Source of the DNA: a virus
Taxonomy: Duplodnaviria > Caudoviricetes
DNA: 36,934 nt
Virus record (IMG/VR): IMGVR_UViG_3300044657_000181
Span: 1-36,934 of that record
Strand: one strand, 5' to 3'
Part shown: piece by piece, positions 1 through 36,934 of the stretch
Position numbering within the stretch: position 1 is the first letter of the stretch
Layout: every line of letters begins with the position of its first letter
Made by a program: the position numbers and the translations under genes
Notes under the pieces: generated by a model
Database searches by the model: none
Told to the model about the DNA's origin: nothing
The model's input: the letters and a program-made list of their open reading frames with translations, nothing else

Positions 1-140
1 ACCTCATATTTCCCACCTGTTTTTAATATTCCGTAATATTCTATGATATTCTACAATATTTTGTTAGTAACTTTTAGTAACTAGGGTTATTCACTCTTAC
101 TCACTGTAACTCACTCTTACTCACTGTAACTCACTATAAC
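1..140. repeat. 10-bp-phased short direct repeats, probably near the genome terminus
   Basis: ATATT ends the decamers at 1-10, 21-30, 31-40, 41-50 and 51-60; TTAGTAAC occurs twice 10 bp apart; five tandem decamers at 91-140 (TCACTCTTAC, TCACTGTAAC, TCACTCTTAC, TCACTGTAAC, TCACTATAAC). Lies downstream of the last late genes. Confidence 0.8.
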
Positions 141-154
141 ACTGGTTATTAACT

Positions 155-181
155 CTCCGCTACTATAGCTAAGTAGCGAAG
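155..181 (-). terminator. Stem-loop after the last gene, possible terminator or processing site
   Basis: Minus-strand RNA CUUCGCUACU-(7 nt)-AGUAGCGGAG forms a 10-bp stem with one G-U pair, ~40 nt after the stop of ORF 219-557. No good U-tract. Confidence 0.4.
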
Positions 182-218
182 AAGTATCAGCTTATAGCTA
201 GAAACACCCTTTGTACTA

Positions 219-557
219 CTACTCGAATGTAGAGTAATCGTAGTCTGGATAGATGATTGTAGCGTTTGCTGGTGCAGCGATTGGTGTACCTGGAGTTACT
301 GACTTATGGATTACGTGCTCTACGTAATGATTGTCTTTCTTCCATGGGTGACCATGTGCTTTAGAAACAAAGATTGCCATCTTATCTGGGTCTGAGGTTT
401 CTGCTGCGTCGTCATCTGCGTGACCTAATACACGTACTAGGTTAGCTTTTAATGCTTCTGAACGGTTACCTGTAGCTGCTCCAATCTGATTGACTGCGTT
501 TGCTGCTGTAGATACCTGTAGTAAAGTGACTTCTGTAATTCCTAATGAATTAGCCAT
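219..557 (-). CDS. Hypothetical protein, possibly a minor virion or decoration protein
   Basis: 112 aa ORF with GGAG RBS at the end of the upstream gene; Ala/Thr/Asn-rich; follows the terminase. Confidence 0.6.
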   Translation of the reverse strand: MANSLGITEVTLLQVSTAANAVNQIGAATGNRSEALKANLVRVLGHADDDAAETSDPDKMAIFVSKAHGHPWKKDNHYVEHVIHKSVTPGTPIAAPANATIIYPDYDYSTFE

Positions 558-560
558 AAA

Positions 561-932
561 TTATTCTCCATTTTCCTGATTTTCTGCCAATTTAGCCGCA
601 TTTTCGGCATCCTTAGCGGCTTTTTCTTCAATTGCAGCCGATAGGGCCACTTCCAATTTTTCGTTCGTTAGGCGTTCATCTAGTTCGATACCTAACTCGT
701 TTGCTTTAACTAGTAATTTAGTACGAGCTTCACTATATAGACGGTCTACTTCTGCCTTTTCAAACTCAGTACATTTAGAGTACATGAATTTTATAGTTTC
801 TTTTAGTAACGCCATTTTGTCCTTAGAAGTACGTGCGGCATTAAATACTGCTACTAAGTTAGGGCGTAACTGGTGTAACGCATTGTACTTATCCGTAGGT
901 AAATCTGTAATTTCTAGAAAGGTTTTAGCCAT
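561..932 (-). CDS. Hypothetical alpha-helical protein
   Basis: 123 aa; start overlaps the terL stop (TAATG); charged, coiled-coil-like C-terminus. Confidence 0.7.
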   Translation of the reverse strand: MAKTFLEITDLPTDKYNALHQLRPNLVAVFNAARTSKDKMALLKETIKFMYSKCTEFEKAEVDRLYSEARTKLLVKANELGIELDERLTNEKLEVALSAAIEEKAAKDAENAAKLAENQENGE

Positions 933-2989
933 TATCTAGGTTTCCTTGTTTGTTGTCTGAATTTATTGTTCTGTTTAGCTCTCTTGCTAAACCTGTCTTG
1001 AGATAATCCTAGTACACTGTGAGTGTTACCACCTATATCTCCACCCCATTCTTCGAAGAACTTTACGTTGTCATCTGTTTCTTTTTGTGACATTCGAACT
1101 TGTTCATCTACAGCTAGCATCTCTACCCATTTACGGACTGAGCCTGCTACAGCGTCTATAGAGTCATCATGGATTAGTGAACCTCGTTCTCTACTAATCT
1201 TCGCCAGCTGTTGAAAGAACTTATAGGATTCTCGTTGGTCTATAGGGTACTTAGACACACTATTGAAGTCATAGTCTATAATGTCTTCGTGTATTATTAA
1301 TCTATGTCTAGCCATTACTGGTTCTAGGCAATCGATTATTCTTAACTCTTTCTGACCACTCTCCCAAACGTCTTCCACAGGAGGACATCCAGATAAACCA
1401 GCATCCTTATAGGTTTTATGTAGTATAGGTCTCCATGCTGCTGCAAACGCACCGTAACCGAAGTTCTTCTCTACATCTATACTGTTAACTCTGTGCTTTA
1501 ACGCCAGCTTGGACATTGCTACGTAATTATCATTACTATAGCCACCCTTTAACTTAAGTATCTCAGCTAGGAATATGTAACCATGTAGGAAGTATGTAAC
1601 CGCTGCTACTGTTTCATCCCCGTTATCACCACCACCTGCTGTATCCACGTACATATGTTTACCTTCAAACTCGTATAGTTCTGGTGAAACGTGGAACGGT
1701 CTATAGAATGTGGGTTTGGATGTAAACTTTCCTTCACAGGGTATTAACTTCTCTGGGCTAGGTAGCCAAGTTATCTCACCTGGTGCCTTGTCAACTCCGA
1801 AGTTCATAACTACTAGGTTCTTAGACTTTAAAGGATGACGTAATTCATCTGACAACTCAGTGTTTAACATATGCTGTAAGTTGAAGTACGCACTACCTTG
1901 GTCTAGCTCTTTAGCTGTTAATGCCTCTTCACCAAGTAATACTGGGTCAGTAGGGACACCTCGTGTTCCATCTACTCCACCACCAATTTGGTTCTTAGGG
2001 TCATCCATCATTCCTACTATGTAGGGAGCTAATGTTTCACCGTAATGTTTGGCTTCTTCATTAGTAGGTACACGACCTGTCCATACACGTATTTGATACC
2101 CACGAGAAGGTAGATTGTTATATATACTATCTACCGTCTGAGGTGTACCTAAGTACATTATACGACCTTTCTGACATATAGACGTGAAATCCTTTGATAG
2201 ATGTTCAAGCGCTTGTCTTTGGGTCTCTGTTGTACCATTCTTTGATGACTCAATATCATCAGGTATTAATAAGTCAGCACGTCTACCCTGCATGTTTGCA
2301 GTAATACCTATACAGGCGATAGACGGCGACTTTTCAGCACCTTTTAACTGCCAGTGGATGTCGAAAGCTTTACTTGAAGCTCTGTCTCCATGTTGGCGGT
2401 CTGGACGAAGACATTCTAATATGTCCCAGTTCATAATAATTTGGATAACCCAATTGGCTATCTCTGCTGCAACTTCTGAACCAGCCGATATAATTAATAT
2501 ACGGTGTTTACAGTCATGTATTAGTTGCCATACGGCGAACATCGCTACGATTGTAGACTTTGCTTGAGATCTCTGTGCTTGTATCATACCGAACCTACAG
2601 TCAGATTGTAGGAATCTACCTATATCTATCTGTAGTTCTGTACAATTGAATCCCATAAGCTCTGTCATACAGTCATATAGGAAGTCCTCAAATTCTGCAT
2701 AGTGATCTCTTAGAGCTTCCACTTCAGCCCAACGTTGTACACATTCTTGCTCAACTTCCGTTAAGGAGTTCATGTACTCTTTGTCGTTGGCCATGAGTGT
2801 AAACTCTAAGTTCTCTTTGAAGTTATCTACTTCTTTCCGAGGACCTTCGAGTTCTTCCCACTCTGCATCTGTAAACTCCCCTTCGGGAGCTTCTAGATAG
2901 TCTTCTGTTCGTTTAGCGATGATAGCGTCTGCGAGTTCTTCGTCTAGTTGACTCCGTAACTCGTCATAAGTCATATCATCTATACGCAT
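932..2989 (-). CDS. terL: Terminase large subunit (T7 gp19-like)
   Basis: Adenine-binding Q (TELQIDI), Walker A variant QAQRSQAKST, Walker B LLIPDDIE, coupling motif LGTPQ, nuclease motifs YVDTAGGG, VEKNFG and HDDSIDAV; follows a terS-like gene. Confidence 0.95.
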   Translation of the reverse strand: MRIDDMTYDELRSQLDEELADAIIAKRTEDYLEAPEGEFTDAEWEELEGPRKEVDNFKENLEFTLMANDKEYMNSLTEVEQECVQRWAEVEALRDHYAEFEDFLYDCMTELMGFNCTELQIDIGRFLQSDCRFGMIQAQRSQAKSTIVAMFAVWQLIHDCKHRILIISAGSEVAAEIANWVIQIIMNWDILECLRPDRQHGDRASSKAFDIHWQLKGAEKSPSIACIGITANMQGRRADLLIPDDIESSKNGTTETQRQALEHLSKDFTSICQKGRIMYLGTPQTVDSIYNNLPSRGYQIRVWTGRVPTNEEAKHYGETLAPYIVGMMDDPKNQIGGGVDGTRGVPTDPVLLGEEALTAKELDQGSAYFNLQHMLNTELSDELRHPLKSKNLVVMNFGVDKAPGEITWLPSPEKLIPCEGKFTSKPTFYRPFHVSPELYEFEGKHMYVDTAGGGDNGDETVAAVTYFLHGYIFLAEILKLKGGYSNDNYVAMSKLALKHRVNSIDVEKNFGYGAFAAAWRPILHKTYKDAGLSGCPPVEDVWESGQKELRIIDCLEPVMARHRLIIHEDIIDYDFNSVSKYPIDQRESYKFFQQLAKISRERGSLIHDDSIDAVAGSVRKWVEMLAVDEQVRMSQKETDDNVKFFEEWGGDIGGNTHSVLGLSQDRFSKRAKQNNKFRQQTRKPR

Positions 2990-2990
2990 T

Positions 2991-3302
2991 CTATACTGCT
3001 CTTAGTGCTGCCTGACCTGCGTCAGTTAATCGTGAGCGCTTCTGCTTCTTAGCTAGCGATTCACGTAAGTTATTCATGTTTGTGTCTACTTCGACATCAC
3101 ATGTAATCTGGTTGTCTTTCAAGAATTTAATGGCTGCTGCTACCGTAGCTGGTGCTACAGTGTATCGCATGTTCCCTGTAGGAACTTCATTACCTTCTGC
3201 ATCGAATAATGTTTCTTCTTCTTGATGTGAAATCTGAGCAGTTAGAACTTGTGCTACAGCGCCATGTAGGTCGCCTAGCTTCTGTTCATTAGCCTTGCTC
3301 AT
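2991..3302 (-). CDS. terS: Terminase small subunit (T7 gp18-like)
   Basis: N-terminal LGDLHGAVAQVL and the signature PATVAAAIKFLKDNQIT; directly upstream of terL. Confidence 0.85.
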   Translation of the reverse strand: MSKANEQKLGDLHGAVAQVLTAQISHQEEETLFDAEGNEVPTGNMRYTVAPATVAAAIKFLKDNQITCDVEVDTNMNNLRESLAKKQKRSRLTDAGQAALRAV

Positions 3303-3468
3303 AAGTTTCTTTCACCTTTTTCAACCATGCATCGTCATGAGGTGTTTTGGTAGAGCTGACAATCATGTCACCTGCCCAAAAGAACGCCCATACGAAGAAC
3401 TTCTCAGACACTACTTTTACGAATATGCTTTTCAATGCTGCTTTTGCAGCTAACCATACTACGTTCAT
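3289..3468 (-). CDS. 59 aa membrane-active or amphipathic peptide (lysis candidate); not in the ORF track
   Basis: Manually translated: MNVVWLAAKAALKSIFVKVVSEKFFVWAFFWAGDMIVSSTKTPHDDAWLKKVKETYEQG. AGGAG RBS at 3474-3478; fills the gap between neighbours and overlaps the terS start. Confidence 0.75.
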   Translation of the reverse strand: MNVVWLAAKAALKSIFVKVVSEKFFVWAFFWAGDMIVSSTKTPHDDAWLKKVKETYEQG

Positions 3469-3476
3469 AATAGCTC

Positions 3477-3776
3477 CTATTTATTTATTACTTGTTGTAG
3501 ACATGCCATACGCTCTGTAGTTAAATGAGGTTCAAATTTAAGCATACATAGTACACCATCCATTTTATTATCTAACTCTCTTACTACTGGTATAACAGTC
3601 TCTACTCTACGTGTGGCGGAGGCATCATATACTTGCTGCTTCTTGATAGCTGCCTGTGTTTCACCAATCGCTACTAGTTTCAATCCTCCCCACGCTAATA
3701 CGCTTATCACTACACCCATTACTAAATGGTCTGGGTGGAATAATCCGTGCTCTCTTCGGTCTGACAATTCTGCCAT
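3477..3776 (-). CDS. Single-pass membrane protein (holin or inner-spanin candidate)
   Basis: One hydrophobic segment (LVMGVVISVLAWGGLKLVAI) then a helical region. Likely start is ATG at 3776 after RBS AGGTGG (track start 3785). Located between tail genes and terminase. Confidence 0.6.
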   Translation of the reverse strand: MAELSDRREHGLFHPDHLVMGVVISVLAWGGLKLVAIGETQAAIKKQQVYDASATRRVETVIPVVRELDNKMDGVLCMLKFEPHLTTERMACLQQVINK

Positions 3777-3799
3777 AATAACCACCTAAGCTATGGTAG

Positions 3800-3830
3800 G
3801 GAGTGTTACGCTACTAAGCATAACTACTCC
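3800..3830 (-). promoter_or_regulatory. RNA hairpin in the leader of the lysis/packaging module
   Basis: GGAGU-A-GUUAUGCU-(UAGU)-AGCGUAAC-ACUCC: 13 bp with one bulge and one G-U pair on the minus strand, between the 17-bp repeat and the RBS. Confidence 0.55.
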
Positions 3831-3835
3831 GTTTA

Positions 3836-3852
3836 TTCCTTCATGTGCCGTA
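3836..3852 (-). promoter_or_regulatory. Putative phage RNA polymerase promoter, copy 2 (TACGGCACATGAAGGAA)
   Basis: Exact 17-bp match to 23813-23829; intergenic, upstream of the lysis and terminase genes. Confidence 0.65.
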
Positions 3853-3858
3853 TGAACA

Positions 3859-4320
3859 TCAGCTCTTAGGGAAATCTTCTTTCACCTGTAGGCACTTCGC
3901 TACATAGTCGTCCATTTGTTCGGTACTACCGTTTTGTAAATGTACGTATGCGTCTGCGAAGTCAGTTACGTCTGGATAGTGGGCCGCGCGTAGTTCACCT
4001 ACGTTCAGGCTAAGTAGCTCTCCTAGTATAGGTTCAATAGGTTCCTCCATACTGGTTGTATACTCTACTTCACCATCTTCGTTCAATACTTCCTCAGGTA
4101 TGAAGTTATCAAATTCTTCTTTGTCTTCTAAGTACTTCTCGTACTTTTCAAACCAGTCCCATTTAATACCTTCATTTACCATATGTAGGAATTTACTTAT
4201 TACTGTGTTAGATTTACCAAGTTTAATTACCCTTGCTAAATCTTCTCTACTCTTCGTTTCAGGACGAGTGCGTTTGACTCGTCCCTCCTCTAGAGTCTCA
4301 TAAAAATACTCTATGTCCAT
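3859..4320 (-). CDS. Tail-fibre-associated protein (assembly or chaperone-like)
   Basis: 153 aa acidic ORF abutting the 884 aa gene; C-terminus LRAAHYPDVTDFADA...YVAKCLQVKEDFPK resembles small proteins encoded after phage fibres. Confidence 0.55.
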   Translation of the reverse strand: MDIEYFYETLEEGRVKRTRPETKSREDLARVIKLGKSNTVISKFLHMVNEGIKWDWFEKYEKYLEDKEEFDNFIPEEVLNEDGEVEYTTSMEEPIEPILGELLSLNVGELRAAHYPDVTDFADAYVHLQNGSTEQMDDYVAKCLQVKEDFPKS

Positions 4321-6975
4321 TTAATTACTCTCGTCTATAAAGTAAGGTAAGTTGAAAGAGGCTGTACCGTATAACACCGTATTACCGTTATCGTCCGTTA
4401 TAGTGGATTGATTGTTAGTTATTTGGAATTGGTTATCGTCACCCCAGCCGTTACCGTTCCATCGTTCAAAGTACACTGTACCAGATGATTTATAGTAAAG
4501 TTTACTATCAACCTCTATTAGTTCGGCACTTGACAGGTTAAATGAGTTAGTAGTGATACACCGCCAGCCACCTTTACGTGAACCATCGGTTACATGGTAG
4601 TTTGTACCAGCCGTCCATGTTGTATTTGATTCTAATACATTTTGAAAGTCGTCTACGCTATCATTACTTACATCATAAACCATTTCTTTATAGGCATAAC
4701 AAAGCTTGGCTTGGTCATCTTCGCTTGATAGGTAATCAATGGTTTTGACTGCGAACGAGGTAGTACCTAAATAAATAGCTATATGCTCAGGAGATCCACT
4801 AGCCCAATTACCTGTATCTAATGTGTTTATATTAGATAGCCCACACTTAGTCAATGCAACTCTTGTGGTATTATAAGCTCCTGTACCATAACTCACCTCA
4901 CCAACTAAACTAGATACCAGACCAACACCATAAAGCTTGTTATGGTGATTACCAGCCCATACAGAACCTAAACTCAACACTTGCGAGTTATCGTCATCTT
5001 GTGTGAAGTGTGCCTGTGTTTCGTAGTGGTATAACGTCACCTCATTAGCCCCTGTACTTCTGTTATCAGTGGTATTGGTTGTTGCTGTAATTGCCGCAGT
5101 GCCTGCCACCCAAGTAGAACCATCATTACCTGTTACTTCTAAACTAACCGAAGAGTCCAAACTTTTTCTATTTAATGGGTAATTCTTACTAGTACCATCG
5201 GGCAATAAAGGAATCCATTGCCCCTCTACACCATCAGGAAACGTAGCCGCGATATTGGCGGGACTGCCGATAATATCCGTCCATGTTGGATTGGCTTGTT
5301 TATGGCTACCATATCTCCTAGATATTAAGTAGTAGTTGTTCCCACTAACTCTTGAATACAGTCTTTGTGTGGTTACTACTGATGCACTAACAGTTAATAC
5401 AACTTCATCTGTGAATATTATTAACCCACTGGTTTCGTCATACAAATCAACAACATCACCTACGGAAATGGAATCGGTAAAATCCCCTTGAATAGCATTA
5501 GTACTAACACTAGTGCTGGTGGCCGCCCCGTTAACCACCTTAGTAAAAGGCACTCCATCAAACCCACGAACTTCACCCGCAATCGCTTTACGTTTGTAAG
5601 TCTCGCGCAATTCATCTAATGGTAATCGTCTACTCGACATGCGTAAATCAAGAACGTCTGAGGCGTAGATTGCATCGTAGGGTTTAGCATCGGGACGACC
5701 TGAAGCACCATTAGAAATCACCCCTGTTATCATGGCTGCGCCTGTACTAGAGGTGTCCGATGCTGCATTAACCTGATTGAAACATTCTACCGTTGTTGTT
5801 GGTTTGAATGTATTGCCATTGTACCAAGTGCCGCCATTAGAGCCGTTATTTATCTGGTTGCAATTTTTACTACCACTAGGGTTATAGGCTGGGTGATAAG
5901 CCCCTTGGTTTCGTCTTTGAACCAGTGCAATAGGAACGGCAAAACATCTAGCGTCCTGAGCTATCCCGTCGTCAAAGTTAGTACCTAGATTGGAGCCAGC
6001 TATATAGTGTCCTTTGCCACCAAAGCGCCCTTGTGCCTCACTTACTTTGCCTAGTGTGCTTGTACCCCAGTATAGAGTTGTGAAGTTATTGTTATCAATT
6101 AAACCACTAGGTACTGTTTTTTTACCTTGTGGCGACAACCGTTTTTGTGTGCTCCCATAATACACATACGGTTTACGTGTGCTAGTATCGCGCCAATCAT
6201 CCCCTAAACCCTCAACCACACGCACACGATAACGAACTTGTATTAACTTGCCATCATCTGCATAAATATTATTATCAGGGTTTTGAATAAACTTGGTTTT
6301 ATTAGCGTCTGATAGCGTAGACCAAACCACACCGTAACCTTTGGTTGTTGCGTCCCATTCACCAAACGCTGAGTACCCTTGTACAACGTTACTTGTCTGT
6401 AAACTAATACCCTCATACGATGCTCCGCCGTATTGAACGTTACCCAATGGATATACAACGTCTTTATCTGTGATAGCCTCATGGAACACTTCTAAAAACA
6501 CAAAGTCTTGTCGTGATGTTATTACTTTACGTGTTGATGTTTCGGCTGCGAAAGCCGTTGCCGCGTCTGCGTAGGTTGTTACTTCGCCTGTTGATGTGTC
6601 GTATGACTTCAAACCGTTGGGGGCTGGTGGGAATAATACTACACTAGCGAGTGACGAATCAGAGTTGTTGGTATTTGATAGTACGCTTTGTACACCGTTA
6701 GTTTGTACCAATGGCATACCAGTTCTTGAACTTCCTATAGTCCCTGGCGTACGGGTATTACGACCTAGCCAGAGAGTGTTTGCCGCAGTCTCTACAGAAA
6801 ACATCCCATCACTAACTTTGTTTATTGTAGCTACCCCAGTAGTGTAGTGTTTACCCCACTCACTAAACCCACTCCCTGCGTTCTCAGCTTTACGTTGTTC
6901 AGCTAGAGCAAAGAATTCTGCCTTCGACATAGCTTGTAAGGGTGCGTCTGCACCCTTATATTGTATTTTATCCAT
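4321..6975 (-). CDS. Large virion protein, putative second receptor-binding or tail-spike protein
   Basis: 884 aa, Gly/Ser/Thr/Asn-rich and beta-rich; AGGAG RBS; directly downstream of the tail fibre; no T7 gp17-type anchor at its N-terminus. Confidence 0.6.
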   Translation of the reverse strand: MDKIQYKGADAPLQAMSKAEFFALAEQRKAENAGSGFSEWGKHYTTGVATINKVSDGMFSVETAANTLWLGRNTRTPGTIGSSRTGMPLVQTNGVQSVLSNTNNSDSSLASVVLFPPAPNGLKSYDTSTGEVTTYADAATAFAAETSTRKVITSRQDFVFLEVFHEAITDKDVVYPLGNVQYGGASYEGISLQTSNVVQGYSAFGEWDATTKGYGVVWSTLSDANKTKFIQNPDNNIYADDGKLIQVRYRVRVVEGLGDDWRDTSTRKPYVYYGSTQKRLSPQGKKTVPSGLIDNNNFTTLYWGTSTLGKVSEAQGRFGGKGHYIAGSNLGTNFDDGIAQDARCFAVPIALVQRRNQGAYHPAYNPSGSKNCNQINNGSNGGTWYNGNTFKPTTTVECFNQVNAASDTSSTGAAMITGVISNGASGRPDAKPYDAIYASDVLDLRMSSRRLPLDELRETYKRKAIAGEVRGFDGVPFTKVVNGAATSTSVSTNAIQGDFTDSISVGDVVDLYDETSGLIIFTDEVVLTVSASVVTTQRLYSRVSGNNYYLISRRYGSHKQANPTWTDIIGSPANIAATFPDGVEGQWIPLLPDGTSKNYPLNRKSLDSSVSLEVTGNDGSTWVAGTAAITATTNTTDNRSTGANEVTLYHYETQAHFTQDDDNSQVLSLGSVWAGNHHNKLYGVGLVSSLVGEVSYGTGAYNTTRVALTKCGLSNINTLDTGNWASGSPEHIAIYLGTTSFAVKTIDYLSSEDDQAKLCYAYKEMVYDVSNDSVDDFQNVLESNTTWTAGTNYHVTDGSRKGGWRCITTNSFNLSSAELIEVDSKLYYKSSGTVYFERWNGNGWGDDNQFQITNNQSTITDDNGNTVLYGTASFNLPYFIDESN

Positions 6976-6984
6976 TGTTTACTC

Positions 6985-9606
6985 CTATATTACAATTTCG
7001 GTGGACTCTGGTATTATAGTGACTTCCATTACTTGCTCACTTGTGGTCGGGTTGTACTCTAGACTCCCGCCTACTTTAATATCGAATGCAGTTGGTTGAG
7101 AGGTGTGTCCTAGAACCTTCCAATATGTGTTAACCACTCCCGAGAAACCTGCGGGTAAATCTACATATAATGTTGGTATCTCCCCTACCTTAAGTATATT
7201 AGTACCATCTGCGGTTATGTACCCTTGTGATCCTCTATAGGATGTACCACCATTAATAGATACTTGAAAGTCAGCACCTACGCGTATTGGGTAGTTTGAA
7301 CCTGACCCACTCCCGTTAACTGCTAAGTTTGTGAACTTCAACACCCGCGCGAATGGTTTACTTGTTATAGTAAAATCTACTGTATTAACAATCGCCCCAT
7401 GAGCAGTTCCCGCAGTAACAGTTACTTTAGGACAAGGTACAAGAGTACCACTAGAACTCCGTCCATCAGCGCCGTCATTACCCACGTTACCTATAGGTCC
7501 TTGGTCGCCTATTGGACCTTGTAGCCCAGTAGGACCTACTGCACCTTGCTCACCTCTGGCACCTGTAGCACCTGTTGGTCCTTGAGGTCCTTGTGGCCCT
7601 GTAGCACCCGTGTTACCTTGTGGTCCTTGATTACCAGTCGGTCCTTGTTCACCCTCTGGTCCTTGTATACCAATTGGTCCACGGTCTCCAGTAGCACCTT
7701 TCTGCCCTTGTGGACCTACTTCACCTTGCGCACCTTGTGGACCTACTATACCCGTTGGCCCTTGTGGTCCCTCTGGTCCCTCTGGTCCAGTGTTACCTTG
7801 TACACCTTGTGGACCTTGTGGACCAACTGCACCACGTGCACCTGTTGGACCTGTAAGACCTATAGAACCTTGTGGCCCTACATCACCTGTAGCACCTTGT
7901 GGTCCTACTGGCCCTGCGGAACCTTGTACACCTTGTGGCCCTTGTTCACCTACTGGCCCTTCTGCACCCTGTGGACCAACTGTACCTTGAACACCTTGTG
8001 GCCCTTGGTCCCCACGTGGCCCTCTACCAAATGGTATAGCTGGCGACCAGTCTGCCGTTGTCGCTGACTGCTTGATGAAGATAGAACCATAACCTGTGGC
8101 TATAGAGAATTCACGCACTACTATATTAGCACCATCGAAAGGTGGTTCTATAAACTCAATAGTGTATGTCTCTGGTGGTCCATCTACTACATTAACGTTA
8201 TAATTATCTATACCCTGTGGTACACCACCTACTAGTATAACTAGAGATTGTGGTCCATCGGGTATAAATGACAGCATGTAATCAGTTGTAGAACCATCAC
8301 CTGTAAATCTGTTTTGGTTAGGTGTTTCGTTTGCAGTTACACTGTAATCTGTAGCATAGTAAACGAAATCTTCTAACTCGTTATCGAATGCAGCACGTTC
8401 AGCTAATGTACCTGTCTCATCAATAGCGAAAGACTCACCGTCGTTACCAGTTAAACCCTGTGGGCCTGCTGGGCCTTGTATACCTTGCGGTCCTACACTA
8501 CCTTGTGCACCTTTAGGTCCTACTGGACCTACTAAACCTTGTTCACCTTGAATACCTTGGGGGCCTGTAGGGCCTGTTTGCCCTTGTGGGCCTGTATCAC
8601 CTACATCCCCAGTTGGACCTAACGGGCCCTCTATACCTTGTGGACCTACTGGGCCCTCTGGTCCCATTGCACCTTGTGGACCTGTTGGACCTGTAGGGCC
8701 GGTTACACCTTGGGGACCTTGCGGTCCTTGTGCACCTGTTTCACCTTTGATACCCGCTGGGCCTGTGTCACCAATAGCACCTTGGATACCTTGTTGACCT
8801 TGGTTCCCTTTCGGACCTTGTAAACCTTGCTCACCTTTAGCACCTGCTGTACCTTGTACACCCTGTGGGCCTTGCGGGCCTTGTGGACCTACCCCTGATA
8901 CTAAGTCCCATTTACCTGTCTCTGGGTCATTATTGTTGTTGTAGTAGATGTATAGACCTTGAGTAAAGTCTACACCATCGTAATAGAATAATGTTCCGTC
9001 GTCTTCCGTAGATGGTAACACAACACCATGACCTGCGTAATCGTCACGAAATTGTGTGTATAGGTTTGTTGTATTGTATTCTGACAACTCAGCAGCTTCC
9101 GCAGCACCTTCTGCTCTTTCTACTAACACTAAAGCACCTTGTTCATCTAACACAAATTGCTTCATCTGTTCGAAAGGTACTGCATCTCTAGGGTCTACTG
9201 CATCAGCTAGATTAATAATCCGGTTATTAAGCATGTCTAATACAGTGTTTACTAGGAAGTTCCCGCTAGGATCTACCCAACCGTCTTGTATCTCTTCTAG
9301 AATCATTAACGCTTGGGCGTAGGAGTCATCTATATTATCCTCACGGATTATAGCTCCTTCCTCGTAGTCGTTAATAGGCTCGTCTCTAGGTATAACCCTT
9401 CGTATATAGAATGGTGTCCCATTAGGTACTGGGTTATCTAATAGTATCTGAGTGTTGTTAATCCATGTGTACCCTAGCTGATCTTGATAATCACCTTTAT
9501 TTAGATACACGTATACGAAGTCTTTTCTTAGGTATCCGAGATTGAAATCTACATCGTATACTGTAGTTGTCCCATCACCTGTTTTGTCTAATCGCGTTAA
9601 AGCCAT
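6985..9606 (-). CDS. Tail fibre with T7 gp17-like N-terminal anchor and two collagen-like (Gly-X-Y) tracts
   Basis: N-terminus [24 protein letters not shown]...IRRVIP...DYEEGA...[12 protein letters not shown] matches the T7-type fibre anchor; two long GXY runs; follows the internal virion genes. Confidence 0.92.
7456..8022 (-). repeat. Collagen-like tract 2, 63 uninterrupted Gly-X-Y triplets
   Basis: Counted from GPR to GRS in the translation; 9-nt periodicity in the DNA. Confidence 0.95.
8431..8889 (-). repeat. Collagen-like tract 1, 51 uninterrupted Gly-X-Y triplets
   Basis: Counted from GPQ to GES in the translation. Confidence 0.95.
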
Positions 9607-9631
9607 TATTGTTCCTTATAAGGTTATTCTA

Positions 9632-12600
9632 CTAATTCTGTTCTACATTACGTATAACTGCATTAGCTACTTCATTTACTAATGGGAGGGTATTCAATGG
9701 TACTGCCTTCTTAATAGCTGTAGGGTCGCCATCTAACACATTATAAGCGTTATCTAGACCTGACACTATCGGTACTTCCCTAGCACCTTCCCATAAGGCT
9801 TCTAGACCATCTTTTTCTTGGGCTGTTTTAGACCAACTTTGACTTAGTGAATAAGCATCTCCCATGATACCTAAGTTACTCACATAGTTCCATGGCTTAG
9901 CTCTATCTAACGTAGGGTTCTCCCACTCTGAGTCTGATATAACTGTGTACACTCCAATACCTAATGCTACTTTAGCATATCTAGTTAGACCTGCTGTCAT
10001 AGAATTTAGTACTGTACCTAATACAGCCTCTCTATCAGCAAACTGTAAGTTACGCTGTGCACCTTTTGACATGAACGCTAGCGGTGTTCTACGAAACTGC
10101 ATTATAGCCTGCCATATAGGCTTGTTCATAAATACAGGTAACTCACCCGACATCACTCTAGGCATTAGTTGAGCCTCTTCCCTGTTCATAGCATATACGA
10201 ACTCGTCTAGTGCATCTTTATCCCACGCATCAAACTTGAAGTCTGTAGGGAATCCGTCTTCATCAAACTCAACGTGTTTACGAATAGCTTCAAATGCTTT
10301 TCCATCTTCTGTTAAACCTAAATCAGCTAGTCTTTCTGTAGTAGATGTGCCCTTGTTAAACTTCGCTGTTCTCGCTATGTCTACTGAGAACGAGGCTTGT
10401 AGGAGTCTAGATTGTGCTTTCTGTATAGCGTTAACACCAGACAATGAACCTAACATTCTACCAAACTGTGCTTTATACGCACCTAGTGTTACTTTATCTA
10501 CGGCGTCAATAGATGCTGCACGTAAATCTGATAGTTCGTCAACTTGAGCTTGGTCAATGTTGTTTACAGAGTATCTGTTTATATACTCCATATTATCATT
10601 TACTGCTGCTATAGACCTTACCTGATGTAGTACACCTTTATCGTCCATACTTTCGCCAGCCATAGCCCATATCTTCTTAGCTACTGCTGGTTGAGACATG
10701 TAGTTAACTATTAGCCTCTGAGCCATTGTTCCTGTCTCTGCTAATTGAGCTACTCCAATACCACCCATTTGTTGTACTGTCACTAAATCCATCATAGCCC
10801 GCATTTCAGGAGCCATACCTTGCCGCGTAGGGCGACCGTACAGTAAATCTCTGGCATCCTGCACCAATAATTTATCTTTTTCATCCGATGGTGTTAGGAA
10901 TTTTTCGAAATCACCCTCGGACCGTATAAGCCCATTGGTGGCCTTTGAAATACCAATATCTGCGGCTGCTCGTTGTGTATAGCTATCCATTACAGTTGGT
11001 AAGTCTGTATCTATCAAATCTAACATTGATAGTCCATTCTTCTCTACTGTAAAGTCTAGAGGTATACGTGATTTACCACGACCTGATATACCTGCACCAG
11101 TGTCAGTATGTTCCATCGAGTCACCTAAACCATTAATCCAGTTAAACTGTTTCTCGGCTAACTCACTCGTTGATTGATTGTCAGCTATCTTACCCGCTCG
11201 TTTAGCCGACTCAATAGACTCTGTTAACAAATCTATTACATGTCGCTTACCGAACTTCTTAACAATCTGCTCTACTTTCACCTTCTTCCATACATGAGGT
11301 AAGTAATGCTTTATTCTTCGTTTAGCATCAAAACCTTTTACATTAGCGTTGACTCTACCTTCAAATAATTCATCGTTATTCTTATCTATCTGTCTTAGAT
11401 AATCATCTAAATACTCGTCAGGTTCTACTTTGTAGCCCATGTTTAGTTTCTCTTGTCTAAGCATAGCAGCTCTGTGGAACGCTTGTGCATCCTGATTGAC
11501 TTTACCGCCTTCCCAAGCAGCCTTAAACCTCTTATATCTACTACCACCTTGTTGCATTACCCATCCTTTAATATTACGATGATATGCTTCATTATGGTTC
11601 CCTGTAGTCCGAGTGTATATAGAATCCTTAATGAGGGCTGCTGTAGAGTTACGTTTTACTTTACCTGATACACCTGCTCCTGATTCTAATATATTAGAAC
11701 CTATGTAAGACATTATATTATCCTTACTTAGGATTAGTTTAGATGCGAACTCTTGCATTCCTATACGATTACCTAACCAGCGATGTACTTTAGCAAATAC
11801 GTTATGTTTACTATTGATGTCTTCTATCTTAGGTCGAACTACTTCTTCCTGATACTTTAACATCTGTTCTACATTACTAGCTTGCCACTCTAATTCATCT
11901 GCCTCAATGTCTTCGGGTGTACGAGTATCTACAGCTGATGGTTCACCACCTTCACTAACATCCACCTTAGGTGCTGGTTTTACAGTAGGTTGATAATCAT
12001 CTACTTCTATATCATATAGAGGTGTATCTACTTTACCTGTAGCTAATTGTGATTTCACTTCTTCCTGCATCTCGCCTAAGCGTACTTGACTAGATTTGGT
12101 ATACTCGTTAAAAGCTTTAGCCTCTTCAAACGCTTGGTTTTCTTCTTCACGTTGTCGAAATGCCTCTTCTTCTTGTTTAGCTATATCTTCTGGAGTAGGT
12201 TCTTTTTTACCTCTCCAAGGAGTAGGTACGTAATCAATATCCTCTACACCTTCACCAAGTGATTTACGCTTGGCTCTTTTACCAAACGATCTTACAGCGG
12301 TCTCACCTATAGCAAATATAGAACCAAACGCTGCACCATAGCCTGTGTCAGTAGCCCATATATTTAGTAACTCTTCATTAGTAAAGTCCCTATAGTTGTT
12401 AGCTGTGTAAATTAAAGACTCAGTTAAACCTGTTGTACCACCTACAGCGGATGCAGTCATTGCACTCCGAACTAAGGGACTAGATACTTTAGAGAAAGCT
12501 ACACTAGCACCTTTTGCTGTTAACTGAGCTACTTTACCACCTGCAACCCAAGATGTTGGGTCTACTAGATATGGAGCTGCTTCGTTTACTAGCATAGAGG

Positions 12601-13675
12601 CTAAGTATTTTACACCTTTCTTCTTTTCTATAGCTTGAGATTGTTCATTAGTTTCTCTATTGATAAGCTCTGTACCACCTACTTCTGTAGCAGCTAGGAA
12701 CCCATCACTCTCAAACTTATCGTACATCTTCGCTGCTACATCAGGAGCTATATCATTCTCTTGTATATAAAGGTTTAAATCTTCTTCTGTAGTACCTTCT
12801 GACATATCACGCATGATGGAGCTTACATTCAGACGGTCTTTGTTGGCACTTCCAGAGAATTGCTGATTAACAGAGTTCTTTAGTATTCCCCACATAGAAG
12901 TATCTACACTAGGACTTACATCCATAGTATGTGTTCTATTCTGGCGTATTAAGTTGGCCTTTGTGTAAGGGTCACTCCAAGCTGCTAACATAGTAGCACC
13001 TATATTTGAGCCTCTTGCTACTTCGTACCAACTCCGTTTCTGAGCTGCTGATAACTTCGCGTTATCTTTGAATAACTCCTTAGCTACTGCTAAAGCTTCT
13101 TCTTTGTTTACCACACCCTCTACAGCATCCGCTATATGGGTCTTAAAAGACTTTCGTAATAACTCAATCTTAGTGTATTCTTCGTCTGAGATTATAGTAG
13201 AAGGTTCTACACCTGATTCCAGTAACTCATAGGCCTCTACATTAGTGGATTGAGTCTTACCTGCGTACCATTTATATCGTTCATCTTCTACACTACCTGC
13301 ATCGTCGAAACCATATTTTCCCCAGTTATCTGATACACCTGCTTCATACAGTACATGTCTCCAATCAACACCTTCGACTTCTAATGTACCTAATCGTCTA
13401 CGGAATACGTCTATAGTATCGGAGTTCACATTAGCAGTACCCTCACCGAAGATACCCATTAACCCATCACGAAAGTATTCTGCGTCTTTTCCTGTTCCTA
13501 TCTCCGTACCATCCACACCAGAAATACGAAGAGGGTATGTACCCCCTCCGCTTCTAATCTTCGGTGTGTCTACATCGTACGAATCAGGACTTATAGTCTC
13601 AGTTTCCTCGACCTTAATCCCAGAAGGGTCTTGGTCTAATGGAGTCTGAGCCTCTTTTCCATTCATCATAGCCAT
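9632..13675 (-). CDS. Internal virion (ejection) protein at the T7 gp16 position, with an N-terminal SNase-like domain
   Basis: 1347 aa, largest ORF, last of three genes between tail tubular B and the tail fibre; hydrophobic Gly/Ala-rich helices around aa 355-460; SNase-like motifs at aa 34-115. Confidence 0.85.
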   Translation of the reverse strand: MAMMNGKEAQTPLDQDPSGIKVEETETISPDSYDVDTPKIRSGGGTYPLRISGVDGTEIGTGKDAEYFRDGLMGIFGEGTANVNSDTIDVFRRRLGTLEVEGVDWRHVLYEAGVSDNWGKYGFDDAGSVEDERYKWYAGKTQSTNVEAYELLESGVEPSTIISDEEYTKIELLRKSFKTHIADAVEGVVNKEEALAVAKELFKDNAKLSAAQKRSWYEVARGSNIGATMLAAWSDPYTKANLIRQNRTHTMDVSPSVDTSMWGILKNSVNQQFSGSANKDRLNVSSIMRDMSEGTTEEDLNLYIQENDIAPDVAAKMYDKFESDGFLAATEVGGTELINRETNEQSQAIEKKKGVKYLASMLVNEAAPYLVDPTSWVAGGKVAQLTAKGASVAFSKVSSPLVRSAMTASAVGGTTGLTESLIYTANNYRDFTNEELLNIWATDTGYGAAFGSIFAIGETAVRSFGKRAKRKSLGEGVEDIDYVPTPWRGKKEPTPEDIAKQEEEAFRQREEENQAFEEAKAFNEYTKSSQVRLGEMQEEVKSQLATGKVDTPLYDIEVDDYQPTVKPAPKVDVSEGGEPSAVDTRTPEDIEADELEWQASNVEQMLKYQEEVVRPKIEDINSKHNVFAKVHRWLGNRIGMQEFASKLILSKDNIMSYIGSNILESGAGVSGKVKRNSTAALIKDSIYTRTTGNHNEAYHRNIKGWVMQQGGSRYKRFKAAWEGGKVNQDAQAFHRAAMLRQEKLNMGYKVEPDEYLDDYLRQIDKNNDELFEGRVNANVKGFDAKRRIKHYLPHVWKKVKVEQIVKKFGKRHVIDLLTESIESAKRAGKIADNQSTSELAEKQFNWINGLGDSMEHTDTGAGISGRGKSRIPLDFTVEKNGLSMLDLIDTDLPTVMDSYTQRAAADIGISKATNGLIRSEGDFEKFLTPSDEKDKLLVQDARDLLYGRPTRQGMAPEMRAMMDLVTVQQMGGIGVAQLAETGTMAQRLIVNYMSQPAVAKKIWAMAGESMDDKGVLHQVRSIAAVNDNMEYINRYSVNNIDQAQVDELSDLRAASIDAVDKVTLGAYKAQFGRMLGSLSGVNAIQKAQSRLLQASFSVDIARTAKFNKGTSTTERLADLGLTEDGKAFEAIRKHVEFDEDGFPTDFKFDAWDKDALDEFVYAMNREEAQLMPRVMSGELPVFMNKPIWQAIMQFRRTPLAFMSKGAQRNLQFADREAVLGTVLNSMTAGLTRYAKVALGIGVYTVISDSEWENPTLDRAKPWNYVSNLGIMGDAYSLSQSWSKTAQEKDGLEALWEGAREVPIVSGLDNAYNVLDGDPTAIKKAVPLNTLPLVNEVANAVIRNVEQN

Positions 13676-16025
13676 TTAGCTCTGCCTCTAATTCTGGACG
13701 TTGTATCATACCTACACGTCCGTTCAGTTCTATACGTATACCACCTTGAAATATAGAAAGTTGAGCGTTAGGGACTTGTTCGATACCTCTTATCTCGTTA
13801 CCAAACGCGTCTACGCTACCACCTACTATTTCTTTCAGTACCCTTTGGAACCCTGTTTTGTACATACTACCAGTTTTGTATGTCTTACCTAAAATCCGCA
13901 CTGCGTCTTCTAGATTACGACCACCCAATGACTCAAAAGAACCCCCATAGCGTATAGTACGGTTGTCTACTCTTGTGTTTATACCGTTAGCAAAAGTCTG
14001 TGCTGCTTGAAATGCTACTTTCTCACCTAATGGTAAATGTTTAACGTACTCTGTGTATACAGAGTTTTGTACATCACTTTCTGCACTCACCACCCCTAGG
14101 CTTTGTAGTAATACTTCGCTACTCTTTCGATTAGCAACCTTGACATCAGTCGCCGATACTATCTTATCTAACTGACGGACAGATTCAGCTACTCCCATTT
14201 TCATCTTAATAGCATTCTGCATGTGAGCTATTTGTACTCGCTCGTCGGCAGTAGTTGCTGCAACGAATAGTGGTGCTGCTCTATCCTTTAAAGTTTCTAA
14301 GGCTGTAGCGTTACTTACTTGCTCACTAGTGAACGTATTATCTTCTGTAAACTTGCCACGTAAATTAACAGCTAAGTTCTTCACAGCCGTCACTACCTCC
14401 TCTGATTCAGGTAAGTAGTTTATGAAACCTGCGGAACCTCTCAATACTTGGTCTACGTTTACAGGGCTACCAAATATACCTTCTAACTTATCTATAGTAG
14501 ATATGTCTTTGTCAGGGTTAATCTGGTTCACTACTGAGTCGATAGCACCTTTCAAGTGTGCTTTCTTAGCTTTAGTTTCTACCTTAGTAAACCCACCGCC
14601 TGTTATCAAGGATTGCACACCTTCCACTAAATCTTTAGCTTCTTGGTCTGCTTTCGCTTGGGCAGCGTTTTCCTTCTTTAGTCTAGCCTCTTCCTCAGAA
14701 GTCCACTTTTCTAGTTGTTTCTGATTACGCTCGAACTGGTCTATTAACTCACTTCGTACTTCATCAGGTAAGTTAGGGTCTTCTAGCTTGATGACTAAAT
14801 CATCTTGTCTATCAGTTAAAATAGTCCGCCGTTTATCAGGACTAGCTTTATACATAGTGTATACGAACTCTTTATCGTCTAACACAATGTTGGACTTCTG
14901 TTCTACTACACCTGTTCTTACAGCGTCTTGTAACTGCTTCTTGTACTGATTCACCAGTTTACCACGATATCTATCAGCACCAGCTACCGTCTTAAGATGT
15001 TTATAAGTCTTTGTATCGCGAGCTGCTACTAAAGTTCTAGCAGACGCATACTGCTGTCTCGCAGCTGCTACTACATTAGGGTCCGTAGAAGTTTCTATAG
15101 CTGCCTCGTATCTTAGTCGTTCAGCTTCTAGCATATCGAAGTTATCAGTATCTATAATACCTCTAACTGTCTCGTACTGATTTCTCTCTTTTGCATCAAA
15201 TGAAGATACTAAACCTGACTCATTTAATAGTTTAAATGCTGAGTAGTCGTGCGCTCTTATAGCTGTAAACGCTTCATTTACTATTGTCTGTCTAGCAGCA
15301 AAGGTACTCATGCCTTTAGGTATATACTCACCTGCAAATAACTTAGAACCTATCTCAGCTGCTTTGTCTGGATTAGTGTTCATCATTTGCTTGTATTTAC
15401 TAAGGGTTGTTTGAAAACCCTCTGCTACTGTTCGTCTCGCTTTCTCTAACTCTCTCACTTTGTATAGTTTAAGATGGTCTTTAGTTAGTTCATTGGAGTT
15501 ATCTTTCCAATTCTCCATGAAAGCGAAAGCAGCGTCAGGAGCTTCTTTGAAGTTCTCAAGATTATAGTTAGTTATCTTATCCGACATATACTTCTGATAC
15601 TGTTCAGGAGGCATATCTGCGCCTTCACCTTCTATGAATGCGGCTTCTTCTACATACATAGAATCCGCTGCGTTCTTAGCAGATGCGTGGAGTGAACCTA
15701 GATACTCTGGAGTTTGACCACCATAGATTATCTCAGTAAATCCTGTGTTCTTACTATCTTTTTGGAACTCTGTCTGACCTTGTTTAAAACCTTGTTCATG
15801 GTAAGCTTTCTGATAACGCTGCTGCATCTCAGTATCGCGTTTTTCACCCATGAATGAACTTAACGCGTTTCCTAGTGTGCTACTAGCTTGATTAATATTC
15901 TGAGCTGTTATAGCAGCATTGTTGTTATTATGCTGTGCTATAGTTGCTGTACGTACAGCGTGTTTCTTTGTGGGAGCAACATCCATAGCTGCTCCCGCGT
16001 TTGCATCCGCAATTGGACTACGCAT
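13614..16025 (-). CDS. Internal virion (ejection) protein at the T7 gp15 position
   Basis: 803 aa, predominantly helical; synteny; AAGGA RBS. Confidence 0.75.
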   Translation of the reverse strand: MRSPIADANAGAAMDVAPTKKHAVRTATIAQHNNNNAAITAQNINQASSTLGNALSSFMGEKRDTEMQQRYQKAYHEQGFKQGQTEFQKDSKNTGFTEIIYGGQTPEYLGSLHASAKNAADSMYVEEAAFIEGEGADMPPEQYQKYMSDKITNYNLENFKEAPDAAFAFMENWKDNSNELTKDHLKLYKVRELEKARRTVAEGFQTTLSKYKQMMNTNPDKAAEIGSKLFAGEYIPKGMSTFAARQTIVNEAFTAIRAHDYSAFKLLNESGLVSSFDAKERNQYETVRGIIDTDNFDMLEAERLRYEAAIETSTDPNVVAAARQQYASARTLVAARDTKTYKHLKTVAGADRYRGKLVNQYKKQLQDAVRTGVVEQKSNIVLDDKEFVYTMYKASPDKRRTILTDRQDDLVIKLEDPNLPDEVRSELIDQFERNQKQLEKWTSEEEARLKKENAAQAKADQEAKDLVEGVQSLITGGGFTKVETKAKKAHLKGAIDSVVNQINPDKDISTIDKLEGIFGSPVNVDQVLRGSAGFINYLPESEEVVTAVKNLAVNLRGKFTEDNTFTSEQVSNATALETLKDRAAPLFVAATTADERVQIAHMQNAIKMKMGVAESVRQLDKIVSATDVKVANRKSSEVLLQSLGVVSAESDVQNSVYTEYVKHLPLGEKVAFQAAQTFANGINTRVDNRTIRYGGSFESLGGRNLEDAVRILGKTYKTGSMYKTGFQRVLKEIVGGSVDAFGNEIRGIEQVPNAQLSIFQGGIRIELNGRVGMIQRPELEAELNGYDEWKRGSDSIRPRPFWD

Positions 16026-16037
16026 GTTGCTTCCTTA

Positions 16038-16598
16038 TTACTCTGGTAAAAGTATGTCACCTGATGACTCTGACCCGAACAGATTGTCAAACCCTTCTAC
16101 AAACTCATCACCTTGTGTTGCTATCATAGGTGCTAAGTTATTCACTATACTAGACGCAATACTACCACCTTGAACAGATACATTATCCATAGCCAACATA
16201 GTTGACTGTGATTGGTATATGCTTGATAGTTGTTGCTCTATCTGCTGTTTAGCTGATTGTCTATTGTTCTGTTTAGCTAATGAAGAGTTAAGCTCTGTCT
16301 GATAAATTGAATTATCCAACGACTGGCCTTCTGTACCTGTTACGGCTGCGGCCACTTTAGCTTGCGCTTCTGCTCTATCTTGTTGCATAGCTATAACTCT
16401 ATCCGTATTAATACGATCTTGTGTTACAGCTGCTATATTAGCCTCTGCTGCTACCTTCTGGTTAGCTGCATTGTGCATACCTTGATAACTAGCATAGAAC
16501 TTACCATATGCTGCTTCATACGCAGCTTTAGCACTAGCACCAGTCATCATATCTGCTGCCCCTATTAAGGCTTGTGCATATCCTGCTGAACTTGCCAT
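16038..16598 (-). CDS. Internal virion (ejection) protein at the T7 gp14 position
   Basis: 186 aa, Ala/Gln-rich, with the AQAKVAAAVTGTEGQSLD motif typical of gp14-like proteins; follows tail tubular B. Confidence 0.8.
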   Translation of the reverse strand: MASSAGYAQALIGAADMMTGASAKAAYEAAYGKFYASYQGMHNAANQKVAAEANIAAVTQDRINTDRVIAMQQDRAEAQAKVAAAVTGTEGQSLDNSIYQTELNSSLAKQNNRQSAKQQIEQQLSSIYQSQSTMLAMDNVSVQGGSIASSIVNNLAPMIATQGDEFVEGFDNLFGSESSGDILLPE

Positions 16599-18940
16599 TA
16601 TTTCATCCTCTGCTTAGATTGGAAGTACTGGCCTTCCCAACTTACGTCAGAAATAGTACACCCTAAGTAGTTATCTACGAAGAATACAGCTCTTGCTAAT
16701 GCAGCATCCTCTGCAAATGAAAACTTCCAGTCACCTGTATAAGCCTTTATAGAACCTAACGCGAACTGTCCCATGAACCTACTCTCAAAAGTTAACGTTG
16801 TATCGTTACCATATGTAGAAAGTTTAGTCATAGATAGTTCATGTGTGTCTACTAAAGACAGTACCCATCGCCCTACTCTAATCTTATCAGTAGTTATAGT
16901 TGAACCATCTTCATCGTATCTAAAGGGCCTTGTCGGCTCATACTCTGAACGGAATTCTCTACCTATATATACTCTACCAGCACCAATATCTTCTTTAAAA
17001 GTTACTGTGTTACCGTCTAGTGTATATAGTGCTTTCCATAATTCATTCTTCGTCCCTTCACCACGAACTACAATACAATTAGTCATATCGTACTCCGCTG
17101 GAACCTCTACTGTCAATCCATCTGTAGGTAAGTCTAATAGGTCATCTAAGTATACATCTAGTGGACTAGTTGTTACTCTCGTGTACATAGGTATAGTCTT
17201 TATAATAAGATTATTACCTTTTGCTACTAAGACTACTAATTCGTTACGACGAAACTTGAGGTCTACTACACGTTCGTTATCTGCAAAGTTCCATTCACTC
17301 CAAGATTGCTGAGACCGCTTACCAGATGATTCAGTATACTGCTCGTATATGAACACCGTGTTATCAGGACTCTCAGATGTTGTCATAGCTATCATCTCTA
17401 AATTAGGTGATGATACTAATATCTCTGCATTACCCTTTAAGTAACCAATTATATGATTAGTTACAGGCGCTGCAAAGTCTTGGTTAGTGTCTTTTTCTCC
17501 AGTGTATTCTTGGATACCTGTACTATCCCCATAGTCAATAGGGAAATATACTGAGTTACCAATAGATGCTGGCGGTACAGATACTTGACATTCATACTTT
17601 GTTGTCAGAGGCATACTTACTGTTTCTGGTGTAATAGCTACTGAACCTGATATCTTAAACTGAGAGTTTCTAGTAATACATAATAGGTCCTTGTTGTGAG
17701 GCACTAAATGTAGAATCTTATCTGCTCCTAGCTCTGATGTAGTTACACCAATAGGGTCTGTTACTAATAAGTTTACAGCAGATTGTCTAAACCAGTTTAA
17801 CAAATCATCTGTCTCTGTCATGTACGCAGCGTTCTCTGATACAGCTACTAACCTCTTCTGAAAGTAGCCCATAGTTTGTATGGTTTTACCCAAGAACTCA
17901 GGGAACGGTGTAGAATTTGAGTCACCTGATTGACGTGACCTGAAATTTATTTGATTCAATGTAAACGTACCATCATAAGTTATCTTATGTGGCATTGTGG
18001 CGTTATTAAACGAATGTGTTTCAGTCGGACTTCTATCCTCTGACCACACGACTTCTTCTAGGAATTCTCCTGATGGAACATCTGCTATACGCTCTGCTTG
18101 TAAGTAGTACGTACCCTTATCTGTTGTAGGGTCAGGTCTCACAGTTATACGTGTCCCAACTACTGCATACAGAGGTAAACCTACTGTACTCTCAATTACT
18201 TTGTTGATAGCGACTGTAGATCTCTCACCTTGTCCAGATTCAACTTCAACTTGAATCCAGTTAGCTTTCCCTGCTTCCCATATACCTACAGTAGAACCTA
18301 GGTTCTCTGCATCTATACCCACTACCTGAGCTTCAATCGCCAACATTAATTGATAGGCTACTTCTTTAGTAGCTCTAGCTTTATCAGCTGTATCATAGTC
18401 TGGTTCAGTTGTACCTAAGTCTGGTACTGTATAAGAAACAGGATGTCTAGTTCCGTCTGTCTTAGTTATAATAACAGTCACAGTTTCACCATAGTTTAAA
18501 GCAGATGTTACATTAACATGTGTTACTTTCTCTATAGTGCTTTCGTCTGTATCAGGAAGTTCTTCTACTACAATGTCTCTATTCAGTACATAAGTGTCGT
18601 GCTCTATACTAAAGAATCCTAGGTTGTCACCGTTATAACTAGCTAAGTCTACAGTGTTAACGAATACATCATCTACGTAACAATATATAATACCCGCAGC
18701 TTTATCAGCCACAAAGCTATATTCCTTACCACCTCGTTCATACGAATGGTATTGTACATTAGTTGTATCAGTTACATTCTGTAAAGCTGTTTTATAAATA
18801 CTAGATGGTCGTCTAGTTAGCTTATTAACAGGGTCAGACCTAAAGTTCTTTTGTACACTAGCATACCCTTTAGGACGAGTCCTAGGGGCTAATGTACTTA
18901 TACCATGTGTAGGACTTGGGTAAGATGCTTCTATTCTCAT
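16598..18940 (-). CDS. Tail tubular protein B / nozzle (T7 gp12-like)
   Basis: 780 aa; N-terminal HGISTLAPRTR...LTRRP, then GDSNSTPFPEFLGK, YFQKRL and QQSWSEWNF; synteny. Confidence 0.92.
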   Translation of the reverse strand: MRIEASYPSPTHGISTLAPRTRPKGYASVQKNFRSDPVNKLTRRPSSIYKTALQNVTDTTNVQYHSYERGGKEYSFVADKAAGIIYCYVDDVFVNTVDLASYNGDNLGFFSIEHDTYVLNRDIVVEELPDTDESTIEKVTHVNVTSALNYGETVTVIITKTDGTRHPVSYTVPDLGTTEPDYDTADKARATKEVAYQLMLAIEAQVVGIDAENLGSTVGIWEAGKANWIQVEVESGQGERSTVAINKVIESTVGLPLYAVVGTRITVRPDPTTDKGTYYLQAERIADVPSGEFLEEVVWSEDRSPTETHSFNNATMPHKITYDGTFTLNQINFRSRQSGDSNSTPFPEFLGKTIQTMGYFQKRLVAVSENAAYMTETDDLLNWFRQSAVNLLVTDPIGVTTSELGADKILHLVPHNKDLLCITRNSQFKISGSVAITPETVSMPLTTKYECQVSVPPASIGNSVYFPIDYGDSTGIQEYTGEKDTNQDFAAPVTNHIIGYLKGNAEILVSSPNLEMIAMTTSESPDNTVFIYEQYTESSGKRSQQSWSEWNFADNERVVDLKFRRNELVVLVAKGNNLIIKTIPMYTRVTTSPLDVYLDDLLDLPTDGLTVEVPAEYDMTNCIVVRGEGTKNELWKALYTLDGNTVTFKEDIGAGRVYIGREFRSEYEPTRPFRYDEDGSTITTDKIRVGRWVLSLVDTHELSMTKLSTYGNDTTLTFESRFMGQFALGSIKAYTGDWKFSFAEDAALARAVFFVDNYLGCTISDVSWEGQYFQSKQRMK

Positions 18941-19536
18941 CGGTCAGGGTCTCCTGCGAATCGTAGGCTACCTCTACCATAAGGTTGAATACCACCTCTA
19001 GCTTGTACAACTCTATTCTTAGTGAATATATTGTACTGCCCTTCTTCTAAATCTTGTTTCTTTAAATCAAGATAAGACGCGGAAGCAGACTCTTTTAGAG
19101 ATGCCTCTTTCTGTGGGTCTTCTAACTCATCCCTTACATACTCTGCTGCACTAAAGTACGCACAGTACTCCTGCATTACGTCTGGCATATCATCCCATTC
19201 TAAGATTCTAGTCATCCGTGATACTATTACACTCTCAGTGAATATACCTGTTTGTGTTTGTTTGTTGTACACACGAGAACCTCGCTGTACTAGTGCCTTA
19301 TCTTCTAGCACTACAGAACTGTAAGTGTCAGGTAGTCTAATTTCCTTACGGCTATTAGGTTCTAACCTTACATTGTATTCTATATTAAACCACCATCCCC
19401 TCCGCTGCGCTCGTTTACTTATACGACTCATTGTCGCCTTCGCGTTCGCTGCATCTGGGTGGTCTGTATCTAATGAGTTCACAGGAGAACTACCTATGAG
19501 TCTCAAAAGCATGTTGAGTGTTTCTAATTCACCCAT
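18937..19536 (-). CDS. Tail tubular protein A / adaptor (T7 gp11-like)
   Basis: ELETLNMLLRLIGSSPVNSL...QRRGWWFN and WDDMP motifs; follows the capsid gene. Confidence 0.92.
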   Translation of the reverse strand: MGELETLNMLLRLIGSSPVNSLDTDHPDAANAKATMSRISKRAQRRGWWFNIEYNVRLEPNSRKEIRLPDTYSSVVLEDKALVQRGSRVYNKQTQTGIFTESVIVSRMTRILEWDDMPDVMQEYCAYFSAAEYVRDELEDPQKEASLKESASASYLDLKKQDLEEGQYNIFTKNRVVQARGGIQPYGRGSLRFAGDPDR

Positions 19537-19568
19537 AGATAGTACTCCTTTTGTAAGAACTATTCATA

Positions 19569-19592
19569 AAGCACACTATTTCTAATGTGCTT
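19569..19592 (-). terminator. Hairpin after the major capsid gene (T-phi-like position)
   Basis: AAGCACAUUA-GAAA-UAGUGUGCUU: 10-bp stem with a GNRA tetraloop and one G-U pair, ~20 nt after the capsid stop; short U run. Confidence 0.65.
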
Positions 19593-19613
19593 GAGTATAG
19601 TACTCAGTTACGA

Positions 19614-20687
19614 CTAAGCGTCGTACTTGAAGATACCCGCTGCCATTTCGGCACGGTTTGGTGTAACACCAAATGCTAAGTAAGAGTCAATGAACCATTG
19701 TAACTCGATGTCTGAGTAGTAGACTTTCGAAGTTAATGGAATTGTCTCACCAGCTAATAATGCTTTAGGTTGTAAGAACAACGCTACACATTCTGCGTCT
19801 GATGCTGCTACATCGTACGCGTTACCGTTACCAGCATTTGATAAGAAGTGAGTCTCACCTACATCATCAACTGTTGGGAATCGGTTAGTTACTTGAATAC
19901 GTACACCGTTAGCCATTAAGACTTTACCTTGTGCGTAGTCACCGTTACTAGCTGAGAAGTCTCTATCAAGTAACTTAGTGTTACGTAATAAAGTGTAGTA
20001 CTCCGCAGGGCGGACTAATACAACACCAGACATAATGTCTACGTCTTTCTCTTCAATCGCTTGACACATGTCTTGAATAGCACGTTCTAACTTATCAGAG
20101 TCAGCTTCGTCACCAGCGGCAGCGAGCATAACAGAGGTAGCACCTTGGAAACCTTCTGGAGCTGTACGGACTTTCTCTACGTACTTAGTAGTAGTCTTAC
20201 CTGTCCAACCACCAGACTTGTTACCTTCTGGGTCTTGGTTAGTAATTTGAGCCGCTTTGATACCTTGTACGATAAACGCTTCATCGAAGAATTTACCAAT
20301 GGTTTTACCATGCTCAACACCAACTTCTTTACGCACATCAATATGAGATAAGAAGTCATCAATTAAGAATTGATTGGTACGTGCTAATACAATTGTATCT
20401 ACTTTAACTGAAATGTTATCAAACGTAGGGCTTGAATCCGTAGGACGTACGCCTCGTGACACTTTCTGTAACGCTGTATGGCCGATTCGGTCATTAGTAA
20501 TGGTATCTGTACCACGAACTGTTTTGAAGTTGAAGAATTGACGCATGAAAGATTCTTTCACGATACGGTGTTCTACTTCACCACCATACTGTTCGATGTA
20601 TAATGGGTTTACTGCACCTGAATTGACACCACCTTGGTGACCGTCACGTACTTGGCCGTTTGAGACCTGTTGTCCAATAATTGACAT
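19614..20687 (-). CDS. Major capsid protein (T7 gp10-like, HK97 fold)
   Basis: 357 aa; PLYIEQYGGEVE, HGKTIGKFFD, VLVRPAEYYTLL, C-terminal IDSYLAFGVTPNRAEMA; strong AGGAG RBS; follows the scaffold. Confidence 0.95.
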   Translation of the reverse strand: MSIIGQQVSNGQVRDGHQGGVNSGAVNPLYIEQYGGEVEHRIVKESFMRQFFNFKTVRGTDTITNDRIGHTALQKVSRGVRPTDSSPTFDNISVKVDTIVLARTNQFLIDDFLSHIDVRKEVGVEHGKTIGKFFDEAFIVQGIKAAQITNQDPEGNKSGGWTGKTTTKYVEKVRTAPEGFQGATSVMLAAAGDEADSDKLERAIQDMCQAIEEKDVDIMSGVVLVRPAEYYTLLRNTKLLDRDFSASNGDYAQGKVLMANGVRIQVTNRFPTVDDVGETHFLSNAGNGNAYDVAASDAECVALFLQPKALLAGETIPLTSKVYYSDIELQWFIDSYLAFGVTPNRAEMAAGIFKYDA

Positions 20688-20714
20688 TTATTATTTCTCC
20701 TAGGAAGTTATGTC

Positions 20715-21533
20715 TTATAAACCACGTTGAATAGACTTAGCTCGACGATTGTCTAACTTAGCAATTTCTGCTGATTGTCCGTATACATGGCCTTTATTTA
20801 GTAATTCATTTAATTCACGATTATAATCTGATTTACTGATTGTCCCACCTGTTGAGGACGGGGCTGTGTTGTCTGCTTCTAATAAGTCTGCTTCTTGAAA
20901 CTCTTGAGTTCCTTGAGACTCCTTAAACGCAGATACTAATTCTTGCACAGCTAATTTAGCCACAAGACCACCTTGAGCTAACAATTTATTAATGTCCGCT
21001 CGGTGTTCGTTTGAGACGTTTTCTTTAGACCATGCTGCTAATTCTTTCCATGTTTCTTCACCTGATTGGTCAGTAACATCTTGGAAAGCTTCTTGAACTT
21101 GGTCGTAAACTTCTTTGTCTCGTTTACTAGCTGCTTCAGAGTGTTCTTTATGAATACCCTTAATTTGGTCCACAATAAGCTCTGCAATAGCATCACCATG
21201 CTTTTCTTTTAACGCAACCATAGTATCTAAATCTACTTCACCGTTATTGGCTTTAGCATACTCAGCTACTTCTTTCATATCTAATCCAGATTGCTCAACT
21301 AATGCGGTTACTTTACCTACTCTAGTTTTGTCTTCTTTCTTAGGAAGTTTATCTTTTTCCGATTCTTTAGTAGACTCTTCTTTAACTGGGTTCTCTTCCG
21401 CGTCATTATCTACTACCGGTGTTACATCAACTTCAATTGGTGTAGGTGCTTCCGCTACAGGCTCACCACCACCACTCTGGTCACCACCACTCTCAGGTGA
21501 TAAGTATGGGTTTCTTAAATGAAATAAGATCAT
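20715..21533 (-). CDS. Capsid scaffolding protein (T7 gp9-like)
   Basis: 272 aa, acidic, between portal and capsid; GEETWKELAAWSKEN motif; basic C-terminal RRAKSIQRGL. Confidence 0.85.
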   Translation of the reverse strand: MILFHLRNPYLSPESGGDQSGGGEPVAEAPTPIEVDVTPVVDNDAEENPVKEESTKESEKDKLPKKEDKTRVGKVTALVEQSGLDMKEVAEYAKANNGEVDLDTMVALKEKHGDAIAELIVDQIKGIHKEHSEAASKRDKEVYDQVQEAFQDVTDQSGEETWKELAAWSKENVSNEHRADINKLLAQGGLVAKLAVQELVSAFKESQGTQEFQEADLLEADNTAPSSTGGTISKSDYNRELNELLNKGHVYGQSAEIAKLDNRRAKSIQRGL

Positions 21534-23080
21534 TTAACTGCTCCGTTTTGTTGTTCTGCTTGTGCTACTGCACCTGCTTCCATTCCTGCCATTTGCGCTT
21601 GCTGCGCCATAGCTCGTTTCTTCTCAGCTTCTACTTGGTCTTCGTCTTTCAAGAACTTCTTATAGTCCACTCCATGACCTGCACCTAATGTCGCTATAAT
21701 ATCACCAAAGTTCATCCATGCTTTAACTTCATCAGGAACATCTGCTAATATAATCATGTCCTGCATGAAAGCTCGGAAGTTATCCAATTCACTATTACGT
21801 GATAACGACTCTAGTCCTGTAACTATAACAGGCTCTACATCTTTGAATATCGGGTCTAGTTCTTTAAGTAGTCTCTTAGCAAGAGGTAATTGTAACTCTG
21901 TTGCTAAACGTGAGTATACTCCACCTAAAGAGCTTTCTAGCTCCTGCGCCTGCATACGAATTTCTTGAGCTGTTACTCGTTCTGCATCACGAGTTACTGC
22001 TGAGTTAAGTAGGAACGCTGCTCCTAATCGTCTAGCTGTTACATCAAATTGGTGATTTAGGAAGTCTGATACGTTACTCACTTGTGGTTGGTGTACGAAG
22101 ATGTCCTCTTCTCTACCATGCACGTACGCTCCTGAAGGTGCTTCTGTTATCTCTCTAACGTCAGTCATCCCTGCGGGATTTACTAAGTTCTTTACGTCAG
22201 TCATTACCAAAGAGTAATCATTAATAGCTTGAGCTAAGTTTGATAACTTATGGAAATCGCCTGCGTATAACTCGACTAGTCCTGTACCGTAGTCTTTACC
22301 TCTAGCTAAATTCCAAGTTAATGGAATCCAAGGTAATGTATCTTTATCATATACACCTATTGACTTATGCACATACATTAAATCTTCTAGCTCTTGATGA
22401 ACTATAAATCTATTGTCACTCACTTTAGTTATGCCAGTGTATATAGAAACGTCATCCTCTAACATGTAGCCAGAGTCTAAACATAGTGTTTGTAATTCGT
22501 CTGATAATCCCGAAACTGATTTAGTCTCTTTAATGATCATCTTAATTACTCGACCACGTAAATCTCTTTTAATACAATAGTCTCTAACTGAATAGGCACA
22601 CATCTTCTGCTTATCACCTGAGGGTGAATACAAAAGGCTGTTACCTGTAATTATTAACTGTTGCATTACATCGTGCATAATGATGCGGGCGTTAGTAGCG
22701 TTTAGGTTATGTAAGGCTGCTCGCTCTGCTTCCGCTAAGGCTGCATCTATCTCTGCTTCACTAACGCCTGTAGCTAGTACTTCTCTCTTCTGTTCCTGTG
22801 ATAGGTTCATTCGAAAGAATGGCCTAGACGGTTGGAACAATGCCATCATTATTTTATTTGATAAGTTTGTAACGGCCTGCGCACCTACTGACTGAAAGTC
22901 TAGTTGCATCTCGTCGTATTCCATCAACGTATCGTCGGGGAATACAGTAGGGATTGTCCATCCTGCATAACGTTCGCAGCGAGATAGTGTATCTTCTCTC
23001 GCCGCATCGTTATTAAGGAATTCTTGACGCAGTTCGAACTTACCTGAAAGATATTTCTTTGTGAGTTCTTTTACGTTCAT
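21530..23080 (-). CDS. Portal (head-tail connector, T7 gp8-like)
   Basis: 516 aa; FQSVGAQAVTNLSNK, PWIPLTW...DYGTGLVE, RDAERVTAQEIR and LGGVYSRL motifs. Confidence 0.96.
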   Translation of the reverse strand: MNVKELTKKYLSGKFELRQEFLNNDAAREDTLSRCERYAGWTIPTVFPDDTLMEYDEMQLDFQSVGAQAVTNLSNKIMMALFQPSRPFFRMNLSQEQKREVLATGVSEAEIDAALAEAERAALHNLNATNARIIMHDVMQQLIITGNSLLYSPSGDKQKMCAYSVRDYCIKRDLRGRVIKMIIKETKSVSGLSDELQTLCLDSGYMLEDDVSIYTGITKVSDNRFIVHQELEDLMYVHKSIGVYDKDTLPWIPLTWNLARGKDYGTGLVELYAGDFHKLSNLAQAINDYSLVMTDVKNLVNPAGMTDVREITEAPSGAYVHGREEDIFVHQPQVSNVSDFLNHQFDVTARRLGAAFLLNSAVTRDAERVTAQEIRMQAQELESSLGGVYSRLATELQLPLAKRLLKELDPIFKDVEPVIVTGLESLSRNSELDNFRAFMQDMIILADVPDEVKAWMNFGDIIATLGAGHGVDYKKFLKDEDQVEAEKKRAMAQQAQMAGMEAGAVAQAEQQNGAVK

Positions 23081-23081
23081 A

Positions 23082-23333
23082 CTAAATCCTCACGTTACCT
23101 GAGCTTACCTCTAGGTCCTCGTCTAGTTCGTCGTCAACTTCAAGACTAATCTTTCCTAAGCTGCCTACTCCCTCACCTTCAGTCTCAGCAAATACTTCAG
23201 ACTTTCTAGCCTGTTTCTCCGCTTCTAGGGCGTCTTTCTCTGCTTGTTTCTTCGCTTTCTTCTGTTCTTTTCGGGCTTGCACTTGTGTAACAGTTGTTGT
23301 TGCTACAATAGCCCCTGCTATCCAAAAACTCAT
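23082..23333 (-). CDS. Small virion protein (T7 gp6.7/7.3-like position)
   Basis: 83 aa; hydrophobic N-terminus MSFWIAGAIVATTTV followed by a charged helix; immediately upstream of the portal. Confidence 0.65.
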   Translation of the reverse strand: MSFWIAGAIVATTTVTQVQARKEQKKAKKQAEKDALEAEKQARKSEVFAETEGEGVGSLGKISLEVDDELDEDLEVSSGNVRI

Positions 23334-23821
23334 TTTATCTCCTGATGTCTTAGTTGCTTGGAATAACTGATGAACTCGTCGTAGTTATCAAACGTCAAGT
23401 CATCTACCAGTTCATCAGGGTCCTGTACTTCGGTTACATGTGCTGTGTTCCAGACTGTTTCTTCTGGTGCAAATACCAACCGCTGAGTTCCAGCACCGCT
23501 AATAAAAGTATGTGGTGCTGTATACTCGTTCCTGCCATTAGAGTCTATTACGATAACTCTACCTTTTGATATTATATTAACCAAAGACCGTTTATGGACT
23601 CTACTTAATACGAATGAACCAGCTGGTAGTAATAACTCTCTAACGTATAAACCATCTACTAAATGATTAGTTACGTTATCTACTAACATCATCTTAGCTA
23701 GTTTACCGTCATCGTTAAACTGTTCTAAGAATTCTCTAATGGGTTGTACAGCTTTGTCAAACTCCTGCGGGTGTAAACCTGCAAGAGATGAAGTAATTTT
23801 TTGAAGGTTGATTTCCTTCAT
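23330..23821 (-). CDS. Cupin-fold protein
   Basis: GLYVRELLLPAGSFVLSRVHK...NIISKGRVIV...APHTFISGAGTQRLVFAPEETVWNTAH is a double-stranded beta-helix pattern. Start is uncertain: ATG at 23821, or 23854 in the track. Confidence 0.7.
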   Translation of the reverse strand: MKEINLQKITSSLAGLHPQEFDKAVQPIREFLEQFNDDGKLAKMMLVDNVTNHLVDGLYVRELLLPAGSFVLSRVHKRSLVNIISKGRVIVIDSNGRNEYTAPHTFISGAGTQRLVFAPEETVWNTAHVTEVQDPDELVDDLTFDNYDEFISYSKQLRHQEIK

Positions 23822-23829
23822 GTGCCGTA
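23813..23829 (-). promoter_or_regulatory. Putative phage RNA polymerase promoter, copy 1 (TACGGCACATGAAGGAA)
   Basis: Begins 2 nt after the RNAP stop codon, at the head of the structural module; exact match to 3836-3852. Confidence 0.65.
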
Positions 23830-23831
23830 CA

Positions 23832-26222
23832 TTATCCAAAGAAGTAGTCCGCATTTGTTATTTCCTCTATGTTGTAATGGCCACGAGGTAACCCTATAGT
23901 AGTTACATTAAGTTGTTTCGCCCAATGACGTAAGGGGTCTGTGTTCTTATACATGTATCGGAAAGCCTTTCTAATTGCTGTGAACAATTGTTGAGTATTT
24001 CCCGCATGTGTACCGAAGTCATCATGAATCATAGCATAAGAATGTAAATCAACCGCGTTAATAGTAATCACCATATGAGTGCTATCAATCGAATGTACGA
24101 AGTTAGGTGCTACCCCACTTCTCTGCCCTGCTTTGTATGGTATACCTTTATCTAAATCGGGTACATATAACCGTACGCTTCCTTCGATAAATGTTCTTAT
24201 CTGTACATTATTATCTGCACGATAGTGTTGATATACAGGGAACCCTAGCACTGTCACCCATGAGCAGAACTCATTACCAACATGTTTCTGTAGCCAATCC
24301 ATAGCGGCTCTAGCAGCTATAACTACCTCGCCAATAGACTCCCATAAAATAGGTGTTAAGTACTTCGTCATTTCCCACTGATACTTTTCGTCCATATTAA
24401 ACTTAGGCCAGTTATCGTAGACGTATTCAACTATATACGTTCTGGCTGACTGTTGAGTTGCTCCGTAGGGTAATGTCATAACAGGCCGTTTAGTACACTT
24501 TCTATCTACACCTACTTGTAACCAAATCTTTGCGTAGGCGTCACCACCATGCGCTAAAGCTTTTAGTTTATTCATAGTTACCTTAGCTACTTCCCCGTAT
24601 ATGTCTTCGGGTTTGTCACAAGGTAGTAAGTTTGTCGCCTTAGCTCCCACATCATCTCTAAGCATAGCTGAGAAGTGCTGTAGTCCATTACAACTACCAT
24701 CTAAACCTACTGGTAAGTAACCTATTGCGTTAGGGTTTCTTCCGTAGTCAGCTCTGGCCCATTCGAAACAAAAAGCTAGAAACTGGTAAGGTTTATCAGC
24801 ATCTCCCCAAAAGTTGTTACTGATAGGGTCAGCTACTATCGCTCTTATAAGGTCTTCGTTGTCTTGTACCCATTTTACCCTGTCGTCGTAAGACACCTTA
24901 TCTTCACCAAAGGTGTTAGCTCCTTGAATAGCCAACCACTTTATACCATCTCTCCCAAGTCGAACACCCTTAGCAAATTGTAACAATCCCTTAGATGCGT
25001 CCGAACCTTGTGGCGATAGTCCTGTAGTAGCACAGTATATACGTCCTCGGAAATCACAGTTGTACACGAAGTACAGTTCTTCCCAATCTCGTAATTCTTG
25101 TGCTAACAGATGTCCTTGTCGGAATCCTAATACTTGACCTTTACGTTGACGTTCTTGGTCGTACTGGCGTTTACGTAAAATCTTCCAAGCTGTTACTTCT
25201 TCCTTCTGTTCATATGTATATTCATACTTATCTACGTCAAGTAAATGTTCGGGGAACGGGGTTATTGCACACGACTCTCTACTAGGTACACCAATCTTTA
25301 GGTCTAATTGAAAGACCTTTTCTTGTACTTTGAGAACGTCGTCATTTATCTTCCAAGCTGTGCGCTGCATCTTATTGACTGCTCTTTTGTGCTGCATTGG
25401 ATTATGCTTAGCTACAAATTCTCTCGCATCTTTGCCTGATGTTTTAATAAACGGAATGTACATACGTGGTGTGTAATAGCCACCTAAGTCGTTGTCTGCC
25501 CATGGTACTGGCGGGCACTTCAATGGGAGTCTCATTGGAAGCAACAACCCTCGTTCCTTCTCGAACTCTGCTACCCACTCGTCGAATGCTACGGTTGTGT
25601 CGATGAAGTAATCCGTTTTACCTCGTGACATCAACTTTTGAGTGAATATCAGATCGTCCATGCACTTAAGCATGTTTCGTAGTACACGTACTCCTGTGTG
25701 TACTTTCATCTGTGTAGTCCAGTCTGCCCAACTAAGTCCGAAATCCTTGAACTTCTTCATAAGAGCTTTCTGCATGTGTACAGATGACGTCACACCTTGG
25801 TCGTCGAACGACTTCTTAACGGTGTGGAAATAAGCGGGTTCTTCCGCTTGGAACATAGCACATTTTAACTCTGCCTCTAAGGCACTACCTAATCGTGCTA
25901 CGAACTTAGATACTTTAACCTTTTTACCTTCGCTAACTTTAGCTAATAGAAGTTTTAGACCCATGTAGGCAACTTTTAGGTAATCCTCATCATCACCTGC
26001 AACCTGTTTCACCAGTTTGTTATAGGATGCTCCAAGTCCTCGACCTCCTTTACTACAGTCTTCCTTTATCGCATTACTGATAAGTTCTAATCTATCTTTA
26101 AGAATAAAGCTAGTCGCGTCAGTTAGGTTGTTACCTTTCTCTCGCGTTTTATCTTGTGTGTCAAAGTAACGCTGTTGTCCGCGCTCTACACACTCTTGTT
26201 CCCATAAAAGTTGCTCTTTCAT
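23832..26222 (-). CDS. Single-subunit DNA-dependent RNA polymerase (T7/phiKMV type)
   Basis: DFRGRIY, motif A LDGSCNGLQH, motif B RKCTKRPVMTLPYG, APNFVHSIDS, motif C IHDDFGTH. Confidence 0.98.
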   Translation of the reverse strand: MKEQLLWEQECVERGQQRYFDTQDKTREKGNNLTDATSFILKDRLELISNAIKEDCSKGGRGLGASYNKLVKQVAGDDEDYLKVAYMGLKLLLAKVSEGKKVKVSKFVARLGSALEAELKCAMFQAEEPAYFHTVKKSFDDQGVTSSVHMQKALMKKFKDFGLSWADWTTQMKVHTGVRVLRNMLKCMDDLIFTQKLMSRGKTDYFIDTTVAFDEWVAEFEKERGLLLPMRLPLKCPPVPWADNDLGGYYTPRMYIPFIKTSGKDAREFVAKHNPMQHKRAVNKMQRTAWKINDDVLKVQEKVFQLDLKIGVPSRESCAITPFPEHLLDVDKYEYTYEQKEEVTAWKILRKRQYDQERQRKGQVLGFRQGHLLAQELRDWEELYFVYNCDFRGRIYCATTGLSPQGSDASKGLLQFAKGVRLGRDGIKWLAIQGANTFGEDKVSYDDRVKWVQDNEDLIRAIVADPISNNFWGDADKPYQFLAFCFEWARADYGRNPNAIGYLPVGLDGSCNGLQHFSAMLRDDVGAKATNLLPCDKPEDIYGEVAKVTMNKLKALAHGGDAYAKIWLQVGVDRKCTKRPVMTLPYGATQQSARTYIVEYVYDNWPKFNMDEKYQWEMTKYLTPILWESIGEVVIAARAAMDWLQKHVGNEFCSWVTVLGFPVYQHYRADNNVQIRTFIEGSVRLYVPDLDKGIPYKAGQRSGVAPNFVHSIDSTHMVITINAVDLHSYAMIHDDFGTHAGNTQQLFTAIRKAFRYMYKNTDPLRHWAKQLNVTTIGLPRGHYNIEEITNADYFFG

Positions 26223-26663
26223 TTAAACCTTCTTTCTTGCTCTGGCAGCTCTAGCTTTAGCGTTTCTTTTTAGACGCTTAGCTTCTTCTGTCATGTGAGT
26301 AGGATGTATGTAATTATATTGTGGTTTCTTGTGTTTCTCGAGATACTTACCAAGTCCTATGACATAGTCTATACTCTTAACACCTTTGTGACCTAAGTTG
26401 GCTTTGCTCTTTATACGTCCTTCTGCACCGTTACATGAATTATGTAATGCTCCACGTATGAAGCCAGTGTCATGGCAATGGTCAAGTACAGCTCTATCTC
26501 TAGGGCTGAATGGTTGACCACAGATAGCACATTTACCACCTTGTTTCTTCACCAACTGGTCACATACTGACTTAACCTCAGATGCTCTTAGTTGTCTAGC
26601 CAAGTTCATGCTCCTCTTTGTCAAATCTAATTGCTTTGAATCGTGGCTCGCGATACTTACCAT
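26223..26663 (-). CDS. Endonuclease VII-like Holliday junction resolvase
   Basis: QGGKCAICG...LDHCHDTGFIRGALHNSCNGAEG. True start may be TTG at 26603 or ATG at 26609, given GAGGAG at 26611-26616. Confidence 0.9.
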   Translation of the reverse strand: MVSIASHDSKQLDLTKRSMNLARQLRASEVKSVCDQLVKKQGGKCAICGQPFSPRDRAVLDHCHDTGFIRGALHNSCNGAEGRIKSKANLGHKGVKSIDYVIGLGKYLEKHKKPQYNYIHPTHMTEEAKRLKRNAKARAARARKKV

Positions 26664-27468
26664 CTTTCAACTTCTTCATAGCTTTAATTTCAACTACAGA
26701 ACCAATTATTTCAGACGGCTCTTGAAAGTACTTAGTGCGTTCTTTATGAGTCATACAGCCAGCACCTACTTCATGAATTACACCTTTTTCGTCTAAGCAG
26801 CGTAGTTTACCAACCATACCTTCATGGTCTCCTTGGCCTTCTACTACACCCTTAACTAGCATCTCTACGGTCACTTCTTCCTTGATTTTCATTAGGGTTG
26901 GAATGCGTTTTCCCGCTTCATATAATGCGTTAATATCCTTTAAAATAAGCCCCTCCCCGCCACGAGATTGAACTTTTTGGGCCATGGCTTGCCATTCATC
27001 AGGGTTATTAGAAACGCCTAAAATAGGTGACATACGGACTTCTGGTAGACCTATTCTAGCTACTATTTCTTGGGCGAACTCGTAGCGTCTATAAGCTGGC
27101 ATAGTGCATAACTGAAAGTTCGGTATGAAGTCGTGTACCATTAAGTAAACATCTTCGGCTTGTTCGAACTTACGATTTAGTATCCCGTTTAACTCATGGA
27201 ACCTGTCTACTTCATAACCTTCAATCATAATCTCAAAGATTAATCTACCTTTTACATCGGGTCTATGTTGTCGAATTAAGTCAGAAAGCTCTTTAACTGC
27301 TGGTATCTCTCTTAACTGTCTAGAGTGAATTACACAACTAGGGAAGTCTAGATAGCCAAACCAACCATCATGTTTTTCGAACATCATACTGTTGTTTATA
27401 ACAGGCTTCTTCTTATCTAGCTCTAAGTATAGATGTTTAGCTTTTTGTATACCCATCATATTACTCAT
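26596..27468 (-). CDS. ATP-dependent DNA ligase (minimal phage type)
   Basis: Motif I EKHDG, motif IV GEGLILK, motif V LMKIK, motif VI REPRFKAIRFDK. Confidence 0.93.
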   Translation of the reverse strand: MSNMMGIQKAKHLYLELDKKKPVINNSMMFEKHDGWFGYLDFPSCVIHSRQLREIPAVKELSDLIRQHRPDVKGRLIFEIMIEGYEVDRFHELNGILNRKFEQAEDVYLMVHDFIPNFQLCTMPAYRRYEFAQEIVARIGLPEVRMSPILGVSNNPDEWQAMAQKVQSRGGEGLILKDINALYEAGKRIPTLMKIKEEVTVEMLVKGVVEGQGDHEGMVGKLRCLDEKGVIHEVGAGCMTHKERTKYFQEPSEIIGSVVEIKAMKKLKDGKYREPRFKAIRFDKEEHELG

Positions 27469-27640
27469 GCGTAAGTTCCTTAATGATTAGTTTATGAAAT
27501 CGTTTAGGTATGGCCCACTCGGTGAGCACTACTCGTAGTTTACGCTTAGCTACACGCATAGTTACATCACCTACATCAACTCTCATTACTGTAACTGATT
27601 GACCATCTTCTGATTCGTTTACCGGAATTAAAAATATCAT
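27461..27640 (-). CDS. 59 aa hypothetical protein; not in the ORF track
   Basis: Manually translated: MIFLIPVNESEDGQSVTVMRVDVGDVTMRVAKRKLRVVLTEWAIPKRFHKLIIKELTHE. Start overlaps the exonuclease stop (TAATG) and the end overlaps the ligase start. Confidence 0.65.
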   Translation of the reverse strand: MIFLIPVNESEDGQSVTVMRVDVGDVTMRVAKRKLRVVLTEWAIPKRFHKLIIKELTHE

Positions 27641-28638
27641 TATAATCGTCCATTTGATAGTAGTTTGAATTCTTCACTGATAGCCCATTGTTTACTAGTT
27701 GGTTCTATCTTTATACCTGACTCACGGAAGAAATCTATTACGTCCCATAAGTTAGTATTGCGTTGCATCCATAATAAGTAACCTTGCTCTACTAAACGTT
27801 CTTTCGCATGTACTCCGTAATACTCATAGTAAGCTTGAAATACTTTTTGTGCTGCCTCTGTGTCAGAAGTTACACCATCTAGTATGGCTACTGCTTTAGC
27901 TTCGCCACAGGCACCTGAACCTACCTTACGAGGTTTACCACTTTTTAGTGGTTGGTAACGGTCTAGTGTTGCGTTAGAGATTTTCTCTAATCCTGGTATG
28001 TTATCTGCTTTATCACCCATAATTAGTTGATGCCAGAACCAACTTGTTCCTTCTCCTACTAATTTAGGCTTAACATTACCTACTTCGCGGTACTCTGTTT
28101 TACCGAATCCGTCTACAAGCCATTGTCGGCCTGTCTTAGGGTCTGCATGGTAACCTTGTACCATCCATAAATCTTTATCACCTGACATAAGGATAGAGTC
28201 TTTCACTCGTCCCTCTGCTATCATCTTCTCTTGTTCTCGACACATTAAGTCGTCTGCTTCGAAGAAATGACCTACTATAACTTTAATATGATCTGATTCA
28301 TAATTTGCTAGTAGATGACGCAACTCTCTCACTCGCACTTTAATAGGTGCGTCGGGGTCACGGTTTTCTTGGTATGGCTTTACTGTAGCCATAGTGTCAC
28401 GACCTGATTTATAACCAAGTGTGATGAAACAATTTATCTTACCTGCACCTGCTGTAACACGTTTCATGTTCAGTAAGTCTAGCAGATTCTTCATATTATT
28501 TGCTGCTGGAACTTCTAGGTCTGCTACTTCATAACACGCGAAGTCAGCATCAAATTGAAGTACTCGGGAAGCATGAACCTTTCGATTCAAGTTCCCCGAA
28601 GCCTTAGCAGCAACGTTTCCGATTGCTGTTAAGTCCAT
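27640..28638 (-). CDS. 5'-3' exonuclease / flap endonuclease (T7 gp6-like)
   Basis: FDADF, PYQENR, FEADD, SGDKDL and MGDKADNIPG motifs. Confidence 0.92.
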   Translation of the reverse strand: MDLTAIGNVAAKASGNLNRKVHASRVLQFDADFACYEVADLEVPAANNMKNLLDLLNMKRVTAGAGKINCFITLGYKSGRDTMATVKPYQENRDPDAPIKVRVRELRHLLANYESDHIKVIVGHFFEADDLMCREQEKMIAEGRVKDSILMSGDKDLWMVQGYHADPKTGRQWLVDGFGKTEYREVGNVKPKLVGEGTSWFWHQLIMGDKADNIPGLEKISNATLDRYQPLKSGKPRKVGSGACGEAKAVAILDGVTSDTEAAQKVFQAYYEYYGVHAKERLVEQGYLLWMQRNTNLWDVIDFFRESGIKIEPTSKQWAISEEFKLLSNGRL

Positions 28639-28639
28639 A

Positions 28640-29395
28640 TTAGTCGTCCAAATTAGGTAAATCAGCTGGCGCGTCGTCTTCTAGAGATACATGCTCTTGT
28701 GTTAATGCTTGAACTGTAGAACCTTCCCATTCAATGTTAGCCATGATGGTTTCTTGAATCCAATTTTTAGATACTTCTTTACCTGCTTCATTAGTTCGAG
28801 TTCCGTCGATGTAGATAGATTCCCACATACTAACGATTTGTTCGTCTGTTAAACCGTCAGCTTCCCATAGGAATACTTTAGGTGTACCATCTAACTCTGG
28901 TACTGGTACTGGCGTCGATGTACCTGCAATAGGGTCTTTCATTACCGCTTCTGCGAACGACCATGCACCATCTACATCTAGGTTGGCATATTTCTTACCT
29001 TCGTACTCAGTATGATATACTTGACCAATCATTGGTTTGTCAATCATTTGTACGAAGTGATGATAACCACCACCTAATGCACGATTCATTGCTTTGAATA
29101 AAGGCATATACTTACCTTTATCTGAGTATGTCTTATTTACTCGTACTGTAATCTTCTGAGGTACTTTCTTACCTTCGATTTCAATTAAGTGATCAGGATG
29201 TGATAACTCAAATGTTAATAACACTTTAAGGCTAGGCTTATGTGTTGGGTTCTTTGCCTCATGACGACCTGTTTCAATGTAGTCTACTAATCGTAATAAT
29301 GCTACACCTGCACGAGGTAGTTCACGGGTTGTTTTACGTTCTACAGTCAAGTCTTCTGATGTTGCTGCTGCTTGACCAATTGCGGAGTAATCCAT
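28640..29395 (-). CDS. Conserved replication-module protein, putative single-stranded DNA-binding protein
   Basis: 251 aa between polymerase and exonuclease; beta-rich core (LVDYIETGRH...LLTFEL); acidic C-terminal tail EDDAPADLPNLDD. Confidence 0.55.
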   Translation of the reverse strand: MDYSAIGQAAATSEDLTVERKTTRELPRAGVALLRLVDYIETGRHEAKNPTHKPSLKVLLTFELSHPDHLIEIEGKKVPQKITVRVNKTYSDKGKYMPLFKAMNRALGGGYHHFVQMIDKPMIGQVYHTEYEGKKYANLDVDGAWSFAEAVMKDPIAGTSTPVPVPELDGTPKVFLWEADGLTDEQIVSMWESIYIDGTRTNEAGKEVSKNWIQETIMANIEWEGSTVQALTQEHVSLEDDAPADLPNLDD

Positions 29396-29396
29396 A

Positions 29397-29831
29397 TTAT
29401 GTTCTCTTTTCTTTAATAAATTGTTTAGCGTCGTCTTCCGTTTTAAATGATTGTTGGAATCTCTCGCCGTTGATTGTTATGTCAGCTCGCCAAGGACTCT
29501 TACGTCCCTTAACGAATGAGTAGCATTTAGCTCCTCTGTTCTGACAGTTGGTTGCTGATGAAACATCTTGTAGATTTGTCCATCTGTTATCGTGTCTAAC
29601 ACGATTCTTGTGGTCTACTTCTCCTTTAGGCATTTCACCTGTCATATAAAGGAAAGCTAACCTATGTGCTTTGTCCCGATGACCACTCACAGAGAACACT
29701 ATGTAACCTTCTTTATTAGTTGTACATATTAGTGCTCCTACTGTGGAGTGTGGGACTGCTACGAGGCGTTTAAATACTCCAGTCTCTGGGTTGTACTTAA
29801 CGCATCTCTTTAGTTCTTCTTGTGTTATCAA
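29397..29831 (-). CDS. Free-standing HNH homing endonuclease
   Basis: YNPETGVF...AHRLAFLYMTG...VDHKNRVRHDNRWTNL, plus an AP2-like C-terminus (PWRADITING...FKTEDDA). Confidence 0.9.
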   Translation of the reverse strand: MITQEELKRCVKYNPETGVFKRLVAVPHSTVGALICTTNKEGYIVFSVSGHRDKAHRLAFLYMTGEMPKGEVDHKNRVRHDNRWTNLQDVSSATNCQNRGAKCYSFVKGRKSPWRADITINGERFQQSFKTEDDAKQFIKEKRT

Positions 29832-32140
29832 TGTAATACGCTCATTGTGTACATATCCGCACCCACTTCTGATTCACATGGGAATGGTACGTCTATTTCT
29901 AACTCTGGGTATGCTTCGTTGAACACTTCTGGTATTGACTCCAGTATCTTCTGTGACTCTCGAACAACGTCTTCAAATTTGTCTCCCTTACCGTCTAACC
30001 ATACACAGTCGTGTACAGTATTTACTAGTAAGATTTCTCCACCGAAGCGGTCGTTCTTAATCATATAACGGAATAGGACACCTAACATTGTCTGAACTAG
30101 CTCCCCACCGAATCCTTGCACAGGGTAGTTCTTACGTTCAGTTGGACTGAACCCTGTGTACTTACCGTGCTTGTGCATAAACTCAGGTGCGATTCCTTCT
30201 CTCCAGATATAGCGAGTGCCAGTAGGGCTATCCCAATGTGCTTCTCCCTGCTTAAATGCAACTCCCTCGATAAAGAGGTTGTTAGATGTTGGGATTCTAT
30301 TGGCGTTAATTTCTGCCTCAAGTCGTTGATCAAATTCTTTAACCAATGGATATAGTCGTTCTTCTGCTTCAATAAGAGCATCGACTTCACTTCGGGGCAT
30401 ACCAGTTTCATTTGCAATAGTATCTGCTCCTGCACCATAGGCTCGTTGGAATGAGAATATCTTTGCACCTGTTCGTCCTTTCTTGTATGTAGGGTCTTCT
30501 ACTTTATGACACATATCCCATACATGTTGATAGTCTTCACCTAACTTAGCTGCTAAACGTTTACAGTGGAAATCCACTCTGTCTCGTAAATCTTGTCTCA
30601 GGTTTGGATCGTTAGATAATACACCTTGTACTACAACTTCTAACTGGCTGTAGTCAATCTCAGCCATTCTTCCAACGTCTTTAAATCTGCTTCTAAACAA
30701 CTTCTTAACGTTCGATGTTTCTCCACGAGGTACATTCTGTAAGTTAGGGTCTGATGATGAAAGTCGAGAAGTAACTGTGGATGTGTGGTTGAGTTTATGG
30801 TGGATGATACCGGAATCGTTAAGCAGGCAAAGCATACCTTTACGCTTACCTTTCTTATCTTCTTTCCAGTAGTATGTTCCCAAGTCCTTGTCCATCCCTG
30901 TATGCTTAACAAGCGCTTTAGTGAAGGGTAAGCCTCGTTCAGCAAGTTTAGCAATGACCTTAGATCCTGTACCGTACAAGGGTTGGTCGTAAGCATCTGT
31001 TTGTTCTGTCCTCCACGCCCCATGTGGCTTAGTATATCCGTCAAACTTAAAGTAGTGCGGCTTCTGTGCACCTTTAGGCTTACTGGTATCTGGTTCTTTG
31101 GTATTCTTAAACTTCCCAAGTCCAGCACGTTTGCCAGATGCGTAGGTATCTTGTACTTTGTAATGCTTGCCATTATGTTCGAATGCTCCTTGACCTTCTG
31201 GTACTTCTAGTACGAATAGCTCACCTGCTTTCTTACACTCACCTTCTGGAACAGGTATGTTGTCGAATAGTGGACTACTTACTGTCTTCTGTGCGTATAA
31301 CACATTACCATCTTCGTCAGTATGTGCTACCCATTTCATGTACTTAACTACACCACCAAAGATTAGGCATGATTTATGTACATTACTAGCCCAGTTAAAA
31401 ACTAATTCTTCTGGTAGCTCTGGTATAAAAGAGTCTAACTCTTCTTTCGCTTTCTTTAAATCTTCTACTAGTTGTAACCGTTGTTGCTCACCAACGTTCT
31501 CGTCGGCGTATACTCCGTTGTATTCCATTTCACAGGTGGCTAATAAACCATCCATACGGAATTTTAACATTCTTCTGAATTCTTTCGGATGCTCTTCTTT
31601 CATCCGCTTTACTTGACCTGCAAATATCAACCATGTATTCATTACATCGCCAACGATTTCGTCTGTACCACATAAGTAGTCATGTAGTAGGTCTGGTGGT
31701 ATTTGACTGGTTAAGTACCCGTCTTCCCATAATTCTTTTACTGCGTCTATCTTACAACCACCGCCATATTGTTCTGCGATGGAGTTCATTGAACACATCT
31801 GTACGTCTGACGTATGACCACCCATTAAGTATTCTGCGTACTGCCCACAATAGATACGTGCACCACGTTTTAGTGCTGCTTGAAACGATGGACTATCCCA
31901 CACCCATAAGGCGTCGAACTTAACGTTGAATCCATTGATTATGTCGCCGTCTTCTAATTTGTCCCATTCGTCTTTCATGATGTCATCTCTATGCCATTCA
32001 TCTCTACGAATACTATGTACCTTTCCACCATTCCAATTCCAACCAGCTTCTACAATGTAGTTACGCTCGTCGAATGGTGACGCTTTTCGTTTATACTTAA
32101 TATGGTTTTCTGTTTCTAAATCGAATGTTAGTATCTTCAT
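29828..32140 (-). CDS. polA: Family A DNA polymerase with 3'-5' exonuclease
   Basis: ExoI FDLETE, ExoII GFNVKFD, TVTSRLSSSDPNLQN, motif A IDYSQLE, motif B RTGAKIFSFQRAYG, NYPVQG, motif C TVHDCV. Confidence 0.97.
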   Translation of the reverse strand: MKILTFDLETENHIKYKRKASPFDERNYIVEAGWNWNGGKVHSIRRDEWHRDDIMKDEWDKLEDGDIINGFNVKFDALWVWDSPSFQAALKRGARIYCGQYAEYLMGGHTSDVQMCSMNSIAEQYGGGCKIDAVKELWEDGYLTSQIPPDLLHDYLCGTDEIVGDVMNTWLIFAGQVKRMKEEHPKEFRRMLKFRMDGLLATCEMEYNGVYADENVGEQQRLQLVEDLKKAKEELDSFIPELPEELVFNWASNVHKSCLIFGGVVKYMKWVAHTDEDGNVLYAQKTVSSPLFDNIPVPEGECKKAGELFVLEVPEGQGAFEHNGKHYKVQDTYASGKRAGLGKFKNTKEPDTSKPKGAQKPHYFKFDGYTKPHGAWRTEQTDAYDQPLYGTGSKVIAKLAERGLPFTKALVKHTGMDKDLGTYYWKEDKKGKRKGMLCLLNDSGIIHHKLNHTSTVTSRLSSSDPNLQNVPRGETSNVKKLFRSRFKDVGRMAEIDYSQLEVVVQGVLSNDPNLRQDLRDRVDFHCKRLAAKLGEDYQHVWDMCHKVEDPTYKKGRTGAKIFSFQRAYGAGADTIANETGMPRSEVDALIEAEERLYPLVKEFDQRLEAEINANRIPTSNNLFIEGVAFKQGEAHWDSPTGTRYIWREGIAPEFMHKHGKYTGFSPTERKNYPVQGFGGELVQTMLGVLFRYMIKNDRFGGEILLVNTVHDCVWLDGKGDKFEDVVRESQKILESIPEVFNEAYPELEIDVPFPCESEVGADMYTMSVLH

Positions 32141-32170
32141 GTCATCGTAACCCTCCTCGGGTTGTGTGTT

Positions 32171-32267
32171 TGTTTAATTAAGTATGCACACTAAGAGGAA
32201 CTGCATCTTGGCGTCCGCTTACTATACACCCTACTATATACTCTTAACGTGCATACTTAATTAAACA
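32171..32267 (-). promoter_or_regulatory. 27-bp RNA stem with 43-nt loop upstream of the DNA polymerase (RNase III-site-like)
   Basis: Arms 32171-32197 and 32241-32267 pair fully on the minus-strand RNA, with 25 Watson-Crick and 2 G-U pairs. Confidence 0.7.
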
Positions 32268-32401
32268 GCGTTTTATCCTGCGCTACCAGCCCTGTTATAC
32301 TGCTCGGTCAGTTGCCTCTATACCGGATGGGCGTCCTAGTTCCGTGAGGTGGTCAAATCCTCAACTTATTTTATAGACTAGTTGACAAAGTCTATATTTC
32401 T

Positions 32402-32788
32402 CTACCAACGAGCTGCATACCCTCGGGTATCTACATGCACAAACCCATCTTTAGGATAGTAACCTATACCTAGTAGATTTGCATATGGCAGGCTTTTAAC
32501 TAATAGATGTAACTCTTTAGTTGTCATACCTTCCACTCGTATATCAGCTGCGTCTGATAGTGGGTCTTCTACAGTAGAACGATGTTCACTGTTCTTCGAC
32601 CCACCTACTTTCGCGTTGTACGCTGTGCACCGTGATGCTGAACTTATAATTACAGCAGCACCTTTAGCTTTCTCTTTAATATGTTCTAGAACGATAATTA
32701 AAGGAAGAGATAACCCACCCACTCCACAGCATGAGCATACGGACTTAGGGTCGCCAGACTCAGTAAAGTTAGCTGTTTCATACTTCAT
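32402..32788 (-). CDS. Peptidase M15 family endolysin (Zn peptidase)
   Basis: CSCCG, ISSASRCTAYNAKVGG..NSEH, DAADI and GFVHVDTRG motifs. Confidence 0.9.
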   Translation of the reverse strand: MKYETANFTESGDPKSVCSCCGVGGLSLPLIIVLEHIKEKAKGAAVIISSASRCTAYNAKVGGSKNSEHRSTVEDPLSDAADIRVEGMTTKELHLLVKSLPYANLLGIGYYPKDGFVHVDTRGYAARW

Positions 32789-33167
32789 ACTCTAATACCT
32801 TTCGCTCTTTGTCTAAATCGCGTTCAAATACATCTTTCTCGGTGAACTTGTCAGGGAATCTAGCCTTTAACTTAGCTATTACCCGTGCTTGTTCTGTTTC
32901 GAAGTCTGTACCAATTGCATCAAACAATATAGCTAGATACCATAAGATGTCACCTGCTTCTTCTTTAACGTTGGTTAAGTCTAGTTCTTTACCATAGAAA
33001 GTAGCTTTCTTAATGGCGTCTATTAACTCACCTGATTCTGTTACTAGACCAATAGCTGCATGTAGTAAACGCGGGTCTGGTTGGAAATAGTGAGGTGATT
33101 CAGTTCTGATTGCGTCTTGTATAAAATTACTCACAAGCCTTACACTCCCCTTTACTTGCTTGAACAC
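32778..33167 (-). CDS. mazG: MazG-like nucleoside triphosphate pyrophosphohydrolase
   Basis: GLVTESGELIDAIKK...KEEAGDILWY...AKLKARFP. Likely true start is GTG at 33134. Confidence 0.88.
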   Translation of the reverse strand: MFKQVKGSVRLVSNFIQDAIRTESPHYFQPDPRLLHAAIGLVTESGELIDAIKKATFYGKELDLTNVKEEAGDILWYLAILFDAIGTDFETEQARVIAKLKARFPDKFTEKDVFERDLDKERKVLEYEV

Positions 33168-34833
33168 CCGCTTGGGTTCTCATATAGTAAAGTCCTAATA
33201 TGTTTTCGTCCTCTAATGCTGCTTGATGAACTTCCATAATGTACTCTTCATCTTCGTCTGCATCGAAGAACACGTTTAATGATTGACCTTGACATATCTT
33301 AGGCGCTCTAGCAGATGCTAAGCGTATAATACTATGTTGGTCTATCTCGTATGCTGTTTTGAATACTTCTTTCTCGTGTTCACTTAACCAATCAAGGTGT
33401 TGAACTGATCCATCTGTGTTCATTGCTAAGTCTTCTATTAACTCGTCTGTAAACTTACCACGCTCTTTCGCTAACGCTAGGAACACTGGGTTTACTCTGT
33501 ATAGAAGTCCAGCAGAAGTTTGCTGGTTATAAAGGTTCGCTACTACAGGCTCGATACCTTGAGATACCCCACCACAAATCAATGCGTTAGTTGTCGTAGG
33601 TGCTACAGCAGTTCTGTGAGAGTTTCGTACTCCATACCCTTTACACCATTCTGGCTCCCCGAGTGCTTTAGCCATCCATTGAGAAGCTAGTAAAGTTTCT
33701 TTTTGTAGATGGTCAAATACTTCATGGTTTAACATGTGTGCTTCAAAAGATTCGAATGGAATCATACGTTGCTGCATGAGTGTGTGTAAACCCATTACAC
33801 CTAATCCTAAAGCTCTCGATTTCTCTGTAAATCTTACAGTCTTCTCGAAACCTTTAACACCTTTGGCGCGTTGGATAAACTCTTCTGCCACACAATCTAA
33901 GAATACTGTTGATACTTGTACCGCGTTTGTGTCTTTCCACTCGTCGTACATAGCCAAATTCATACTAGCTAACACACAGGTAAACGAATGCTCTAGGTCA
34001 CTTACTAAGTAAATTTCCATACATAAGTTACTTGCCTTAACTAATAAGTTATGGTCTTTATACATTTGTGGTCTAGCTCTATTTACCTTATCTATACAAA
34101 GTAAATAGCCTTTACCGGTAGCTGCTCTAACTTTCATAGCTCTAGCTAGCCTCTTACGAGCATCTTCGTCACCATCTCTACAACGATTCAAGAAAGCGTC
34201 TGTAACAACCCAACCTAAGTTAAGGTCATCAAAGTTACGTTCTAAGTAATTAACTACTTCATAGAAATCACCATGGTCAATAGGTAGATAACCTGCCCAC
34301 GCTCCACGTCGTGCTGTACCTTGAGCCACGTCACGCATGATTTGTACATACGATTTAATGACTGGTAGAACTCCAGATGATTTACCACCTACGCTAATAT
34401 AACTTCCGCGAGGTCTAATATCACCTAGATAACTAGATGTACCAAAACCATGCTTTGTTAACATAGCGAGTTCATGTGCTGAGGCGTAGAAAGAATCAAT
34501 TGAATCGTCTACTACCTGACCACTACATGATACAGGCATCCCACGGGTTGTTCCCATGTTAGCTAGTACAGGTGTTGATGCACCTAACCAACCTTTATTA
34601 AGCACCTTATAGAATTCCTTCGACCAGTAGTCCTCTGAACCTCTAGGCATATGCTTAGACGCTGCTTCTGCTATCCGTAGGAATGTGTCGTTAACACTCA
34701 ACCCTTCCCACTGGTACTTGTTCTTAAACATCTGGTAACCACCAGTTGTCATCCACTTAGGTACTTCACCTAGCTTCTGTAAAGCTTTTCGTTCAACACT
34801 AAGTTTTTCGTATTCGTTAACTGCTACTTCCAT
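33127..34833 (-). CDS. nrdA: Class I ribonucleotide reductase alpha subunit (short, no evident ATP cone)
   Basis: STPVLAN, PVSCS, RRGAWA, catalytic ASNLCME, AVAPT, QGQSLN, GLYYMR (two Tyr) and C-terminal CKACE. Confidence 0.95.
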   Translation of the reverse strand: MEVAVNEYEKLSVERKALQKLGEVPKWMTTGGYQMFKNKYQWEGLSVNDTFLRIAEAASKHMPRGSEDYWSKEFYKVLNKGWLGASTPVLANMGTTRGMPVSCSGQVVDDSIDSFYASAHELAMLTKHGFGTSSYLGDIRPRGSYISVGGKSSGVLPVIKSYVQIMRDVAQGTARRGAWAGYLPIDHGDFYEVVNYLERNFDDLNLGWVVTDAFLNRCRDGDEDARKRLARAMKVRAATGKGYLLCIDKVNRARPQMYKDHNLLVKASNLCMEIYLVSDLEHSFTCVLASMNLAMYDEWKDTNAVQVSTVFLDCVAEEFIQRAKGVKGFEKTVRFTEKSRALGLGVMGLHTLMQQRMIPFESFEAHMLNHEVFDHLQKETLLASQWMAKALGEPEWCKGYGVRNSHRTAVAPTTTNALICGGVSQGIEPVVANLYNQQTSAGLLYRVNPVFLALAKERGKFTDELIEDLAMNTDGSVQHLDWLSEHEKEVFKTAYEIDQHSIIRLASARAPKICQGQSLNVFFDADEDEEYIMEVHQAALEDENILGLYYMRTQAGVQASKGECKACE

Positions 34834-35810
34834 AAGAAACCACCTTCTCTCCAGTTTCGATTATAATTTGCATTTACTGAGGCGAAGAAGTCACCAAACT
34901 TTTGCATGTTTATATCTTTGTAGAACCACTCTGCTATAGGGTTAGTAACTACAGTATACATACCATCCAATCCAAGTTCTTTAAGGCATACGTTAATACG
35001 AGACTCTACGAATCGTTTCATGTCGTTTGCATTAATACCTTTAACTGGGCCTTTAGCGAATAACATATCTATAATACGAAACTCATGTTCTTTTAAAGCT
35101 TCTGCTACACAGCGGATACGATTTACTAGTACTGGTCTATTCACTTCTTGTCCTGCTGCTAATTTCTCAGCCAACAGTTCACGGAACGCCCATGCACCAG
35201 CTACACAATGTAAGTTTTCATCTCTTACACTAAAGTTTATACCTGAGACGACGTTAATCATCTTATTCTGACCGTTTGCTTGAAAGCTCTTCAAGTATGT
35301 GAATGCACTATATAATACTGCACCCTCTACTAGACTAAATCCGGCAAGAGATGTTAAGTCGCACTCATGACTAACTAAACCATCTACGAAATCCATACGT
35401 TCTTTCAATACAGGGTCATTTACATAATCTGTATAGAACTCGTCTGTATCTAAGTTCAATGCTTTATTAATCTTGTTATAGAATGGAGCGTGAATACCTA
35501 ACTCGGTATACGCAAAGGTAGCTGCCATTTGTCGTAAGTCGTGACGAGGGAACATTCGTTTGAATCTACCTCCCCAATACTCGTTACCAGCTTTTAGTTC
35601 ATATAAAGTGAACAACTTCAATGTGGTTACTACACCATGTATCTCCGCCTCCTCCATATTCACTAGCATATCTTGGATGTCTTTATCCACATCAATCTCA
35701 TTAGCTCCCCAGAATACATCTTCTTGCATCTCAGCGAACTCAATAGCCTGCGGATAGTTAAACGTATAAGCTTCCTTATACGTCTGCATCTGCACCTTAT
35801 TTTCATTCAT
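34824..35810 (-). CDS. nrdB: Class I ribonucleotide reductase beta subunit
   Basis: FWGANEI, E..IHAPFY, VEGAVLYSAF, RDENLH and C-terminal DFF...NY; adjacent to nrdA. Confidence 0.93.
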   Translation of the reverse strand: MNENKVQMQTYKEAYTFNYPQAIEFAEMQEDVFWGANEIDVDKDIQDMLVNMEEAEIHGVVTTLKLFTLYELKAGNEYWGGRFKRMFPRHDLRQMAATFAYTELGIHAPFYNKINKALNLDTDEFYTDYVNDPVLKERMDFVDGLVSHECDLTSLAGFSLVEGAVLYSAFTYLKSFQANGQNKMINVVSGINFSVRDENLHCVAGAWAFRELLAEKLAAGQEVNRPVLVNRIRCVAEALKEHEFRIIDMLFAKGPVKGINANDMKRFVESRINVCLKELGLDGMYTVVTNPIAEWFYKDINMQKFGDFFASVNANYNRNWREGGFLWK

Positions 35811-36469
35811 TATTTATTTCCTACTAACGCCTCCCACGACACAGGATATAGAGGGCGGATAACTTTGTCGAGTTCTCGAGCAAACTCCTGTGCCTCGACT
35901 TGGGCATGCCCATCTATACGTAATAAGTATACATGTGCGAAAGCCATTAATGAACCAGTCCAAACGACTTGGGTCATCATAGATTGTGGTAGGATCATAC
36001 GTGCTTGTTCAGGTGCTACACCATCGTCTAACATACCTTTGTACATGTCTAGCACGTATCCTAAGTGTTTGTCATAAGTATCAAGCCAATAGCTATTGTC
36101 GTAATGCTTACCATCACTACCTTGTTTGATAGAACCTTTAGGTTTACTTCGCCATACTGGGTAGAAGAACTCTGGGTCGGTATCTACGTAGCGTCGTGAT
36201 ACTTCGTTCCAACTCATACCAACTTGGTGTTTACCTAGTTGACGTGCTAAGAATATAGGCACGTTGATACGTACTGATATACTATTATGTCGGAATGGTG
36301 ATGTATGCTTATGTTTAGCTAAATAGTTAATTAATTTGTTTCGTTGTTCTACAGTGTAGTCCTCAGGCAATTCATCCCAAGTACCATCAAACTGCATTGA
36401 CACACGTGCTGTGTTAGCTACTGTGTTATCGTTACCTTGGTTAGATAGTAGTTCAATCACGAGCAGCAC
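35810..36469 (-). CDS. thyX: Flavin-dependent thymidylate synthase
   Basis: ARVS, HTSPFRH, ARQLGKHQVGMSWNEVSRRY, EQARMILPQ and LRIDGHAQ motifs. Likely start is GTG at 36460. Confidence 0.93.
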   Translation of the reverse strand: MLLVIELLSNQGNDNTVANTARVSMQFDGTWDELPEDYTVEQRNKLINYLAKHKHTSPFRHNSISVRINVPIFLARQLGKHQVGMSWNEVSRRYVDTDPEFFYPVWRSKPKGSIKQGSDGKHYDNSYWLDTYDKHLGYVLDMYKGMLDDGVAPEQARMILPQSMMTQVVWTGSLMAFAHVYLLRIDGHAQVEAQEFARELDKVIRPLYPVSWEALVGNK

Positions 36470-36896
36470 ACTCCCCAGCTAAAGCAAAATATGCTGCTCC
36501 ATCGACGTAATCGTCACGACGGAACTTACCACCTTTAGCTCTAGACATCTTTAGTAATGTCATAAACTGCCAACCTTGTTCTTCTGATAACTCTGTACCA
36601 TATAAGACGTTGAATGCTTTTACTGTAGCTGCCATGGAGCGCTCTGAGTCGGTGTCTCTTTCACTTGCTCTATCACCAATACAATGAGCAGCTTCTTGTA
36701 ACATACTCACTGCTGATTTATCTGCACTCTGTACCTCTTCTGAAATAGGAACCCATTTAGCACCTAACGCTTCAAATGATGCAATAGTCCAACTTGCTAT
36801 ACGCATATTACTAATAAACTTTTCTGTGAGATGTACTGAACAATTAGACTTATCTTCTTGTAACCAAGCTACTTCTAATCCTAACTTTTTTAGCAT
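36453..36896 (-). CDS. DUF6378-like phage protein, possibly 5'-truncated by the window edge
   Basis: C-terminal LQEAA..IGDRA..RD...ERSM...GWQFMTLLKMSR....DDYVDGAAYFALAGE pattern; the frame stays open upstream of the ATG to the window end. Confidence 0.7.
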   Translation of the reverse strand: MLKKLGLEVAWLQEDKSNCSVHLTEKFISNMRIASWTIASFEALGAKWVPISEEVQSADKSAVSMLQEAAHCIGDRASERDTDSERSMAATVKAFNVLYGTELSEEQGWQFMTLLKMSRAKGGKFRRDDYVDGAAYFALAGECAARD

Positions 36897-36934
36897 CTCT
36901 AAATTATAGCCAGCTGAATAAAATGCTTTTAACA

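Follow-up and report, generated by a model that had tools for sequence, protein, structure and literature searches.

A staphylococcal-nuclease domain at the N-terminus of a gp16-type ejection protein in marine T7-like phages

In the T7 model laid out in the available part of a review, gp16-N is periplasmic, TMH I spans residues 243-410 and gp16-C is cytoplasmic; only gp16-N has been resolved, and the full post-ejection topology is a composite model (PMC8954989). An N-terminal lytic transglycosylase is typical of this protein, not universal: in the accessible portion of a survey of 205 Autographivirales genomes it is found in 86, an ejectosome lysozyme is identifiable in 127 and none in 78, lysozyme and transglycosylase are the only domains reported on ejectosome proteins, shuffling of muralytic domains is already known, and nucleases go unmentioned (10.64898/2026.05.18.726046). 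Virion proteins laden with enzymes are a known theme as well, set out in the available sections of Iyer et al. 2017, whose main text there mentions no staphylococcal nuclease (SNase), gp16, internal virion protein or periplasm (PMC5512222). Nor do the available parts of PMC8228385 and PMC11784390 mention an SNase domain. The enzyme domains on ejection proteins described in the open-access literature examined are cell-wall hydrolases and RNA polymerases, and we found no SNase on an ejection protein or gp16 in that literature.

The locus described here lies in a window of 36,934 nucleotides, the whole stretch of DNA that was analysed (IMGVR_UViG_3300044657_000181). This linear virus record is ~77% complete, and its recognised genes are all on the minus strand: they encode ThyX, RNR, MazG, an M15 peptidase, DNA polymerase A, ligase and a T7-type RNA polymerase, together with portal, capsid, tail tube and nozzle, three internal virion proteins, tail fibre and terminase. 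Its terminase shares 79% identity with its counterparts in the Alteromonas phages R8W and H4/4 (genus Foturvirus), followed by Vibrio phages at 54-57%, and by sequence the window phage is a marine T7-like phage related to Foturvirus, yet its gp16 falls in a separate subclade. Because these are its relatives, its host is presumably a marine gammaproteobacterium. Among sequencing runs, the window sequence was listed in one DNA run, an estuary metagenome that is possibly its source, and in no RNA run.

Table 1. Coordinates of features in and around the gp16 gene (positions in the window)
Feature	Positions	Strand	Support or remark
gp16-type internal virion (ejection) protein, 1347 aa, no cysteines	9632..13675	-	PHROG 342, E 4e-67
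GAGG Shine-Dalgarno-like site, 9 nt upstream of M1, within gp15 coding region	13685..13688	-	
SNase (thermonuclease) domain, aa ~21-138 of gp16	13259..13615	-	AlphaFold/Foldseek/VIA and clade profile
SNase residue D34	13576-13574	-	
SNase residue D36	13570-13568	-	
SNase residue R50	13528-13526	-	
SNase residue D55	13513-13511	-	
SNase residue E58	13504-13502	-	
SNase residue D89	13411-13409	-	
SNase residue R93	13399-13397	-	
Predicted helical bundle, aa ~146-245, part of spacer, putatively periplasmic	12941..13240	-	pLDDT mostly 86-98
First Gly/Ala-rich hydrophobic region, aa 335-469	12269..12673	-	homologous to part of T7 gp16 TMH I
Variable charged region, aa 470-640, putative cytoplasmic cargo slot	11756..12268	-	76-1140 aa in relatives
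Conserved gp16 core, aa 641-1312, with C-terminal hydrophobic segment near aa 1222-1246	9740..11755	-	
gp15-position internal virion protein, 803 aa	13614..16025	-	assigned by position only
gp14-like internal virion protein, 186 aa, 0 Cys	16038..16598	-	Pfam T7_gp14 E 1e-3 (below cut-off); PHROG 805

The gp16 gene is the third and largest of a gp14-gp15-gp16 block upstream of the tail fibre, and the three products contain no cysteine in 2336 aa, versus 12-13 in the window's polymerases; the gp15-position protein is itself free of cysteine. The PHROG 342 match covers aa 344-1343, and T7 gp16 belongs to the same family (E 0), which bears out an earlier reading of this DNA made from the sequence alone (the sequence-only reading) that the protein in gp16 position is a T7 gp16 homologue. 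Alignment of the window protein with Cd1 gp16 reached an hhalign probability of 99%; compared directly with T7 gp16, it scores poorly (hhalign probability 30%; E 5e-5 and 5e-9 with local profiles). Judged by this homology, the gene order and the absence of cysteines, the protein is very probably packaged in the head and ejected, likely before the phage DNA. Searches with Pfam, PHROGs and a lysozyme search gave no SLT or lysozyme match in the window gp16 and no muralytic domain among the window's virion genes, the gp15-position gene included.

Translation of gp16 most likely starts at M1, which is favoured because a GAGG precedes it by 9 nt, V54 has no Shine-Dalgarno-like site and relatives begin at the position matching M1. 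The V54 start of the database gene call (P0012), which would remove D34, D36 and R50, was rejected on the same grounds, and a downstream start that deletes the domain, a concern of the sequence-only reading, is thereby disfavoured. Several of these gp16 proteins, four among those collected here, are called from a start inside the SNase domain, which partly accounts for the domain's lack of annotation. The gp15 and gp16 genes overlap by 62 nt in the window and also overlap in L004 (65 nt) and L005 (50 nt). A gp15-gp16 frameshift fusion as in H4/4 is unsupported, since the overlap is in the +1 frame in all three and the window gp16 has its own ATG and Shine-Dalgarno-like site.

Single-sequence methods did not reveal the N-terminal domain. 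Pfam and PHROGs did not detect it in the window protein, and the Pfam SNase model matched 0 of 16 proteins (the window protein and 15 close relatives); tblastn with the window domain against cultured phages and a single-sequence search of viral contigs found no match to it, and phmmer against the PDB returned one unrelated match (E 0.35). Metagenome and genome scans found no relatives of the domain, so no prophage copy was seen. A 16-sequence alignment ranked thermonuclease as the top PDB match at an insignificant E of 0.41. The first AlphaFold model, built on that alignment (mean pLDDT 71), was matched by Foldseek to staphylococcal nuclease in all 50 of the 50 PDB rows listed (best E 2.9e-5, probability 1.00, TM 0.60-0.65), and VIA-align gave Z scores of 11.5 for Tudor-SN and 10.6 for SNase 1sta (rmsd 3.4 over 112 residues) versus 4.6 for the best other fold. 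A second model of aa 21-350 from 44 sequences placed the domain at pLDDT 75-96 and 1.9 A from Tudor-SN over 99 residues, with SNase again the best match (Z 7.8, a score lowered by the greater length of the query). The predicted structure has the five-stranded OB barrel with SNase helices that defines PF00565, and a profile of 24 relatives finds PDB SNase (E 1.4e-11), its catalytic columns lining up with those of the enzyme. Taken from models and profiles, the assignment of the gp16 N-terminal domain to the SNase fold is virtually certain, and the intact-looking SNase domain proposed from the sequence alone is thus recovered by independent means.

Some relatives are easier to recognise. R8W gp44 passes the Pfam SNase cut-off (22.8 bits vs 21), as do 5 of 28 further relatives in one set and 5 of 25 in another; an annotation pipeline would already assign PF00565 to some relatives. 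In a protein database, the 24-sequence profile found at least 98 proteins among the best 7995 candidates scored, 51 of gp16 type and 47 shorter (46 of these labelled PF00565). An ESM Atlas search returned two unnamed viral clusters and, at 0.89, a PF00565 cluster, which serves as a lead only; the same search with the P0023 insert gave no result.

The active site can be read residue by residue. D34, D36, R50, D55, E58, D89 and R93 of the window protein are the counterparts of D19, D21, R35, D40, E43, D83 and R87 of staphylococcal nuclease, whose T22 also has a counterpart; D19, D21, R35, D40, E43 and R87 make up the active-site set of that enzyme. The sequence-only reading had listed the seven residues, and all are present in the minus-strand reading frame 13675-9632 with the spacings it quoted (+2, +14, +5, +3, 31 and +4). 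When the long gap was left free to range from 25 to 45, the pattern arose in 4 of 20,000 shuffles of the protein, a figure for a pattern chosen after being seen. The exact +14 spacing, which that reading had stressed, holds in the window and is partly luck: it varies among relatives (+10 in R8W).

Conservation among relatives points to selection for catalysis. Our alignment comprised 65 SNase domains of gp16-type proteins, which form 32 clusters at 70% and have a median identity of 41%; it left out two duplicates, three gene calls that start inside the domain, the truncated window call and two repeat proteins (P0008 and P0011). D34, D36, R50, E58 and R93 are kept in 65 of 65, which answers the sequence-only reading's own question about conservation in homologues; in the near-identical P0045 and P0057 an additional residue precedes the last arginine. 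Other D/E/R/K positions of the window domain reach 0.83 at best, most being below 0.35, and in the 24-sequence alignment (19-69% identity) the same five residues make up five of the eight invariant columns. At the position of D55, a Ca2+ ligand in SNase (D40), 35 of the 65 domains have N and 26 have D, the others having G (3) or Q (1). In SNase, loss of D21, R35, E43 or R87 cripples the enzyme and D40 is more tolerant, a pattern with which the relatives agree (D40 variable, the other four kept). To avoid circular reasoning, we also gathered loci by their C-terminal core only; once the weak matches L018 and L019 were dropped, 12 remained. Ten of these have an intact N-terminus, and the motif is present in all ten, one being H4/4.

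The window subclade departs from this pattern in places. G20 has become V, A, S, T or F (V in the window), T41 has become G, T41-P42 is lost, and the E43-D83 gap is 31 versus 38-40 in other relatives, with the loop after E43 lost. Because G20 and that loop are missing, the enzyme of this subclade is possibly attenuated or slower. The same losses, and the existence of non-catalytic SNase folds such as the extended Tudor domains among the fold matches, would suit a catalytically silent structural cap, which we consider very improbable in view of the five active-site residues, the most conserved charged positions at ~20% identity, and a dN/dS of ~0.2 for the domain against L004 (dS near saturation). 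From the residue conservation we hold with good confidence that the domain is catalytically competent, and Ca2+-dependent nuclease activity is likely.

The domain is, on sequence comparison, stable across a broad and mostly uncultured marine clade. A quick core tree of 60 rows, with 16 near-duplicates or fragments left out, contains a clade of 55 rows (SH-aLRT 100) made up of four subclades of unsettled branching order. Three of the four carry SNase. The fourth, the Vibrio group (phiV141, K437b and JSF7), is without it and has only ~130-155 aa before the membrane segment; five more distant gp16s also have no SNase. Because three Vibrio phages of the same clade do without it, the domain is likely accessory and not needed for ejection. 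Among 32 cultured-phage records matching the domain (several unannotated), only R8W and H4/4 have it within a large virion protein, and the annotated others are labelled nuclease genes or hypothetical. The R8W gp44 and H4/4 gp40 records read only 'putative internal virion protein', the H4/4 announcement does not mention an SNase domain (PMC5658483), and the available part of the R8W paper mentions neither a nuclease nor an internal virion protein.

The Vibrio phages without the domain bear on the idea that the SNase acts on the phage's own DNA at entry, nicking or trimming the leading end or binding and ratcheting the genome, which seems quite improbable. SNase cleavage leaves 3'-phosphate ends, which ligase cannot seal directly; the three clade members without the domain indicate that entry does not need it; and mere binding would not require all the catalytic residues. 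The domain would sit at the mouth of the DNA tunnel, and the 217-bp terminal repeats of H4/4 could tolerate loss of an end (PMC5658483), yet in the available part of the T7 review DNA binding maps to gp16-C (PMC8954989).

Where the domain lands after ejection can be approached through the layout of gp16. Behind the SNase domain comes a helical spacer with no clear fold match in the aa 21-350 model, and 57 of 58 proteins have 184-202 aa (~190) between SNase and membrane region. When 21 relatives were combined into a profile of the first hydrophobic region, it matched T7 gp16 at 311-373 (E 5e-5, single-sequence search), Cd1 at 320-448 and phiKT at 320-442; in Cd1 and phiKT an SLT domain at aa 15-118 precedes this region, in the slot that SNase occupies here. 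The sequence-only reading had the SNase standing in place of a transglycosylase. This holds by position only (the slot of T7, Cd1 and phiKT), since some relatives have SNase together with a lysozyme on one chain.

Lysozyme is attached to these proteins in several ways. It is fused in frame directly before the SNase in P0030/L008; in H4/4 it is joined to it through an annotated -1 frameshift, with no ATG ahead of the SNase (sequence record; PMC5658483); and in R8W it is the adjacent upstream gene, with the same A-AAA-AAG heptamer as H4/4. Five proteins (L013, L015, P0048, P0054 and P0055) have lysozyme at the far C-terminus, and L007 and L010 have it as a separate downstream gene. ART-PolyVal-like domains (below cut-off) occur only behind the hydrophobic region, in the Vibrio phages K437b and JSF7. 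With wall-cutting enzymes at the two ends and a protein-modifying one in between, the arrangement fits an out-in-out topology, which would leave the SNase outside the cytoplasm. Since the SNase precedes the first membrane segment, on the side assigned to the periplasm in the T7 model, we think it probable, by analogy with T7 topology and from the lysozyme fusions, that the domain lands in the periplasm and not in the cytoplasm.

An active nuclease that reaches the cytoplasm instead, by a hairpin, full translocation or proteolytic release, could degrade host DNA or RNA or nucleic-acid defences and feed RNR and ThyX, which is the main proposal of the sequence-only reading. Nucleic acid is plentiful there, the genome has RNR, ThyX and MazG, and phages inject enzymes along with their DNA, as the available part of PMC5512222 describes. 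The hydrophobic region has at least two segments and is weakly hydrophobic in the window protein (Kyte-Doolittle peak 0.89), and a hairpin would place both flanks on one side. We nevertheless regard this course as unlikely: the SNase occupies the periplasmic transglycosylase slot at a fixed spacing, relatives have it fused behind a lysozyme that must reach peptidoglycan, and the ART-like cargo is placed elsewhere, beyond the membrane segment. The cytoplasm has little free Ca2+, and a non-specific nuclease would first meet the entering phage genome. Of the uses proposed in the sequence-only reading, attack on the host chromosome, supply of RNR/ThyX and gripping of the genome are disfavoured as cytoplasmic roles, given the position N-terminal to the membrane segment and the three Vibrio phages without the domain.

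The lysozyme arrangements also inform two readings in which the SNase has another substrate or another time of action. As an envelope phosphodiesterase, acting on phosphodiester-linked glycans, lipid carriers or periplasmic nucleotide signals, it might ease tunnel formation and stand in for a muramidase: it holds the transglycosylase slot, the window's virion genes yielded no muralytic domain, and the phosphate-binding D83/K84 positions vary among relatives, with G at the D83 position (window D89) in 23 of 65. The base-stacking aromatic positions are conserved, however (F, Y or H at Y85 in 65 of 65; an aromatic at Y115 in 64 of 65), relatives have a true lysozyme beside the SNase, and the 78 of 205 Autographivirales genomes with no identifiable ejectosome lysozyme (10.64898/2026.05.18.726046, available part) indicate that no stand-in is required, leaving a slim chance for this substrate. 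Alternatively, unpackaged gp16 could stay silent in the low-Ca2+ cytoplasm and be activated by seawater at lysis, clearing host or biofilm DNA for dispersal of progeny. In H4/4 and R8W the gp16 gene does follow a lysozyme gene annotated as an endolysin, with the shared slippery site, but a nuclease acting at lysis would have no need to be joined to an ejected protein and set at a constant distance from its membrane segment, and the window and most relatives have no lysozyme coupling of this kind; we rate it improbable.

Over these cytoplasmic, lysis, own-genome, envelope and silent-cap readings we favour destruction of foreign DNA in the periplasm. The nuclease would be packed in the phage head as part of gp16, ejected at entry and deposited on the periplasmic side of the host inner membrane; there it would cut the genomes of rival or superinfecting phages as they cross the periplasm. 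The low Ca2+ of the cytoplasm would keep it silent during assembly, the difference between cytoplasm and periplasm acting as the switch. In the virion, which seawater Ca2+ can enter, the active site would need masking inside the gp15/gp16 stack; such masking in the core stack is the simplest guess for how packaged DNA is spared. That an active nuclease is delivered to the periplasm seems somewhat better supported than its opposite. By elimination and by analogy with T4 superinfection breakdown, rival DNA is about an even prospect as the target, given the preceding steps. The benefit is uncertain: a cell would receive no more than 4-6 copies, the DNA of most phages is shielded in a channel, and co-infection is perhaps rare at sea. 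The whole chain, from an active Ca2+-dependent nuclease through ejection and periplasmic placement to the cutting of rival DNA, is accordingly offered as a tentative proposal. A wider form, in which gp16 is a two-address delivery system (front and C-terminal cargo such as SNase and lysozyme periplasmic, cargo behind the membrane segment such as ART cytoplasmic) with a Ca2+-switched anti-rival nuclease throughout the clade, is more doubtful still.

Several consequences follow. The layout of gp16 suggests a rule by which the position of ejectosome cargo predicts its site of action. Should rival DNA be the target, the particle itself would deliver superinfection exclusion, independent of expression. 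Two questions are raised: how a non-specific nuclease can be kept next to ~48 kb of packaged DNA, and which periplasmic nucleic acid a phage would need to cut. Both are open to experiment now, as the domain is present in two cultured phages of Alteromonas, R8W and H4/4.

Compared with known systems, the window gp16 resembles the T7 gp16/PHROG 342 family (Cd1, phiKT) in its gene position after gp14 and gp15 and before the tail fibre, its similar size, its homologous first hydrophobic region and core and the presence of an enzyme domain at the N-terminus; it differs in that this enzyme has an SNase fold and is not an SLT transglycosylase. Its closest cultured counterparts, R8W gp44 (vB_AmeP_R8W) and H4/4 gp40 (vB_AspP-H4/4), share the SNase-spacer-membrane-core layout at only 33% identity in the core and 23% in the SNase, and unlike the window protein they retain both DGDT and the loop, carry N in place of D40 and are preceded by a lysozyme gene with a slippery site. 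Staphylococcal nuclease itself (PF00565; PDB 1kab, 1sta) has the same OB-fold with helices, and all its catalytic residues have counterparts here; it is a free secreted enzyme, whereas the window domain is the tip of a 1347-aa virion protein, ~20% identical, with G20 replaced by V and the E43-D83 gap shortened from 40 to 31 by loss of a loop. As in polyvalent proteins and injected enzymes (T4 Alt, N4 vRNAP, MuF fusions), treated in the available part of PMC5512222, a virion protein carries exchangeable conflict enzymes, but here the nuclease cargo is fixed across most of the clade and likely acts outside the cytoplasm. Muralytic domain shuffling on ejection proteins was already known; a conserved SNase on gp16 appears to be new relative to the open-access literature examined.

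In the window's subclade, gp15, the internal virion protein gene preceding gp16, overlaps gp16 by 50–65 nt in the +1 frame, and this arrangement is conserved. Because of this overlap, gene callers have likely placed the gp16 start within the staphylococcal-nuclease (SNase) domain in the database gene calls P0012, P0022 and P0024. At the junction with the lysozyme gene in the Alteromonas phages H4/4 (L020:3782-3797) and R8W (L001:5695-5725), the 3′ end of the lysozyme gene reads A-AAA-AAG-TAG. In H4/4, no ATG precedes the domain in the SNase-gp16 frame, which relies on the −1 frameshift given in the annotation; R8W retains the heptamer and also has an ATG with an upstream GGAG, and in P0030 (L008) lysozyme and SNase-gp16 are fused in frame.

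Coordinates of overlaps and variable-region domains
Feature	Location	Phage
gp15-gp16 overlap	window 13614-13675	
gp15-gp16 overlap	L004:9932-9996	
gp15-gp16 overlap	L005:6690-6739	
ART-PolyVal-like domain	L003 gp16 aa 429-614	K437b
ART-PolyVal-like domain	L021 gp16 near aa 817-853	JSF7

Two Vibrio phage gp16s without SNase carry an ART-PolyVal-like domain in the variable region, scoring 28.5–28.9 bits, below the cut-off of 31.2. Within the same region of P0015, an additional globular-looking segment (aa ~640-760), for which Pfam gave no match, is a possible further cargo domain. Insertions also occur around the SNase core: P0023 has ~97 aa immediately behind it (aa ~118-214), missing from the close relatives P0019 and P0021 and matched by neither Pfam nor Atlas, and the L005 gp16 (after the E43 equivalent) and P0009 carry 21–28 aa at the loop lost by other subclade members.

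Elsewhere in the window, the gene behind the collagen-like tail fibre (4321-6975) encodes an 884-aa protein of the function-unknown family PHROG 14489 (E = 1e-168), with no Pfam match. The sole cell-wall hydrolase seen in the window, a Peptidase M15 (32402-32788; endolysin PHROG 894), sits amid nucleotide-metabolism genes, distant from the lysis/terminase region.

BFVD matches A7KUR9, A0A6J5NQ80 and A0A8S5RKI5 are further large viral proteins (entries of 965–1342 aa) with SNase-like folds, which may be independent fusions to virion proteins.
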